Origin: an uncultured Bacilli bacterium
GTDB lineage: Bacteria; Bacillota_I; Bacilli_A; RF39; UBA660
Reading direction: 5' to 3'
DNA length: 64,000 nucleotides
NCBI GenBank assembly: GCA_934098455.1
Contig: CAKOOU010000001.1
Location: forward strand, 135,933-199,932
How positions within the stretch are numbered: the first letter of the stretch is position 1; each line of letters opens with the position of its first letter. Under the pieces are notes generated by a model. The model saw only the letters and a list, made by a program, of their open reading frames with translations, searched no databases and was not told where the DNA came from. The position numbers were made by a program, and so were the translations under genes. Shown here in pieces: positions 1 through 64,000 of the stretch.

Positions 1-1459
1 AATCAAATTCTTGACCTATACCAGTTCCAAAAGCAGTTATTATAGTTCTAATTTCTTCATTACCTAGTGCTTTATCTAATCTAGCTTTTTCTACATTCAA
101 TATTTTACCTCTTAAAGGAAGTATAGCTTGTGTCATAGAATCTCTACCTTTTTTAGCAGAACCACCGGCACTATCTCCCTCGACTATAAATATTTCAGAA
201 ACTTTTGGATCCTTACTCTTACAATCAGAAAGTTTACCAAAGAAATTACTCGTCACACTTATATCACTTTTACGTGTAACCTCACGTGCTCTTTTTGCAG
301 CAAGTCTACCACGACAAGCAATAATAGCTTTCTCTATAATAATTTTAGCTTCATTAGGATTTTCCATTAAGAAACGCTCAAATCCCTTAGAAAATACACT
401 ATCAGCAATTTTTCTAACTTCACTATTACCAAGTCTACCTTTAGTTTGACCTTCAAATTGTGGATTAGGATGTTTACAAGAAACAATCATTGTTAATCCC
501 TCTTTAACATCATCACCAGTTAAAGATTCATCTTTTTCTTTTAATATATTATTCTTTCTAGCATAATTATTGATAATTCTAGTTAAAGCACGTCTAACAC
601 CTTCTTCATGTGTTCCACCATCATGTGTATTAATGTTATTAACAAATGAATAAATATTATCTGAATACCCAGTATTATACTGCATGGCAACTTCAAAGAA
701 AATACCTGCTTCTTCACCTTCTAAATGTATAACTTGTTCATGAATAGGAGTTTTATTTTTATTTAAAAATTTAACGTATTCACTAATTCCACCTTCATAT
801 AAAAATTTATCTCCTTGTGTATCTTCCTCATCTCTATCATCTCTTAAAGTTAATTGTAGTCCTCTATTTAAAAAGGCTAATTCTCTAACTCTAACTTTTA
901 AAGTTTCATAATCATATATTTCAGTATCAAATATTTCTGGATCTGGTTTAAATTTAACACTAGTACCAGTTCTATTAATATCACATTCACCAATAACAGT
1001 TAATTTTTGAGTAGTTTTTCCACCATTTTCAAATTTAGCTTCATGAATTTTTCCATCTTTATAAACTCTAACAATTACCCATTTTGATAAAGCATTAACA
1101 ACACTAGCACCTACACCATGAAGACCACCAGATACCTTATAGCCTCCACCACCAAATTTACCACCAGCATGCAATACTGTATAAACTGTTTCAACAGTAG
1201 AAATACCAGTTTTAGGATGTATTCCAACAGGAATACCACGACCATCATCTCTAACTGTAATTGAATTATCTTTATTAATAATTATTTCAATATTTTTACA
1301 AAAACCAGCTAAAGCTTCATCGATTGAATTATCTACAATCTCCCAAACTAAATGATGTAGCCCCTTAACATCGGTTGTACCAATATACATACCAGGTCTT
1401 TTTCTAACAGCTTCTAAGCCTTCAAGTACTTGAATATCGCTTTCATTATACTCATTCAT
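1..1459 (-). CDS. gyrB: DNA gyrase subunit B, N-terminal ~486 codons (3' end lies outside the window)
   Basis: The minus-strand frame from ATG 1459 reads [53 protein letters not shown]. Near the window edge it reads [38 protein letters not shown]. These are the GHKL ATPase and Toprim motifs. The frame is open to position 1. Confidence 0.93.
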
Positions 1460-2546
1460 AATATCTCTCCTTTATCTCACCATTTTTAAATTCAAATATC
1501 TTACTAGACTTTAAATAACACTTCTTAATCTTTTTCAAGTCAGTAGTTGTAATAAAAGTCTCAATATCTTCACTAATATAATTTAAAATCTTATTTATTT
1601 TCTTTATATCTAATTCACTAAATAAATCATCTAATATCAATATAGGATATTCACCGGTTTTTTCTTTAAAAATTTCTAACTCAGCGAGTTTAAAAGCTAT
1701 TACACTATTTTTTTGTTGCCCTTCACTTGCAAAATCTTTAATATCATTACCATCTATATTAAATATAAAATCATCTTTATGAATACCTATCTGCGTAGAT
1801 CCTAAATTAATATCTCTATTAATATTTTTAGCATATAAATTTAATAAATATTTTTTATCAAAATCTTGATAATCAGTCTTATAATAAATATTTAAATCAT
1901 TATTACCACCTAATTTAACATGAACTGAAGAAATGATATTATTAATATTATTAACAAATTTATCTCTAATATCTCTTATCTTAAGTCCATAATCAACAAG
2001 TTGACTATCAATTATACCTAAATAATCATAATTAACTTGTTTTCCATATAAGGATTTTAAATAAGAATTTCTTTGTTTTAATATCTTATTATAATAATTT
2101 AAATATTTAATATAATTATTATCTAATTCTGATATTTCTAAATTAATTAGTTTTCTTCTAGTACTTGGAGTATCTTTAATTAACTTCAAATCATTTATAC
2201 TAAACAAAATTACATTAATATTAGATATATAATCACTAAACTTATTTATTTTATTATTATTTATTTTTACAGTTTTAATTGCATCTTGATAAACAATTTT
2301 ATAATTATTAACAAAAGTAGATTTAACAACACCTTCTATTTTAAAATAATCTTTATCATTCTTAACTAATAACATATCATCATTAGTTCTAAATGACTTT
2401 GTCAAGGCTAAAACAAATATTGCTTCTACAATATTTGTCTTTCCAACACCATTGTCTCCAATAATTATATTTTTGTTATTAGAAAAGTTTAATTCTAAAC
2501 TATCAAAATTTCTAAAATTAACAAGTTTCAAAGATGTTATTTCCAT
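1452..2546 (-). CDS. recF: DNA replication/repair protein RecF
   Basis: This is ORF-track frame 1452..2633. The start was moved to [14 protein letters not shown] (ATG 2546, AAAGAGGG upstream). It has Walker [10 protein letters not shown] and the C-terminal motif [12 protein letters not shown]. The stop overlaps the gyrB start by 8 nt, and the position next to gyrB is canonical. Confidence 0.9.
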
Positions 2547-2672
2547 TTTAAACCCTCTTTTAATAAATATAATAAATAAATAGGTATTGCGAATACTCCT
2601 ATACCTATTTACATTATACCATAAAAAACACATATTTAAAACGTTTTTAACAATTTTAAAGCAAAATAATAA

Positions 2673-3128
2673 TTATTTTTTATCTCTTCTTTTACTAGAT
2701 ATCGATTCTAATCTATGTGACTTTAAAATTTGATTGTTTAAAACACAATATGACATATCAAATTCTAATTTAGATTTGTTATCAAATATTATAACACATG
2801 TCTTTTTTTCAAAATCATAATAATAAGAATCAATATTATTTAAAGAAACCCAACAACACTTTTTCAATCTAGGACTTGTTGTAGGAAAAAATATTATATT
2901 TCCTTCTTCTTGTACTATTATTGGTGCTTTATAACTAATACCTGTTAAATTAGAAGTACCCTTTTGTCTACCTTCAAAAGAGCTTCCATAATACTTACAA
3001 CTAGTATCCATCACTTTATTTGGTCTAGAATTAATTATGTAAGTACCATTCTTCTCAATAACTTTAGATTTTTTATCACCAATTGGTATTATAGCTAAAG
3101 TTTCCTTATTGATTTCATAGTCTTTCAT
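2673..3128 (-). CDS. comK: ComK-family competence transcription factor-like protein
   Basis: The core TSCKYYGSSFEGRQKGTSNLTGISYKAPIIV...IIFFPTTSPRLKKCCWVS resembles B. subtilis ComK blocks recalled from memory (RSCRFFGSSYAGRKAGT, KPPIMV, FLFPTLSSTRPQCGWIS). The start was set at ATG 3128, downstream of GGAGGTGA. Confidence 0.75.
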   Translation of the reverse strand: MKDYEINKETLAIIPIGDKKSKVIEKNGTYIINSRPNKVMDTSCKYYGSSFEGRQKGTSNLTGISYKAPIIVQEEGNIIFFPTTSPRLKKCCWVSLNNIDSYYYDFEKKTCVIIFDNKSKLEFDMSYCVLNNQILKSHRLESISSKRRDKK

Positions 3129-3217
3129 ATTCCTCACCTCCCTGACAAATACTCTTATATCAAATAAATAAAAAAAATATTGTTAATAAATGTCGAATTA
3201 TTAACAATATTTAAAAT

Positions 3218-4336
3218 TTAATATGTTTTTATTGGTAAAATTAATTGAATTAAACTTTCATCTTGAACTGACTTTAATATTATTGGAGAAGAATCATCAT
3301 TTAAAAGTATTAAAAGTTCTTCATCATTAAATGTTCTTAAAGCCTCTAACATATATTTAGAACTAAATGAAATAGCTATATCTTCATCAGTATTTTTTGT
3401 AATTTCAATTTTATCTTCTACCTTACCTATTTCAGAAGCAAAACTAGAAACATTTAAAACATTACCATTAGTTTCCATTCTAACAATATTTTTTTCTTTA
3501 CTTTGAGTAAGTAAAGCTGCTCTATCTATACTAGCATAATAATTATTTAATGAAGAATTAATAATAATATTAAAATTATTAGGAATTAAATTACTTGTAT
3601 TAGGATAATTACCATTTAATAAACTTGATTGAAATATAATATTTCTATACTTAAATAACACTTTATTACTAAATAAATGTAATTCTACATCACTTTCTTC
3701 ATTTATAATCTTATCAAATTCATTAATATTCTTACCAGGAATAGTAATATCAACAACTTCTGGGTATTCATTTTCTAAAATTATTGTTTTTTTAGCAAGT
3801 CTATAAGAATCTGTTGCAACTACTTCCATAACATTCCCATTTATTTTTAAATTTAATCCAGTTAATAATGGTCTAGATTCTTGTATAGAAACAGCAAAAA
3901 TTGTTTGTTTAATCATATTTTTAATTATTTCACTATTTATAGTTATAGGATTTTTACTTTCTTCTAATACAATTTGTGGATAATCTTCAGTATTTAAACA
4001 ATTTAAATTATATTGACTATTATCTGTATAAATTCTTATCTTTAAACCATCTACAACTTCTATATTAATTAAATCACTAGGTAATTTTCTAATAATATCT
4101 ATAATATACTTACTTTGAATTATTATAGTACCCTCTTCTTCTATTGATTCAATATCACTACTAGGAATAAAACTCTTAATAGTTAAATCACTATCACTTG
4201 CTATTAAATTTAATCCTTCTTTAGTTAATTCAAACTTTATACCATTTAATATTGGAATAATATTTTTAGGACTAATTGCTCTAACTACATTTACCAAACT
4301 TTCTAATAAAATATTTTTATTAATTGTTAATTTCAT
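3218..4336 (-). CDS. dnaN: DNA polymerase III beta sliding clamp
   Basis: It starts MKLTINKNILLESLVNVVRAISPKNIIPILNGIKF, a typical DnaN N-terminus. It is ~372 aa and lies immediately downstream of dnaA. The start was set at ATG 4336 after AAGGAG. Confidence 0.95.
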   Translation of the reverse strand: MKLTINKNILLESLVNVVRAISPKNIIPILNGIKFELTKEGLNLIASDSDLTIKSFIPSSDIESIEEEGTIIIQSKYIIDIIRKLPSDLINIEVVDGLKIRIYTDNSQYNLNCLNTEDYPQIVLEESKNPITINSEIIKNMIKQTIFAVSIQESRPLLTGLNLKINGNVMEVVATDSYRLAKKTIILENEYPEVVDITIPGKNINEFDKIINEESDVELHLFSNKVLFKYRNIIFQSSLLNGNYPNTSNLIPNNFNIIINSSLNNYYASIDRAALLTQSKEKNIVRMETNGNVLNVSSFASEIGKVEDKIEITKNTDEDIAISFSSKYMLEALRTFNDEELLILLNDDSSPIILKSVQDESLIQLILPIKTY

Positions 4337-4462
4337 AAAATCTCCTTCTTTCTTTTTTATTAACATATTATTATTATAGGTGTTGAAATTGTTAATATCT
4401 AACTTAATCGCCATTATTTAAGTGATTAATAGGTGTTAACAACTTTTTACTTTTCAACATTA

Positions 4463-5809
4463 TTAACCTAACTTATTCTTTATCTCATTTAATTGACTTC
4501 TTAATTCATCATTATTTTTAACATCTTTACTAACTTTTTCAATTGCATGAAGTACTGTAGAATGATCTCTATTTCCAAATTCTAGCCCTATTCTAGTCGT
4601 TGTTTCCTCAGTAATAACACGACATAAGTAAATAGCAATTTGTCTTGCATTGTTTATATTAGCAGTACGTTTCTTACTTTTTAAGTTATCCACAGTTATA
4701 TCAAAATAATCAGCAACAGCCTTTTGAATTTTAGATATATTACTATTACTATATACACTAGAACCGATATAATCTTTTAAAGCCTCTATCGCAAATTCTA
4801 AATTTATTTCTTTAGGACTATACATTGCCGCATATGCAAATAATCGTCTTATAGAACCTTCTAAATATCTAACATCACTTTCACAATTGTTAGCAATATA
4901 CTCTATTACATCATTTTTTATTAGTTTTGCACCTTCTAAACCAGACATTTTATCTTTTAGTATTTTACATCTTAAATCAAAATCAGGTGGAAAAATATTA
5001 GCAGTTAAGCCCCATCTAAATCTAGTTCTAAGACGATCCTCCAATGCTTTTAAATCATCTGGTGACCTATCAGAACTAATTATTATCTGCTTATTAGAAT
5101 CATACAAATTATTAAAAGTATGGAAAAATTCTTGTTGAGATTTAACTGCACCTCCTAAAAATTGTATATCATCTATAATTAATACATCTATATTTCTATA
5201 TTTTTCTTTAAAATGCTCAATTATATCATAATTATCTGCATCTTTCCTGTTGATATCAATAAAATCAGAAATAAACTTTTCACTTGTCACATATAAAACT
5301 TTTTTATCCGTTGTTTCCATAATGTAATTACCTATTGCATGCATTAAGTGAGTTTTTCCAAGTCCACTTTTACCATGAATAAATAAAGGATTATAAACTT
5401 TACCAGGCTGTTCTGCAACAGCAACAGCAGCAGTTTGTGCAAATCTATTAGAATCTCCTATTACAAATGTATCAAAAGTATAATTAGGATTCAAATTAGA
5501 TTGAAAAGAACTATCTTTTTTAATACTTTTATTATCCTCTTGAACAATTGAGTCATTAATAGTATCATCTTCAGATATAAAATTAATGTCATAACTCTTT
5601 CCAGTAATACTAGTAATTATATTATCTATTAAATCATAATAATGTTTATTTAAATAATCTTTGTAAAAACTCATAGGTACCATAATTGTAATAGAATCAT
5701 CTGATTGTTTATATAATTTAGTTTCTTTAAACCAAGTATTATATGAAACAGAAGATAATTTAGATTTAATATTACTTAGAAACAAATCCCAAGACAAATT
5801 ATCCATCAA
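4463..5809 (-). CDS. dnaA: Chromosomal replication initiator DnaA
   Basis: It has the AAA+ Walker A GKSGLGKTHL, Walker B VLIIDDIQF, and the C-terminal DnaA-box-binding helix ARQIAIYLCRVITEETTTRIGLEFGNRDHSTVLHA. Confidence 0.97.
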   Translation of the reverse strand: MMDNLSWDLFLSNIKSKLSSVSYNTWFKETKLYKQSDDSITIMVPMSFYKDYLNKHYYDLIDNIITSITGKSYDINFISEDDTINDSIVQEDNKSIKKDSSFQSNLNPNYTFDTFVIGDSNRFAQTAAVAVAEQPGKVYNPLFIHGKSGLGKTHLMHAIGNYIMETTDKKVLYVTSEKFISDFIDINRKDADNYDIIEHFKEKYRNIDVLIIDDIQFLGGAVKSQQEFFHTFNNLYDSNKQIIISSDRSPDDLKALEDRLRTRFRWGLTANIFPPDFDLRCKILKDKMSGLEGAKLIKNDVIEYIANNCESDVRYLEGSIRRLFAYAAMYSPKEINLEFAIEALKDYIGSSVYSNSNISKIQKAVADYFDITVDNLKSKKRTANINNARQIAIYLCRVITEETTTRIGLEFGNRDHSTVLHAIEKVSKDVKNNDELRSQLNEIKNKLG

Positions 5810-6057
5810 AACACCCCGCTTTCAAGATTATTTTTGTTAACTAACATTATTTTAAAACACTTTTGTTGAAAAAGAAAGCACGAATTTTAATTTTTTGCAT
5901 TTTCAACATTTTTTCAACATTTTATCAACAAAGAAACATAGATAAAATCTAATAAAAAGCTATTTATCCACAATTTCCACAAAATGATATTAACAACAAA
6001 AAAAGATATTAACAAATCCACGTTGAAAACTATTTTTAAGAAATTTTTAATTTTTAA
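5810..6057. promoter_or_regulatory. oriC candidate (DnaA-box cluster between dnaA and rpmH)
   Basis: A perfect DnaA box TTATCCACA (5964-5972) directly abuts ATTTCCACA (5973-5981). There is also AAATCCACG. Five TT(T/A)TCAAC(A/G)-type boxes occur on both strands between about 5860 and 6030. An AT-rich tract lies at about 6040-6059. Gene orientation switches here from the minus strand on the left to the plus strand on the right. Confidence 0.7.
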
Positions 6058-6117
6058 TTGACTTCTATATAAAAATATACTAAAATAAAAAAAGCTTAAA
6101 GAGGTGGAGGTGCAATT

Positions 6118-6240
6118 ATGAAAAGAACTTTTCAACCAAATAATCGTAAAAAAAGTAAAAAACATGGCTTTTTTGCACGTAAAGAAACGAATATTTTAAA
6201 ATCAAGAAGAAAAAAGGGACGCAAAGTATTATGTAAATAA
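6118..6240 (+). CDS. rpmH: 50S ribosomal protein L34
   Basis: This 40-codon [43 protein letters not shown], follows GAGGTGGAGG. Upstream is TTGACT-N17-TAAAAT (6058-6086). It is below the size cutoff of the ORF track. Confidence 0.9.
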
Positions 6241-6284
6241 ACCGCAATTTTATTGTGGTTTTTTATCTATAAGGATGTGATTAA

Positions 6285-6611
6285 ATGAAAAAAAGAGAAA
6301 TGATTAAATCAAAAAAAGATTTTACAACTCTTATAAAAACTGGAAAATATATTAAAACAAAAGACTATGTTATATATTATAAGGAAAACAATTTAGAAAA
6401 AATAAGATTTGGACTTGCTATAAGTAATAAGATTGGAAATGCAGTCACAAGAAATAAATTAAAAAGACAAACAAGAGAAATTATAGATAAATTAAAATCT
6501 TTATTTAAAAATAACACAGATTATATTATAATGATAAGGAAAGGGTGTTTAGAAACTCCATTTGAGGAAAGACTTAACAACCTAGAAAGAAAGATAAAGG
6601 AGAATATATGA
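6285..6611 (+). CDS. rnpA: RNase P protein component
   Basis: It has GLAISNKIGNAVTRNKLKRQTRE (the RNR-type motif). It sits between rpmH and yidC. Confidence 0.9.
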   Translation: MKKREMIKSKKDFTTLIKTGKYIKTKDYVIYYKENNLEKIRFGLAISNKIGNAVTRNKLKRQTREIIDKLKSLFKNNTDYIIMIRKGCLETPFEERLNNLERKIKENI

Positions 6612-7546
6612 AAAAAAACACAGGAAAAAAATTAATACTTATAATAATGTTAGCATTAACACTAACAACAGGATGTACAAAGTACTTATCAGATAATGAT
6701 AAAAAAAGAATAACAAATGAAAAGACAGGTCAAAGCTTAACTTCAAATATACTTTGTAAGCCAGAGGAAAAAGAATTAACAGCAATTTATGAAAAGTATG
6801 AAAAAAATATGGAAGTTAAATTAAAAGATTTACCAAGTTGTGAGAAATTAAAAATTTATAATAAAAAAACTTACAATGGTTTATGGGTACAATTATTTGT
6901 AATGCCAATTGCGTGGTTAATCATAAAATTAGGACTTTTAGTAAAAAATTATGGTATTTCAGTAATGTTAATTGGTTTAGCACTAAGAATAATTTTATTA
7001 CCATTATCACTTAAAACTGCTAAACAATCTGAAAATATGAAAAAAGCTCAACCTGAACTTGAAAAACTTGAAAAGAAATATAAAGATAAAACTGATTCAG
7101 ATTCAATGATGCAGAAAAGTCAAGAAACTATGTTAATTTATAAGAAATATGATATTAATCCAGTAAGTGGATGCCTAGTATCGTTTATACAATTACCATT
7201 ATTCTTTGCATTCTTAGAAGCAATAAACAGAGTACCAGCAATATTTGAAGAAAACTTATGGAGTTTACAATTAGGAACAACACCATTAGTTGGAATTAAA
7301 TCAGGTAATTATTTATATTTAGTACTAATAGGATTAATAATTCTAACAACATTCTTGTCATTTAAATTTAGTATGGCAACAACAGGAAGTTCTGAACAAC
7401 AAAAACAAATGCAATTTATGACAACATTTATGTTAATATTTATCTCAATAGCATCATTTAGTTTACCAACAGCAATAGCACTTTATTGGGTAGTCACAAA
7501 TGGATTTAGTGTAATACAATCATTAATTGTAAAAAAAAGGAGATAA
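6608..7546 (+). CDS. yidC: Membrane protein insertase YidC/SpoIIIJ family (lipoprotein)
   Basis: It has the lipobox LTLTTGC, several TM segments, and the conserved position after rnpA. It overlaps rnpA by 4 nt. Confidence 0.9.
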   Translation: MKKNTGKKLILIIMLALTLTTGCTKYLSDNDKKRITNEKTGQSLTSNILCKPEEKELTAIYEKYEKNMEVKLKDLPSCEKLKIYNKKTYNGLWVQLFVMPIAWLIIKLGLLVKNYGISVMLIGLALRIILLPLSLKTAKQSENMKKAQPELEKLEKKYKDKTDSDSMMQKSQETMLIYKKYDINPVSGCLVSFIQLPLFFAFLEAINRVPAIFEENLWSLQLGTTPLVGIKSGNYLYLVLIGLIILTTFLSFKFSMATTGSSEQQKQMQFMTTFMLIFISIASFSLPTAIALYWVVTNGFSVIQSLIVKKRR

Positions 7547-7552
7547 TGAATT

Positions 7553-8179
7553 ATGGAAGTAAAAGAGTTTGAAGGAAAAAATTTAGAAGAGTTAATTGAA
7601 AATAGTTTACAAGAACTTAACAAAGAAAAAACAGAAGTAATAATAACAAAAGAAGAAATAAAAGGTAGTTTATTAAAAAAATCAAGTTATAAAATTAAAG
7701 TTTACACACTTGACGCTATACAAAATTATGTAAAAGACTATTTAAAAAATTTTACTGATTTAATGGGTATTGATGTCACATTTGAATCTAAAATAAGAGA
7801 TGAACAAATAATAATAAAAATGTATAGTGATAATAATAGTATATTAATTGGTAAGGATGGAAGAACATTGTCATCATTAACATACATAGTAAAACAAATG
7901 TTAAGTAATAATTTTAAAATATATCCACATATAATTTTAGACGTAGAAAACTATAAAGAAAAACAAGAAAAGAATTTAGAAAGACTTGCAAAAAGAATTG
8001 CTCGTGAAGTTGCAACAACAAAAGTTGACGTAAAGTTAGAAAATATGAATTCTTATGAAAGAAGAATAGTTCATAATATATTAAGTAATAATAAAAAAGT
8101 GTCAACAATAAGTGAAGGTGAAGAACCAAATAGACATGTTGTAATTAAATATGTAGAAAGTAAAGAAACTGTCAATTAA
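7553..8179 (+). CDS. jag: Jag/KhpB RNA-binding protein (KH + R3H domains)
   Basis: It has a C-terminal R3H-like motif ENMNSYERRIVHNIL and lies downstream of yidC, the canonical position. Confidence 0.85.
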   Translation: MEVKEFEGKNLEELIENSLQELNKEKTEVIITKEEIKGSLLKKSSYKIKVYTLDAIQNYVKDYLKNFTDLMGIDVTFESKIRDEQIIIKMYSDNNSILIGKDGRTLSSLTYIVKQMLSNNFKIYPHIILDVENYKEKQEKNLERLAKRIAREVATTKVDVKLENMNSYERRIVHNILSNNKKVSTISEGEEPNRHVVIKYVESKETVN

Positions 8180-8204
8180 ATTTGATAGTTTTTATTTTAC
8201 GTAA

Positions 8205-8229
8205 AATTATTTCCCGGGAAATAATTTTT
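8205..8229 (+). terminator. Intrinsic terminator after jag
   Basis: A perfect hairpin AATTATTTCCCGGGAAATAATT is followed by a T-run. TGTGTTATAAT, an extended -10 for mnmE, follows it. Confidence 0.7.
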
Positions 8230-8259
8230 GTGTTATAATACATTATGGAGTGGTGTACT

Positions 8260-9615
8260 ATGTTTGATACAATATGTGCAATTTCAACAGCATTAGGTGT
8301 AGGAGCAATCTCTATTGTTAGAGTTTCAGGACCAAATGCGATTGAAATAGTTAATAAAATATTTAAAGGAAAAGATTTACGTAAAGTAGATTCCCATACA
8401 ATTAATTATGGATATATAATGGATAATAATGAAATAGTAGATGAAGTATTAGTATCTGTTATGTTAGCACCAAAAACTTATACAACAGAAGACATAATTG
8501 AAATAAATTGTCATGGTGGAATAAGTACTACTAATAAAGTTTTAGAACTATTATTAACAAATGGTGCAAGATTAGCAGAACCAGGAGAATTTACAAAAAG
8601 AGCATTTCTTAATGGAAGAATAGATTTAGTAGAAGCAGAATCAGTAGGAGATTTAATTAATTCAGAGACAGAAAAAAGTATGAAATTATCATTAAATGGT
8701 GTCACAGGAAATATAACTAATTTAGTAAATTCAATAAGGAAAGAATTAGTTAGTATCAGTGCAAATATAGAAGTTAATATAGATTATCCAGAATACGAAG
8801 ATGCAATTGTACTAACAAATGAATTAATCAAACCAAAAATTTTATCAATAAAAAATGAATTAGAAAATTTACTTAAAGAATCTCAAAATAGTAAACTTAT
8901 AAAAAATGGTATTGATGTTGCAATTGTAGGTAAACCAAACGTAGGAAAAAGTAGTTTACTAAATACATTATTAGAAGAAGAAAAAGCAATTGTCACAAAC
9001 ATTGCAGGAACAACACGTGATATAGTTGAAGGAAAAATAATATTAGATGGAATTATTTTAAATTTAATAGATACAGCTGGACTTCGTGAAACAAATGATA
9101 TAGTAGAAAAAATAGGTGTAAACAAAAGTAAAGAGATTATAAACTCATCTGATTTAATAATTTTAGTATTAAACTATAATGAAAAAATCACTAAAGAAGA
9201 ATTAGATTTAATAAATGAATTAAAAAATAAAAAACTAATTGTTTACATAAATAAAAATGACTTAGAAAAAAAACTAGATGAAAGTAAAATAAAAACAAAT
9301 AACATAGTATATGGAAATACAAAAGAATATAAAAATCTAAATGATTTAAAAAACAAAATAAGAGAATTATTTAATTTAGGTGAGTTAGAATCATCTAATT
9401 TAAATTATTTATCTAATTCAAGACAAATATCTTTAGTAAAAAAATCAATTGTTGTACTTGATAATACATTAAATAGTATAGAAAACAATATAGAAATAGA
9501 TTTACTTGCTATTGACATAAAAGAATGTTTTGACCTATTAGGTGAAATAATAGGAAGTACTTACAAAGATGAATTATTAGACGAAATATTCAGTAATTTC
9601 TGTTTAGGAAAGTGA
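8260..9615 (+). CDS. mnmE: tRNA modification GTPase MnmE
   Basis: It starts MFDTICAISTALGVGAISIVRVSG, has the G1 motif GKPNVGKSSLLN, and ends in CLGK. The start was moved to ATG 8260. Confidence 0.95.
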   Translation: MFDTICAISTALGVGAISIVRVSGPNAIEIVNKIFKGKDLRKVDSHTINYGYIMDNNEIVDEVLVSVMLAPKTYTTEDIIEINCHGGISTTNKVLELLLTNGARLAEPGEFTKRAFLNGRIDLVEAESVGDLINSETEKSMKLSLNGVTGNITNLVNSIRKELVSISANIEVNIDYPEYEDAIVLTNELIKPKILSIKNELENLLKESQNSKLIKNGIDVAIVGKPNVGKSSLLNTLLEEEKAIVTNIAGTTRDIVEGKIILDGIILNLIDTAGLRETNDIVEKIGVNKSKEIINSSDLIILVLNYNEKITKEELDLINELKNKKLIVYINKNDLEKKLDESKIKTNNIVYGNTKEYKNLNDLKNKIRELFNLGELESSNLNYLSNSRQISLVKKSIVVLDNTLNSIENNIEIDLLAIDIKECFDLLGEIIGSTYKDELLDEIFSNFCLGK

Positions 9616-9624
9616 GTGTAAAGT

Positions 9625-11496
9625 ATGAATTATGATGTAATTGTAGTAGGAGGAGGACATGCCGGTTGCGAAGCAAGTCATGCTGCAGCAAAAATGGGTG
9701 CAAAAACTGCTCTTATTACTTCAAATATAAAAAATATTGGAGATATGCCATGTAATCCATCAATCGGTGGTACCGCAAAAGGAATAATTGTTAGAGATAT
9801 TGACGCATTAGGCGGATTAATGGGAATAGTTGCAGATAAAAGTCACATACAAATAAAAATGTTAAATAATGGTAAAGGACCTGCAGTTAGATCTTTAAGA
9901 GCACAAGCAGATAAAATAACATATCCAAAAAATATGTTAAAAGCCTTACAAAATACAGAAAATTTAACAATTATAGAAGGTATGGTAGAAGATTTAATAA
10001 CTGATAATAACACGATAAAAGGAATAATATTGGAAGACGGAACTAAATATTTTTGTAAATCTTTAGTATTAACAACAGGAACATATCTAAGAAGTAAAAT
10101 ATTAGTAGGTGATACAAACAAATTAGAAGGTCCTCATGGAGAAAGAAGGTCAAAATTTTTAAGTACTAAATTAAAAGAATTAGGATTTGATATATTAAGA
10201 CTTAAAACTGGTACTCCACAAAGAATAGATAAAAACAGTGTAGATTTCAGTGTTTTAAAAGAAGAAACTGGCGATGATGAATATTGGACATTTAATACAG
10301 AAAATGAAATATATTATGACAAAGATAAACAAGAAAAATGTTATTTAGTTTACACTAATGAAAATACACATAATATAATAAAAGAAAATCTATCAAGAAG
10401 TGCAATGTATGGTGGATACGCAGAAGGAATAGGACCTAGATATTGTCCTAGCATTGAAGATAAAATAGTAAGATTTGCAGACAAAGAAAGACACCAATTA
10501 TTCCTAGAACCGGAAAGCCTATATTATGACGATTTATATTTACAAGGTTTCTCAACATCTATGCCAACAGACGTTCAAGAAAAAATGGTACATAGCTTAA
10601 AAGGATTAGAAAATGCAAAAATACTAAAATATGCTTATGCAATAGAATATGATGCAATAAATCCACTACAACTAAAACCATCACTTGAAACAAAAGTAAT
10701 AAATAATTTATTTACAGCAGGTCAAATAAACGGAACAAGTGGATATGAAGAAGCAGCAGGACAAGGAATCATAGCAGGAATTAATGCAGTGAAAAAAATT
10801 CAAAATAAAGAGCCATTAATTTTAAAAAGAAATGAATCATATATAGGAGTATTAATTGACGATTTAGTGACAAAAGGTACAAAAGAACCATATAGAATGT
10901 TAACAAGTCGTGCAGAATTCAGATTACTTTTAAGACATGATAATGCTGATATAAGATTACGCAAATATGGCTATGAAGCAGGACTTATTAGTGAAGAAAA
11001 ATACAACAAACTTATAGAAAAAGAAAATAATATTGACAAATTAATAAATGAACTAAAAGAAACTAAAATATCTAATAAAAACATAACACAAAATATATTA
11101 AAACAAATGGGAACAGATAAATTAGAAAATGGTACAAATCTTTATACATTCCTAAAACGTCCAGAAATCACAATAGATTTATTACTTAAAGAAAATATAG
11201 TAGAAAATAAATATGATAAAGAAGTATATAATCAAGCACAAATATTAATAAAATATGAAGGATATATCAACAAAGAACTAAAAGAAGTAGAAAAGCTTCT
11301 AAAGTTAGAATCAAAACAAATACCGAAAGATATTGACTATAACAAAATAACTAATTTAGCTAGCGAAGCAAAACAAAAATTAATTAATGTTGCTCCAGAA
11401 ACATTAGCACAAGCATCACGTATTAGTGGTGTAAACCCAGCTGATTTATCTATACTAGCGATATATTTAAAAAAGGAATATAGTAAAAATGAATGA
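9625..11496 (+). CDS. mnmG: tRNA uridine 5-carboxymethylaminomethyl modification enzyme MnmG (GidA)
   Basis: It has the FAD motif VIVVGGGHAGCEA, is 623 aa, and follows mnmE. Confidence 0.97.
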   Translation: MNYDVIVVGGGHAGCEASHAAAKMGAKTALITSNIKNIGDMPCNPSIGGTAKGIIVRDIDALGGLMGIVADKSHIQIKMLNNGKGPAVRSLRAQADKITYPKNMLKALQNTENLTIIEGMVEDLITDNNTIKGIILEDGTKYFCKSLVLTTGTYLRSKILVGDTNKLEGPHGERRSKFLSTKLKELGFDILRLKTGTPQRIDKNSVDFSVLKEETGDDEYWTFNTENEIYYDKDKQEKCYLVYTNENTHNIIKENLSRSAMYGGYAEGIGPRYCPSIEDKIVRFADKERHQLFLEPESLYYDDLYLQGFSTSMPTDVQEKMVHSLKGLENAKILKYAYAIEYDAINPLQLKPSLETKVINNLFTAGQINGTSGYEEAAGQGIIAGINAVKKIQNKEPLILKRNESYIGVLIDDLVTKGTKEPYRMLTSRAEFRLLLRHDNADIRLRKYGYEAGLISEEKYNKLIEKENNIDKLINELKETKISNKNITQNILKQMGTDKLENGTNLYTFLKRPEITIDLLLKENIVENKYDKEVYNQAQILIKYEGYINKELKEVEKLLKLESKQIPKDIDYNKITNLASEAKQKLINVAPETLAQASRISGVNPADLSILAIYLKKEYSKNE

Positions 11497-12193
11497 GACA
11501 GAATTTATAAATGAATTAAAAAATATTGACATAATATTAACACAAAATCAAATTAACAAATTCAAAATATATTATGAATACTTAATAGAATATAACAAAC
11601 ACACAAACTTAACATCAATAACAACTAAAGAAGATGTATATTTAAAACATTTCTACGATTCATGTCTCTTAACAAAAACAATAGATTTTAATAATATTGA
11701 TACTATGTTAGATATAGGATGCGGAGCTGGTTTTCCAGGTATAGTTATAAAAATACTATTTCCAAACATAAAATTAACTTTATTAGATTCAAATAACAAA
11801 AAAACTAAATTTTGTGAAAGTCTATCAACGCTATTAGAATTAGATAATGTAGAAATAGTAAATAAAAGAGCAGAAGAATATATAATAGAAAAAAGAGAAT
11901 ACTTTGATATTGTATCTGCAAGAGCAGTAAAAAATCTTCCAGTACTTATAGAATTATCCATACCTTATGTTAAACAAAATGGATATTTTATAGCAATGAA
12001 ATCTGACTACGAAGAAGAATTAAATAATAGTAAAAATGGAATTAAAGTACTAGGAGCAGAATATATTAAAACAATTAATATAAACTTACCAAACAATACT
12101 GGTATAAGAAACTTTATATTAATAAAAAAAATAAATAAAACAAATCCAAAATATCCAAGAAATTATAGTCAAATTATAAAAAAGCCTCTATAA
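11489..12193 (+). CDS. rsmG: 16S rRNA (guanine527-N7)-methyltransferase RsmG
   Basis: It has the SAM motif LDIGCGAGFPG and follows mnmG with an 8-nt overlap. Confidence 0.9.
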   Translation: MNETEFINELKNIDIILTQNQINKFKIYYEYLIEYNKHTNLTSITTKEDVYLKHFYDSCLLTKTIDFNNIDTMLDIGCGAGFPGIVIKILFPNIKLTLLDSNNKKTKFCESLSTLLELDNVEIVNKRAEEYIIEKREYFDIVSARAVKNLPVLIELSIPYVKQNGYFIAMKSDYEEELNNSKNGIKVLGAEYIKTININLPNNTGIRNFILIKKINKTNPKYPRNYSQIIKKPL

Positions 12194-12288
12194 ATTTAGA
12201 GACTATTTTTTAATTAAATTAACTATAAACTACTTGAAAAATATATAAAAATAAAGTATTATTATTAATAGAATAGGAGTAGGGGCAA

Positions 12289-13305
12289 ATGAATTTAGAA
12301 CCAAACATACAATATATAAATGTAGAAAATATAATTCCAAATAGATTTCAACCAAGACTAACTTTTGATGAAAATGCTTTAAAAGATTTAGCATCATCTA
12401 TAAAAGAACACGGTATTATACAACCATTAGTCTTAAGGAAATTATCTAATGATAAATATGAAATAATTGCAGGAGAAAGAAGATATAAAGCAAGTCAAAT
12501 AGCGGGATTAAATAAAGTACCAGCAATAATAGCAGATTTAGATGATAACACTTCAGCAGAAGTAGCGCTAGTAGAAAATTTACAAAGAAGAAATCTTTCT
12601 GCAATAGAAGAAGCAAAATCCTATAAAAAACTATTAGATAGAGGATATTTAACTCAAGATCAATTAGCAAAAAGATTAGGTATTTCACAATCTTCAGTAG
12701 CAAACAAGGTAAGATTATTAAATTTACCTGATGAAGTACAAGATGCATTAATGTCTGAAAAAATATCAGAAAGACATGCAAGAAGTTTATTGTCACTATC
12801 TAATCCACAAGACCAAATAGATATGTTAAATAAAATTATAGAAAACAGATTAACAGTAAGACAATTAGATAATGAAATAAAAAAATTACATGAACCAGCA
12901 CCAGAAGAAACATCATCTAGATTTAATATTTTAAATAATGAAGAAAACAAAGATTTATTAAATCAAATAGAAACTTTAGATATGTCATTTAGTGATAATG
13001 AAGATAACACAGATTTAGAAAGTGAAGACATTGCAAAACTAATAATGGATTCTAAAAAACAATTGCAAAATCAATATGAAATATTTGATATACCAACAGC
13101 AGAAGAATCTAAACCAGTAGAAACTAAAGTCGAAGAACCAAAAGAAACAAAACCTCAAAAAAGAATTATAAAAGGCGATTTAAATTCTGTAATAAATTCT
13201 TTAAAAGATATAGAACAAGAAATTAGTGATGCCGGTTTCCAAATAGAAACTGAAGATTACGATTTTGAAGATTTATATCAAATAATTATAAAAATAGAAA
13301 AATAA
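12289..13305 (+). CDS. parB: ParB/Spo0J/Noc-family DNA-binding protein with long acidic C-terminal extension
   Basis: It has the ParB box IIAGERRYKAS and the HTH LTQDQLAKRLGISQSSVANKVRLL. No adjacent parA/soj gene is present. Confidence 0.85.
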   Translation: MNLEPNIQYINVENIIPNRFQPRLTFDENALKDLASSIKEHGIIQPLVLRKLSNDKYEIIAGERRYKASQIAGLNKVPAIIADLDDNTSAEVALVENLQRRNLSAIEEAKSYKKLLDRGYLTQDQLAKRLGISQSSVANKVRLLNLPDEVQDALMSEKISERHARSLLSLSNPQDQIDMLNKIIENRLTVRQLDNEIKKLHEPAPEETSSRFNILNNEENKDLLNQIETLDMSFSDNEDNTDLESEDIAKLIMDSKKQLQNQYEIFDIPTAEESKPVETKVEEPKETKPQKRIIKGDLNSVINSLKDIEQEISDAGFQIETEDYDFEDLYQIIIKIEK

Positions 13306-13340
13306 AGTGGAAAACTTAATACTTATCCACTTTATTTTTT
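13304..13340 (+). terminator. parB terminator hairpin (copy A of a duplicated hairpin element)
   Basis: The stem AAAGTGGA (13304-13311) / TCCACTTT (13326-13333) is followed by a T-run. The 3' arm contains TTATCCAC (13323-13330). A near-identical element lies at 14585-14620. Confidence 0.75.
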
Positions 13341-13464
13341 TGACAAGTTTTGTCGAAAGACTTTATTTTTATTTCAAAACACTTTAATATAACTAACCGA
13401 GCGTCCAGGTTGGTGTTTACCTTACTAACTGATTCTAGCAAAGAATAAGAAGTGAGGTGGTAAT

Positions 13465-13539
13465 ATGTTTAAAAATTTAAAACAATTAATAAACAGAATT
13501 ATCATAATTTTGATATTAAATATTCTTAACAAAGATTAA
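13465..13539 (+). CDS. Type I toxin-like small hydrophobic peptide (24 aa), locus 1
   Basis: The ORF is MFKNLKQLINRIIIILILNILNKD after GAGGTGG. The 5' leader (13400-13413) is complementary to the 3' UTR (13604-13609, 13619-13626). A convergent antisense unit lies downstream. It is below the size cutoff of the ORF track. Confidence 0.5.
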   Translation: MFKNLKQLINRIIIILILNILNKD

Positions 13540-13544
13540 ATTAA

Positions 13545-13632
13545 ATCAAAACAAAAACATCCGCCACTCAGTTAGGACGGATGCTATCCCTCAGGGTAGA
13601 CATCCAACCTACAGGGGGTGGACGTTCTACTT
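13545..13632 (-). ncRNA. Candidate antitoxin sRNA antisense to the 3' UTR of locus 1
   Basis: On the minus strand, TTGACT (13668-13663) is separated by N18 from TATTAT (13644-13639). The terminator hairpin CATCCG...CGGATG (13583-13558) is followed by TTTTTGTTTT. The ends are predicted, not mapped. Confidence 0.45.
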
Positions 13633-13787
13633 AATAAAATAATAACATATAGAATATCGTAAAGTCAAACACTAAAATATCGTACTATAAGCACGGATAT
13701 TAGTTTACATTTATAATTGTAAATAAAATAATTTTACAACAAAAAATAATAGAATTTATGATATAATTATCATAGGAGAGTGAAAAA

Positions 13788-14576
13788 ATGGAAGAAACAA
13801 AAAATAATTCAAAAGGGTTAATAGTTTTGGTAATAATTCTAATTATTTGCGTATTAGGTTTAGGAGGATACATAGTCTATGATAAAATGTTAAATAAAAC
13901 AACACCAATTTCAAACAATACAAAAAGTTCCAAAACAAAGCCAATAAATAATGAAAGTGAATATGATAAAACTACATCTTACGATATTACATTAAATAAT
14001 AATAATCATAAAATTTATTATAAATATAAGATAGTAGCTGGAAATGACAATTATGAAGATAAAGAACTAGCAAAAGGAAACGGTGAGTATGTTTATAATG
14101 AATTACATGCTGAAATATATTTAGATAATAATAAAATAAAAGATACTGTTATTTATTATGATAAAGAAAACAATATTAATAATGTAAAATCAGAAAAAGA
14201 AAATTTAGATTTATCAAATACAAAAATAATAAAAGGAAAAGATAATAAAGAATACTTAATATTTACATTAGAAGAACCACATCAATTTCTTGACGGTAGA
14301 AAAGTTTTATTTATTTCAAATGACGATGGAAACTTAATATACAAATACGAACCTGAATTTAACAGTTCTTTAACAGTTGATGACCCAAATTCAAAATTTT
14401 ATAATTCAAGTGAAAGATATATTATAGAAACAGATAAAATATATATTATAGAAGACGCGGAAAACAATGAAAATGGCACTATAAAAATTCAAGAAAATAT
14501 ATTAACAATTGAAAACAATGAAGTAAAAATAGAAAAAGGTAATATATACGAAGGTTCTGGAGCAGGTGCCAGATAA
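13788..14576 (+). CDS. N-terminally membrane-anchored extracytoplasmic protein, paralogue 1 of 3
   Basis: The signal-anchor MEETKNNSKGLIVLVIILIICVLGLGGYIVYDK is shared with the ORFs at 27107 and 55207. It has RBS AGGAGAGTG and an extended -10 TGATATAAT upstream. Confidence 0.8.
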   Translation: MEETKNNSKGLIVLVIILIICVLGLGGYIVYDKMLNKTTPISNNTKSSKTKPINNESEYDKTTSYDITLNNNNHKIYYKYKIVAGNDNYEDKELAKGNGEYVYNELHAEIYLDNNKIKDTVIYYDKENNINNVKSEKENLDLSNTKIIKGKDNKEYLIFTLEEPHQFLDGRKVLFISNDDGNLIYKYEPEFNSSLTVDDPNSKFYNSSERYIIETDKIYIIEDAENNENGTIKIQENILTIENNEVKIEKGNIYEGSGAGAR

Positions 14577-14584
14577 TATAAAAT

Positions 14585-14620
14585 AAAGTGGAAAACACCT
14601 AAGTTATCCACTTTTCTTTT
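14585..14620. terminator. Bidirectional terminator hairpin (copy B of the duplicated element)
   Basis: The stem is AAAGTGGA (14585-14592) / TCCACTTT (14607-14614), and the element contains TTATCCAC (14604-14611). The flanking 17 nt AAAATAAAGTGGAAAAC is identical to copy A. It lies between convergent genes. Confidence 0.7.
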
Positions 14621-14628
14621 GCAAAAAT

Positions 14629-16539
14629 TTAATTTACAGGCTCAGTACCTTTCAAAAAATAAAATAAACTACCTTTACTATCACTAGTATACTTACCACT
14701 AACAGGGTCTAATATAACAGCATCAACGTTTTGTGGCTTAGTATACCATCTTTCTTCTTTATCTTTTAAACTAGCTTCAACCGTATCAGCCCATATAGTT
14801 TTACTAATTTTAGAATAATTTGCTTCAACTTCCTTATTATTATCATTACCAGTCCATACCATCATTAATATATCTGGATTATAACCAATTAACCAATAAT
14901 CATTATTAGTTGAACCACTTTTAATAGCATATTTTTTTGTTAACTTATCACTTATAGATAACGCAGTAGGAGAGTTGTAGCTAATAAATTTAGAATTATA
15001 AGAATTACTCATCATTTCATTTAATATATATAAAGAATTCGTATTTAAAACTAATTCTCTTTTTTGTTTGTGTTTATATAAAACATTTCCCTGTAAATCT
15101 TCAACTCTATCTATTAAATAAACATCACCTTTGTAGCCACCACTAGCTAATGTATTGTAAGCAACAGCATAATCTAACATATTTATTTCCTTACTACCTA
15201 GTGCTAAAGATGGTATAGGTTCTAATTTAGTTTTTAAACCAACAGTTTTCATAGTATCAACTAACTTATCTTCACCTAAAAATAGATGAGTTTTAACAGC
15301 ATATATATTATCACTATACGCAAGTGCTGCAGCCATAGTAATATCTCCATTAGCATACTTATTAGCATAATTAGTAGGACTATATGTTTTATTATTAGAA
15401 AATACAAAATCAGTTTTTTCACTAGTAAAAGTAGAAGAACTAGTCATGTTATTTTCTAACGCAGTGTAATACAGAAAAGGTTTTATAGTAGAACCAACTT
15501 GTCTCTTAGATTTAACAACTCTATTAAATTGACTTTTCTTATAATCTTTACCACCAGCCAATGCTCTAATCTTACCAGTATCAGGTTCGATAATAACACT
15601 AGCAACCTCAACATCATCATTAGTCATATTATCAACAATAGATTTATCCAAATTGCTTTGTATATCCATATCTAAATTAGTATAAACTTTTAGACCACCA
15701 GAATCTATTAAACTATCAGGAATTCCATTTAAACTTTTTAACTCATCCATAACAGCATCTTGATAATACATTAAAGTTTGTAAATTATTTAAATCACTTT
15801 TAGCATAAATCTCTAACTTATTCTTAAACAAATTATCATAAGTTTTTTTATCTATTTTACCATTATTAAGCATACATTCAGCAACTATCTTACCTCTTTT
15901 AATAGCCTTTTCATAACTACTAACTGGATTATAATTATTAGGCGACTTTGGTATACCAGCAAGTATTATAGCTTCTTCTAAACTAAGTTCACTAGGTTTC
16001 TTATTAAAATAATATTTACTAGCATCACTTATACCATAACATCCTTGCCCAAAATTAATAGTATTAATATAACCCTGTAATATATCATCTTTACTATAAT
16101 GTGTTTCCAACTTCAAAGTTAAAAATGCTTCCTGTATCTTTCTCTCCCAAGTTTTATCAAAATCTAAATACATATTCTTTACATACTGTTGACTTATAGT
16201 ACTACCACCTTGTGATATATAACCATTCTTAAAATTAGTATATAAAGACTTAGCAATACGTAAATAATCAAAACCCATATGTTTATAAAAATATTTATCT
16301 TCAGTACTAATAATAGCATCTAAAAAGTAAGGACTAACATTTTCTATATCTACCCATTCACTATTACCACTACCTAAATAAACTAATTTTTCATCTTTAT
16401 CATATATATAAAATGAGTTGCTAGTTTTAATATCTATACCATCGCTTAAATAAGCATATGCATATAGTAATGACATAGAAACAACAAATGATATAAATAA
16501 AAATACAAATATTTTAAAAGTAAATTTAATATGTTTCAT
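14629..16539 (-). CDS. Bifunctional class A penicillin-binding protein (glycosyltransferase GT51 + transpeptidase)
   Basis: It has the GT51 motifs EDKYFYKHMGFD and GGSTISQQYVKN, the transpeptidase motif STIKP, and an N-terminal TM anchor. Confidence 0.9.
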   Translation of the reverse strand: MKHIKFTFKIFVFLFISFVVSMSLLYAYAYLSDGIDIKTSNSFYIYDKDEKLVYLGSGNSEWVDIENVSPYFLDAIISTEDKYFYKHMGFDYLRIAKSLYTNFKNGYISQGGSTISQQYVKNMYLDFDKTWERKIQEAFLTLKLETHYSKDDILQGYINTINFGQGCYGISDASKYYFNKKPSELSLEEAIILAGIPKSPNNYNPVSSYEKAIKRGKIVAECMLNNGKIDKKTYDNLFKNKLEIYAKSDLNNLQTLMYYQDAVMDELKSLNGIPDSLIDSGGLKVYTNLDMDIQSNLDKSIVDNMTNDDVEVASVIIEPDTGKIRALAGGKDYKKSQFNRVVKSKRQVGSTIKPFLYYTALENNMTSSSTFTSEKTDFVFSNNKTYSPTNYANKYANGDITMAAALAYSDNIYAVKTHLFLGEDKLVDTMKTVGLKTKLEPIPSLALGSKEINMLDYAVAYNTLASGGYKGDVYLIDRVEDLQGNVLYKHKQKRELVLNTNSLYILNEMMSNSYNSKFISYNSPTALSISDKLTKKYAIKSGSTNNDYWLIGYNPDILMMVWTGNDNNKEVEANYSKISKTIWADTVEASLKDKEERWYTKPQNVDAVILDPVSGKYTSDSKGSLFYFLKGTEPVN

Positions 16540-16635
16540 ATTTCCACCTAAAAATATTATGTAAAAAAAAATATAATTTATAAGTGATATTTAATAAATA
16601 ATATGATAAAATTATACCCAAAGGAAAAGATATAT

Positions 16636-16980
16636 ATGAATAAGTTAAATTTTATATTAAAAAAAGATAATAATATTATAATAAATGAAAATGATATTAA
16701 ATGTATTAATCAAAATAATAAATTAATATTTAAGTTAGATGGTATAAAATATATATTTAATAATAATATATTAACTAAAGAAACCGATAATGAATTAATA
16801 GAATTAGATTTTAATAAAGAACAATGTAATATATTTTTAAAAGAGTATAATAATAATTTATTAGTTAATATGTCTTTATTAAATATTGAAAATAAAGAAA
16901 ATTTTATAGAAATTAAGTACAAAATAGAAACAGAAGAAAATTGTATTAATATAATAAGAATGGAATATATAAAAAAATAG
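16636..16980 (+). CDS. Hypothetical small protein (possibly DUF1934/YwiB-like; not verifiable here)
   Basis: This is an ORF-track frame. The start was moved to MNKLNFILKK (ATG 16636) after AAGGAAAAG. The family guess rests only on size and on context upstream of rpoE. Confidence 0.5.
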   Translation: MNKLNFILKKDNNIIINENDIKCINQNNKLIFKLDGIKYIFNNNILTKETDNELIELDFNKEQCNIFLKEYNNNLLVNMSLLNIENKENFIEIKYKIETEENCINIIRMEYIKK

Positions 16981-17056
16981 TTGACAATCATATGTATTAT
17001 GATATAATTCTATTTGTTTTAAATACATAAATGTATTTAGTTATGGAGGAAATAAT

Positions 17057-17491
17057 ATGAAATCATTAAATTTAAGTGAAGAAGAATTATTAAGTATGTC
17101 TTATGACGATGTTGCTTATAAGGTATTAGAACATAGAGAAAAGAAAATGAAAATTCAAGATTTATTCAAAGAAGTTATTAGAATTATGAATTTACCTGAA
17201 AGTGCTTTTGAAGATCATTTAGCAGATTTCTTTGAATTATTATCTACTGATAAAAGATTTATTATGTTAGAAAAAGGTTATTGGGATTTAAAAATTAATC
17301 ATAAAACTAAATTAATTATAGATGAAGATGATGATGAAGAAGAAGTAATCGAAGACAGAGATGTTGAAGAAGAGGAAGAAAAAGAAGAAGAAATTAATTA
17401 TGATGAAGAAATAATTGATGACGATGAAACAGAAGATGATTTAAAAGATTTAGTTGTAATGGATGAATCAGAAGAAAACGAAATAGTTTAA
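17057..17491 (+). CDS. rpoE: RNA polymerase delta subunit
   Basis: The N-terminal HARE-HTH-like domain (SYDDVAYKVLEHREKKMKIQDLFKEV...LSTDKRFIMLEKGYWDLK) is followed by a long D/E-rich tail, which is diagnostic of RpoE delta. Confidence 0.85.
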   Translation: MKSLNLSEEELLSMSYDDVAYKVLEHREKKMKIQDLFKEVIRIMNLPESAFEDHLADFFELLSTDKRFIMLEKGYWDLKINHKTKLIIDEDDDEEEVIEDRDVEEEEEKEEEINYDEEIIDDDETEDDLKDLVVMDESEENEIV

Positions 17492-17506
17492 TAGGAGGTA
17501 AAACTC

Positions 17507-18562
17507 ATGATAGAAAGATTAGAATTAATTAAAGCAAGATATAATGAACTAGAGAGTGAATTACAAAATCCAGAAATAATGAGTGATTACAGTATGTTAA
17601 AAAAACTTTCTAAAGAACATAGTGATTTAGAAATAACTGTAAAAAAATATGAAGAACTAATTAAAACAGAAGAAGAAATTAAAGGATTAAAAGAAATGTC
17701 TAACGATCCAGAAATGGTAGATTTAGTTAGTGAAGAATTGGAAAGTAATGAAATTAAAAAAGAAAATCTTGTTAAAGAGTTAGAATTATTATTAATACCA
17801 AAAGATGAAAATGATGGTAAAAATATAATAATGGAAATTAGAGGAGCAGCTGGAGGAGACGAAGCAAATATATTTGCAGGTGATTTATTTAGAATGTACT
17901 CTAAGTATGCAGAAAAAAATGGTTGGAAAATAGAAATATCAAACGAGGAACCAGGTACAAGTGGCGGTTATTCACAAATAGAATTTAGTGTAAAAGGTGA
18001 AAATGTTTACTCTAAATTAAAATGGGAAAGTGGTTCACATAGAGTACAAAGAGTACCAGCAACTGAAACACAAGGTAGAGTTCATACATCAACTGCAACT
18101 GTATTAGTAATGCCAGAACCAGATGACATAGATTTTGAACTAGACATGAATGAAGTAAGAGTAGATATTACTAGAAGTAGTGGATGTGGTGGACAAGGTG
18201 TAAATACAACAGATTCAGCTGTTAGACTAACACATATTCCTACAGGAATTATAGTTTATTCACAAACAGAAAGAAGTCAAATAAAAAATAAAGAAATTGC
18301 AATAAAAATATTAAAAGCAAGATTATATGATAAAATGCTACAAGAACAATTAGAAGAAGAAGGAAAAGAAAGACGTAGTAAGATTGGTACTGGTGATAGG
18401 TCAGAAAAGATAAGAACATATAATTATCCACAAAATAGAGTCACAGACCATAGAATAAATTTTTCAGTAATGAATTTAGATAAAGTTATGGAAGGTAACT
18501 TAGACGAAATAATAAATGCATTAATTACTGAAGACCAAAGAATGAAGTTAGAAGGTAAATAA
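17507..18562 (+). CDS. prfA: Peptide chain release factor 1
   Basis: It has the PAT tripeptide (RVPATE) and the GGQ motif (SGCGGQGVNT). Confidence 0.97.
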   Translation: MIERLELIKARYNELESELQNPEIMSDYSMLKKLSKEHSDLEITVKKYEELIKTEEEIKGLKEMSNDPEMVDLVSEELESNEIKKENLVKELELLLIPKDENDGKNIIMEIRGAAGGDEANIFAGDLFRMYSKYAEKNGWKIEISNEEPGTSGGYSQIEFSVKGENVYSKLKWESGSHRVQRVPATETQGRVHTSTATVLVMPEPDDIDFELDMNEVRVDITRSSGCGGQGVNTTDSAVRLTHIPTGIIVYSQTERSQIKNKEIAIKILKARLYDKMLQEQLEEEGKERRSKIGTGDRSEKIRTYNYPQNRVTDHRINFSVMNLDKVMEGNLDEIINALITEDQRMKLEGK

Positions 18563-19293
18563 TGGAAAAACCTGAGAGTATTACTACAAATGATTGGAAA
18601 CTCTTAAAAGCAAAGTATAAAAATCTAAACAAAGTAGTAAAAAAATTAAATAAAAATTATCCCGTACAATATTTAATCGGAAACGTAAATTTCTACGGAT
18701 ACAATATAAATGTAAATAAACATGTATTAATACCTCGTTTTGAAACAGAAACTCTAGTAGAGAAAACAATAGAATACATTAAAAAATTAAAATTAGAAAA
18801 TGGTTCTTTAATAGATTTAGGAACTGGTTCAGGATGTATTAGTATAGTATTAAAAAAGGAATTAGAATCTCTAAATATAACTGGGCTAGATATATCAAAC
18901 AAAGCATTAAAACTTGCTAGAAAAAATGCAAAAAATAATAAAGCAGATATAAATTTCATAAAAGAAAATATATTCAAATTTAAACCAGTAAACAAATATG
19001 ATATATTAATATCTAATCCACCTTATATAACAGAAGATGATGAAATATCTCCAAACATAAAATATGAACCTAAAAAAGCTATATTTACAAATGATGGATT
19101 AAAATATTATAGACATATCATGAGTACATGCTCTAATTATCTTAATAAAAAAAATCTTATAGCATTTGAAATAGGAGATAAACAAGGAAAAGATTTAAAA
19201 AAATTAGCAAAAGATTTCTTTCCTAAAGCAAAAATAAAATTAGAACGTGATTTATCTGGAAGAGATAGATACTTATTTATAATAAATGAATAA
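18562..19293 (+). CDS. prmC: Release factor glutamine N5-methyltransferase
   Basis: It has the SAM motif DLGTGSGCI and the NPPY motif (ISNPPYI), and immediately follows prfA. Confidence 0.9.
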   Translation: MEKPESITTNDWKLLKAKYKNLNKVVKKLNKNYPVQYLIGNVNFYGYNINVNKHVLIPRFETETLVEKTIEYIKKLKLENGSLIDLGTGSGCISIVLKKELESLNITGLDISNKALKLARKNAKNNKADINFIKENIFKFKPVNKYDILISNPPYITEDDEISPNIKYEPKKAIFTNDGLKYYRHIMSTCSNYLNKKNLIAFEIGDKQGKDLKKLAKDFFPKAKIKLERDLSGRDRYLFIINE

Positions 19294-19340
19294 AATAATA
19301 AAACACAGCCCATATAATTATTGAAAGGTTGTGTTTTTAA

Positions 19341-19853
19341 ATGAAAAAAGCATTAATTATAATATCAATAATAATAACAATATTAGTTTATAATAAAGAA
19401 TATGATAAAATATTAATTCCAGAAAATTCTATAAGAATAAGAGTAATAGCAAATAGTAATAATATAGAAGACCAAGTACTAAAATTAAAAGTAAAAGAAA
19501 AAGTAGAATCTAAATTATATGAAAAATTAGATAATACTAAAGACATAAATATAGCAAGAAAAAAAATAAAATCTACTTTACCAGAAATAGATAACATAGT
19601 TAGTACAACAACTAATTCTAATAATTACAATATAAAATATGGAAATAATTATTTTCCACAAAAAGAATTAAATGGAATAAATTACAAAGAAGGAAATTAT
19701 GAATCATTAGTAATAAATTTAGGTGAAGGAAAAGGGAATAATTGGTGGTGTGTATTATTTCCGCCATTATGTATGATAGATACAAAAGAAAATAATATAG
19801 ACAAAGTAGAATACAAATCCAAAGTTTTAGAAATATTAAACGACTATAAATAA
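19341..19853 (+). CDS. spoIIR: Stage II sporulation protein R
   Basis: It has an N-terminal signal/TM segment, IRIRVIANSNNIEDQVLKLKVKEKV, and a C-terminal NWWCVLFPPLCM. These are typical SpoIIR blocks. Confidence 0.8.
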   Translation: MKKALIIISIIITILVYNKEYDKILIPENSIRIRVIANSNNIEDQVLKLKVKEKVESKLYEKLDNTKDINIARKKIKSTLPEIDNIVSTTTNSNNYNIKYGNNYFPQKELNGINYKEGNYESLVINLGEGKGNNWWCVLFPPLCMIDTKENNIDKVEYKSKVLEILNDYK

Positions 19854-19880
19854 TAATATTTAGTATGGAGGCATTAAAAT

Positions 19881-20423
19881 ATGAAACAATTGCTATTATT
19901 ATTAATTATAGGAGTATCATTAAGCGTAGATGCATTTAGTGTATCAACAGTAATAGGATTAACAAATCCATCTGTAAAAAAATGTACTATAACTAGTATA
20001 GCAGTAGGTATATTTCACTTTTTTATGCCATTATTAGGTGTATTTTTATCAAATATTATAAATAATATAGTTAACATAAACACAGATATATTATTAGGTT
20101 TAATACTACTTCTAATATCATTACAAATGTTTATAGAATATATAAAACCATCAGAAAAAGAAATATCTCTAACAAAAACAGGAATATTTCTTTTTGCCTT
20201 TGGAGTATCATTAGATAGTTTTAGTATAGGGTTAGGCTTAAGAGCGATAACAAATAATTTAATATTATCAAGTACAATATTTATGATATGTAGTTTTTCA
20301 TTTACATTCTTAGGATTAACTTTAGGAAAATACATCAATAAAATATTAAAAACATATTCTTATCTCTTAGGAACTATATTACTTTTTATATTAGGATTAT
20401 GCTTTTTATGTAAAGGTTTATAA
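19881..20423 (+). CDS. mntP: Manganese efflux pump MntP family
   Basis: It has six predicted TM segments and repeated DxFS motifs (SVDAFSVS, SLDSFSIG). Confidence 0.8.
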   Translation: MKQLLLLLIIGVSLSVDAFSVSTVIGLTNPSVKKCTITSIAVGIFHFFMPLLGVFLSNIINNIVNINTDILLGLILLLISLQMFIEYIKPSEKEISLTKTGIFLFAFGVSLDSFSIGLGLRAITNNLILSSTIFMICSFSFTFLGLTLGKYINKILKTYSYLLGTILLFILGLCFLCKGL

Positions 20424-20470
20424 ATAATATTTGATAATATTTAATTTATAAACTATAATTTAATTAGAAA

Positions 20471-20496
20471 TGTGGAAATGTATCTATTTATCCACA
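20471..20496. promoter_or_regulatory. Convergent pair of DnaA boxes upstream of murA
   Basis: TGTGGAAAT (20471-20479, the reverse complement of ATTTCCACA) and TTATCCACA (20488-20496) are the same two box sequences that sit side by side in oriC. Confidence 0.4.
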
Positions 20497-20516
20497 TTAA
20501 CTTAGGAGTTGATAGT

Positions 20517-21770
20517 TTGAAAAAATTAATTATAAACGGAGGTAATTTACTTACAGGAACAATAAAAATTGGCGGTGCAAAAAATAGTGTAGTTGCATTA
20601 TTACCAGCAGCAGTACTTACTAATAGTATTTGTAAAATATATAATGTACCAAATATTAGCGACGTACATAAAATTATTGAAATGTTAGAACTTTTAGGTT
20701 CTAAAGTTGAATATACTGGCGATGAAATTACAATAGATAATAAAAATGTTAAAAATACGGAAATAACTAAAGAATATGCTTCAACAATACGTGCATCATA
20801 TTATTTTATGGGAGCATTATTAAGTAAATATGGAGAAGCAAAAATATCTTATCCAGGAGGATGCGTTATAGGTTCACGTCCAATAGATTTACACATAGCA
20901 GCATTTGAAAAAATGGGAGCAACTGTAGAAATAGATGACACTACATATACTTTAAAAGCAAAAAATCTACATGGTGCAGATATATACTTAGATTTTGCTA
21001 GCGTTGGTGCTACTGTAAATATTATGTTAGCAGCAGTACTTGCAAAAGGTACAACACATATTTGGAATGCTGCAAAAGAGCCAGAAATAGTAAATGTTGC
21101 ATCATTCTTAAATTCAATGGGAGCACGTATCTCTGGAGTAGGTACTAGTTCAATAACTATAGAAGGTGTAGAAGAATTAAATAACGGAATTGTAGAAGTT
21201 ATACCAGATAGAATAGAAACAGGAACTTATTTAATGATAGGAATATTATTAGGTAAAGATTTAATAATAGATGGAGTAATTAAAGAACATTTAGAATCTG
21301 TTATAACAAAATTAAGAGAAACTGGAGCACAATTTACTATAAAAGATTCAAAGATATATGTTAGTCGTACAGAAAATTTAAAAGCAGTAAATGTAAAAAC
21401 ATTAGTTTACCCAGGCTTTCCAACTGACTTAGGACAACCAATGTCAACATTACTAACACAATGTGAAGGTGAGTCATTATTTGAAGAAACAATTTATGAA
21501 AATAGAATGAGACACATTAAACACTTAAACGCAATGGGAGCAAGTATAAGACAATTTGAAAAAACAGCAATTATAAAAGGAAAAACACCATTAGTAGGAA
21601 GAAAAGTAGTTGCAACAGATTTAAGAGCAGGTGCCTCAATGATGGTAGCAGGAATGATTGCAAAAGGAACAACAACAATAACAAATATAGAACATATTTT
21701 AAGAGGATATGAAAATATAGTAGATAAATTATCAAATGTTGGAGCAGACATAAAACTAATAGATGAATAG
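20517..21770 (+). CDS. murA: UDP-N-acetylglucosamine 1-carboxyvinyltransferase
   Basis: It reads LKKLIINGGNLLTGTIKIGGAKNS and has the active-site region GGCVIGSRPIDLH. A TTG start at 20517 lies 7 nt after AGGAG, so the ORF-track upstream extension was rejected. Confidence 0.92.
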   Translation: MKKLIINGGNLLTGTIKIGGAKNSVVALLPAAVLTNSICKIYNVPNISDVHKIIEMLELLGSKVEYTGDEITIDNKNVKNTEITKEYASTIRASYYFMGALLSKYGEAKISYPGGCVIGSRPIDLHIAAFEKMGATVEIDDTTYTLKAKNLHGADIYLDFASVGATVNIMLAAVLAKGTTHIWNAAKEPEIVNVASFLNSMGARISGVGTSSITIEGVEELNNGIVEVIPDRIETGTYLMIGILLGKDLIIDGVIKEHLESVITKLRETGAQFTIKDSKIYVSRTENLKAVNVKTLVYPGFPTDLGQPMSTLLTQCEGESLFEETIYENRMRHIKHLNAMGASIRQFEKTAIIKGKTPLVGRKVVATDLRAGASMMVAGMIAKGTTTITNIEHILRGYENIVDKLSNVGADIKLIDE

Positions 21771-21857
21771 TATCATAACCGATACTTTTTCTTTACTAAC
21801 ATAAAAAAACGTACAAAATGTACGAAAAACACACTTAATAAGAAAAGGAGAAAAATA

Positions 21858-22187
21858 ATGGAACAAATATATAATAAATTAGTAAGAGATAAAATTCCAG
21901 AAATAATAAAAAATAATAATGAAGAACCTATCACTAGAATATTAAATGACATAGATTATAAAAAAGAACTTGAAAATAAATTATATGAAGAATATCAAGA
22001 AGTATTAGAAGCAACAGGTAAAGATAGATTAGAAGAATTAGCAGATATGCTAGAAATAATATCTTCTTTAGCAAAATTAGAAAATAGTACATTAAATAAT
22101 GTTATAGAAATAGCAAATAAAAAAGTATTAAAAAGAGGTTCGTTCGAAAATAAAATATTTTTAGAAAAGGTAATAAAAAAAGATTAG
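21858..22187 (+). CDS. MazG-like nucleoside triphosphate pyrophosphohydrolase (small all-alpha type)
   Basis: YNKLVRDKIPEIIKNN...EYQEVLEA...EELADMLEII matches the short MazG/PRA-PH-like family pattern as remembered. Confidence 0.6.
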   Translation: MEQIYNKLVRDKIPEIIKNNNEEPITRILNDIDYKKELENKLYEEYQEVLEATGKDRLEELADMLEIISSLAKLENSTLNNVIEIANKKVLKRGSFENKIFLEKVIKKD

Positions 22188-22188
22188 T

Positions 22189-22365
22189 ATGGAAATAGAT
22201 ATAGAAAAACTAAGACAATATTTAATAAATTATTATGGTACAGCAATGATAAATTCATTTCCAACAGCAATGATGGATTTATCAGAAGTAGAAAATGCTA
22301 GCAACGAAAAAGTACTTTCATTAGCATTAAAAAACAACATAAACTTAAATAATTTTACAAAATAA
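22189..22365 (+). CDS. Hypothetical 58-aa protein
   Basis: The ORF is MEIDIEKLRQYLINYYGTAMINSFPTAMMDLSEVENASNEKVLSLALKNNINLNNFTK. It starts 1 nt after the preceding stop, so it could be translationally coupled. It is below the size cutoff of the ORF track. Confidence 0.4.
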   Translation: MEIDIEKLRQYLINYYGTAMINSFPTAMMDLSEVENASNEKVLSLALKNNINLNNFTK

Positions 22366-22464
22366 CAAAATTCATACTTGCAATATATATTAAATATGTT
22401 ATACTATACAAGTAATTAAATTTCTATAACTACTAAGTAGTTATGGCGGAAGGAGATAATGTTT

Positions 22465-22677
22465 ATGAAGAAAGGAATACATCCAGAACAAAAATCAGTT
22501 AAATTTGTTTGTCATTGTGGTAATACATTTGAAGCAATGTCTACTATAGACAAAGATACATATAATGTAGAAGTATGTAGTGCTTGTCATCCACAATATA
22601 CTGGAAAAGCTAGTAGTGCTAAGAGAAGTACTAAGATAGAAAAATTCAACAGTAAATATAATAGAGAAAGTAAATAG
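22465..22677 (+). CDS. rpmE: 50S ribosomal protein L31
   Basis: It reads MKKGIHPEQKSVKFVCHCGNTFEAMST...CSACHPQYTG and has AGGAG 9 nt upstream of ATG 22465. A TTGCAA-N17-TATACT promoter lies upstream. Confidence 0.9.
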   Translation: MKKGIHPEQKSVKFVCHCGNTFEAMSTIDKDTYNVEVCSACHPQYTGKASSAKRSTKIEKFNSKYNRESK

Positions 22678-22747
22678 GCTGTAAATTAGTCTATTTTTTT
22701 TACATAATTTTCACAAAAGTATGATAGTATTTAAATTGAGGGATACT

Positions 22748-23797
22748 ATGGGAAAGATAAAATATTTAACAAGACGTATATTTAGAATGAATTACAAAAA
22801 TTTCTTTAGTACTATAGATGATGTCCATAATAAAACAAATAAGAATAAATTAAATATATTTATTGATATAATAAACTGTGGTCTAAAATATGAAGCAGGC
22901 TATGTAGACTATAATTTATTTGAAATGTATAATATGAACAATAAAGAAAGAAAAACAATAATTACTAGAGGAATAAATAATAATATATTAAAAAAATATA
23001 ATGATAAAACTAAATCATATATATTTGAAGATAAAGCAATATTTAATAAATTATATAATGAATATTTAAATAGAGAATGGATATATTTAAATGACAACTA
23101 TAATGAATTTAAAAAATATCTAAAAAATAAAAAATATGTTATAGTAAAACCATTATCTTTATCATGTGGAAAAGGTGTAGAAAAAATAAAAGTATCTGAT
23201 TATGATACAAAAAAATTATATGAATATTTAATAGATACAAAAAGATATTTAGTAGAAGATGTAGCAGAACAACATAAAGTAATTAATGATATATATCCTA
23301 AATCTATAAATACTGTTAGAATTGTCACACTAAACAAAAAAGTAGTTGCTGCTTTCATTAGATTTGGAAACAAAGATAATATTGTAGATAATTTCAACCA
23401 CGATGGTATGGTGACAACAATTAATATAGAAAATGGTATAATTGAATATCCAGCTATAGATAAACACAAAAATATATTTTATAAACATCCAGAAACAAAC
23501 AAAGATATAGTAGGAGTAAAAATACCTTATTGGAATGAAGTAATTAAATTATGTCAAGAAGTATCTAACATAATACCAGAAATAGGATATGTTGGGTGGG
23601 ATGTATGTATAGGAAAAGAAAAACCATTTCTAATAGAAGGAAATGATTTTCCAGGACATGACTTATATCAATTGCCAGTTCACAGAAAAGATAATACAGG
23701 TTTACTACCTATATTTAAAAAAGTAATGGAGGAAAAAAATGAAAATAGTAATAGCAACAGATCACAATGGAGTAAAAGAAAAAGAAATAATTATTAA
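22748..23797 (+). CDS. ATP-grasp family protein (sugar-transfer-associated ATP-grasp type)
   Basis: NIFIDIINCGLKYEAGYVDYNLFEMYNMNNKERKTIITRG and the later ATP-grasp-like blocks match the remembered ATPgrasp_ST pattern. The start was set at MGKIKYL. The 3' 59 nt overlap rpiB. Confidence 0.65.
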   Translation: MGKIKYLTRRIFRMNYKNFFSTIDDVHNKTNKNKLNIFIDIINCGLKYEAGYVDYNLFEMYNMNNKERKTIITRGINNNILKKYNDKTKSYIFEDKAIFNKLYNEYLNREWIYLNDNYNEFKKYLKNKKYVIVKPLSLSCGKGVEKIKVSDYDTKKLYEYLIDTKRYLVEDVAEQHKVINDIYPKSINTVRIVTLNKKVVAAFIRFGNKDNIVDNFNHDGMVTTINIENGIIEYPAIDKHKNIFYKHPETNKDIVGVKIPYWNEVIKLCQEVSNIIPEIGYVGWDVCIGKEKPFLIEGNDFPGHDLYQLPVHRKDNTGLLPIFKKVMEEKNENSNSNRSQWSKRKRNNY

Positions 23798-24179
23798 TAG
23801 TTTAAAAGATAATTATGAAATAATAGACAAGAGTACACATAATACACCAATAGATGATTATCCTTTATACGCTTTTTCAGTAGGAGAATACGTAAGAGAT
23901 AACGTAGATTCTATTGGAATACTATTATGTGGTACAGGTATTGGAATGTCTATAGCAGCAAATAAAGTAAAAGGAATTCGTTGTGCTCACGTATCACATT
24001 TAACAGAAGCAAAATTAGCAAGAATGCATAACAACGCAAACATAATTGCAATGAGTTATAAAAATGATATAAATGATATACTTGAATGGATAAATGCATT
24101 TATAACAACAGATTTTGCCAATGAAGAAAGACATATTAGAAGAGTAGAACAAATAAAAGAATACGAAAGAAGAAATTAA
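23739..24179 (+). CDS. rpiB: Ribose-5-phosphate isomerase B
   Basis: It reads MKIVIATDHNGVKEKE...LLCGTGIGMSIAANKVKGIRCA. Confidence 0.9.
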   Translation: MKIVIATDHNGVKEKEIIINSLKDNYEIIDKSTHNTPIDDYPLYAFSVGEYVRDNVDSIGILLCGTGIGMSIAANKVKGIRCAHVSHLTEAKLARMHNNANIIAMSYKNDINDILEWINAFITTDFANEERHIRRVEQIKEYERRN

Positions 24180-24181
24180 TT

Positions 24182-24379
24182 ATGAATGTAAAAGTATATT
24201 TATATATAATTACAACTTTACTTTCTGCTTACACACTAACTGGAATTAATTTTAATAAGTTTTGGAACTCTAAAAAAAGTATAGAAGCCAAGATATTTAT
24301 TATATTACTTAGTTTAATAATGTCCTATTTATTAACTAATTTTATAGTAGACTTCCTATCTTCTTCTAAAATATTATGA
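24182..24379 (+). CDS. Small two-TM membrane protein (DUF1146/YwzB-like by context)
   Basis: It is 65 aa with two hydrophobic helices. It lies in the murA/spoIID neighbourhood, as ywzB does in Bacillus (from memory). Confidence 0.5.
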   Translation: MNVKVYLYIITTLLSAYTLTGINFNKFWNSKKSIEAKIFIILLSLIMSYLLTNFIVDFLSSSKIL

Positions 24380-25344
24380 AAAAAAATTTATTGTTATATA
24401 TAGTAGTACTAATATTAATTCCAGTATTTGTAGTAAGTATAATATATAAATCACTTAGTGTAGATATTGATAATAATGAAACAGAAATAACAACTGTTAT
24501 TACAAAACAAACTACTAAAAAACAAACTAAAGAAACAACATCAAAAATAGAAGAACCAAATATAAAAATAAAAATTAATAAAAATAATGAAATAAAAGAA
24601 TTAAATTTAGAAGATTATATTGTAGGAGTAGTAGCAGGTGAAATGCCAGCATCTTTTGATATAGAAGCATTAAAAGCACAAGCAATAGCATCACGTACTT
24701 ATGCACTTTATAAAATAGAAAATACAAATTCTGCTTTAGAAACAACTACAGACGACCAAGTATATAACTCAATAGATGAAATGAAAACAAAGTGGCAAGA
24801 CGATTATACAAAATATTATAATAAAATACTAAATGCTGTAAATTCAACAAAAAATCTAGTAATGAAAAAAGATAATAAAGTATTTAAATCATTTTATTTT
24901 GCAATGTCAAATGGATATACAGAAGATTCTATCGCTGTATTTAGTGAAAATAATATAAAAAGTGTTTCATCACCATGGGATAATGAATCACTTAATAAGT
25001 TTAAAGTATCAACAACTTATTCTATCGATAAATTAAAAGAATTATTAAATCAAAATAATATAGATAACATAGAAATATTATCAAGAGATAAAACAAACAG
25101 AGTAGAAAAAATTAAAGTAAATGAAAAAACATACACAGGAATAGAATTCAGAAAACTACTTACATTACGTTCTACTGACTTTACAATAGAAAAAGACAAT
25201 AATAATTATATTATAACAACAAAAGGATACGGCCATGGAGTAGGTATGAGTCAATATGGTGCTAATGGAATGGCTAAAGAAAATTATAAATATGATGAAA
25301 TATTAAAATATTATTATCAAGATATAGAAATTACAAAAATATAG
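24376..25344 (+). CDS. spoIID: Stage II sporulation protein D (SpoIID/LytB lytic transglycosylase)
   Basis: It has AQAIASRTYAL and a C-terminal GYGHGVGMSQYGANGMA, plus an N-terminal TM segment. Confidence 0.85.
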   Translation: MKKNLLLYIVVLILIPVFVVSIIYKSLSVDIDNNETEITTVITKQTTKKQTKETTSKIEEPNIKIKINKNNEIKELNLEDYIVGVVAGEMPASFDIEALKAQAIASRTYALYKIENTNSALETTTDDQVYNSIDEMKTKWQDDYTKYYNKILNAVNSTKNLVMKKDNKVFKSFYFAMSNGYTEDSIAVFSENNIKSVSSPWDNESLNKFKVSTTYSIDKLKELLNQNNIDNIEILSRDKTNRVEKIKVNEKTYTGIEFRKLLTLRSTDFTIEKDNNNYIITTKGYGHGVGMSQYGANGMAKENYKYDEILKYYYQDIEITKI

Positions 25345-25390
25345 TATAATTTCTTTTTTTTTGCCCATAATCTTACTAGGAAGGTGAAAC

Positions 25391-26032
25391 ATGAAAACAA
25401 GATTAAAATTAAAAAGATGGGCTACAGCTACAATTTATCTATCATTAATATTAATAGTATTCGTAAGTATGGTATTTATTAGCAACAAATTAGATAATTA
25501 TTATGGAGATTCTTTAAACTTATCTTACATATTAAAAGATTTTATTGATAATGATACACCAGTTGCAAATATAAAAAATGAATCTATAACAAAACCATTT
25601 GATAAAGAAAATATTACAACAGATATAGATTTCTATGATAAAGACACAGATGAAGATTCTCAACAAAAGTCTCTAATTTTATATGAAAATACTTATATGC
25701 CAAATACAGGAATACTATATACTAGTGAAGAACAATTTGATGTACTATCTACACTTGATGGTAAAATAACTAAAATATCAAAAGATGAATTACTAGGAAA
25801 TGTAGTTGAAATAACACATTCTAATACTTTAACAACAACATATTATAGTATAGATAATGTAAAAGTAAAAGAAAATCAAACTATAAAACAAGGCGAAGTA
25901 ATAGGTACTAGTGGTAAAAATAATATATCATCAACTAGTGATAATATGATGTTATTTGAAGTTAGTTTAAATGGTAATAATATAGACCCAGAAAACTATT
26001 ACCAAATGAAATTAGAAGACTTAAATAACTAA
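25391..26032 (+). CDS. Membrane-anchored degenerate LytM/M23-domain protein (SpoIIQ-like by context)
   Basis: It has an N-terminal TM segment and a C-terminal M23-like fold (GNVVEITHSNTLTTTYYSIDNVKVKENQTIKQGEVIG...MLFEV). I could not find the HxxxD and HxH metal ligands. Confidence 0.55.
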   Translation: MKTRLKLKRWATATIYLSLILIVFVSMVFISNKLDNYYGDSLNLSYILKDFIDNDTPVANIKNESITKPFDKENITTDIDFYDKDTDEDSQQKSLILYENTYMPNTGILYTSEEQFDVLSTLDGKITKISKDELLGNVVEITHSNTLTTTYYSIDNVKVKENQTIKQGEVIGTSGKNNISSTSDNMMLFEVSLNGNNIDPENYYQMKLEDLNN

Positions 26033-26053
26033 GTCTTTTTAACTAGGATTTAT

Positions 26054-26590
26054 ATGAATAATAAAATATATATAAAAATATTAGATAATGAAATATGGAT
26101 ATCTAAAAACAATAAATTATATAAAGAAAAAACAAATACTATACTAGAAAATAACTTCATAACTAATTACAAAGTACTAGAAACAAATTTAAAACAAATA
26201 ATAAATAAATATAAACTAACAAATCTTATTATTCAAAACAAAATATATATAATTATAAATAAATTATATTGTGAAACAAATCTATTTATATTAAAAACAA
26301 TAATGTATAATCTTGGTTTATCAAACTATAAATTATTATATGAAGAAGATTTATACAAAGATATTTACCCAAACATATTATCTATTTGGAAAATAAATGG
26401 TATATACATATATAATAATGTTGAAAACTATATAGATATTAACAATAAAAATGATATAAAAAAAATAAGTACAAATACTTTACTTATAACTTCTAATAAA
26501 GATATATTAAATATTTTAAAAAAAGATTTAATTCTATATGAAAATGATACTAATCCAATATTCGATATGATAAACGATATTGATGATTAG
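26054..26590 (+). CDS. Hypothetical protein
   Basis: This is a long ORF in the co-directional gene string. No recognisable motif was found. Confidence 0.45.
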   Translation: MNNKIYIKILDNEIWISKNNKLYKEKTNTILENNFITNYKVLETNLKQIINKYKLTNLIIQNKIYIIINKLYCETNLFILKTIMYNLGLSNYKLLYEEDLYKDIYPNILSIWKINGIYIYNNVENYIDINNKNDIKKISTNTLLITSNKDILNILKKDLILYENDTNPIFDMINDIDD

Positions 26591-26724
26591 TTTTTTTTTA
26601 TGAAAAGTTTTGGCAAGTTTTGTCGAAACACTTTATTTATATTTAAAACTATTGTAGTATATCTAATCGAATATTCAAGTTCTTAGTGTCTACCTACAGC
26701 TTATTAAGGAGGTAGGTTGATTAT

Positions 26725-26817
26725 ATGACAAACAAATCATTTATTTTAAAAATATTTGATAAATTCATAATAATAATCAAATTGGTTATTTTATCTAAAA
26801 TACTCTTCAGGGGGTAA
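26725..26817 (+). CDS. Type I toxin-like small hydrophobic peptide (30 aa), locus 2
   Basis: The ORF is MTNKSFILKIFDKFIIIIKLVILSKILFRG after AAGGAGG. The 5' arms GAATATTCAA (26669-26678) and GTGTCTACCT (26686-26695) pair with the 3' UTR segments TTGAATGTTC (26920-26929) and AGGTAGACAT (26902-26911). Confidence 0.5.
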   Translation: MTNKSFILKIFDKFIIIIKLVILSKILFRG

Positions 26818-26860
26818 TTGGTTAAATATTAATTAGACACTAGTATTTTAATTATGGTTC

Positions 26861-26932
26861 AAAAAAAGAACACGTAATTAATACGTGTGTCTAACCCAAA
26901 CAGGTAGACATTCAGCAATTTGAATGTTCCCT
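26861..26932 (-). ncRNA. Candidate antitoxin sRNA antisense to the 3' UTR of locus 2
   Basis: On the minus strand, TTGACA (26966-26961) is separated by N16 from TATAAT (26944-26939). The terminator stem ACACGTA/TACGTGT is followed by T7 (plus-strand A-run 26861-26867). The ends are predicted. Confidence 0.5.
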
Positions 26933-27106
26933 AATAAAATTATAACACAAGTAATATTTGTGTCAACATATATAAAATAATTATTTTAAAATACGTACTA
27001 TAAGCACGGAAAAATTTTGTAATTTACACAAAGCAATGTAAATATATTATTAACGATATACAATTACAAGTAAATATAATATAATTATCGTAGGAGAGTG
27101 AAAGAA

Positions 27107-27886
27107 ATGGAAGAAACTAAAAAAAGTTCAAAAGGTTTAATATTACTAATAATTGTTTTAATTGTATCTGTATTAGGTTTAGGAGGATATATAGTATATG
27201 ATAAAGTTTTAAATAAAAATAAACAAACAACAAGTACAAATAATAATAATACATCTTCAACAAATAAAAAAGAAGAAAATACAAATTTAGACAATAGCGA
27301 TAAAAATAGCATTTTAGAAACATATATACTAGAAAATATTGATTTAGAAAGTAGTTATGAAGTATTAAATAATGAAGAGTATAAAGCGTTAGTAAAAAAA
27401 TATGAAGACAACGCAAATAATATTATTGAGAATGAAAATGAAGTTGCAATAAATAATACTATTAGTACAGAAATAAATTGGAAAGAAGTTTCAAAATATG
27501 TAGACAATAATTCACTAATTAGCAGAATGACAGAAAATAGTAGATTAAAAAGTGTTAAATACGATGATTTATTGAAAACAAAAAAACAATTATATGGAGA
27601 AAACTCAATTTTAGAAAAGCAAAATTTTAGTTACGGAAATTGTAGTGAATACATATATATAGAAAAATTAAATATATATATTGAAAATAATGAGGGATGT
27701 GGATTGAATACTAGCGAAGAACCCATTATAAAAAAAATAATAAAACAAAATAATATACTATTCGTTTTTGTAAATACATATAATTATACAGATTTTGAGA
27801 GTCCAATTTATTCTCAAGATGTAGTTATGGAATTTAGAGAACAAAGTTCTGGATACTATTTATATAAATTAACAAAACTAAATTAA
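27107..27886 (+). CDS. N-terminally membrane-anchored extracytoplasmic protein, paralogue 2 of 3
   Basis: It starts MEETKKSSKGLILLIIVLIVSVLGLGGYIVYDK. The start was set at ATG 27107, homologous to paralogue 1, with the same AGGAGAGTGAAA RBS context. Confidence 0.8.
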   Translation: MEETKKSSKGLILLIIVLIVSVLGLGGYIVYDKVLNKNKQTTSTNNNNTSSTNKKEENTNLDNSDKNSILETYILENIDLESSYEVLNNEEYKALVKKYEDNANNIIENENEVAINNTISTEINWKEVSKYVDNNSLISRMTENSRLKSVKYDDLLKTKKQLYGENSILEKQNFSYGNCSEYIYIEKLNIYIENNEGCGLNTSEEPIIKKIIKQNNILFVFVNTYNYTDFESPIYSQDVVMEFREQSSGYYLYKLTKLN

Positions 27887-27980
27887 AAACAAACACTTAA
27901 CTTACTACACAATTAGTAAGTTTTTATTTGAGTTTAAATTAATATAATATTATAATGTATATAGAAAGAATGTGATATAA

Positions 27981-30900
27981 ATGTATAAAATAAAAGATGG
28001 AAATACAGCATGCGCTGACGTAGCATATAGATTTAGTGAAATGAGTTTTATATATCCAATAACACCATCTAGCCCAATGGCAAGCGAAATTGAAGAATTA
28101 AAGAATAAAGGTGTTCCTAATTTTTTTAACTCTAAAACAGATGTTATAGAAATGCAAAGTGAAGCAGGTGCAGCAGGAGCAATGCATGGCGCTTTATTAA
28201 CAGGAAGTTTATGTTCTACATTTACAGCAAGTCAAGGATTACTTTTAATGATACCAAATATGTATAAAATAGCAGGTGAAATGTTACCATGTGTAATACA
28301 TGTTGCTTCACGTAGTTTAGCAACTCATGCATTAAGTATATTAGGAGACCACCAAGATATTTACGCAACAAGACAAACTGGATTCTGTATGTTAGCATCA
28401 AACAACGTACAAGAAGCACAAGACCTTGCTTGTGTAGCACATTTATCTACAATAAGTACATCAATACCATTTTTACATTTCTTTGATGGATTTAGAACAA
28501 GTCATGAACTGAATAAAATAAAAGAAATAGATTTTGATAAAGTAAAACGATTAATTGAAAGAGATAAGATAACTGATTTTAAAAACATTTCATTACATCC
28601 AGATAATATAATAACAAGAGGAACAGCTCAAAATGAAGATATATATTTTGAATGTACTGAAGCAAGAAATAAATTTTATGATATTGTACCAACTATTGTA
28701 GAAAAATATATGAATGAAATAAATGAAATACAAGGAACAAATTATAAACCATTTAATTATTATGGAAAAGAAAATGCAGAGAATGTAATAATAGCAATGG
28801 GTTCAGTTTGTGATACTATAAAATTAGTTGTTGATAAATTAGATAATGCTGGATTAATAGAAGTACATTTATATAGACCATTTAGTGAATTCCATTTAGA
28901 AAGAGCTTTACCTAGCTCAGTTAAAAATGTTGCTGTATTAGATAAGACAAATGAAGCAGGAAGTATAGGATCTCCATTATATTTAGATGTATTAGCGGCA
29001 TTAAAAGACAGAAACGTAAATATTGTAGGAGGAAGATATGGATTGTCAGGAAAAAATACAACTCCAAATGATATTTATAATGTATATAAAATGTTAGAAA
29101 CAGATTTAAAAGATAATTTTACATTAAGTATAAAAGATGACTTGAATAATACATCACTTAAAAACTATAATTATAATTTAGATTTAGATTGTGATGAAAT
29201 TAAAATTTACGGATACGGTTCAGACGGAAGTGTAGGAGCAAGTAAAGATTTATTAAAAATAATAGGTAATGAGAAATACGTACAAGGATATTTTGAATAT
29301 GATTCAAAAAAAAGTGGAGGACTAACAATTTCTCATATAAGAATAAGCAATAAAAAAATAGAAGCTCCATTTTATACAACAAAACCAAATATAATTGTAA
29401 TAACAAAAGAAAACTATTTATATAAATATGATGTATTAGAACAATCAAACTATAATAGCATACTAATAATAAATACAAACAAAGAAGATAATATTTTAAA
29501 TAAATTACTACCAAATAATATAAAAGAAACTATAAAAGAAAAAAATATAAAAGTATATAAGATAGATGCAAATGATATATCATCTAAAAGTGGTATTCCA
29601 GGTAGAATAGGCATAATAATAGAAAAAATAATATTAGAAAATTTAAATATAGATAATTATAAAAATAAATTAATAGATTTAATTAATAAAAGATTTAGTG
29701 CAAAAGGAAATAGTATAGTAGAAGCAAATATAAGAGCAATAGAAAATACTAAATTAGAATTAGTTAATATAGATGATGAAATAAATGAAGAAAATAATAG
29801 ATATCAAACTATTATAGAAAAAATAAATTGTGGAAAAGGTAGTAGTTTATCCACAAAAGAATTACTAGCTCTATCATCAGGTATATTAAAAGGTGGAAAT
29901 ACTAAATATGAAAAACGTGCATTATCTCCTTTAGCAGCAAATTGGATTAGTGAAAACTGTATACAATGTGGTATGTGTAGTATAGTTTGTCCTCACGCTG
30001 TTATAAGACCAATCATTGGTGGACCAGATGAATTAGAACATATAAAATGTATTGGAAGCGATGAAAACTATTCAGTATTAATTAGTAAAGAAGACTGTAC
30101 TGGATGTGGATTATGTACTAAAATTTGCCCTGGCAAATTAGGAAAAAGTGCTTTGGAATTAAAAGAAATGAAACCTACTTCAAAATTAGAAAAAGAAGTA
30201 TTTAATAATCATATTAATAAAACAAATTTACCTATAACAAGTATAAAAGGAAGTCAATATCAAAAATCATTATTTGAATTTTCAGGTGCTTGTGCTGGTT
30301 GTGGAGAAACCCCTTATATAAAACTTCTAACACAATTATTCGGACACAAACTTATAATAGCAAACGCTACAGGTTGCTCTAGTATATATGGTGCATCTTG
30401 TCCTAGTACTCCATATAATATTCCATGGGCTAATAGTCTATTTGAAGATAATGCAGAATTTGGATTAGGAATGTTAAAATCTTATACACAAAAAAGAAAT
30501 GAAATAGAACAAATAATGTTAAAAGATAAAGATAATGAATTATATAAAGAATGGTTAAATAATAAAGACGATTACAAAATAACATCTGTTATTAAAAGTA
30601 AATTAGAAAACACTAACTTCAATAAAGATTTAATAAATTACATTACATCAAGAAGTATATGGTGTATTGGAGGAGATGGTTGGGCTTATGATATAGGCTT
30701 CGGAGGAATAGACCAAGTACTTTCATCAAATGAAAATATAAATATATTAGTATTAGATACTGAAGTATATTCAAACACTGGAGGCCAGTCATCAAAATCA
30801 ACAAAATTAGGTGCAGTAGCAAAATTTGCAACAAACGGAAAGCATACTTATAAAAAAGATTTATTCAAAATTGCAACTACATATGATAATGTTTATGTTG

Positions 30901-31274
30901 CAAGTATAAGTTTAAAAGCAAATCCAATGCAAGCAATTAAATCAATGATAGAAGCGGAAAATCATAATGGTCCATCTATAATCATTGCTTACGCTCCATG
31001 TATTGAACATGGTATAAACGGTGGTTTAGTAAATTCTATAGAAGAAGAAAAATTATCTGTAGAATGCGGATACAATATACTTATGAGATACAAAGATAAT
31101 AAATTAACAATAGATTCTAAAGAACCAAATTTTGATAAATATGAAGAATATTTAAATAATGAAGTTAGATATAATTCATTAAAAAAGAAAAATGAAAAAG
31201 AAGCAGAATCTTTATTAGAAAATCAAAAAAATAACGCAATGAAACGATATAATTATTACAAAAATTTATTATAA
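27981..31274 (+). CDS. nifJ: Pyruvate:ferredoxin (flavodoxin) oxidoreductase, single-polypeptide type
   Basis: It has two 4Fe-4S motifs (CIQCGMCSIVCPH, CTGCGLCTKICPG) and the TPP motif GGDGWAYDIGFGG. It is 1097 aa. Confidence 0.93.
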   Translation: MYKIKDGNTACADVAYRFSEMSFIYPITPSSPMASEIEELKNKGVPNFFNSKTDVIEMQSEAGAAGAMHGALLTGSLCSTFTASQGLLLMIPNMYKIAGEMLPCVIHVASRSLATHALSILGDHQDIYATRQTGFCMLASNNVQEAQDLACVAHLSTISTSIPFLHFFDGFRTSHELNKIKEIDFDKVKRLIERDKITDFKNISLHPDNIITRGTAQNEDIYFECTEARNKFYDIVPTIVEKYMNEINEIQGTNYKPFNYYGKENAENVIIAMGSVCDTIKLVVDKLDNAGLIEVHLYRPFSEFHLERALPSSVKNVAVLDKTNEAGSIGSPLYLDVLAALKDRNVNIVGGRYGLSGKNTTPNDIYNVYKMLETDLKDNFTLSIKDDLNNTSLKNYNYNLDLDCDEIKIYGYGSDGSVGASKDLLKIIGNEKYVQGYFEYDSKKSGGLTISHIRISNKKIEAPFYTTKPNIIVITKENYLYKYDVLEQSNYNSILIINTNKEDNILNKLLPNNIKETIKEKNIKVYKIDANDISSKSGIPGRIGIIIEKIILENLNIDNYKNKLIDLINKRFSAKGNSIVEANIRAIENTKLELVNIDDEINEENNRYQTIIEKINCGKGSSLSTKELLALSSGILKGGNTKYEKRALSPLAANWISENCIQCGMCSIVCPHAVIRPIIGGPDELEHIKCIGSDENYSVLISKEDCTGCGLCTKICPGKLGKSALELKEMKPTSKLEKEVFNNHINKTNLPITSIKGSQYQKSLFEFSGACAGCGETPYIKLLTQLFGHKLIIANATGCSSIYGASCPSTPYNIPWANSLFEDNAEFGLGMLKSYTQKRNEIEQIMLKDKDNELYKEWLNNKDDYKITSVIKSKLENTNFNKDLINYITSRSIWCIGGDGWAYDIGFGGIDQVLSSNENINILVLDTEVYSNTGGQSSKSTKLGAVAKFATNGKHTYKKDLFKIATTYDNVYVASISLKANPMQAIKSMIEAENHNGPSIIIAYAPCIEHGINGGLVNSIEEEKLSVECGYNILMRYKDNKLTIDSKEPNFDKYEEYLNNEVRYNSLKKKNEKEAESLLENQKNNAMKRYNYYKNLL

Positions 31275-31370
31275 AAAAAAGAAGCTGCCCCCCTGAGAAC
31301 AGCTTCAAAGAATAAAAAGGGGTTGGCTAGTGTGATACTAGCACCAATTCGCTCATAAAGTGAATTGGTA
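31273..31370 (-). ncRNA. Candidate ~100-nt sRNA with unpaired C-rich stretch (RsaE/RoxS-like flavour only)
   Basis: On the minus strand, TTGACA (31405-31400) is separated by N17 from TAGTAT (31382-31377). Two hairpins follow (CCAATTC..GAATTGG, GCTAGT..ACTAGC), then single-stranded CAACCCCTTTTTATTC. The terminator GAAGCTG..CAGCTTC is followed by T8 (plus-strand A8 31273-31280). Confidence 0.4.
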
Positions 31371-31457
31371 CTTCATATACTAATCGATTTCTTAAAATTT
31401 GTCAACACTTTTTATGACATTTTTAACAAATTTGATAAAAAAATTTTAGGAGGTAAT

Positions 31458-33443
31458 ATGGAACTAGAAAATATACCAAAAATAGGTAATAAAACATTAA
31501 ATGATTTACACAAATTAAATATATTTACTATAAATGATTTAATTAATTTTTATCCATATAGATATAACTTTTATAATCCAACTGATATTAATAACACACA
31601 AGATAATATCACAATAACTATAAATGGAATTATAGAATCAACTCCTAAAATAGTATTTATAAAAAGAAACTTAAATTATTTAACATTTAGAGTAATATCA
31701 TCAAACAAATTAATTAATGTAACTATTTTTAATAGAGCATTTATGAAAAACAATTTAATAGTAGGAAAAAGTATATGTTTAACAGGTAAGTATAATATGG
31801 AAAAAAATTTATTCACAGCATCAAATATATTATTAAAACCAATAATGAGTACAATAATAGAACCCATATATCATTTAAAAGGTAATTTAAAAAATAAAAA
31901 TTTAAATAATTTAATATTAGATATACTTAATAAAAATGAATATAATAATACTTTACCAGAATATATAGTAGATAAATATAATTTATTAGATGAATATAAT
32001 TCTTTAAAAGAAATACATAATCCACAAAATATAAACATTTTAAAAAAAGCAAATTTAACTTTAATATACAAAGAATTATTTGACTTTATGTTTAAAATAA
32101 ATTATTTAAGATTAAAAAGAAGTACTAACGAAATAAATATAGTAAAAGATTTTGATGTAGATAAATTAAATGAATTAATAAACAATCTACCATTTGAATT
32201 AACCAAAGACCAACTAAATGCAATAGATGACATTACAAATGATTTTAAATCAAATAAAAGAATGAATAGAATAATAATTGGAGATGTTGGTAGTGGTAAG
32301 ACAATAGTTTCTTTTATAGCAATATATGCAAACTACTTAGCAGGATATCAATCTGCACTTTTAGCACCAACAGAAATTTTAGCAAAGCAACATTATGATA
32401 ATATAAAAAATATATTAAATATTAAAGTAGAATTATTAACATCCTCTACAAAGAAAAAAGATAGAGAAAATATAATAAATAAATTAAAAAATAATGAATT
32501 AGATTGTATCATAGGAACACATTCAATAATAAATGAAGAAATAGAATTTAATAATTTAGGATTAGTTATAACAGATGAACAACATAGATTTGGTGTAAAT
32601 CAAAGAAAAAATCTACAAAATAAAGGAGAAAGTGTTGATGTACTATATATGTCAGCAACTCCAATACCAAGAACTTATGCACTAACAATATATGGAGATA
32701 TGGATATTTCTGAAATAAAAACTAAACCAAGTGGAAGAAAAGAAGTAATAACAAAATTATATAAAGAATCAGAATTAAAAGATGCTCTTAAAATAATGCT
32801 AAATGAAATAAAGAAAGGTCATCAAATATATGTGGTATCTCCATTAGTAGAAGAAAATGATGATAAAAATTTATATGATGTAGAAAAACTAAGAGATAAA
32901 TTAAATATAGCATTTAATAATATGGTTCCAATAGATATATTACATGGTAAATTAAAGAATAAAGATAAAGAAGAAATAATGAATAATTTTAAAGATGGCA
33001 ATACAAAAATACTTATATCAACTACTGTTATAGAAGTAGGAGTAGATGTAAAAAATGCAACATGTATAGTAATATTTAATGCAGAAAGATTTGGATTGTC
33101 TACATTACATCAATTAAGAGGAAGAGTAGGAAGAAATGACTTTATATCATATTGTTTATTAATAAGTAATTATGAAAAAGAAAGATTAAATGTATTAACA
33201 GAATCAACAGATGGATTTTATATTTCAGAAAAAGATTTCGAATTACGTGGGAGTGGAAATTTATTTGGTACTAAACAAAGTGGAGAAATGGACTTTAAAC
33301 TAGCTAATATAAAAAGAGATATTAAGATATTAAAACAATGTAATATAGATTCAAAAGAATTTATAGATAACAATATAAACGATAATTTTAATAATTATAA
33401 TTATTACAAAAATATATTAGAAGAATTAAAATTTATTGATTAA
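31458..33443 (+). CDS. recG: ATP-dependent DNA helicase RecG
   Basis: It has helicase motif I GDVGSGKT, motif II DEQHRFG, and QLRGRVGR. The start is at ATG 31458 after AGGAGG, so the ORF-track upstream extension was rejected. Confidence 0.93.
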   Translation: MELENIPKIGNKTLNDLHKLNIFTINDLINFYPYRYNFYNPTDINNTQDNITITINGIIESTPKIVFIKRNLNYLTFRVISSNKLINVTIFNRAFMKNNLIVGKSICLTGKYNMEKNLFTASNILLKPIMSTIIEPIYHLKGNLKNKNLNNLILDILNKNEYNNTLPEYIVDKYNLLDEYNSLKEIHNPQNINILKKANLTLIYKELFDFMFKINYLRLKRSTNEINIVKDFDVDKLNELINNLPFELTKDQLNAIDDITNDFKSNKRMNRIIIGDVGSGKTIVSFIAIYANYLAGYQSALLAPTEILAKQHYDNIKNILNIKVELLTSSTKKKDRENIINKLKNNELDCIIGTHSIINEEIEFNNLGLVITDEQHRFGVNQRKNLQNKGESVDVLYMSATPIPRTYALTIYGDMDISEIKTKPSGRKEVITKLYKESELKDALKIMLNEIKKGHQIYVVSPLVEENDDKNLYDVEKLRDKLNIAFNNMVPIDILHGKLKNKDKEEIMNNFKDGNTKILISTTVIEVGVDVKNATCIVIFNAERFGLSTLHQLRGRVGRNDFISYCLLISNYEKERLNVLTESTDGFYISEKDFELRGSGNLFGTKQSGEMDFKLANIKRDIKILKQCNIDSKEFIDNNINDNFNNYNYYKNILEELKFID

Positions 33444-33513
33444 TTTACATAATTTCCAATTTTTGTAAAATTAATAATTGACAAAGAATTTATTTAATTA
33501 TAAAATGATTATA

Positions 33514-33614
33514 GGCATGATATTATATCATGCAGATTCGGATAACGATATTGTAGTTAGACGGATCAACCAAAACCCCCTGAAAGATAGGTCGAAAGAC
33601 CTATCGCTTTTTTT
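33514..33614 (+). ncRNA. Candidate ~100-nt sRNA with C-rich single-stranded seed before its terminator
   Basis: TTGACA (33478-33483) is separated by N17 from TAAAAT (33501-33506). The hairpin GCATGATATTATATCATGC (33515-33533) follows, then CAACCAAAACCCCCTGAAAG. The terminator GATAGGTCGAAAGACCTATC (33586-33605) is followed by T7. No ORF is present. Confidence 0.4.
33570..33614 (+). repeat. attL-like core (direct repeat with 42870-42906)
   Basis: It consists of CCAAAACCCCCTGAA plus a GAAA-loop hairpin and a T-run. The same architecture and 14 of 15 identical core bases occur at 42870. Confidence 0.55.
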
Positions 33615-33774
33615 ATGCCAATGTTTATAAGGGGTTGTAGGACATTTTGCAATTTTACCAAAATTCTTGGGAACAATTTGGAAACGAATTTTATTAAAAT
33701 AGCTTTATAAATTTAATGGATATTACTGACTTTTTAGACAAAATTTGATATAATTTAAGTAATAAAAAGGAAGC

Positions 33775-33819
33775 GCTAGTACAGGCTTATTTTATAAGTT
33801 TTTGTATTGGTATTTTTTT
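33775..33819 (+). terminator. Leader hairpin + U7 between promoter and KAP NTPase gene (copy 1)
   Basis: GCTAGTACAGGCTTAT..ATAAGTTTTTGTATTGGT is followed by TTTTTTT. It lies downstream of the extended -10 TGATATAAT (33746-33754) and 22 nt upstream of the start codon. The second copy is at 44369. Confidence 0.5.
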
Positions 33820-33841
33820 GTAGTAAGGAAGTGTTGTTAAT

Positions 33842-36340
33842 ATGAAAAAATATACAAAAAGGTTTTTAGATATTTTTGATTTTAAAAATTTATTATTTGA
33901 ATCTATAATATTAAGTTTTATTATAGTGTTTGTTGATGCTCTTAATCTACCAACATTAATGGTTCAAAATAATTGCCTGTTTTTATTGATTTTAGTCTTA
34001 ATATTTTTTGCCGTTAAGATTATATCCGTTAATAATTTTAAATTGACCTTGACTAAGAATTTAAATACAGTAGATAGATCTATATTTATTTATAGTATCT
34101 CGATACTTATTTTAATTATATATGTATTAGGATTTGATTTAAAAGCATATAAATTAATAGTATTAAGTGTATTAAGTTTATTGTTAATTGCTATTTATGT
34201 GTTTAGAATAATTAAAACAAATCAAAGACATGAAGATTTAGAATTTAATATTTTAGATTTGCAATATGTTTGTAAAAATAAAATTGAATTAAGTAATAAA
34301 AAAATTGCATTATTAGAAGAAAAAGATGTAGATTATGATCTTTTAAATAAGAAAGATGTAATTAATCAATTGTATAATACAATTATAAATTGTTATCCAG
34401 AAAATAATTTTACAATAGGTTTGAATGGTAAATGGGGAAATGGAAAAACAACTATAATTAATAATGTCTTGAGAATAATAGAACAAAATGGTTTATTGGA
34501 TCACTATGTAATTGTTAAATTTGATCCATGGAAATACGATGATGAAAAAAATATATTACAATCTTTTTTGAATGAAATTTTAAATAAAATTGATTATGAT
34601 TTAGATATAGAAAAAGACAATTTTTTGATTCAAAATGTAATTGATTTAGTATTTGAGTCTAAACTAAGTGGACTAAATAAAATATTTTACAATGAAATAA
34701 AAAAAATAAAAAGTAAAGTTCAAATTTCTGAAGTGGTAAATGACTATTTATTAAGTAATAACAAAAAGTTATTAGTTATATTTGATAATTTAGATAGAAT
34801 AGATGCAGAAAAGGCATTTTTCTTAATTAAATGCGTTGAATCCATTGTGCAATTTAAAAATACAATCAATATATTGTTGTATGAAGAAAAAATTTTAAAT
34901 AGATTATTAAAAGAAAAGTTTAATTATGAAGAAAGATATATGGAAAAACTTGTTCAATTAAAAATTGATGTTCCAGAAACTGATATTTATACAATTAACA
35001 AAGTAAAAAAACAAATTACAAAAAATATGTTAATTAATGGAGAAACTTTTATAGAATTTATAAACGATGAACAATATGATTTTAAAAATATAAGAGAATT
35101 AAAAAGGTATATAAATTCTATAATTTCATCTAATTTAGGTTCGAATTCATATCTTAACAAAAATGATGATTCTAATTTAAAATATATTAAATCTGTTTGT
35201 CCTGAACTTTATTATGAAATTTGGAATAATAAAAATTATTTTATAACTTATGACAGGCAATATATTATGGAAATATATACTTGGGATTATAAACGTTTAA
35301 ATAAAGATGCTAAAATCTATTTTAAAGATTTGTTAAGCAAAAATGATTTTAAAAATTATAGTACTTATTTAGAAAAAATGTTTCCAAGTGTAAAAAATTA
35401 TTTGAAAGAAATAAATCCGTTTGAAGAACATGCAAATTTAGAAGAATATAATAATAGCATTATATATAACAAGATTTGTAATGCTAGATATTTTGATTTG
35501 TATTTTACTCGTGAAGAAAATGATTTTATAAGAATTAATAGAGAAGTGGAAAAAATTATTGATATTATTAACAATAAATCAGATTTTGAAGAAGAATTTT
35601 TAAATTTAATAAAATCTTTTAATATGGATGAATTAAAGGTTTTTTGTGAGGTATTAAATATTAATACAAATAAATTGAATAGGGAGAAAAATTTGGATTT
35701 AATAATAGTGTTATATAATTTAAATTTATTCTTTTACGATCGTGTATTATTTTTTGAATTAGATTCATGGAAAAGAGTTAATATTATTATTGCTGACTTA
35801 TTATCAAAAATATCAAAAGAAGAATTTGAAAAGTTTAAGAAACTTTCATGTAAAAATTATAAAAATTTAAAATTAATAAGTAATATTAAATATTGGGTTG
35901 AAAATAATAAAAAGAAAAATATTGTTTATAATTTTGAATTTGAAGAATTATATGATGAATTGTGTGCAAACATATTAACGAATAAAATAAATTTATATTT
36001 AAAGAAAAATTATTCTAGAGGTAATATATGGTCGTTGTTTCATTATGATAATGAAGAGACAAAAAAATATGTTAGTGATATTGTTGATGAAAACAATATA
36101 TATGATTTTATAAGTGACATTATATCAATATCAGTTGGAACTAGAAAATTTGGATATCATATCGATTTAGAAAATATAAAAGCAATTGCTCCTAATGTAG
36201 ATATTGATAAACTGATACAAAATCATGTAAAGCCATTATCTAATAGAGAAGAATTTATTAAAAAAGTTTATGAATTTTCTAAACTTGAAAATAAAGGTTT
36301 TGATGATGCAATATATGTAGATGAATATGTAGAAATATAA
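33842..36340 (+). CDS. KAP-family P-loop NTPase with N-terminal multi-TM region
   Basis: It has ~4 hydrophobic helices in the first ~125 aa. Next come Walker A GLNGKWGNGKTT, the KAP-typical VKFDPWKYD, and Walker B LLVIFDNLDR. A long alpha-helical C-terminal region follows. Confidence 0.85.
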   Translation: MKKYTKRFLDIFDFKNLLFESIILSFIIVFVDALNLPTLMVQNNCLFLLILVLIFFAVKIISVNNFKLTLTKNLNTVDRSIFIYSISILILIIYVLGFDLKAYKLIVLSVLSLLLIAIYVFRIIKTNQRHEDLEFNILDLQYVCKNKIELSNKKIALLEEKDVDYDLLNKKDVINQLYNTIINCYPENNFTIGLNGKWGNGKTTIINNVLRIIEQNGLLDHYVIVKFDPWKYDDEKNILQSFLNEILNKIDYDLDIEKDNFLIQNVIDLVFESKLSGLNKIFYNEIKKIKSKVQISEVVNDYLLSNNKKLLVIFDNLDRIDAEKAFFLIKCVESIVQFKNTINILLYEEKILNRLLKEKFNYEERYMEKLVQLKIDVPETDIYTINKVKKQITKNMLINGETFIEFINDEQYDFKNIRELKRYINSIISSNLGSNSYLNKNDDSNLKYIKSVCPELYYEIWNNKNYFITYDRQYIMEIYTWDYKRLNKDAKIYFKDLLSKNDFKNYSTYLEKMFPSVKNYLKEINPFEEHANLEEYNNSIIYNKICNARYFDLYFTREENDFIRINREVEKIIDIINNKSDFEEEFLNLIKSFNMDELKVFCEVLNINTNKLNREKNLDLIIVLYNLNLFFYDRVLFFELDSWKRVNIIIADLLSKISKEEFEKFKKLSCKNYKNLKLISNIKYWVENNKKKNIVYNFEFEELYDELCANILTNKINLYLKKNYSRGNIWSLFHYDNEETKKYVSDIVDENNIYDFISDIISISVGTRKFGYHIDLENIKAIAPNVDIDKLIQNHVKPLSNREEFIKKVYEFSKLENKGFDDAIYVDEYVEI

Positions 36341-36357
36341 AAGTAACCGATGAAAAT

Positions 36358-36745
36358 TAATCATCGGTTTTGTTATCTTCTAAAGTATCTATAACATTTA
36401 TTATTTCATCTAATGTACTAATAAATAAATGTGAATATGTTTTTAATGTTTCTTCTATTTTAGTGTGCCCTAAATATTTAGACTCTACTTGAATATTAGC
36501 ACCTTTATTAATTAATAGTTATGCACAGGAATGCCTGAAATCATGTAATCTAATTTGTTTAACTCCTGCTTTTTCACAATTAGTATTTTTACAATCGGTA
36601 AGAGCATTACTACTTATAGGAAATGCATCTCCAGCACCAAAATAATTTTCATTAAAACCATTTAATTGTTTAGCCTCTAATTTAGCCTTTTTAAGCCTAT
36701 TTACGAGTATTTCAAGCATCTTTAAGGTTCTACTAATACTATTTT
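36358..36745 (-). pseudogene. Tyrosine recombinase (phage integrase) remnant: 5'-truncated with in-frame TAA
   Basis: The minus frame reads ...KAGVKQIRLHDFRHSCA*LLINKGANIQVESKYLGHTKIEETLKTYSHLF.... The HxxR, LGH and catalytic Tyr blocks are present. A stop codon lies at 36519-36521, and the N-terminal half, including the first Arg box, is absent. Confidence 0.8.
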
Positions 36746-36751
36746 GAGTTT

Positions 36752-36997
36752 TTGGCACCACAAAGAGAACAGATAAAGAAAAGAGATAAATATTTATGTC
36801 AGGTATGTTTGAAAGATAACATCTACGCATATAACAACTTACAAGTACATCATATAATTCCAATAGAAAAAGATAATGATAGAAAATTAGATAGTAATAA
36901 TTTAATTACATTATGTTCTTATCATCATAAACAAGCAGAAATGAATAAGATAACAGTAGAAGAATTATCTAATTTAATAGACACCCCCGGAGAGTAG
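36752..36997 (+). pseudogene. Phage-type HNH endonuclease fragment (5'-truncated)
   Basis: It reads REQIKKRDKYLCQVC...VHHIIPIEKDNDRKLDSNNLITLCSYHHKQAE. There is only a TTG start and no RBS. It abuts the truncated integrase back to back. Confidence 0.6.
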
Positions 36998-37230
36998 ATA
37001 GTTGGAAAATATATTTTTTCCCCACCCACAGCCCGCCTACATTCACACAATTATAAGTTTTCAGTGAGTTTTTTGGAAAATAAAAAATAGGGTATAAGTT
37101 AAATTAAAACCCGTACTCTATTTTTTTTATTTCTAAAGGATTTTCGTTAGTGATAAGTAAAGCGTATTTTATTTTTAGTAATTTATATATTTCGGCTTTT
37201 ACTTGTTCACATCTTCACCAAATAAGTTAA

Positions 37231-37431
37231 TCAAATCTTTAGCAGAATTATAATGCTGTAGAAAAAAACATCATATATAGAACCCCTGTAATAAGAATCA
37301 GCTATATAGTATGCAATAACCTCAGGCATAATATAGCTTATTACAAAATCATCATAATCATCAATGAATGATTTTAATATAGCTTCAAATTCTTCATCAC
37401 TAATATCGCCATTTGTGTTTTTTCTAATCAT
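37231..37431 (-). CDS. Hypothetical small acidic protein
   Basis: It reads MIRKNTNGDISDEEFEAILKSFIDDYDDFV after GGAGGTG. The C-terminal part looks unnatural, so it may be truncated. Confidence 0.3.
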   Translation of the reverse strand: MIRKNTNGDISDEEFEAILKSFIDDYDDFVISYIMPEVIAYYIADSYYRGSIYDVFFYSIIILLKI

Positions 37432-37570
37432 AGACACCTCCAATTTGTTGTATTAATCACTCTGTAATATGATTTTTGTCAAGCAAAAATTGAAAATATC
37501 AAGAATATTTTGAAAAAATAAAAATAAATGTTATAATTAAAATAGCTCTATAATAACAGGAGGAATGCTA

Positions 37571-37777
37571 ATGAATATTAGTTATGATAAATTATGGAAA
37601 TTAATGATTGATAAAAAAATAAATAAAACACAATTGTGTGAAAAGGCTGGTATTACTACTAATGCAATGGTTAAACTTGGAAAAAATGAAACAGTACAAG
37701 TAGAAACATTAATTAAAATATGTAAAGTTTTAGAATGTAGTATTAATGATATTATGGATGTAAAATTGGAAGGATAG
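37571..37777 (+). CDS. XRE-family helix-turn-helix protein (possible controller of the adjacent R-M)
   Basis: It has the HTH KTQLCEKAGITTNAMVKLGKNETVQVETLIKICKVLECSINDIM. ATG 37571 lies 7 nt after AGGAGG. It ends 10 nt before mod. Confidence 0.8.
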   Translation: MNISYDKLWKLMIDKKINKTQLCEKAGITTNAMVKLGKNETVQVETLIKICKVLECSINDIMDVKLEG

Positions 37778-37787
37778 GGATAGTGAG

Positions 37788-39542
37788 ATGAAAGAAAATA
37801 TATTTGAAATAGTTGAAAATAAATTAAAATCTAATGAAGAATATGTAACAGAAGATGGAAAACTTTTAAAAACAAAAGTTTATTCTGATGTAATGACAAT
37901 GAACGAAACATTAATAGAAAGTTTAATATCAGATGAAAAAATTAAGCAACATTTTTTTATAAATATAAAAGGTAATTATGTATTTGATAAACAAAAATTT
38001 GCATGGTTTATTGAATCAAAAGAATTTCTGCCAGATAGCTATACAATTTTTTCAAATAAAGTTGGATTAACTGTTGATAATAAGTATTTATCTCAAAATA
38101 AAGATGTAGTATTAAGTTTTCCTTTTAAAGATTGTGTATTAGAAGGTGGTCAAACTAAGGAAGATCAGAAAAGAAAAGAAATTTTTTATAATGAAACAAT
38201 TGCTAGTGATGAAATTTCAACAATGTTATCACCAAAAGTATTATCAAATGCTAAAAGATATACAAAAGAAGGAATTGAAACAAATATTGAATTAAATATT
38301 AATGATAATTTAGTTATAAAAGGAAATAATTTAATAGGAATCGCTTCATTGTTAAAAAAATATGAAGGAAAAATTAAATTAATTTATATTGATCCACCTT
38401 ATAATACAGGTTCTGATTCATTCTCATATAATGATGAATTTAATAGAAGTTCATGGTTAACATTTATGAAAAATAGATTAGAAATCGCAAAAAGACTTCT
38501 TACTCCAGATGGTGCAATATATGTCCAACTTGATTATCATCAAGTACATTATGCTAAAGTTTTAATGGATGAGATTTTTGGAGAAGATAATTTTCAAAGA
38601 GAAATTATTTGGAGAATTGGATGGCTTTCAGGTTATAAAACAATAGACAAGAATTGGATTAGAAATCATGATACAATTCTATTTTACTCAAAAAATAATG
38701 ATTTAATGAAAAAAAGTTTTAATAAAGAATATATACAAAATGATGAATTTAAGGAATATATTGATGAATCATCGTTATTTACAAAATTAAAAGAATATGG
38801 ATTATCAAAACAAGAAACAAAAGAAATAGCTAAATTTATTAACCATGATAATAGAACAGATAAGTATCCTATAGAAGATGTATGGAACGGAAATGAATAT
38901 GATGATTTAAATAGTATTGCTATTGTATCATTTTCTGGCGAAACTGTTTCAAAGATGTTGAATCCAGATGATGAAGTTAAAGGACAGAAATCAGAAAAGT
39001 TAATTGAAAGAATTATTAATGCTCATACTAAAGAGGGAGATTTGGTTTTAGATTTCTTTGGCGGAGCAGGTACAACGGGTGCTGTAGCACATAAAATGAA
39101 AAGAAAATATATTTTGTTTGAACAATTAGATAAACATATAGATATAATGACAAGAAGATTACAAAAAGTTATTGAAGGAGAGCAAAGTGGAGTTTCCAAG
39201 AGAAACAATTGGACTGGTGGAGGGTCATTTGTTTATTGCGAATTAAAAGAAAATGCACAAAAATTAATTGAAAAAATAAAAAACTCAGATGATCAAACAA
39301 TTAATAATATTAAAGAACAGGTTTACAATGATGAAAGAATAGTATCTTATATTTCTAAAAAAGAATTAAAAATAGGAGAAGAAGAATTTGCGAATCTTTC
39401 GCTTGAGGACAAGAAGATTTTATTAATTTCTATAGTTGACAAAAATAAATTATATATAAATTTAAGTGACATAGAAGATGAAGAGTCCAATGTTTCTGAA
39501 GAGGAAAAGAAATTTACAGAATCTTTTTATAAAGAGGTGTAG
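37788..39542 (+). CDS. mod: Type III restriction-modification methyltransferase (Mod, beta-class N6-adenine)
   Basis: Motif IV IYIDPPYNTGSD precedes motif I LDFFGGAGTTGAVA (order IV-TRD-I). It is followed immediately by res. Confidence 0.9.
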   Translation: MKENIFEIVENKLKSNEEYVTEDGKLLKTKVYSDVMTMNETLIESLISDEKIKQHFFINIKGNYVFDKQKFAWFIESKEFLPDSYTIFSNKVGLTVDNKYLSQNKDVVLSFPFKDCVLEGGQTKEDQKRKEIFYNETIASDEISTMLSPKVLSNAKRYTKEGIETNIELNINDNLVIKGNNLIGIASLLKKYEGKIKLIYIDPPYNTGSDSFSYNDEFNRSSWLTFMKNRLEIAKRLLTPDGAIYVQLDYHQVHYAKVLMDEIFGEDNFQREIIWRIGWLSGYKTIDKNWIRNHDTILFYSKNNDLMKKSFNKEYIQNDEFKEYIDESSLFTKLKEYGLSKQETKEIAKFINHDNRTDKYPIEDVWNGNEYDDLNSIAIVSFSGETVSKMLNPDDEVKGQKSEKLIERIINAHTKEGDLVLDFFGGAGTTGAVAHKMKRKYILFEQLDKHIDIMTRRLQKVIEGEQSGVSKRNNWTGGGSFVYCELKENAQKLIEKIKNSDDQTINNIKEQVYNDERIVSYISKKELKIGEEEFANLSLEDKKILLISIVDKNKLYINLSDIEDEESNVSEEEKKFTESFYKEV

Positions 39543-39546
39543 TTAA

Positions 39547-42162
39547 ATGAATGATAAGTATTTATATGAAACTTTAGAAGCTTTAGAGCAAGCAGGAGTT
39601 CTTCAAGATATTCCAGAAATAATTGAAAATGGCTTATCAACCAAGATAGAGTTAAGGGAATATCAGATACGAGCATTTAAGTATTTTGTAAGTTACTTCG
39701 AAAATCATAATTTACATAAAAATAAACAGATTCATACTTTATTTCATATGGCAACAGGTAGTGGTAAAACAGTAATAATGGCAGGTTTAATATTGTATTT
39801 ATATACAAAAGGTTATAATAAATTTTTGTTTTTTGTTAACCAAACAAATGTTGTTGAAAAAACGAAAGATAATTTTACTAACATATCTTCAAATAAATAT
39901 TTATTTAATAAAGAATTATCACATGCAGGTAATAAAATAAATATTAAAATGGTGGACAATTTTAGTGTTGATCCATTAAATAATGATATTCAAATTTGTT
40001 TCACTACTACTCAAAAATTACATTTTGATTTACAATTTCCAAGAGAAAATTCAATTACTTATAAAGATTTCGAAGATAATAAAATTGTATTTATATCAGA
40101 TGAAAGTCATCATATTAATTCATCAACAAAGAAATCCACAAAAGAAGAAATTGAAGAAAATAATAGTTGGGAATACTCTGTTACACACGCTTTATCTCAA
40201 AATAGAGATAGTATCATGTTAGAGTTTACAGCAACAGCAGATCTTAAAGATAAGAATGTTATAAACAAATATAAAGATAAAATAATTTTTGATTATCAAT
40301 TGAAAAAATTTAGAGAAAGCGGATATACCAAAGATTTTCAAAATTTTGCAACAGAATCAGAATTGTGGGATAGAACTTTAATGGCTTTGATATTAAGTGA
40401 ATATAGAAGATTTTTATTTAGTGATAATAAATTAAATGTTAAGCCTGTAGTCATGTTAAAATCACAGCGTGTTGCAGAATCAAAAGAATTTTATGAATTA
40501 TTTTTTGATAAGGTAGAGCACTTATCAAGCGAAGAAATCAAAATGTTACAATCAACAAATATTCAAATTTTATCCAAAGCATTAAACTATTTTAAAGAAA
40601 AAGACCTAACATTTGAATTACTGGAACATAGTATTAAGAATTCTTTTACAAAAGATAATGCAATATATATGAATGAAACAACAGACAATAATAGAGAAAA
40701 ACAATTGTTAGTAAATTCTTTGGAAGATAAAGAAAATCCAATTAGAATTATTTTTACAGTTGATATGTTAAATGAAGGTTGGGATGTCTTGAACCTATAC
40801 GATATCGTTCGACTTTACGATACAAGACAAGGAAGCGGAAAAGCTGGAAAAATAGGAAACTATACAATTAAAGAAGCACAGTTAATAGGTCGTGGTGCCA
40901 GATATTGTCCGTTTAAAATAAATGATGAACAAGAAATGTATAAAAGAAAATATGATAATGATTTAACAAATGATTTGAGAATATTAGAAACTATGTTTTT
41001 TCATAGTAGAAATGATTCATCATATATAGCCGAGTTAAGACAGGCGTTAATAGAAGCTGGATTACAAGATAAAGATACAATTAAATTAGATTATAAGATT
41101 AAGGAAGAATTTAAAGATACACTGTTTTATAAAAATGCATATGTGTTTTCTAATAAGAGAGTTCCTAAAGATAGAAAAAATATAATTAATATTGAAGATA
41201 GTGTTAAGACAAAAGTATACAGATATACAGTTAGAAGCAATAAAGGTAATGTATTAAGTTTGATGGGAGATCAAACTAATGAGATTAATCAAATTAAAAC
41301 AAATATTAAATCGTTAAAATTCAAAGATATAGAGTATAATATACTAAGAGGTTCAATTGAAAGATTTAATGAATTAAGATTTAATGTGATTAAATCCAAA
41401 TATCCAAATCTTAAAAGTATGAGAGAATTTATAACTTCAGATGATTATTTAGGAAATTCGTCAATTGAAATTACTTATTCAGAATCCTATACATCTAATG
41501 ATATTAGAAAAGCATGTGTTAGAGCATTCGAATCGATTGCATCACATGTTAACACCTTAAGACAAAATTATGAGGGGACAAGACAATTTGAACCTATAAT
41601 GTTGAATAATGTTATTAAAGATAAAAGTATATATTTGACAAAGATTGATGAAAATGGTGGAAAAGGAGATTCACAAAATTCATGTATTAATCCTGATTAT
41701 AGGTTGAATTTGCTAGAAGAGGATTGGTATATATTTAATGATAATTATGGAACAAGTGAAGAAAAATTATTTATAAAATATTTTAAAACAAACATTCAAC
41801 CTAAATTGGATGAAAAACAACTTGAATATTATGTAATTAGAAATGAAAGAATACCCGAACTAGCAATATATAGTTTTGAACATGGAGAACGATTTGAACC
41901 TGATTTCTTATTGTTTGTTTATAAAAATAATAATGATAGTTTAACCACTCATCAAGTATATGTAGAACCTAAGGGTAGCAATTTGTTACTTGAGGATAAA
42001 TGGAAAGAAGAATTTATGCAACAATTAATTGAAGATGCTACTATAAATCCTTTGTTTGATTATGGAAACAATTACAAAATAATAGGTATGCCATTTTACA
42101 ATGAGGAATATAAAAAAGAAGAATTTGAACAATCCATCAATGAATGGCTTGAAAAATTATAA
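39547..42162 (+). CDS. res: Type III restriction endonuclease (Res: SF2 helicase + PD-(D/E)xK)
   Basis: It has motif I MATGSGKT, motif II ISDESHH, and a C-terminal nuclease-like FEPDFLLF...VYVEPKG. Confidence 0.9.
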   Translation: MNDKYLYETLEALEQAGVLQDIPEIIENGLSTKIELREYQIRAFKYFVSYFENHNLHKNKQIHTLFHMATGSGKTVIMAGLILYLYTKGYNKFLFFVNQTNVVEKTKDNFTNISSNKYLFNKELSHAGNKINIKMVDNFSVDPLNNDIQICFTTTQKLHFDLQFPRENSITYKDFEDNKIVFISDESHHINSSTKKSTKEEIEENNSWEYSVTHALSQNRDSIMLEFTATADLKDKNVINKYKDKIIFDYQLKKFRESGYTKDFQNFATESELWDRTLMALILSEYRRFLFSDNKLNVKPVVMLKSQRVAESKEFYELFFDKVEHLSSEEIKMLQSTNIQILSKALNYFKEKDLTFELLEHSIKNSFTKDNAIYMNETTDNNREKQLLVNSLEDKENPIRIIFTVDMLNEGWDVLNLYDIVRLYDTRQGSGKAGKIGNYTIKEAQLIGRGARYCPFKINDEQEMYKRKYDNDLTNDLRILETMFFHSRNDSSYIAELRQALIEAGLQDKDTIKLDYKIKEEFKDTLFYKNAYVFSNKRVPKDRKNIINIEDSVKTKVYRYTVRSNKGNVLSLMGDQTNEINQIKTNIKSLKFKDIEYNILRGSIERFNELRFNVIKSKYPNLKSMREFITSDDYLGNSSIEITYSESYTSNDIRKACVRAFESIASHVNTLRQNYEGTRQFEPIMLNNVIKDKSIYLTKIDENGGKGDSQNSCINPDYRLNLLEEDWYIFNDNYGTSEEKLFIKYFKTNIQPKLDEKQLEYYVIRNERIPELAIYSFEHGERFEPDFLLFVYKNNNDSLTTHQVYVEPKGSNLLLEDKWKEEFMQQLIEDATINPLFDYGNNYKIIGMPFYNEEYKKEEFEQSINEWLEKL

Positions 42163-42167
42163 AAAAG

Positions 42168-42190
42168 TCTAGAGAATTCTAGATTTTTTT
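42168..42190 (+). terminator. Intrinsic terminator after res
   Basis: The hairpin TCTAGAGAATTCTAGA is followed by T7. Confidence 0.75.
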
Positions 42191-42258
42191 ATAATTGTCA
42201 AAAGTATATTTTTCTTATGATTTAATAAATATCAAAAAATTATCAAGGAGGATATAAT

Positions 42259-42648
42259 ATGGTTAAAAGATATAAAAACTACAAAAAAGAAAGTTCGTAT
42301 ACATTAGTAGCAGGGATAAGTTATTTTATAAGACAATTTTTGTTACCTAATCCATTTTCTAATTTGTTTGAATCAGGGATCACAGAATTAATAAATTAGA
42401 TTTTTGGTGGAATTTTAATAGCTTTAGCATATATTTTAACTGGAACATGGTATGTTAGTAAAAAAGGTGAATATTGGAAAGGTAGTTTAGGATTTTTGAT
42501 TAATTTTTCTGTAGTGACTGGCTTAATATTGTTTATTAGTAAATTTATTACAAATATATATTTGGTGTTAGTAATTTTAATATTTTTATATATTATTTTA
42601 TTTTTTCTAGAAAGATGGCTATTAAATAGACATAATTCTATATTTTAA
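42259..42648 (+). pseudogene. Small membrane protein gene interrupted by an in-frame TAG
   Basis: After AAGGAGG the ORF reads MVKRYKNYKKESSYTLVAGISYFIRQFLLPNPFSNLFESGITELIN, then TAG (42397-42399). The same frame continues IFGGILIALAYILTGTWYVSKKGEYWKGSLGFLINFSVVTGLILFISKFITNIYLVLVILIFLYIILFFLERWLLNRHNSIF. Confidence 0.4.
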
Positions 42649-42869
42649 TTAAATGCAATGCTCATGAAGATGCGCCAAAACATCAAAAAATAAAGTAAAA
42701 AATCTTGATATACTTAGCTTTCGAGAGCGAATTGACGTTTGACAAATTTCCCGGGAACATATTGGGAACACTGGTATAGAACAAGAAAGGTAAAATAAGG
42801 TGTTTTGCGATAAATTTGGCAAATGACAAAAAAAGAATAATGAAAAATATGCTAGAAAATAAGCACACA

Positions 42870-42906
42870 CCAAATCCCCCTGAAGGAGCCGAAAGGCTCC
42901 ACTTTT
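42870..42906 (+). repeat. attR-like core (direct repeat with 33570-33614)
   Basis: It consists of CCAAATCCCCCTGAA, the hairpin GGAGCCGAAAGGCTCC, and ACTTTTTG. Confidence 0.55.
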
Positions 42907-42989
42907 TGTTATCTTAAATAATAAAAATTCCTTAAATGATAGAAAACATAATAATATTTAAGAAATATAGCAAATAAAAAAACATCTAG

Positions 42990-44222
42990 TCATGATGCTT
43001 TATATTGCTTAATATTACTACAAGATTCAGTTTTATACTTCCAATACTCAGTATGAAGTTCATAAGCCAAATCATTTACTTTATCAAAATAAGCATTATA
43101 TATATTTGTTTTTCCAAGTGTAGATAATGCAACTACTATATAAGGATTCTCAGCAAATATAATTGAAACATCATGTATAGATGTATTACCCCATCCACTT
43201 TTATTTGCAACTAAATAATCATTTTTTCCTTCAATAAATTTAGGAGAAGCATTCTTAAAATTTTCCATTATTTCTTTACCATATTTTTCATCTTTTAAAT
43301 AAAATCTATATAATTCTTCCATATAAATAATAGCATCATGTGCATTTAAAACACCCCAATTTGTATTTTGTGAAAATATATATTCCGTACCTTTTTCTTT
43401 CCAAAAATTAAGCATATTTACCCTACCAAACTTATCTTCTAACATATTATGTGCCGCATTATCACTATAAACAGTTGACAATCTTAAAAGTTCTCTTACT
43501 GTATACTTAGTATTAAATTCATTATATTTTAACTTTCCACTTTTAGGATTAAAGTAATTGCTAGTATAAGTCATTTCATCATCTAAATTAATTTTACCAA
43601 GACTAGCCATTTCATAAATATATAAATCAGTAGGTGCTTTAATAGTACTTGCAGTAAAAACTTGTTGAGATTCGTTATATGTTACAGTAAAACCAGTATG
43701 TAAATCTTTATAAGCAAAAGCAAAATGATTACCAGATTCATTATAAAAATCATTTATTTTATCTATAACGTTTTGTACATTAGTAGGAATATTATTTACA
43801 TCGATTTTAGAATTAATACAACTTATTAAATTATCAGCAGCATTATTTGCGTTGTTATCATCTAAATTTTCTTCAGAATATATTTTAACAGTTGCATCTA
43901 TATTTTTATCATACGTCGTAGTATCTTCTTCATATTGGTTTAATTTATAACTATAACTAATATTACTCTGCAATATAATAGACACAAAAATTAAAGATAG
44001 TAAAGCCACAGGAATTAAAAATTTAAAGATTTTCTTTTTATATTCTTTTTTGCTAGTATTAATTTTTTCTTTCTCTGTTTTCAACTCTTTTTCAAATAAT
44101 TTATAATCAAAAACTCTAGTTTTTTCTGCTGTTCCTAATTCTTCTAATACTTCACTTTTAAGTTTTGGAAGTTCTAGTGTAAAACGTTCAATTTCTTCTT
44201 CATTATTACAATTATTATTCAT
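42990..44222 (-). CDS. Membrane-anchored serine hydrolase of the class A beta-lactamase / PBP-like fold
   Basis: It has SxxK (FTASTIKAP), SDN (VYSDNAAHN) and KSG (ANKSGWG) motifs, and one TM segment near residue 70. Confidence 0.7.
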   Translation of the reverse strand: MNNNCNNEEEIERFTLELPKLKSEVLEELGTAEKTRVFDYKLFEKELKTEKEKINTSKKEYKKKIFKFLIPVALLSLIFVSIILQSNISYSYKLNQYEEDTTTYDKNIDATVKIYSEENLDDNNANNAADNLISCINSKIDVNNIPTNVQNVIDKINDFYNESGNHFAFAYKDLHTGFTVTYNESQQVFTASTIKAPTDLYIYEMASLGKINLDDEMTYTSNYFNPKSGKLKYNEFNTKYTVRELLRLSTVYSDNAAHNMLEDKFGRVNMLNFWKEKGTEYIFSQNTNWGVLNAHDAIIYMEELYRFYLKDEKYGKEIMENFKNASPKFIEGKNDYLVANKSGWGNTSIHDVSIIFAENPYIVVALSTLGKTNIYNAYFDKVNDLAYELHTEYWKYKTESCSNIKQYKAS

Positions 44223-44368
44223 ACCCTAAACCACTATCCTTAATATAATAATAACATTATTTGTTTTTAAATACAATTGTTAAACTGTTAGAATGAATTT
44301 TAATCAATCTATGTAAAAAAATACAAAAATCAACTTTTTGATGCTATAATATAATTAGTTAAACAAGT

Positions 44369-44412
44369 GCTAGTACAGGCTTATTTAATAAGTTTTGTGC
44401 TGGCATTTTTTT
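44369..44412 (+). terminator. Leader hairpin + U7 (copy 2) upstream of the Cys-rich repeat protein gene
   Basis: GCTAGTACAGGCTTAT..ATAAGTTTTGTGCTGGC is followed by TTTTTTT, downstream of TGCTATAAT (44342-44350). Differences from copy 1 in the 3' arm keep the pairing (GU to GC, UA to UG). Confidence 0.5.
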
Positions 44413-44432
44413 GATGTAGAAAGGTAGTAAAA

Positions 44433-44999
44433 ATGAAGAAAAAAGTAGTATTATTAATTTGTTTAACAATTATTCCAGTTAATGTCTTTGCAAGAAGAGG
44501 TTGTTGTTCTCATCATGGTGGAGTAGCAGGATGTGGTTCTAATGGCAGACAAATATGTAATGATGGAACATATAGTCCAACGTGTACCTGTGAATCTTAC
44601 AGTTCATACACCGAGACTGTAAAACAAACAGATGTATATGGTTGTACAGATAGTAAAGCAGACAATTATAATAGTAATGCTAATGTGGATGATGGAAGTT
44701 GTAAATACACAATTTATGGTTGTACAGATTCGTCTGCAAATAATTATAATTCAAATGCCAATAAAGATGATGGATCATGCACTTATACAAAATATGGTTG
44801 CATGGATGAAAATGCAATTAATTATGATTCCGAAGCCACTGAGGATGATAACAGTTGTGAATATATAACTAATGATGAAAACAATGAATCGGATGAAAAT
44901 ACAACAGAAGAATCAACAAATCCAATTGGTCCATTAGCAGTATTAGGTGGTATTTCAGGTGGAATTTATTATTTATCAAAGAAGAACAAAAATAAATAA
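44433..44999 (+). CDS. Secreted/C-terminally anchored Cys-rich protein with tandem ~26-aa repeats
   Basis: It has a signal peptide and an N-terminal RRGCCSHHGGVAGCGSNGRQICNDGTYSPTCTC. Three repeats follow of the form YGC(T/M)D..A.NY.S.A..DD(G/N)SC.Y. It ends in an acidic linker and a C-terminal TM segment plus KKNKNK. Confidence 0.75.
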   Translation: MKKKVVLLICLTIIPVNVFARRGCCSHHGGVAGCGSNGRQICNDGTYSPTCTCESYSSYTETVKQTDVYGCTDSKADNYNSNANVDDGSCKYTIYGCTDSSANNYNSNANKDDGSCTYTKYGCMDENAINYDSEATEDDNSCEYITNDENNESDENTTEESTNPIGPLAVLGGISGGIYYLSKKNKNK

Positions 45000-45058
45000 T
45001 TTTAAAAGCAATATATATAATTTTAATTCATTATAAAAGATATCAAGAATTTTCAAAC

Positions 45059-45667
45059 TTAATATCTTTTTTTATCTAACAAATAACAAATTGTATTAAT
45101 AACTTCATTTTTCATAATATCATAATTTATAGACTCATGTTTATGATACACAATTTCATGACAATAATTTTCAACTATTCCAATAATTATATGTACTTTT
45201 TCAAATAAATTATCAGAACAAATATCATTATTTTTTAAAATATCAACAATCATATTAGTAACTTGAATTTCATTTTCATGATATATATTAGCAATATCAG
45301 AATCCATATGAGTTAAAGCAATCATCTCTTCATGAGCTTTCTTTGATAATGTATGTTTTTTTATAAATAAGTTAAGCATAGTATCTAACAATTCCTCTAC
45401 ATTATCAAAACTTATTTTATTATTCTTAATTATACCTAATATAGGAAACATAATACTATTAGAATATTCTTTAAAACCTTCTATAAATATTTCTTTTTTA
45501 TCATTAAAATATTGATAAACTATCCCAGTAGAAACATCAGCATATTTTGCAATATCGTTAGTATTAGTGTTAAAGTATCCATTATTACACATTAATTCAA
45601 AACCTAATTTAATTATTTTATCTCTTTTTTCTATACTTCTTTTTTGAATAGGCATTCTAGTTGACAT
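45059..45667 (-). CDS. TetR/AcrR-family transcriptional regulator
   Basis: It has the N-terminal HTH KRDKIIKLGFELMCNNGYFNTNTNDIAKYADVSTGIVYQYFNDK. It is divergent from the ABC exporter operon. Confidence 0.9.
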   Translation of the reverse strand: MSTRMPIQKRSIEKRDKIIKLGFELMCNNGYFNTNTNDIAKYADVSTGIVYQYFNDKKEIFIEGFKEYSNSIMFPILGIIKNNKISFDNVEELLDTMLNLFIKKHTLSKKAHEEMIALTHMDSDIANIYHENEIQVTNMIVDILKNNDICSDNLFEKVHIIIGIVENYCHEIVYHKHESINYDIMKNEVINTICYLLDKKRY

Positions 45668-45716
45668 ACATAATCACTTCCACAAATTAATTATACTACA
45701 AAAAAACCTATTTTAA

Positions 45717-45800
45717 AATATGAAAAAAATATCATATTATATTGACTTAATAATTATATATTATTATAATATATCTGAAATGTGAAATTAATATCATATT
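45717..45800. promoter_or_regulatory. Two 7-8-7 palindromic operator candidates flanking the ABC operon promoter
   Basis: The operators are AATATGA-N8-TCATATT (45717-45738) and AATGTGA-N8-TCATATT (45779-45800). Between them lies TTGACT-N17-TATAAT (45742-45770). Confidence 0.5.
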
Positions 45801-45818
45801 TAGAAAGAAGGAAATAGT

Positions 45819-46529
45819 ATGGAAGAATTAATAAAATTTGAACATGTGAAAAAAACATATAATGTAGGAGAAAAGAAATTTAATGCATTAAATGATGTAA
45901 GTTTTACAATTAATAAAGGAGAATTTGTAGTAATATTAGGCCCAAGCGGTGCAGGTAAATCCACTCTTTTAAATCTTTTAGGTGGAATGGATACTTTAAC
46001 AAGTGGAAGAATTAAAATAGGAGAAGATGAAATATCAAAATTTAATGATAAAGAATTAACGAATTATAGAGCAGAAAACATAGGATTTATTTTCCAATTT
46101 TACAATATACTACCAACATTAACTGTTTTAGAAAATGTTAATTTAGTTAAAGAAATAGTAAAAAAACCAAAAAATGCTAAAGAAGTTTTAAAAGATGTTG
46201 GATTATCAAAACATTTAAACAAATTTCCTAATCAATTATCTGGTGGTGAACAACAAAGAGTTTCAATAGCAAGAGCTATAACAAAAAATCCAATCTTACT
46301 TTTATGTGATGAACCAACTGGAGCATTAGATTCAAAAACAGGAGTTGAAGTACTTAAACTATTAAAGAAACAATGTGATGCAAATAATGGTCAAAACACT
46401 GTAGTAATAGTTACTCATAATAGTTTAATTGCAGAAATAGCAGATAGAGTAATTAGATTGAAAAATGGAGAGATAGAAAGTAATACAATCAATAAAAAAC
46501 CAAAAGAGATAGATGAGGTAGAGTGGTAA
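45819..46529 (+). CDS. ABC transporter ATP-binding protein (MacB/LolD-like)
   Basis: It has Walker [10 protein letters not shown], the signature LSGGEQQR, and Walker B LLLCDEPT. Confidence 0.93.
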
Positions 46530-46530
46530 T

Positions 46531-48909
46531 ATGTTAAATATTAAAATGTTTAGGGATATAAAAAAGAATAAAAGTCAATTCTTAACAATATTCCTAATGG
46601 TAATGATTGGAATAATGGTATATGTCGGTATAGAAGCATACATGACAGGTATGACTCATACTAGTGATAAATTTTATTCTGAAAACAATTTACAAGATTT
46701 AAATGTAATAGGAGAAAATTTAACAAAAGAAGACTTAAAGGATATTAAATCAATAGATAATGTAAAAGATGCTGAAAGAAAATTGGTCTTAACAGGTACT
46801 AATCCAGATGAAAAAGATACAACATACTTAATATCATTTATAGAATCAAATAATATATCAAAATTCTATATAGTAGATGGAGAAAAATTCAACAAAGATA
46901 AAAAAGGTGTTTGGGTAAATAACTTTTATGCAGAAGAAAATAATTTAAAAGTAGGTGATACAATAAAAATAAAATATGATACATTTACTCTAGAAGAAAA
47001 AATTCTAGGTTTAATAAATGTACCAGATCATATATATGATGTAAAAGATTCTTCAGAATTATTTCCAAACAGAAAAGAATTTGGATTTATATATTTATCA
47101 TCAAATGAAATACCTTCTTCGTACATAGAATCAATGGTAAAAAAACAAATGAATTTACCTGAAAACGTTGATTTAAAACAAATAAAAAAAGATTTTGATT
47201 ACAAAGACTACATTCCATATAATTACATCATGGTAGATGTAAATAAAAAAAGTAATGTAAATAATGTAAAAAATGATATAGAAGATAATATAAAAAATGC
47301 ACTAGGAATAGTTAAAATAGAAGATAGTTTATCTTATTCAATGTATCAAGGAGAAATAGATGAAGGAAAAGCATATATAGGAATATTTTCAGGATTATTC
47401 TTGTTTATAGCAATGTTATCAGTTATAACTACAATGACTAGAGTTATAAAACAACAAAAATTAGAAATAGGTACATTAAAAGCATTAGGATTTAAAAAAA
47501 GTAGAATATCATTACATTATATAAATTATGGATTTATTATATCTTTATTAGCAGCAATAGCAGGTATAATTTTAGGAAGATATTTTATAGGTAATGTATT
47601 TATAGGTATGGAAATGTCCTTCTTCGAAATACCAAATGGAAAAGCTGTTATAGAACCAAGCAGCTATTTAGTTGCAGCTTTAGTAATTTTAGGAATATCA
47701 TTTATAACATACTTAACTTGTTTAAAAGAATTAAGAAAGAAACCAGCAGAATCATTAAGAAATGAACTTCCAAAAGTAAAAAATAAAAATTTAAATATAA
47801 CTACAAAAGGAGTATTTAAACACTTACCTTTCTCTACTAAATGGAATATAAGAGACATAATAAGAAATAAAATAAGAACAATAACAGGTGTTATTGGTAT
47901 AGTAGGATGTTGTACTCTAATAGTTTGTGCAGTAGGTATGTTAAACAGCATGAACCATTTCATAAATTTACAATTTGAAGATTTATACAACTTTAAATAT
48001 AAACTTACTTTAAAAGAAAACTTAAGTGAAAAAGATTTAAAAACATTAATAGATAAATATGGTAATTATACAAGTGAAACATTAAATATAGAAATAAAAG
48101 ACATCGATAATAATAGAACAACTAACACTATATTCATAACAGATGCAAAAGATAAAATAAGATTTCAAAATCCAGAAGATAAATACATAAAATTAAATAA
48201 TGATACTGGAGTATATATTACACGTAAATTAAGTGAAAGTACTAATTTAAAAGTTGGAGACACAATCAAATGGCATATATATGGAAATAAAACATATTAT
48301 GATTCAAAAATAGTAGGAATAACTAAAGACCCACAACAACAAAATATTGTAATGAAAAGAAAATATTTAGAAAGCTTAAACATAGATTATAAACCAGATT
48401 CTCTATATACAAATAACAATCTAAAAAATATAAAAGAAATAAATAATGTATCATTAATTCAAAATAAATCAAATCTTAAATCTAGTATGGAATCAATGTT
48501 ATCTATGATGAAAAAAATGATTATATTAATAATATTAATAGCATGTCTATTAGGATCAGTAATTATATATAATATGGGAATATTATCCTATAGTGAAAAA
48601 CAATATCAATTTGCAACTTTAAAAGTATTAGGATTTAAAGATAAACAAATAAAAAATATATTCATTGAACAAAATATATGGATAACTATTATATCAATAT
48701 TAATTGGATTACCAAGTGGATATTATTTAACAAGCTGGTTATTCAAAAAATGTTTAGACGATAATTTTGACTTCAATGTGTATATAAAACCAACAACTTA
48801 TATAATAGCAACTATAGGAACTTTCTTAGTATCATATTTAGTATCGCTTATATTATCTAAAAAAATAAAGAAAATAGATATGGTAAGTAGTTTAAAAGGT
48901 AATGAATAA
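46531..48909 (+). CDS. ABC transporter permease with two FtsX-type domains
   Basis: It is 792 aa with two 4-TM FtsX-like modules separated by large extracytoplasmic domains. It is coupled to the upstream ATPase. Confidence 0.88.
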   Translation: MLNIKMFRDIKKNKSQFLTIFLMVMIGIMVYVGIEAYMTGMTHTSDKFYSENNLQDLNVIGENLTKEDLKDIKSIDNVKDAERKLVLTGTNPDEKDTTYLISFIESNNISKFYIVDGEKFNKDKKGVWVNNFYAEENNLKVGDTIKIKYDTFTLEEKILGLINVPDHIYDVKDSSELFPNRKEFGFIYLSSNEIPSSYIESMVKKQMNLPENVDLKQIKKDFDYKDYIPYNYIMVDVNKKSNVNNVKNDIEDNIKNALGIVKIEDSLSYSMYQGEIDEGKAYIGIFSGLFLFIAMLSVITTMTRVIKQQKLEIGTLKALGFKKSRISLHYINYGFIISLLAAIAGIILGRYFIGNVFIGMEMSFFEIPNGKAVIEPSSYLVAALVILGISFITYLTCLKELRKKPAESLRNELPKVKNKNLNITTKGVFKHLPFSTKWNIRDIIRNKIRTITGVIGIVGCCTLIVCAVGMLNSMNHFINLQFEDLYNFKYKLTLKENLSEKDLKTLIDKYGNYTSETLNIEIKDIDNNRTTNTIFITDAKDKIRFQNPEDKYIKLNNDTGVYITRKLSESTNLKVGDTIKWHIYGNKTYYDSKIVGITKDPQQQNIVMKRKYLESLNIDYKPDSLYTNNNLKNIKEINNVSLIQNKSNLKSSMESMLSMMKKMIILIILIACLLGSVIIYNMGILSYSEKQYQFATLKVLGFKDKQIKNIFIEQNIWITIISILIGLPSGYYLTSWLFKKCLDDNFDFNVYIKPTTYIIATIGTFLVSYLVSLILSKKIKKIDMVSSLKGNE

Positions 48910-48936
48910 GTTATATAATATATACGGAGGATAGAT

Positions 48937-49635
48937 ATGATTAAATTAGTAATTGTTAGACATGGACAAAGTATATGGAATTTAGAAAATAAATTTACTG
49001 GTTGGACAGACGTAGATTTATCTGAAAATGGTATTAAAGAAGCAAAGGAAGCAGGAAAAATCTTAAAATCAAAAAATTATAAATTTGATATAGCTTATAC
49101 ATCACTTTTAAAACGTGCACAAGATACCCTAAAATATATTTTAGAAGAATTAGATGAAACTAATATAGAAATAAAAGAATCATATAAATTAAATGAAAGA
49201 CATTATGGTGCACTTCAAGGACTTAATAAAGATGAAACTCGTAAAAAGTATGGTGACGAACAAGTAAAATTATGGAGAAGAAGTATGTTTATAAAACCTC
49301 CTGCACTATCTTTAGATGATGAAAGATATCCTGGAAATGGTATAAAATATAAAGATTTAAATAAAGAAGAATTACCAACTACAGAAAATTTACAAGATAC
49401 AATTAATAGAGTTATTGATTATTGGAACAGTGATATAAAAAAAGACTTATTAAATAATAAAAATGTAATTATAGTAGCTCACGGAAATAGTTTAAGAGGT
49501 TTAATAAAATATTTAGACAACGTAAGCGATGAAGAAATAATGAATATAGAACTTCCAACTGGTAGACCAATTTGTTATGAACTAGATGAAAATTTAATAC
49601 CAATAAAACATTATTATGTAGATGAAACAGAATAA
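48937..49635 (+). CDS. gpmA: 2,3-bisphosphoglycerate-dependent phosphoglycerate mutase
   Basis: It reads [25 protein letters not shown], with the catalytic RHG, and IVAHGNSLR. Confidence 0.92.
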
Positions 49636-49720
49636 AATCTGTTTTTTTTATAAAAAATATAATAAGAAATATAATTTATGAAATAAAATGATAATTTATT
49701 CTTTTTTTCATATAATAGTA

Positions 49721-49750
49721 TTGACAATTGAACAATCGTTCAACTATAAT
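49721..49750 (+). promoter_or_regulatory. cadC promoter with embedded ArsR/SmtB-type operator
   Basis: TTGACA (49721-49726) is separated by N18 from TATAAT (49745-49750). The palindrome TTGAACAATCGTTCAA (49728-49743) fills the spacer. Confidence 0.55.
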
Positions 49751-49772
49751 ATAATTGTAAGGAGAATTAAAT

Positions 49773-50156
49773 ATGTCAATCAAAACTAATTTAATGTGTG
49801 ATTGTAATATAATACATGAACACAAAGTAAAAGAAACTAAAAAAAATATGCTAAAACTAAAAACAATAGAAGACATGTCAAACTTTTTTAAGATATTAGG
49901 TGACCCAACTAGAATAAAAATACTTAATACTTTAGATGATAATGAAATGTGCGTATGTGATATTGCAAACGTCCTTAACATGACAAAATCAACAATATCT
50001 CACCAATTAAATATTTTAAGAATAAACAACATTGTTAGATACAAAAAAATGGGCAAAGAAGTATATTATACTTTAGATGATGAACATGTAAAAGAAGTTT
50101 TCGAAATAGCCTTATCACACATAGGTCATAAAGGAGAAACAAATGAAAAAATATAA
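49773..50156 (+). CDS. cadC: ArsR/SmtB-family metalloregulator (CadC-like)
   Basis: It reads FFKILGDPTRIKILNTLDDNEMCVCDIANVLNMTKSTISHQLNILR, with the CVC metal-site motif in the HTH. It overlaps cadA by 14 nt. Confidence 0.88.
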   Translation: MSIKTNLMCDCNIIHEHKVKETKKNMLKLKTIEDMSNFFKILGDPTRIKILNTLDDNEMCVCDIANVLNMTKSTISHQLNILRINNIVRYKKMGKEVYYTLDDEHVKEVFEIALSHIGHKGETNEKI

Positions 50157-52164
50157 ATATAATATAAATAATTTAGATTGTGCAAATTGTGCCAGAGAAA
50201 TAGAAGAAATGCTAAATAAAAGAGATGACATGAAAAATGTGATAGTAAATTTTAACACTTCAATTTTATCATATGAATCTGAAAAAGAATTTACACTAAA
50301 TGAATTAAACAGCATAGTAAAAAGTATAGAACCAGACTCATACTTATCAGAAGAAAAAATAGAAATAAAAAAAGAATATCACTTAAGTATTTTAATAATT
50401 GCAATAATTTTATGTTCTTTATCTTATTTTCTAAAAATATCAAATACATTAAAAACAATATTATACATTATATCATATACGTTACTATTATATAGAACAA
50501 CAATCAACGCAATAAAGTTATTAGTACAAAGTCATAGCATAAATGAAAATTTATTGATAACAATATCATGTATAGGAGCATTACTGCTTGGTGAAGTAAT
50601 GGAAGGTATGATGGTAATCGTACTTTATACAATAGGCAAAATATTGGAAGAAAAAGCAATTAACAATTCAAGACGTTCTATAAAAGATTTATTAGATATT
50701 AAAGAACCATATGCAAATTTAAAAAAGTATAACAAAGTTCAAAAAATAGAAGTAGAAAAAATAAATATTGGAGATATACTAGTTGTTAAAAAAGGCGAAA
50801 AAGTTCCAGTAGATGGAGTAATTGTAAAAGGAAATTCATCATTCGAAATGTCTAGCTTAACAGGAGAATCAGATTTAGTAGAAAAAAATAAAAATGACGA
50901 ATTATTATCTGGCTCAATAAACATGGGTGAAGTAATTGAAATGAAAGCTTCTAAAGAATATAATGAATCTACTGTAGCAAAAATATTAGATTTGCTAGAA
51001 AGCGCAACAGATAAAAAAACAAAAACAGAAACAATGATATCAAAGATATCAAAAATATATACTCCAGCAGTAATCATATTAGCCATCTTAATAATTATAT
51101 TTTTACCACTAATTTTTAATGTTGAATTAAATGATGCAATTTATAGAGGATTAACTTTCCTAGTAATTTCATGTCCTTGTGCTATAGCAATAAGTATTCC
51201 ATTATCATACTTTACTGGAATAGGTGTATCTAGTAAAAAAGGAATACTAATAAAAGGTAGTGATTATCTAGATAATTTAAGTAATGCTAAAAATATTATA
51301 TTTGATAAAACTGGCACACTAACTTATGGTACAATCACAGTTTCAGATATAGAAGTATTTAATGATAATTATTCTATAGAAAAAGTTATAGAAATATTAA
51401 AAAAAGGTGAATCATTATCTAATCATCCTATAGCAAAAGCTGTTATGAAATTGCCATCAAAAAAAATAAATAACAAAGATGTATTAAATTTTAAAGAAAT
51501 TGAAGGTAAAGGAATAGAGTTTGATTTAAAAAATGACCACATAAAAATAGGGAATAAAAAAATATGTGATTGTAATGATGATACAATTCTTCATTTAAAT
51601 ATAAATGGAAAACACATAGCATCCATTACATTAGATGATGGAATAAAAGAAAATGCATATGATACTATACATAAATTAAAAAAACAAGGAATAAAAACTT
51701 ATATGTTTACTGGAGATAAAAAAGATGTTGCGTTAGCTATCGGTGACATGTTAGAAATAGATGAAATAAAATATGAAATGCTACCAACAGACAAATTTAA
51801 AAATTATGAATTAGTTAGTAAAACTGGAACAACAATTTTTGTGGGCGATGGAATAAATGATGCACCAGTGTTAAAAAGAGCTGATATTGGTATATCAATG
51901 GGTAATGTAGGCTCTGATTCAGCTATTGAAGCTAGTGATATAGTATTGATTTCAGATGAATTAGATAAAATACCAGAAACGATAAATATTTCAAAATACA
52001 CAAAATACATAATAAGACAAAATCTAATATTTGCAATGTCAGTTAAAATAATAATATTATTACTTGGTATTCTTGGATATGCTAACATGTATTTGGCAGT
52101 ATTTGCAGATACAGGTGTCACGTTGCTAACTATTATAAACACTCTAAGAATAACAAAAAAGTAA
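50143..52164 (+). CDS. cadA: Heavy-metal (Cd/Zn/Co-type) P1B-ATPase
   Basis: It has an N-terminal HMA CxxC (LDCANCAREIE), the TM CPC motif (SCPCAIAIS), the phosphorylation site DKTGTLT, and the hinge GDGINDAP. Confidence 0.92.
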   Translation: MKKYKYNINNLDCANCAREIEEMLNKRDDMKNVIVNFNTSILSYESEKEFTLNELNSIVKSIEPDSYLSEEKIEIKKEYHLSILIIAIILCSLSYFLKISNTLKTILYIISYTLLLYRTTINAIKLLVQSHSINENLLITISCIGALLLGEVMEGMMVIVLYTIGKILEEKAINNSRRSIKDLLDIKEPYANLKKYNKVQKIEVEKINIGDILVVKKGEKVPVDGVIVKGNSSFEMSSLTGESDLVEKNKNDELLSGSINMGEVIEMKASKEYNESTVAKILDLLESATDKKTKTETMISKISKIYTPAVIILAILIIIFLPLIFNVELNDAIYRGLTFLVISCPCAIAISIPLSYFTGIGVSSKKGILIKGSDYLDNLSNAKNIIFDKTGTLTYGTITVSDIEVFNDNYSIEKVIEILKKGESLSNHPIAKAVMKLPSKKINNKDVLNFKEIEGKGIEFDLKNDHIKIGNKKICDCNDDTILHLNINGKHIASITLDDGIKENAYDTIHKLKKQGIKTYMFTGDKKDVALAIGDMLEIDEIKYEMLPTDKFKNYELVSKTGTTIFVGDGINDAPVLKRADIGISMGNVGSDSAIEASDIVLISDELDKIPETINISKYTKYIIRQNLIFAMSVKIIILLLGILGYANMYLAVFADTGVTLLTIINTLRITKK

Positions 52165-52348
52165 AATAATTGAAAAATAAATGCAAACAGACATAAAAAC
52201 GCCACTTTTAAACAAAATAAATATATTTACTTTATAAAATGATATACTTTAAGAGTGCTGAGTATTAAAGCGAGTAAAGTTTTGTGTATTATATATGATT
52301 TATAATATTCAGACACAAAATAGAATATATGCTTCACTATATTCTATT

Positions 52349-53101
52349 TTAATTTGTCAAAAACAATCTTAATTTAAATTTCCAAAGTGGCATACTAGAA
52401 TTAATACTAAGTCTAGGAATAACATATCTATTATCAGTTTTATAAGCTTTTTTAAAATCACTCTTATACCCAAATCCAAATGCTAGGTTAAAATCATTTT
52501 CTTTCAAAGCATTTATCATCTTGTCATTATACTCTCCATATGGATAAGCAAAGTATTTAGTGTCAATAACTTTCTTCTGCTCATTAAAATCATTTAAAAT
52601 TTCTTCATAACTCATAATTCTAGCACCATGATTATCATGCATATCAAAACTATGAGAAGCAAATTCAATATTAGGATATTCTTTTTTAGTTTTTTCAATA
52701 AGTTCTTTATTAAAATAAGTATCATTGTTATTTAACGTTTCTTTTCCTATAATAAATACAACGGCATTTAAGTTGTATTTTTTTAAAATTGGAAAAGCGT
52801 ATTCATAATTACTTCTATATCCATCATCAAATGTTATTAATACACTTCTCTTACTAACTTTTAATTTACCATTCATATAATCATTCATTTCATCTAATGT
52901 TAAACTTTTAAATCCCATATTCTTAATATACTTCATTTCTTTATCAAATTTATCAACAAAAATACTCATGTCATTACTCTCATCATTATAATTGATAATA
53001 TTGTGGTATCCCAGTACAGCAACTTTATTGGGCGAAAACATATATATAACAACTAAAACACCAATTAATATACAAATAGTTAATAATATTTTTTTCTTCA
53101 T
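52349..53101 (-). CDS. Polysaccharide deacetylase (NodB homology domain), membrane-anchored
   Basis: It has [32 protein letters not shown]. The start was set at MKKKILLT (ATG 53101) after AGGTGA. Confidence 0.85.
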
Positions 53102-53149
53102 AAACTCATCACCTATCAATAATATACTACTATATCTTAACAAAATCTA

Positions 53150-54577
53150 CTATTTAATTATTTCAATAAAATCTTTATAATCATCTAATAATTCTTTAAC
53201 AAAAATAGACATGTTATTTTTATCCACCAACATATAAACATTATTCTTAGTTCTAGTTATCGCAACATAAAATAATCTTCTTTCTTCATCATACTTATAT
53301 AATTCTTTATCGAACAAATAATTAATTATTTTATTATTCTTTATTTTACTAGGAAATCCCATAACATTATCACTTAAATTAATTAAAATAATATTATCAC
53401 TTTCAAGTCCTTTAGATTTATGAACTGTAAAATAATTTACATTGTTAATATCTATACCTTTTTCCACATAATATTTTATATCAACATTATTTCTGCCAAT
53501 TATCATATAATTTTCTTTACATAATCTAACTAAATTTTTTAAACCCTTTATTTTATTGCTACAAAAATATATTTTTATAGGTTTATTATTACTCTTATTA
53601 CTAAACAATTCTTTCTTAAATTGATACTTGTTTTTACAAATAAAATTATTAGAAACATACAACAATTCTTTACTATTTCTATAAGTATTCTTTAAATACA
53701 TTATTTCACTATCTTTAAAATACTTTTTAAAATTTAAAAATAATTCTATATCACTACCCGCAAATCTATATATACTTTGGTAATCATCACCAACGCACAT
53801 TATTCTAGCATTATTATATTTCATAATACTTCTTATTAAATTTAACCTAATTTTACTACTATCTTGAAATTCATCTATTATTATATATTTATAATTTAAT
53901 TTAATCTTATACTTATCAACTAACTCTCTAGATTTTATAATCATATCATTTAAATCAATACTATTAGTACCATTAAGTTCATTTTCATAAATTTTATATA
54001 TTTCTAAAATAAATTTAAATGTAATTTTATAAATACTCTTCTTATATAAATCATATATAAAATTAATATCATATCCTTTATTTTTAACTAAATTAATAAA
54101 AGTCAATATATTTTTTTTATACAACATAAATTCTTTACTATTAACAATTTCATCATATTTAATTTTTTTAAATAATAACATAATTAAATATTTTCTATAA
54201 CTATATTTTACAACACTTAAAAAATACTCATTTACTATATATTCTAAATAATTATTATCATATATATTTACTTTATTATGATATTTATTAATTATATTTA
54301 AACCTAACTTATGAAATGTATAACAATCTACATTTAATCCTATTTTACATAATTTATTTTTTAATCCATTAGTTGCTTCATTAGTTAAACTAATACAAAG
54401 TATTTCACTTTCTTTAATACCATTATAAATTAAATATTTTACCTTACCTAAAATAGTACTTGTCTTACCACAACCAGCACCTGCTACAACTAACAAATTT
54501 TTATCACATTTAACACATTCTACTTGATATTTATCTAAACTATATCCATCTATATAAAACAATTTATTTTCTTCCAT
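53150..54577 (-). CDS. Compact UvrD/Rep/helicase IV-like SF1 helicase (475 aa)
   Basis: It has Walker A AGAGCGKTS, motif II IIIDEFQD, VGDDYQSIYRFAGS, TVHKSKGLESDNIILINL, and RRLFYVAITRTKNNVYML. Confidence 0.85.
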   Translation of the reverse strand: MEENKLFYIDGYSLDKYQVECVKCDKNLLVVAGAGCGKTSTILGKVKYLIYNGIKESEILCISLTNEATNGLKNKLCKIGLNVDCYTFHKLGLNIINKYHNKVNIYDNNYLEYIVNEYFLSVVKYSYRKYLIMLLFKKIKYDEIVNSKEFMLYKKNILTFINLVKNKGYDINFIYDLYKKSIYKITFKFILEIYKIYENELNGTNSIDLNDMIIKSRELVDKYKIKLNYKYIIIDEFQDSSKIRLNLIRSIMKYNNARIMCVGDDYQSIYRFAGSDIELFLNFKKYFKDSEIMYLKNTYRNSKELLYVSNNFICKNKYQFKKELFSNKSNNKPIKIYFCSNKIKGLKNLVRLCKENYMIIGRNNVDIKYYVEKGIDINNVNYFTVHKSKGLESDNIILINLSDNVMGFPSKIKNNKIINYLFDKELYKYDEERRLFYVAITRTKNNVYMLVDKNNMSIFVKELLDDYKDFIEIIK

Positions 54578-54888
54578 TAAAAACCCTCCTACTTATATTA
54601 TTGTGAAAAAATTTGCATTTCCTTTTTTTTATTGTAAAACTTTACACTTTTATGTAAAATGTAGTAAGTATAATATGGTTTATATGTGAATGATAAAGTT
54701 AATTTTAAAGTTTTTTTAAAGATAATATTGTTTTTTTATATTTATATGTAATATATTACATTTGTTTTTTTATATATATTTTTATTGTATTTTTGTTGTG
54801 CTATATAATATTTTGTATTATAATACTTGTAGGGATATTTAATTGTTGAGTACTTGCCTACTTTCATTTAGAGAGGAGGCTTGATTTT

Positions 54889-54978
54889 ATGAAGAAAAAA
54901 GATTTATTAATCTCGCTTCTAATATTAATTATCATTTTATTAATAGTTTCTATAATGATTCTATGCATAAAAAAATAG
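54889..54978 (+). CDS. Type I toxin-like small hydrophobic peptide (29 aa), locus 3
   Basis: The ORF is MKKKDLLISLLILIIILLIVSIMILCIKK after GAGAGGAGG. A TTGTGC-N17-TATAAT promoter lies at 54796-54824. The 5' arm GTTGAGTA (54845-54852) and CCTAC (54857-54861) pair with TACTCAAC (55032-55039) and GTAGG (55027-55031). The 3' end is ...GTACTCCC followed by T7. Confidence 0.5.
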   Translation: MKKKDLLISLLILIIILLIVSIMILCIKK

Positions 54979-55089
54979 TACTCAATCTAAACTTAGTAGA
55001 TTAAAGTACTAAACACCATTATAAAGGTAGGTACTCAACTCACTAAAATTAAGTACTCCCTTTTTTTATTGTATTCAAATTTCTTTGAC
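54969..55089 (-). ncRNA. Candidate antitoxin sRNA antisense to the 3' UTR of locus 3
   Basis: On the minus strand, TTGCAT (55124-55119) is separated by N17 from TATCAT (55101-55096). The terminator hairpin AGTACT..AATCTA/TAGATT..AGTACT (55010-54977) is followed by T7 (plus-strand A7 54969-54975) and overlaps the last toxin codons. Confidence 0.45.
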
Positions 55090-55206
55090 ATATTCATGAT
55101 ATCATAGTTTATTTAATTATGCAATGTTTAGTTTACGCTATATTGCAATATTTCTATTTGAAATATAGAAAAGTATATGCTATCCTAATAATAGGATGGT
55201 GTAATA

Positions 55207-56052
55207 ATGAAAGAAACTAAAAAAATAAATAAAGGAATAATAACAGTGATAATTTTACTTATATTAGTTATATTAAGCCTTATAGGTTATATAATTTATG
55301 AAAAGATAAAAAGTGATAGAACCTTACAAAATTCAAATAATATTACAACATCTAGTACAACAACAACTGAAAGTAATAAATTATCTGACAAAGAAATAGA
55401 AGAATACTTAAGTTATGTACCAATAAAACCAGAAACTGACTTAATTTCTAATTATAATGAATATTATGATTATGATGAAGATGCATATAGTGGTAAAATT
55501 GAAAACATAAATAACATAAATGAAAAATTATTATTAGCACATGCATACAATAATGCAAAAGAAACTAATACTGAGGAAGAAATCACATCAAATATGTGTG
55601 GAGATAGTGTTAAATGTAGAGCTGATAAATATGTATTAGAATCTGATTTAATTTCAGAAATGAAAAAAATGTACAATATTAACACAATTAACTCTAAATC
55701 ATTTAAAATTCCAGGCGGAATTGTTGAACATAACGAAAAATATTATGTAGCATTTATGAACTTAGGATCCTCTCCAATAAATAAAATTAATAAAGTTTTA
55801 AAGTATGAATTTAATAATAATAATTTAATAATATATGAAAAAGCTGGATTTATAGTTGATTTACAAGGAGAAATCTCTATTTTAAAAACTACAAATAAAA
55901 ATGACATCACGAAGGAGGATCCATATACTAATAAAGATGATGCTATTAAATATATAGAACAAAACATTAGCGATTTTAATACATATAAACATACATTTAA
56001 ATTAAATGAAAATAATAATTATTACTGGTATAGTACTGAATTAAGCAACTAA
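55207..56052 (+). CDS. N-terminally membrane-anchored extracytoplasmic protein, paralogue 3 of 3
   Basis: It starts MKETKKINKGIITVIILLILVILSLIGYIIYEK. The C-terminal end NNYYWYSTELSN resembles SGYYLYKLTKLN of paralogue 2. Confidence 0.8.
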   Translation: MKETKKINKGIITVIILLILVILSLIGYIIYEKIKSDRTLQNSNNITTSSTTTTESNKLSDKEIEEYLSYVPIKPETDLISNYNEYYDYDEDAYSGKIENINNINEKLLLAHAYNNAKETNTEEEITSNMCGDSVKCRADKYVLESDLISEMKKMYNINTINSKSFKIPGGIVEHNEKYYVAFMNLGSSPINKINKVLKYEFNNNNLIIYEKAGFIVDLQGEISILKTTNKNDITKEDPYTNKDDAIKYIEQNISDFNTYKHTFKLNENNNYYWYSTELSN

Positions 56053-56110
56053 AAAAGTAAAGAAATAATTTTATAAATCTTTACTTTTTTCTTTACTATA
56101 ATATTAAATA

Positions 56111-59100
56111 TTACAACTCAACAAATTCATTATTAACAATACTATATAAATATAAATTAACTTTTTTATTAAAACTATTTTCTATATAATTTTTATAACC
56201 ATTTAATTGGTCAATATATTCTGGACTAGTCGTATTCATTAATTTATAATCTATAATATCAATATAATCATCATGTTCTAACATTAAATCTATAATACCA
56301 TGATATTTTTCATCACTATCTTCATATATAAACTCATATTCTTTATAAATTTTTGCATTATTAACACTTTTCATAATATCATTACTTAATAATTTATTTA
56401 CATAACTAATATCACTTTCATTTAAATCACTATAATCTGGATTTTTTAAATCAATACTTTCAAATAATTCATGCAAATATGTTCCTAACTCCATATTATT
56501 TTTAGTTGCATTATCTATTATATTCAAATTTTCTTTACTAAAATGTTTGTTAATAACTTCTTCTTTATCAACATTAATTTCTTTTATATTAATTTTATCT
56601 TCTATAATTTCAACATTATCACTAATATTGTATGTTTTAACATTATTATATTCATGTGTCAAATTAATTGTATTCAAGTCAACATCAATAAAATAATTAG
56701 ATATTCTAGAACGAATAGAAATAATTATATCTTTAAAACTTTTATATTTACTTCTTATTCTATTATCTATTACACCATTTGCCTCTACACCAAAACTATC
56801 TTCAGTATTAAAATTACCAACTATAATCATTTTTTCTTTAGCTCGTGTCACAGCAACATATAAAAGTCTTATTCTTTCACTTATATCCTCTTTTATATAA
56901 TTATCCTTAACAATATATTTAGTAATAATATCATCTAATCCCTCATTATTTATAGGAGTAATAATACCATATTTATTATCATATATTATTTTATCTTTTA
57001 AATCACTTAAATTAAAAGGTTTATCAAATCCACTAAAATAACATATATGATACTCCAATCCTTTAGATTTATGTATTGTCATTATTTTAACAGTATTTCC
57101 ATTAGTATCTGTCATATTTATTTTAATTTGTTTATCTTTACTAATAATATTATCCAAGTAATCACTAACATCTTCTATACCATATCCAATACTATCTAAA
57201 TCTCCAAAAGTTTTATATAAATAATCTATTATCATAGTTTTGTTATCTATATTGCCAACACTAATAAATTTGTTAATAACATCAAACTTATCAACAATAT
57301 TTTCAAGTATTTCTTGATTACTCATACTATCAATACTTTTAACAATTTCATTACATTTTATAAATATTTCATTATCCATAAATTTATTATTTAAAAATAT
57401 ATTAAATATATCATCATCATTAAAATCACTTAAATAACTTCTTGCAACTGATACAAAACTATATTTAAAACTAGTATCATATTCTTTATTTTTAATTTTA
57501 ATAATCAAATTAATTAAATTTTTTATTAAATAAAGTTCATTCTCATTTACTATATTTTCATCTTTATATAAAGTAGTAGGTATACCAACATATTCAAATA
57601 TCTTTTTATATAAATCAAAATTAGTAGTTCTATCCATTAAAATAACAAAATCTTTAAATTCAATATCTCTTAATATTTTTTCATCTTTATCAAATATTTG
57701 GTATTTATTATTTATTTTATCTTTTATATCTTTTGCAATAACAAAAGCTTCTATCTCTTCTTTTTTATATCCTAATTCTTTATCATATACATAATTATAT
57801 ATTTCTAAATTATTATTTTGATTAGTCTTTCCTTCTTCAATATATGTAGTATTACCAAATACCATATTATGACTTTCGCTGTATTCTGCTCCACCAATAT
57901 AGTTATCCATAATTAAATTAAACATAATATTGATGTCATCTAATACTTCAAATCTACTTCTAAAGTTTTTAACTAAATCTATTTTAATACCACCATCATG
58001 CGCCATATATCTATCATATTTATTTTTAAATAACAATGGATTAGCATTTCTAAATCTATATATACTTTGTTTAATATCTCCAACCATATATACATTATTA
58101 TTACTTATTAAATTTATAAAACTTTCTTGTAAATCACTAGTATCTTGGTATTCATCAACACATATTTCATTAAAACTATTTATAAGTTCATCTCTAACTT
58201 CTTTGTTATTCTTAACTATATTAATAGCCATAATACTTATATCGTTAAATTCATATTTATTAATACTTCTTTTATATTTATTTATCTTTACATCTAATTC
58301 TTTAATTATATCTATTATTGCACTCACATAATCTTTGGTACTAATAAGATTATTTTTAATATCATCTAATGTATAATAACACATGTTATTTATATCTTTA
58401 ATTATCTCACTTATTTCTTTCTTTATGCTTTTACCAAGTTCAGTAGCATTTCTTAATGGACTTAATTTAATATCATTTGAATTATTTTTTATAGCATCAT
58501 AATCATTAGATTTTAATAAATTATCTAACTCTAAATAATATTTATCAATATATTTTCCATCAACTTCACTAGATAAACTTATTAATAATTTTTTTATAGT
58601 ATTTACTTTTTCTAATAATAAATTAGTGTAGTCTAATATAATACTGTTTATAAAATTATCATTATAATAATTTTCTATATAGTTATTTAAATATTCATTT
58701 TTATTTTCTAACAAATCTATTTTACTATTTATATTAAGTATTAATTCCTTTAATTTTTTATCATCTTTAACACATAATAAATCAACTAATTTTAAAAATA
58801 AAGTATTATTGTTTTTATAATTTTCTTCAAATATATCTTCTAATATTTCTTCTTTTTTTAAATCTATTATGCTTGAATCGATTATACTTATATCGTTTCC
58901 AATATCAATTAAGTAATGATATTTTTTCACTATTGAAAGTGCAAATGAATCAAATGTAGTAATATAAGCATTATCTATATAATCTAATTCTTTTTTTAAA
59001 TTCAAGTCATTTTCAGCTTCTTTTTTTATTGATTTACGTATTCTATCCTTCATTTCGTGAGCAGCATTATTAGTGAATGTTAGAATTAATAAATTTTTTA

Positions 59101-59239
59101 TGCTTACCCCACTTTTTAAATTTCTAATAACTCTTTCAGTTAATACTGCTGTTTTACCACTACCTGCTCCAGCAGATACAATTATATTTTGACCACATTC
59201 ATTTATTGCAGTTTCTTGTTCTATTGTCCATCTTGGCAT
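56111..59239 (-). CDS. addA: ATP-dependent helicase/nuclease AddA (short form)
   Basis: It has Walker A AGAGSGKT, motif II VDEYQDT, and the C-terminal PD-(D/E)xK GIIDLMLEHDDYIDIIDYK. The start was set at MPRWTIEQ (ATG 59239). Confidence 0.88.
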   Translation of the reverse strand: MPRWTIEQETAINECGQNIIVSAGAGSGKTAVLTERVIRNLKSGVSIKNLLILTFTNNAAHEMKDRIRKSIKKEAENDLNLKKELDYIDNAYITTFDSFALSIVKKYHYLIDIGNDISIIDSSIIDLKKEEILEDIFEENYKNNNTLFLKLVDLLCVKDDKKLKELILNINSKIDLLENKNEYLNNYIENYYNDNFINSIILDYTNLLLEKVNTIKKLLISLSSEVDGKYIDKYYLELDNLLKSNDYDAIKNNSNDIKLSPLRNATELGKSIKKEISEIIKDINNMCYYTLDDIKNNLISTKDYVSAIIDIIKELDVKINKYKRSINKYEFNDISIMAINIVKNNKEVRDELINSFNEICVDEYQDTSDLQESFINLISNNNVYMVGDIKQSIYRFRNANPLLFKNKYDRYMAHDGGIKIDLVKNFRSRFEVLDDINIMFNLIMDNYIGGAEYSESHNMVFGNTTYIEEGKTNQNNNLEIYNYVYDKELGYKKEEIEAFVIAKDIKDKINNKYQIFDKDEKILRDIEFKDFVILMDRTTNFDLYKKIFEYVGIPTTLYKDENIVNENELYLIKNLINLIIKIKNKEYDTSFKYSFVSVARSYLSDFNDDDIFNIFLNNKFMDNEIFIKCNEIVKSIDSMSNQEILENIVDKFDVINKFISVGNIDNKTMIIDYLYKTFGDLDSIGYGIEDVSDYLDNIISKDKQIKINMTDTNGNTVKIMTIHKSKGLEYHICYFSGFDKPFNLSDLKDKIIYDNKYGIITPINNEGLDDIITKYIVKDNYIKEDISERIRLLYVAVTRAKEKMIIVGNFNTEDSFGVEANGVIDNRIRSKYKSFKDIIISIRSRISNYFIDVDLNTINLTHEYNNVKTYNISDNVEIIEDKINIKEINVDKEEVINKHFSKENLNIIDNATKNNMELGTYLHELFESIDLKNPDYSDLNESDISYVNKLLSNDIMKSVNNAKIYKEYEFIYEDSDEKYHGIIDLMLEHDDYIDIIDYKLMNTTSPEYIDQLNGYKNYIENSFNKKVNLYLYSIVNNEFVEL

Positions 59240-59444
59240 ACTTATCACCTACAATTTATTATATCATGTAATCTATAATAAACTCTATCAAAAATTATAT
59301 AATATTTTTTACAAATTTTAAGATTTATACAATATATAAAATGATATTGATAGTATTGGTAGTAAGTGTTATAATATGACATAAAAGAAAATAGTGTTGA
59401 AAACACAACAAAAATTAAATATTAGAATATTAGGAGGGTTTTGA

Positions 59445-60671
59445 ATGAAAATAAAAGATATAATATATGAAATACGTGGTATTAAGGTTATGATTGATAG
59501 TGATTTAGCATTTTTGTTAAATTATGAAACATTTAATCTAAATAAGGCAGTTAAAAGAAATATTAATAAGTTTGAAAAACAAGATTATTTTGAATTAACT
59601 AATGAATAATATGATCAATTGATATTCCAAAATGGAATGACTAATAATGGTAGAGGTGGAAGAAAAAATAATCCAAAAGTTTTTTCAAAAGAAGGAATAA
59701 GAACATTAAGTACAATTTTAAGAAAAGAAAATATTAAAGAAATAATTGATGAAATATTAGAAAAATTTGACGATAAAAATGAATTAATTTTATCTAACAA
59801 CAACGCTTTAATCCCAGTAAATACGGGAAATTCCTATCAAAACATGATATATGAAATAAGAGGACAATTATTAATGCTTGATAGTGATTTAGCAAAACTT
59901 TATGGTTGTGCCAATGGAACAAAAACAATAAATCAAGCGGTTAATAGAAATAGTGATTTATTTCCAGATGATTTTTATTTTAAGTTAACAACAGAAGAAT
60001 ATTTAAAAATTTTAAGGTCCCAGTCTGGGACCTTAAAAACAAAAAGAGGTACATTTTCAAAATATAAAGTAGGTGTTTTTACAGAACAAGGTGTAGCAAT
60101 GTTAGCAACTATTTTAAAAACAAAAATAGCAAAAGAAATAAATTTAGGAATTATGAGAGCTTTTGTAATAATGAGAAAATATATTTCTAAAACATTAATA
60201 AATTCAAATACTATAATATATAATCATGAAAATAGAATACAAAAATTAGAAGAAACATTTAATAAATTAGAAGTTAAAAAAGAACATTTATTCTTTGAAG
60301 GACAAATATATGACGCATATTCATTATTAATAGAAATACTAAGTGTTGCAAAAGAAGAAATAATTATAATAGATAATTATGCTGGTAGAGAACTATTTGA
60401 TATATTAAGAGATGTAAAATGTAATATAAAAGTAATTACAAAAAATACAAGTGAAGAATTGATAAAAAAACATAATAAACAATATAACAATGTAAATGTA
60501 ATACAAAATGATACATTTCATGATAGATTCATAATAATAGATAGAAAAATATTATATCATTCAGGAGCAAGTTTTAAAGATTTAGGAAAAAAGTGTTTTG
60601 CCATCAACAAATTAAATGATAATGAAATATTATCAAATTTAATATTAAAATTAAATTTATTATATAAATAA
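59445..60671 (+). pseudogene. Tandem ORF6N-domain protein with C-terminal HKD-like module, interrupted by an in-frame TAA (or a split gene)
   Basis: The first ORF6N domain reads MKIKDIIYEIRGIKVMIDSDLAFLLNYETFNLNKAVKRNINKFEKQDYFELTNE, then TAA (59607-59609). The same frame continues YDQLIFQNGMTNNGRGGRKNNPKVFSKEGIRTLSTIL. The second ORF6N copy is IYEIRGQLLMLDSDLAKLYG...FTEQGVAMLATIL. The C-terminus is FHDRFIIIDRKILYHSGASFKDLGKK. Confidence 0.6.
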
Positions 60672-60719
60672 AAGACAATGCCATAATAATTTGATAAAAT
60701 AAATATAGTGGTGATTAGT

Positions 60720-63080
60720 ATGAATGAACTAATAAATAATATAAAAGACAATACAATTTTAATTATTCCAGATAATATAAAAGAAGAAGTATTAAAAGAA
60801 ATAAGAGAGTTAGATAGAAAATTAAATATAAAAATATTTAACATAGATGAATTTATAAAAAAATTAACAATAGATTTTAATGAAGAAACAATTTATCAAA
60901 TTATGCTTAATTATAATATAAATTATTCTATTGCAAATCTTTATTTAAACAATATTAAATACGCCGAAGAAGATAGTAATAACTATAAATTACACAATCT
61001 TTTTAATATAAAAAATAATATAGACAAATATTTAATAAAAGATAATTTATTTAAAAAATTAATAAACAAAAAAGAAATAATAGTATATGGATATGACTAT
61101 ATTACAAAATATCAATATCATATATTAAAAAATGTTGAAAACATAAAAGTTATTAACAAAGAATATTATAATTACAATCATAATGTATATAAATTTAATA
61201 CATTAGAAGAAGAAGTTATATTTGTAGCAGAAGAAATAAGTAAATTATTAAACAATAACATAGATATTAACAATATATTTATATCAAACATAGATTCAAA
61301 TTATTATAAAGTAATAAAAAGAATATTTAAAATGTATAATATTCCAATAAACATAAAAGACACAAACAACGTATATCAAACAAATATAGGAAAATACTTT
61401 ATAAATAATTTATCAAACAATATAGAAGAATTAATAAATTCCATAAAAATAAAATTTGATATGACTAACAAAAAAAATAGTGAAATATTAAAAAAAATAA
61501 TAAGTATTCTTAATAAATTCTATTTTACAAAAGAATGTTTAAGTGTTAAAAGCAACATCATTGAAGTAATGAAAAAAACAAATTTAGAAAACACAAAATA
61601 TAAAAATGCAATTAATGAAATAAGTATTATAGACAATATAATTGACGATAATAAATATATATTCTTACTTAGTTTTAATTTAAATAAATTTCCAATAACA
61701 ATAAAAGATGAAGAATATATAAATGATAATATAAAATTTGATTATATGGAAAAAAGTTATGAAATGAATAATATAAACAAAGATTTGTATTATAAAGTCA
61801 TATCAAGTATTAAAAATTTAACAATTACTTACAAGGAAAAACATCTAAATGAATCTTTTTATCCAAGTGTTTTAATTGATGAATATAAGATGAATGTTAT
61901 TGATAAAAAAATAGAATATACTAATTATTCGAATGAACTAAATAAAGTATTTTTAACAAAATATTTAGATGAATTAATAAAATACAATAACAAAAATAAA
62001 AATACAAGTTTATTATACTCTAATTATGAAATAAATTATAATACTTACGATAATAGATATAAGATAATTAATAAAGAAAATTTATATAAATATTTAAATA
62101 ATAAATTTAATTTGAGTTATTCGAATATGGATAAATACTATCACTGTGCTTTTCAGTTTTATATATCAAGTATTCTAAAATTAGATGAGTTTGAAACAAA
62201 CTTAGGAAATTATATAGGAAATTTATATCATTATGTTTTAAGTAAAGCATTCGTTGATAATTTTGATTTTGATAAAACAGTAGACAATTATATAAAGAAT
62301 AACCCATATCCAGAAAGTTTCAAAAATAAATATTTTATAACAAAAGTATTAGATAATTTAAAAAATGTAATAAAAACTATAGAATATCAAAATACTTTAG
62401 GAAACATGAATGAATCATATTATGAAAAAAATATAATTGTTGAAAAATCAGGAATTATCAACACTACATTTAAAGGATTTATAGATAAAATATTAAAAAA
62501 AGATAATAATGTTGTAATAATAGATTATAAAACATATTCAATTGATATAAAATTAAATTATTTACCATATGGATTATCTATGCAATTACCTGTTTACCTA
62601 TACTTAACAAAAAATTATGATAAAGATATAGAAATAATAGGATTTTATATCCAAGAAATTTTAAACAATTCTAAATATAATAAGAAAGATAAAACTACAT
62701 TAAAAGAACAACAGAAAGATTCATTAAAACTTAAAGGTTATACAATAGGAAATGAAAGTAAAATAGCAATATTTGATACAACTTATGAAAAAAGTGAAAT
62801 GATTTATGGAATGAAACTATCCAGTAAAGGTTTTGATAGATATGCAAAAGTATTAACAGAAAAACAAATAAATAACATAATCGAATTAACAGATAATAAA
62901 ATAAAGGAATGTATTAATAATATTGAAAATGCAAATTTTGAAATAAACCCAAAAATGATTTTAGGAAAAAATATAGGCTGTGAACATTGTAAATACAAAG
63001 ATTTATGTTTCATGACAAATAGAGATATAAAAGAATTAGAAGAAATAAAAGATTTAGAATTTTTAGAACAAGTAGATTAA
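60720..63080 (+). CDS. addB: ATP-dependent helicase/nuclease AddB (short form, Fe-S nuclease domain)
   Basis: It has a C-terminal RecB-like nuclease VVIIDYKT. Its Cys ligands are YYHCAFQFY plus GCEHCKYKDLC (Cx2Cx5C). The N-terminus has no Walker A. The start was set at ATG 60720 after GGTGA. Confidence 0.85.
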   Translation: MNELINNIKDNTILIIPDNIKEEVLKEIRELDRKLNIKIFNIDEFIKKLTIDFNEETIYQIMLNYNINYSIANLYLNNIKYAEEDSNNYKLHNLFNIKNNIDKYLIKDNLFKKLINKKEIIVYGYDYITKYQYHILKNVENIKVINKEYYNYNHNVYKFNTLEEEVIFVAEEISKLLNNNIDINNIFISNIDSNYYKVIKRIFKMYNIPINIKDTNNVYQTNIGKYFINNLSNNIEELINSIKIKFDMTNKKNSEILKKIISILNKFYFTKECLSVKSNIIEVMKKTNLENTKYKNAINEISIIDNIIDDNKYIFLLSFNLNKFPITIKDEEYINDNIKFDYMEKSYEMNNINKDLYYKVISSIKNLTITYKEKHLNESFYPSVLIDEYKMNVIDKKIEYTNYSNELNKVFLTKYLDELIKYNNKNKNTSLLYSNYEINYNTYDNRYKIINKENLYKYLNNKFNLSYSNMDKYYHCAFQFYISSILKLDEFETNLGNYIGNLYHYVLSKAFVDNFDFDKTVDNYIKNNPYPESFKNKYFITKVLDNLKNVIKTIEYQNTLGNMNESYYEKNIIVEKSGIINTTFKGFIDKILKKDNNVVIIDYKTYSIDIKLNYLPYGLSMQLPVYLYLTKNYDKDIEIIGFYIQEILNNSKYNKKDKTTLKEQQKDSLKLKGYTIGNESKIAIFDTTYEKSEMIYGMKLSSKGFDRYAKVLTEKQINNIIELTDNKIKECINNIENANFEINPKMILGKNIGCEHCKYKDLCFMTNRDIKELEEIKDLEFLEQVD

Positions 63081-63169
63081 AACTATTTGTTTTTTCTTTA
63101 CGTAAACTACATGTAGTTATTAATAAATATATTAAACAACTATGATAAAATTAAAATAGAGGTAAGAAT

Positions 63170-64000
63170 ATGAATAAAGTTATTAAATATTTTATAATAA
63201 TAATCAACTTATATTGCATAATAGCATTATTTATTTATAGCAAAATATTTTATAAAAACTATATAAAAACTTCCAATATAAAAATTAGTTATAATAATAT
63301 AGTTAACGAAAATGATGAATATTTAATAAATGTAAAATACGCTAATCCTAAATCTAAATTATATTGTTCTATAGATAATAAAAATTGGATAGATATAAAT
63401 AATTGTAATATCAAATTAAAAAAAGGTGATTATACTATATATGTAAAAAATAATTATATGACCATTAATAAAGAATATAAAGTTGTAGAAAAATATGAGG
63501 GAACTATTAAGAGTAACATAGATATGTTAGAAGAATACTATTTAGCATTAAATGGAAACAAAAAAATAGAATTAAAATTTGATTATCCAGAAAATTTTGA
63601 TAAAACATATAAATGGATAATAGAAAATGAAGACATTATAAAAATAGAAAATGACACAATATATGGTCTAAAAGCAGGTAAAACAAACATAACAGTAAAG
63701 TTAAATGATGGAAATAAAAAAATTTTTAAAATAATTGTCACAAATTTAATAGTACCACTACACATAGATGAAAAAAAACAAACGTTAACATGTAATAGAT
63801 ATACTGAAGAAGAAAATGAAATTTTAGATAAAATATTAGCATCGCGTGTGAAAGAAGCAGGAGAGGGAACTAGAGGAGGTGTTATTGCAGCAGCAAGATT
63901 TTTAACTTTAGAATTCCCATATAATATAAGCTATTTTGCAGAAAATGGTAGACTTAAAAATCATGGATTACAATCCACAATTGATGGAGAAGGAAGATTT
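63170..64000 (+). CDS. Membrane-anchored protein with Big_2-like Ig domain (partial, continues beyond the window)
   Basis: ATG 63170 is followed by 277 open codons to the window end. It has the N-terminal TM segment YFIIIINLYCIIALFIY and a Big_2-like IIKIENDTIYGLKAGKTNITVKLNDGNKKIFKIIV. It is absent from the ORF track because it has no stop in the window. Confidence 0.65.
   Translation, partial: MNKVIKYFIIIINLYCIIALFIYSKIFYKNYIKTSNIKISYNNIVNENDEYLINVKYANPKSKLYCSIDNKNWIDINNCNIKLKKGDYTIYVKNNYMTINKEYKVVEKYEGTIKSNIDMLEEYYLALNGNKKIELKFDYPENFDKTYKWIIENEDIIKIENDTIYGLKAGKTNITVKLNDGNKKIFKIIVTNLIVPLHIDEKKQTLTCNRYTEEENEILDKILASRVKEAGEGTRGGVIAAARFLTLEFPYNISYFAENGRLKNHGLQSTIDGEGRF

Follow-up and report, generated by a model that had tools for sequence, protein, structure and literature searches.

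In an uncultured gut Bacilli bacterium, parB (12289-13305) is separated by 482 bp from a gene (13788-14576) whose product is a single-pass membrane protein of 262 aa. What is encoded in this gap? The window (the whole 64,000-nucleotide stretch of DNA analysed here, with a G+C content of 23.3%) is a bacterial chromosome segment that carries mnmG, rsmG, parB, a class A PBP gene, spoIID and pyruvate:ferredoxin oxidoreductase. Its closest public sequences are gut MAGs labelled as uncultured Bacilli, Erysipelotrichaceae or Tenericutes. Searches for a plasmid or phage origin by blastn returned A+T-rich chance matches only, or none, and a pattern scan of viral contigs gave no match. The initial annotation had read the gap as a type I toxin-antitoxin-like pair of convergent RNAs, and every in silico prediction of this reading that we tested, concerning fold, covariation, strand, antisense unit and geometry, held. 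On balance, we regard it as probable that the gap harbours one member of a new family of type I toxin-antitoxin-like modules working like bsrG/SR4.

The window contains three paralogous modules (13340-13700, 26610-27010 and ~54800-55130; Table 1), the last of which had escaped the initial annotation. Each of them combines a strong Shine-Dalgarno (SD) sequence, an ORF of 24-31 codons for a cationic hydrophobic peptide, a helix of 15-23 bp between the 5' leader and the 3' UTR, and a convergent minus-strand small RNA gene with a promoter-like site and an intrinsic terminator, both predicted from sequence. A fourth type was found in a related MAG (L007). Its RNA arms resemble those of type 2 and its peptide that of type 3, a combination that ties the types together; its promoter is truncated where the locus ends. 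When a descriptor made of a strong SD, an ORF of 18-45 codons and a leader/3'-UTR duplex was applied, the three window copies ranked far above the other qualifying ORFs. A light z-score scan of the large intergenic gaps of the window gave nothing comparable to the three modules, and a metagenome pattern scan for further family members gave one locus only (L034).

Table 1. Predicted features of the modules (window coordinates, except for the fourth type)
Feature	Position	Strand	Basis or remark
Left edge of module 1: inverted repeat UUUUGACAA-GUU-UUGUCGAAA and TTGACA (13340-13345)	13337-13358	+	read directly
5' arm of long-distance helix: P1 GAGCGUCCA, GGUUGG, P2 UGUUUACC	13399-13421	+	RNAfold, duplex, alignment
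Anti-SD ACCUUACU	13419-13426	+	overlapped by 5' arm
SD GAGGUGG, 4 nt upstream of ATG	13454-13460	+	read directly; predicted to pair with anti-SD 13419-13426
Candidate toxin ORF T1, 24 aa, MFKNLKQLINRIIIILILNILNKD	13465-13539	+	read from ORF list
3' arm: GGUAGACA, bulged U, CCAACC, bulge UACAGGGGG, UGGACGUUC	13595-13627	+	RNAfold, duplex, alignment
sRNA 1 intrinsic terminator: stem 13583-13558, then UUUUUGUUUUGAUUU	13543-13583	-	fold; end lies a few nt away from the ORF stop codon
Predicted antisense sRNA 1, ~85 nt	13545-13632	-	promoter scan and fold (z -4.25); 5' end covers 3' arm of mRNA helix
sRNA 1 promoter TTGACT-N18-TGtTATTAT	13639-13668	-	top promoter-like match in scan
Conserved 17-mer box CGTACTATAAGCACGGA	13681-13697; also 26994-27010	-	minus-strand hairpin then T run; upstream of sRNA promoter
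Paralogous module 2	26610-27010	+	RNAfold -76.4 kcal/mol
Module 2 P1	26669-26678 with 26920-26929	+	
Module 2 P2	26686-26695 with 26902-26911	+	
Module 2 SD	26706-26713	+	
Module 2 ORF, MTNKSFILKIFDKFIIIIKLVILSKILFRG	26725-26817	+	
Module 2 antisense terminator	26888-26870	-	canonical
Module 2 antisense promoter, TTGACA-N16-TGtTATAAT	26966-26939	-	perfect, 12 of 12 with TG
Paralogous module 3	54800-55130	+	encodes a clear transmembrane peptide; upstream of third paralogous TM-protein gene
Module 3 long-distance helix, 15 bp	54845-54859 with 55025-55039	+	RNAfold -53.9 kcal/mol
Module 3 SD	54873-54879	+	
Module 3 ORF, MKKKDLLISLLILIIILLIVSIMILCIKK	54889-54978	+	
Module 3 terminator stem, T run	54976-55011, 54968-54974	-	
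Module 3 U7	55061-55067	+	
Module 3 candidate sRNA promoter	55130-55101	-	
Fourth type, peptide MVKKREYVCKVLLLLAIILFLLLMIIVVIKK	L007 5857-6084	-	related MAG; downstream of priA

The leader segments AGCGTCCA (13400-13407) and GGTTGG (13408-13413) had been proposed to pair with TGGACGTT (13619-13626) and CCAACC (13604-13609) in the 3' UTR. This complementarity was recovered, with one G.U pair, and the helix extends further through pairing of UGUUUACC (13414-13421) with GGUAGACA (13595-13602) to reach ~23 bp in total. Folding of 13395-13632 with RNAfold yielded -71.4 kcal/mol with paired ends, a z-score of -7.3 and none out of 200 shuffled sequences folding as well; the corresponding z-scores are -9.1 (-9.07) at locus 2 and -5.4 (-5.38) at locus 3. 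The arm-to-arm duplex of locus 1 reaches -37.8 kcal/mol against -34.1 for the best of 1000 shuffles, and the arm duplexes of loci 1, 2 and 3 beat their shuffles in 1000, 1000 and 990 cases out of 1000, respectively.

The same helix is the consensus structure returned by RNAalifold for seven sequences of the four types. All helix cells are paired (113 of 113), with four compensatory pairs (AU to GC, UA to CG), five one-sided G.U changes and no broken pair, whereas sliding the structure by one to three columns left at most 45% of the cells paired. Since the family was found only in one narrow clade, this covariation stems from few independent lineages. Six helix columns contain G.U or U.G pairs that would be A/C mismatches on the opposite strand, which accounts for the greater stability of the plus strand in the three window copies (-71.4 versus -62.7, -76.4 versus -54.2 and -53.9 versus -49.0 kcal/mol) and for arm duplexes that are stronger by 7-10 kcal/mol. 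Within types, the helix substitutions all preserve pairing, namely 13401 G to A (G.U in the window, A-U in L058) and 26672 T to C (U.G to C-G). Helix conservation, compensatory changes and plus-strand G.U pairs together indicate that selection acts on a plus-strand RNA spanning both arms.

At locus 1, the SD has a predicted unpaired probability of ~0. The predicted folds show what is typical of type I toxin mRNAs, namely a sequestered SD and/or paired 5' and 3' ends. For types 1, 3 and 4, folding predicts local pairing of the anti-SD with the SD both with a free and with a blocked sRNA target, and blocking this target lowers the predicted accessibility of the SD in type 2 only. A uniform switch, in which the sRNA frees an anti-SD that closes the SD, was thus rejected, since folding agrees with it for type 2 and the SD of types 1, 3 and 4 is paired in both states. 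Downstream of the 3' arm, no canonical plus-strand terminator was found at loci 1 and 2, which have no U tract there; types 3 and 4 do have one.

On the minus strand, the promoter-like site TTGACT-N18-TATTAT (13668-13639) described earlier is present and has a TG upstream of its -10 hexamer. Similarly, the hairpin at 13583-13558 followed by TTTTTGTTTT folds as proposed; a simple terminator scan omitted it because its stem is bulged. In all four types, a minus-strand hairpin and a T run lie just 3' of the ORF, with hairpin sequences that are unrelated between types, and a promoter-like site is located beyond the 3' arm. At loci 1 to 3, these sites are found at 13668-13639, at 26966-26939 (12 of 12 positions) and at 55130-55101 (a weaker candidate, 9 of 12). 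The terminator of sRNA 2 lies ~45 nt past the ORF stop codon. Each module thus appears, at the level of sequence signals, to contain a cis-antisense RNA gene with its own promoter and terminator. The promoter hexamers and the terminator are kept while spacers and loops drift. An invariant UGUCUACC core is common to all sRNA types and is found again as the 5'-arm sequence in each paralogous toxin mRNA; nhmmer searches of 33 genome loci with the sRNA alignment gave nothing new. Lying upstream of the sRNA promoter, the conserved CGTACTATAAGCACGGA box probably acts as an insulating terminator. A perfected remnant of this box (L065, ~1045-1065) serves as terminator of an HTH gene after module loss.

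The toxin promoter itself is weak or ambiguous. TTGACA-N18-TATTTT (13340-13369, 10 of 12) was the only plus-strand match in the scan, and its TTGACA (13340-13345) may be read as the -35 box or as part of an insulating terminator-like hairpin. The GACAA-N3-TTGTC palindrome that overlaps this box had been reported as shared with locus 2. The repeat exists at locus 1, but the sequence at locus 2 is GGCAA-N3-TTGTC, and relatives display GACAT-N3-TTATC or GACAT-N3-TTGTC. Since the half-sites vary separately across locus 2 and the relatives, they do not co-vary, and a conserved operator was rejected on this ground. The repeat may be a terminator-like insulator; its equivalent at locus 2 (26607-26629) was scored as a plus-strand terminator-like hairpin.

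Concerning the peptides, the 24-aa ORF at locus 1 and the upstream GAGGTGG are both present as initially described, and the paralogous ORFs occupy the equivalent position in all four types. T1 is cationic and amphipathic-hydrophobic with a net charge of +3; it is the least hydrophobic peptide of the family, with a hydrophobic core of only 10 residues. T2, T3 and T4 are 29-31 aa long, and the four peptides range from 0.75 to 1.96 in GRAVY and from +3 to +5 in net charge. T3 and T4 are clear transmembrane peptides, while T1 and T2 are cationic, hydrophobic and amphipathic. As in the type I toxin-antitoxin class, each is thus a short (<60 aa) hydrophobic or putatively membrane-active peptide whose ORF has its own ribosome-binding site. 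Across the four diverged types, the SDs (GAGGUGG, AAGGAGGU, GAGGAGG and AAAGGAGGUG) and open frames of 24-31 codons have been kept in a genome where about one random codon in 11 is expected to be a stop. In the same vein, the intact type 2 alleles (window, L034 and L035) show three differences in the ORF, all synonymous.

By neither sequence nor covariance model could the modules be assigned to a catalogued family of RNAs or peptides. Rfam gave no match at gathering score over the whole window and, under permissive settings, nothing relevant at E-values up to 10 for locus 1 and none at E-values up to 1 for loci 2 and 3. Known structured RNAs (tmRNA, SRP RNA, 6S RNA, RNase P RNA, riboswitches and T-boxes) were discarded, as ARAGORN and Rfam found nothing. 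T1-T4 had no hit at or near the curated cut-off among Pfam, NCBIfam and PADLOC models, an Fst-type peptide was not matched in these curated-model searches, and phmmer returned no match for T2 among 1.84 billion representative proteins. Two further observations were made elsewhere in the window. An 827-bp gap holds short ORFs with SD-like sites at 42259-42399 (46 aa) and 42496-42648 (50 aa, very hydrophobic). Besides, the plus-strand segment 33519-33668, upstream of an 832-aa gene at 33842, is relatively G+C-rich and moderately structured (z about -3.9, from few shuffles), with no Rfam match.

Among characterised systems, bsrG/SR4 (BsrE-G-H group) is the closest in architecture. In bsrG mRNA, nucleotides 1-35 pair with nucleotides 232-262 in helix P1 and the SD is held in a stem, while SR4 overlaps the 3' end of bsrG, promotes mRNA decay and extends SD pairing (PMC3834814). 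The long 5'-3' helix, the SD in a stem and the convergent antisense RNA over the 3' strand of the helix, which rest on structure probing for bsrG/SR4, are all predicted here. Nevertheless, the two differ by the absence of sequence or covariance-model similarity, by unrelated peptides (24-31 aa versus 38 aa for BsrG), by the length of the sRNA (~75-125 nt versus 183 nt for SR4) and, at loci 1 and 2, by the absence of the terminator stem-loop that follows P1 in bsrG. An SR4-like effect on the SD is predicted for type 2 only. Moreover, bsrG/SR4 belongs to the SPbeta prophage of B. subtilis, whereas the present loci are found in uncultured gut Bacilli and outside prophages.

The 3'-overlap layout is that of Gram-positive type I families (PMC8594479). 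As in txpA/RatA and yonT/SR6, the genes are convergent, with the antisense RNA on the 3' side, and the toxin (here a candidate) is a membrane peptide. However, the toxins of that group are longer (~58-59 aa) and its antisense RNAs overlap the ORF (PMC8594479), while at loci 1 and 2 the predicted sRNAs end past the stop codon (sRNA 1 at ~13545, stop codon at 13537-13539). The geometry initially likened to both txpA/RatA and bsrG/SR4 is therefore retained for the architecture of the latter and for the 3'-side layout, but not for the ORF overlap of the former. With hok/Sok and aapA1/IsoA1, the modules would share a full-length mRNA held inert by a long-distance 5'-3' interaction and SD sequestration (PMC8594479), here predicted. 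In those Gram-negative systems, activation by 3' trimming is documented, and the antisense RNA targets the 5' part or the ORF of the mRNA, within which it is fully contained, whereas the antisense unit found here sits at the 3' end with its promoter beyond the 3' arm. Finally, fst/RNAII (par) and SprA1/SprA1as are also Gram-positive systems with a 3'-side antisense RNA off the ORF (PMC8594479). In these, the antisense RNA pairs productively with the mRNA 5' end, away from the overlap; here the sRNA and the 5' arm share their sense, so that such pairing is impossible.

Based on these features, the following mechanism can be proposed. The plus strand would give rise to an mRNA of ~235-260 nt for the 24-aa cationic membrane-active peptide, which would be folded shut by the ~23-bp helix between leader and 3' UTR and by the local anti-SD on the SD; full-length transcripts would consequently be poorly translated. 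From the convergent promoter just past the 3' arm, an antisense sRNA of ~85 nt would be produced, ending a few bases short of the stop codon. With full complementarity to the 3' UTR and the 3' arm within it, this sRNA would form a long duplex with the mRNA. The duplex would trigger RNase III-type decay and/or keep the SD sequestered. RNase III-dependent silencing is established for the txpA/RatA and yonT/SR6 group (PMC3531473; PMC8594479). As the effect on the SD is predicted for type 2 only, decay would be the more general arm of the mechanism and the translational arm is uncertain. We infer that both RNAs are produced and that the peptide is toxic.

Natural variation gives further insight into the modules, which are accessory, patchily distributed and insertion-like. 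The site of locus 1 is empty in sister species, where parB abuts the PBP gene (L067-69, L073), and so is that of locus 3 in a sister species (L074), with a gap of 135 bp versus 629 bp. The parB-PBP intergenic site is an insertion hotspot (window 13305-13341 and 14581-14620; L058-L073). Depending on the strain, it is empty or occupied by an IS200 element, by an HTH gene with a 159-aa gene, by the module alone, by the module with the TM gene, or by the sRNA half with the TM gene. On the distal side of the inserted block, the parB terminator hairpin occurs a second time. Near locus 2, a Fic-domain gene lies between a 178-aa ORF and module 2 in some strains (L015 1554-2491, L034, L037 1582-2424).

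Among the variants, the start codon is changed from ATG to AAG in L015, L037 and L052, with an additional frameshift in L015, and 5' deletions in L001 and L022 have removed promoter, leader, SD and most of the ORF, leaving the sRNA gene. The RNA helices of the variants display pair-preserving or loop changes only. Repeated inactivation of the ORF with intact RNA elements is what a gene with harmful expression would be predicted to show, and it is also compatible with a dispensable gene.

The retention of the sRNA after ORF deletion would not be expected of a pure antitoxin, and its conservation there hints at a further role. In L022, from a sister species with ~85% identical flanks, both promoter hexamers are invariant while the 18-nt spacer carries five changes and the upstream DNA diverges, and the sRNA body shows ~3-4 differences in ~86 nt (~95% identity) against ~15% divergence of the flanks. 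This provides good evidence that the minus-strand gene is functional. Could the sRNA then be a regulator with targets elsewhere, with a plus-strand ORF and mRNA that do not make a toxin but act as a dispensable sponge or regulatory partner, or persist as a decaying remnant? The survival of the sRNA half in L001 and L022, its conservation in L022 well above the flanks and the invariant core of all sRNA types speak for it. We nevertheless consider it unlikely, as the plus-strand-only G.U pairs and the compensatory changes in the long helix point to selection on the plus-strand RNA, and SD and ORF are kept in four diverged types. In addition, action of the sRNA in trans on the neighbouring TM gene was rejected: duplex energies with the TM-gene 5' regions, the nearest candidate targets, are no better than those of shuffles, leaving no significant complementarity.

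The genomic neighbourhood raises another question, namely whether the ORFs encode ordinary small membrane proteins, such as partners of the adjacent TM proteins, that are under antisense control and neither toxic nor addictive. Indeed, the three window copies are located directly upstream of paralogous TM-protein genes, and the duplicated block continues through the TM-gene promoter into the first 37 codons. This explanation seems improbable to us because module and TM gene occur separately: the module is intact with no neighbouring TM gene in L058-61 and L007, and the TM gene is found alone in L074 and in 29 of the 33 genome loci. Strong predicted locking of translation and recurrent natural inactivation of the ORF are also more typical of toxins. 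As for the TM genes themselves (13788-14576, 27107-27886 and 55207-56052), they have in common their first ~37 residues (ending ...GLGGYIVYDK) and are otherwise unrelated in their bodies. At locus 2, the body is replaced outright between strains with ~97% identical flanks (L001, L015, L034, L035), so that these genes look like a hypervariable surface-protein cassette. The arms of an inverted repeat, TTTACA-N8-TGTAAA (13704-13723 and 27023-27042), are conserved in all relatives, and its loop varies freely; this repeat overlaps the -35 box of the TM-gene promoter and may act as an operator.

Finally, the plus strand could specify a structured RNA with no coding role, or a leader that regulates the downstream TM gene in cis, the ORF being incidental. 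The highly structured plus-strand RNA would fit, as would the AAG start-loss alleles tolerated in several strains with the structure kept, and the fact that no clear plus-strand terminator precedes the TM gene at loci 1 and 2. This reading is nevertheless very improbable, given that the four diverged types have all kept a strong SD and an open frame of similar length in the same position, that intact alleles differ only synonymously, that the TM gene has promoter-like sites itself, that modules are present with no downstream gene and that there is no Rfam match.

To return to the toxin-antitoxin reading, the sRNAs could be more than private antitoxins, either by forming a cross-protecting network over the toxin paralogues or by acting in trans on other GGUAGACA-carrying mRNAs. 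This extension is suggested by the purifying selection on the sRNAs after ORF deletion (L022, L001) and by their shared UGUCUACC core, and we regard it as quite improbable. If it were true, the modules would constitute a regulatory system tied to adjacent hypervariable surface-protein genes.

To conclude, homology searches detect type I toxin-antitoxin systems poorly, and few lineages are known to carry them (PMC12390103). The modules described here would add a family from uncultured, very A+T-rich gut Bacilli that is recognised by RNA architecture alone. Besides, the set of metagenome variants, with intact modules, start-codon knock-outs, 5' deletions with orphan sRNAs and empty sites, would make it possible to test how modules of this kind are acquired, silenced and lost. 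The design of bsrG/SR4, in which an antisense RNA is directed at the 3' strand of a 5'-3' helix, would recur in the absence of sequence similarity, and this recurrence makes it usable as a search descriptor.

Follow-up and report, generated by a model that had tools for sequence, protein, structure and literature searches.

What kind of gene is held by the intergenic stretch between positions 26610 and 26966 of the window, i.e. of the whole 64,000-nucleotide DNA that was analysed, with its GC content of 23.3 %? Judged from its sequence, this stretch most likely carries a gene for a tiny peptide, whose mRNA is tightly folded and faces a short antisense RNA. An initial annotation had proposed a type I toxin-antitoxin-like locus, and the sequence strings that it quoted were all found in place. 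This reading is supported in silico by the covariation of a clamp that closes the mRNA, by the conservation of the antisense RNA and by the coding-type pattern of changes in the ORF. It is fairly probable that the two convergent RNAs constitute a chromosomal type I toxin-antitoxin-like module, their expression being predicted and the toxin putative. What was observed in silico comprises the elements of the module and their conservation, a covariation that is specific to one strand, and a divergence of coding type. To our knowledge, no type I toxin-antitoxin system has been described in this lineage of uncultured, AT-rich gut Bacilli.

A profile search found exactly two copies of the module in the window, the locus considered here (locus 2) and a paralogue (locus 1). 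The second copy and a block common to both are as follows.

13340..13668, plus strand: paralogous module locus 1, whose ORF (13465-13539) encodes MFKNLKQLINRIIIILILNILNKD
13668..13639, minus strand: antisense promoter of locus 1, TTGACT-N18-TATTAT
26994..27010, no strand assigned: conserved block D (CGTACTATAAGCACGGA), with an exact second copy at 13681-13697

The primary sequence had been described as wholly different from that of locus 1, and three loci of one kind had been counted. The two copies are in fact alignable paralogues (13340-13700 for locus 1). The claim of a complete difference is wrong, both loci having in common an upstream block (GTTTTGTCGAAAnACTTTATTTnTATTTnAAAA), the GGTAGACAT core, the -10 region of the antisense promoter, the downstream 17-mer CGTACTATAAGCACGGA, and the next gene's promoter together with its first 50 codons. 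The third locus, near 54900, is unrelated to these two homologues and merely analogous. Block D forms a small terminator-like hairpin on the minus strand and is absent from two of the related loci found elsewhere (L011 and L028).

More copies were found by pattern scans and by look-ups of homologues of the downstream protein in gut metagenomes and MAGs. Scanning for the upstream block A (described below) recovered two related MAG loci (L011, L013) and one chance match in genome contigs; in metagenome contigs, L028 was the one real match of 25, the other 24 being due to chance. L023, in which a string resembling block A precedes an unrelated short ORF, was also judged to be a chance occurrence. 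Rfam searches gave nothing at the gathering score for the whole window and only chance-level matches at E <= 10 for both loci. Identical proteins are present in Hadza and other human gut assemblies. Altogether 12 distinct module sequences were collected, distributed over four genomic contexts.

Context 1: after rsmG-parB (locus 1, L013)
Context 2: between a 178-aa gene and a hypervariable membrane-protein gene, adjacent to the PFOR (pyruvate:ferredoxin oxidoreductase) gene (locus 2 type)
Context 3: upstream of a glmS ribozyme (L011)
Context 4: against a convergent 366-aa gene (L028)

These four contexts are unrelated and the module is therefore a unit of its own rather than the leader of one particular gene.

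The sense RNA and its peptide gene are outlined by four elements.

26610..26649, plus strand: conserved upstream block A (TTGGCAAGTTTTGTCGAAACACTTTATTTATATTTAAAAC), with TTGnCn repeats phased by 10 nt
26655..26660, plus strand: candidate -10 box TAGTAT (TAATAT in locus 1), with a poor -35
26706..26714, plus strand: Shine-Dalgarno sequence AAGGAGGTA, read from the sequence
26725..26817, plus strand: ORF of a 30-aa peptide, MTNKSFILKIFDKFIIIIKLVILSKILFRG, the putative toxin, taken from the ORF list; the frame is kept in relatives

Block A is almost identical upstream of the paralogue (13340-13379) and in L011, L013 and L028, while the transcribed part has diverged; it may be the promoter or operator of the sense RNA. 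The motif TA(G/A)TATA(T/A)C(T/C)AA(T/C)CGA is kept in 12 of 12 variants, and its candidate -10 box would place the start of the sense RNA near G26669, where the pairing of helix 1 (see below) begins. Another candidate promoter, TTGGCA-N18-TATTTA, begins at 26610, and the equivalent TTGACA-N18-TATTTT site of locus 1 scores 10/12. No good -35 for the sense RNA was found in the promoter scan of the sense strand. The terminator scan found no intrinsic terminator on the sense strand before the next gene, and the sense RNA may read through into it. The sense RNA is probably about 265 nt long or longer, starting near G26669. In L028, a sense-strand terminator (CATTTG...CAAATG followed by T9) lies over the antisense promoter of that locus.

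As is general for type I toxins, the ORF is small (<60 aa) and has its own ribosome-binding site, AAGGAGGTA. The AAGGAGG reported to precede the ORF is exactly placed (26706-26712, with AGGTAG at 26710-26715), but its spacing is long, the end of AGGAGG lying 12 nt from the ATG, or 10 nt if the Shine-Dalgarno sequence is taken as AAGGAGGTA. G-rich strings of this kind are rare in a 23 % GC genome. The site is weakened to AAGGAAGTA in L039-L041. A leader mini-ORF, TTG ATT ATA TGA (26717-26728), overlaps the ATG and was suggestive of a hok/mok-like coupling; it was rejected because a 2-nt deletion in L056-L059 destroys it.

The predicted sense RNA is strongly folded. The elements involved are listed in the order of the transcript.

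26669..26681, plus strand: 5' strand of helix 1 (GAAUAUUCAAGUU), pairing with 26917-26929 in the MFE, centroid and RNAalifold consensus structures
26685..26695, plus strand: 5' strand of helix 2 (AGUGUCUACCU), containing the anti-SD CUACCU and pairing with 26902-26912 in the full-length fold
26833..26895, plus strand: long 3'-UTR hairpin (UUAGACAC ... GUGUCUAA) enclosing an A7 loop, in the fold and RNAalifold
26896..26901, plus strand: linker CCAAAC (within AACCCAAACA), unpaired in the fold and RNAalifold
26902..26912, plus strand: 3' strand of helix 2 (AGGUAGACAUU), in the full-length fold, structural alignment and RNAalifold
26917..26929, plus strand: 3' strand of helix 1 (AAUUUGAAUGUUC), in the folds, cognate-arm test, covariation table and RNAalifold consensus

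The 5' arms GAATATTCAA (26669-26678) and GTGTCTACCT (26686-26695) had been said to pair with the 3' arms TTGAATGTTC (26920-26929) and AGGTAGACAT (26902-26911), respectively. Each of these pairings amounts to 10 bp including one G·U, and RNAfold extends them to 13 + 2 + 11 pairs, i.e. a 26-bp closure of 26669-26695 with 26902-26929 on which the MFE and centroid structures agree. The sense RNA from 26667 to 26935 (269 nt) has an MFE of -76.4 kcal/mol, compared with -40.7 ± 3.9 kcal/mol for dinucleotide shuffles (z = -9.2); the fold of the paralogous sense RNA reaches z = -7.1. The same clamp was returned by RNAalifold on nine locus 2-type relatives. The long-distance pairing of 5' and 3' ends that characterizes mRNA locks is found here in the MFE and centroid structures, in the alignment consensus and in the covariation of helix 1, whose arms are compared below.

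Locus 2 of the window: 5' GAAUAUUCAAGUU, 3' AAUUUGAAUGUUC
Most strain variants: 5' GAACAUUCAAGUU (U·G changed to C-G), 3' same as locus 2
L011: 5' GAACAUUCAU-UU, 3' AA-AUGAAUGUUC
Locus 1: 5' GAGCGUCCA, 3' UGGACGUUC
L013: 5' GAACGUCCA (G·U changed to A-U), 3' same as locus 1
L028: 5' GAGCAUUCG, 3' UGAAUGCUC

Seven distinct arm sequences belonging to five arm types were recovered for helix 1. In a manual structural alignment, four columns are changed on both sides and still paired, two are wobble columns and none is broken. L011 has U-A in place of an A-U pair and lacks the adjacent G·U pair, which is deleted on both strands. In three of four types, pairing of the 5' arm with its cognate 3' arm is preferred by 4-12 kcal/mol. 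The phylogeny of the arm types is shallow, all five coming from closely related uncultured Bacilli. The covariation, whose loss with more homologues would have counted against the initial annotation, survives their inclusion, helix 1 being kept across the five types. The manual alignment was used because MAFFT, applied across both locus types, puts the 3' strand of helix 1 one column out of place and splits the paired deletion of L011, so that RNAalifold on mixed sets is uninformative. Only helix 1 and helix 2 are securely anchored in this manual alignment; for the terminator, the anti-SD and the antisense hairpin, its register between locus 1-type and locus 2-type hairpins is arbitrary.

Helix 2 is nearly identical in sequence across the types, and its core GGTAGACAT is invariant in 12 of 12 variants. 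It is conserved rather than covarying, and since it is almost the same in both loci only helix 1 truly covaries. The statement that a two-helix closure is preserved by covariation thus holds for helix 1 and not for helix 2. In locus 1 and L028, helix 2 contains three to four G·U pairs and is paired at 11 of 11 positions on the plus strand versus 7-8 of 11 on the minus strand. The long 3'-UTR hairpin shows a compensatory change of U-A to C-G in L011 (GGUUC/GAAC to GUCC/GGAC) and a change of A-U to G·U in L046.

On the opposite strand, a promoter and a terminator face the 3' part of the sense RNA.

26966..26939, minus strand: antisense promoter TTGACA-N16-TGT-TATAAT, a 12/12 match to the consensus plus a TGn extension and the best match of the scan
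26861..26933, minus strand: predicted antisense RNA (~72 nt), made up of a 5' hairpin (ACAUUCA/UGAAUGU), then a single-stranded linker and a terminator hairpin with U7
26888..26861, minus strand: intrinsic terminator ACACGTATTAATTACGTGT + TCTTTTTTT, the hairpin (26888..26870) being followed by TCTTTTTTT

This promoter, the hairpin and U7 down to 26861, and an antisense RNA of ~70 nt over the 3' arm had all been called beforehand. The re-analysis agreed on each of them and added the TGn extension; together, promoter and terminator predict an RNA of ~72 nt. Perfect TTGACA-N16-18-TATAAT promoters number three on both strands of the 64-kb window, compared with 0.38 expected, and the terminator is one of three terminator-like matches for a shuffled expectation of 0.0. 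The predicted antisense RNA, taken as 73 nt for folding, forms its 5' hairpin and terminator hairpin with z = -3.8. In locus 1, L011 and L028, a TTGAC(A/T) box and a -10 box, separated by 16-18 nt that end in TGn, occupy the same place, with spacers of different sequence. The two hairpins, the unpaired linker and the U-run recur in all four types. An antisense gene with extended complementarity to the toxin mRNA, as expected of type I systems in general, is thereby predicted. The complementarity is complete and concerns the sense 3' UTR only and not the ORF, whose stop at 26817 lies upstream.

The 3' arm of the clamp also makes a local hairpin, ACATTCA/TGAATGT (26908-26927), which is also the antisense RNA's 5' hairpin. 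Both antisense hairpins of locus 1 and L028 hold G·U pairs that would be A·C on the sense strand. The same DNA appears to be selected for local hairpins on the minus strand and for the long-range clamp on the plus strand. The sole unpaired part of the antisense target is AACCCAAACA, whose complement in the antisense RNA is a linker that is likewise unpaired. It is proposed to be the first-contact (toehold) site.

A second function was proposed for the 5' arm, whose CTACCT could alternatively pair with the Shine-Dalgarno region. This pairing was recovered both in the nascent leader and in the model of the antisense-bound RNA. In the predicted fold of the nascent 62-nt leader, ACCUAC pairs with GUAGGU and covers the Shine-Dalgarno sequence. 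In locus 1 and L028 types, ACCUUACU or ACCUCACU pairs with the corresponding region. The site is paired with an upstream anti-SD in every type, in nascent leader and full-length folds, the occlusion being only partial in the MFE structure of the window locus; occlusion of the Shine-Dalgarno sequence is therefore a conserved feature. In the full-length fold of the window locus, the 5' arm is engaged in the clamp, AAGGA lies in a 5-nt loop and the remaining Shine-Dalgarno sequence is paired. When the stretch covered by the antisense RNA was masked, the 5' arm returned to the Shine-Dalgarno sequence, whose mean unpaired probability decreased from 0.47 to 0.30. The same masking in locus 1 and L028 made no change, the site being paired in both states. 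The translation switch suggested by the initial annotation is thus possible, with a modest effect, for the locus 2 type and is not family-wide, being absent from the locus 1 type.

The peptide appears to be small and cationic with a hydrophobic core. A coding-type signal comes from the comparison of the ORFs of locus 1, MFKNLKQLINRIIIILILNILNKD, and L028, MFKNLEKLLNRIIIILMIIFLDKE, the two most diverged relatives. Both have 24 codons without any indel and differ by 20 nt, distributed 7/1/12 over the codon positions (pN/pS 0.22); by binomial calculation, the probability of one or no second-position change among 20 would be ~0.003 if rates were equal. In the locus 2 type, indels of 2 nt just 5' of the ATG (L056-L059) and of 6 nt just 3' of the stop (L053) leave the frame unaffected. 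Within this clade, the ORF has undergone ~2 synonymous versus 6 non-synonymous changes, and disrupted alleles occur, namely a nonsense mutation at the fifth codon (TCA to TGA, L043-L045) and a frameshift affecting the final codon (L041). The natural nonsense and frameshift alleles are compatible with toxicity without proving it. A search of the 30-aa peptide against 1.84 billion representative proteins (phmmer) gave no match. No family was found for the peptides in Pfam, NCBIfam or PHROGs, with nothing at E <= 10 in Pfam and NCBIfam. The peptides probably are translated products with loose sequence requirements, for which toxicity is a conjecture; such loose requirements are normal among type I toxins (PMC8309996).

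Two properties of the peptide were considered as signs of a toxin and set aside. Hydrophobicity was rejected as evidence after comparison with random ORFs of the window, among which the GRAVY of the peptides lies at percentiles 46-65, an ordinary value for 23 % GC. An amphipathic helix read by hand in the locus 2 peptide was rejected as well, the hydrophobic moment of the whole peptide being only at the 14th percentile.

The same architecture could also serve a small protein that does no harm and has a membrane or regulatory role, its synthesis being adjusted by a cis-antisense RNA, without any toxin-antitoxin pair. This alternative is unlikely, if the best of those considered. It is in line with the hydrophobic core of only about 10-14 residues in a peptide of unremarkable overall hydrophobicity, with the lack of a match to known toxin families and with the null alleles that wild strains carry without decay of the remaining module. 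Point-inactivated copies are nevertheless typical of chromosomal type I toxins too, and are known for hok and aapA (PMC5416894). Multiple copies in unrelated contexts, a strong constitutive antisense promoter, a sequestered Shine-Dalgarno sequence and a 5'-3' clamp of the mRNA moreover make up the set of type I hallmarks (PMC5416894, PMC6562991).

Less likely again is an untranslated ORF, in which case the sense transcript would be a structured non-coding RNA opposed by an antisense RNA, or else a long leader that regulates the gene downstream. The sense strand, with no terminator found before that gene, would suit a leader, as would the position of loci 1 and 2, which both precede paralogous genes and share block D, the promoter and the N-terminus of that gene; the nonsense allele retains all RNA features and the constraint on the protein is weak in the locus 2 clade. 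Against this, the modules of L011, L013 and L028 exist without the downstream gene, no Rfam family is matched, a strong Shine-Dalgarno sequence is kept at a suitable distance in all types, and the equal length, 7/1/12 pattern and pN/pS of the locus 1 and L028 ORFs are those of a coding sequence.

It is highly improbable that the arms represent inverted repeats at the DNA level, belonging to a small mobile or repeat (MITE-like) element whose RNA features are incidental, for although two inverted-repeat arms lie ~230 bp apart in a unit occurring in several genomic contexts, conservation runs past both arms into block A and the antisense promoter, a conserved ORF, Shine-Dalgarno sequence, promoter and terminator lie inside the unit, nothing similar to the module was found in viral contigs or in phage and plasmid collections, and the pairs are kept via G·U intermediates fitting one strand only, a strand-specific signature of RNA pairing that argues against such repeats.

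The type I toxin-antitoxin-like reading can be compared with several characterized systems. Among the closest are bsrG/SR4, txpA/RatA, bsrE/SR5 and yonT/SR6 of Bacillus subtilis, which share with the present locus a Firmicute host, a partly sequestered toxin Shine-Dalgarno sequence and an antisense RNA overlapping the 3' end, here from 26933 to 26861 and wholly in the 3' UTR. Pfam, NCBIfam and Rfam searches showed no similarity of peptide or RNA sequence with them. The overlap is ~70 nt here versus 100-140 bp in the B. subtilis systems, and the antisense RNA (~72 nt) is much shorter than SR4 (~180 nt). [quoted passage not shown] A remote remodelling of this kind had been proposed for the present locus too, where it is predicted to be weak. 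The antisense target is here the 3' strand of a clamp closing the RNA ends, an arrangement not found described for the B. subtilis systems in the portions read of the same two articles (PMC3834814, PMC6562991).

Such a clamp is known from hok/Sok of plasmid R1 and aapA1/IsoA1 of Helicobacter pylori, where a 5'-3' long-distance interaction locks the full-length toxin mRNA in a stable and poorly translated form (PMC5416894, PMC6733600). The peptides of ~30 aa, the kind of 5'-3' lock and the existence of chromosomal copies, some of them point-inactivated, are in common (PMC5416894, PMC6733600). The hok and aapA1 antisense RNAs cover the 5' UTR or translation start, whereas the antisense RNA described here covers the 3' UTR only. 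Activation by 3' processing was shown for those systems, their hosts are Proteobacteria or Epsilonproteobacteria, and they have no sequence similarity with the present locus.

The Fst and Ldr-like systems, exemplified by RNA I and RNA II of the par locus of pAD1, are also found in a Gram-positive host and also combine a peptide of ~30 aa with convergent transcription. The antitoxin RNA is short in both, RNA II measuring ~65-70 nt. In contrast with Fst/Ldr, the peptide has no APxxxGxxx motif, no Pro or Gly in its hydrophobic core and no Pfam or NCBIfam match. A bidirectional terminator shared by both RNAs is lacking, the U-run of the terminator hairpin being on the minus strand only, and 5' direct repeats common to both RNAs were not seen. 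The sequestration of the Shine-Dalgarno sequence by a 5' structure is another feature in common with Fst (PMC8309996).

By mechanism, the locus associates two known arrangements, the 3'-end antisense RNA of the Bacillus systems and the 5'-3' mRNA lock of hok and aapA1 (PMC5416894, PMC6733600). It leaves the current concepts of type I systems unchanged. By sequence it stands outside all described toxin and antitoxin families. As a candidate for a type I toxin-antitoxin family not described before, it is well supported.

The following mechanism can be proposed. During transcription of the sense RNA, the anti-SD CUACCU of the leader would pair with the Shine-Dalgarno region and keep the nascent message untranslated. 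Once the 3' UTR is made, the first 27 nt would pair with 26902-26929 and the resulting 26-bp clamp would bury both RNA ends, giving a compact mRNA, presumably long-lived and poorly translated. The antisense RNA would first touch AACCCAAACA, the only part of its target left unpaired, and then zip along both the clamp's 3' strand and the 3' hairpin. Such a long duplex would be a substrate of RNase III, and its formation would also free the 5' arm to fall back on the Shine-Dalgarno sequence. If these steps of clamping and antisense binding are correct, the toxin would be made only when the short antisense RNA is depleted. The formation of the duplex, the opening of the clamp and the degradation are modelled on the type I antitoxins of B. 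subtilis. More broadly, RNA half-lives, RNase III cleavage, the order of contacts from the toehold and the toxicity of the peptide are extrapolated from established type I systems, the references being bsrG/SR4 and txpA/RatA of B. subtilis and the 5'-3' locks of hok and aapA1.

A bolder and rather doubtful version would make the antisense RNA a remote switch, beyond marking its target for degradation. Docking on the linker and strand invasion would drive the 5' arm out of the clamp, so that the anti-SD closes on the ribosome-binding site, 190 nt upstream. In this version the clamp is at once a stability lock and a sensor of the antitoxin, and a dedicated regulator acting on the phased repeats of block A might make the toxin conditional.

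If the type I toxin-antitoxin-like reading is true, the module would represent a new type I toxin family, from an uncultured and extremely AT-rich lineage of gut Bacilli, and a compact natural case of an antitoxin directed at one of the two strands by which the toxin mRNA is clamped shut. Its natural variants, with their compensatory pairs, paired deletion, weakened Shine-Dalgarno sequence and nonsense and frameshift alleles, are a ready mutagenesis series that bears on how the pairing of mRNA ends, the sequestration of the Shine-Dalgarno sequence and antisense binding at the 3' end cooperate.

The candidate type I toxin-antitoxin module of locus 2 has a paralogue in the window, referred to as locus 1, whose sense RNA folds with z = -7.1. 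Its features and those of its neighbourhood are as follows:

6118-6240, rpmH, identified from its translation
11489-12193, rsmG, supported by Pfam
12289-13305, parB, supported by Pfam
13340-13700, paralogous module, directly 3' of rsmG-parB
13465-13539, ORF of locus 1, coding for a 24-aa peptide
13668..13639, antisense promoter of locus 1
13788-14576, gene 3' of locus 1, with the same N-terminus as the gene that follows locus 2

The ORFs between rpmH and rsmG may be rnpA-yidC-jag-mnmE-mnmG, which fit on order and size only, and the region 6118-13305 is an origin-proximal gene set. A module occupies the same position as locus 1 in the MAG L013, but the gene downstream is different there. In another context (L011), the module copy is directly followed on its 3' side by a glmS ribozyme (7158-7305; Rfam RF00234, 83.6 bits), itself located upstream of glmS.

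Between the paralogues, the upstream block A (26610-26649 and 13340-13379) has diverged less than the RNA. It includes direct repeats phased at 10 nt (TTGRCA AGTT TTGTCG AAAn), and three GTTTTGnnnA units are found at 905-960 of the related sequence L028. A direct-repeat-binding regulator might use block A as its operator, which would then stand in for a -35 box. On the other side, an exact 17-mer, CGTACTATAAGCACGGA, is located 3' of both window modules (26994-27010 and 13681-13697) and also after the L013 module; it is not present after the module in L011 or L028. Read on the minus strand, and only there, this 17-mer gives a small hairpin that includes a G·U pair and has a U/A-rich tail behind it; it may insulate the antisense promoter against minus-strand read-through or serve as a protein-binding site.

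Within the leader of locus 2, a mini-ORF starts 4 nt past AGGAGG:

26717-26728, mini-ORF TTG ATT ATA TGA, whose stop overlaps the peptide ATG (ATGA)

It is not conserved, since a 2-nt deletion in the related sequences L056-L059 brings the TTG into the frame of the ATG.

The window holds a third type I-like locus:

54832-55066, third locus, not homologous to loci 1 and 2
54889-54978, its ORF, preceded by a strong SD

The encoded 29-aa peptide, MKKKDLLISLLILIIILLIVSIMILCIKK, is very hydrophobic. The locus displays a 5'-3' closure of ~28 bp with a U-run at its end (fold z = -7.0). On the minus strand, a TTGCAT-N17-TATCAT promoter and, over the 3' end, a hairpin followed by a U-run were spotted by eye; both are absent from the consensus scan listing.

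The gene that follows locus 2 varies extensively:

27107-27886, gene 3' of locus 2, hypervariable among strains (L039-L059)

The alleles at or near this site code for 184-378 aa and most precede the PFOR gene. They have no more in common than the promoter region and an N-terminal membrane anchor of ~50 residues (MEETK...), which looks like a cassette-type replacement of the extracellular part.

Variation also affects the peptide gene of the module. Codon 5 is changed from TCA to a TGA stop in three samples (L043-L045, 1618-1632), a 1-nt deletion in L041 (about 271-275) alters the final codon and makes the ORF 6 codons longer, and the SD AGGAGG is changed to AGGAAG in L039-L041 (about 695-700). 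The rest of the module is intact in all these alleles; in the L043 lineage the antisense -35 reads TTGACG instead of TTGACA. These peptide-gene alleles are natural loss- or reduction-of-function variants.
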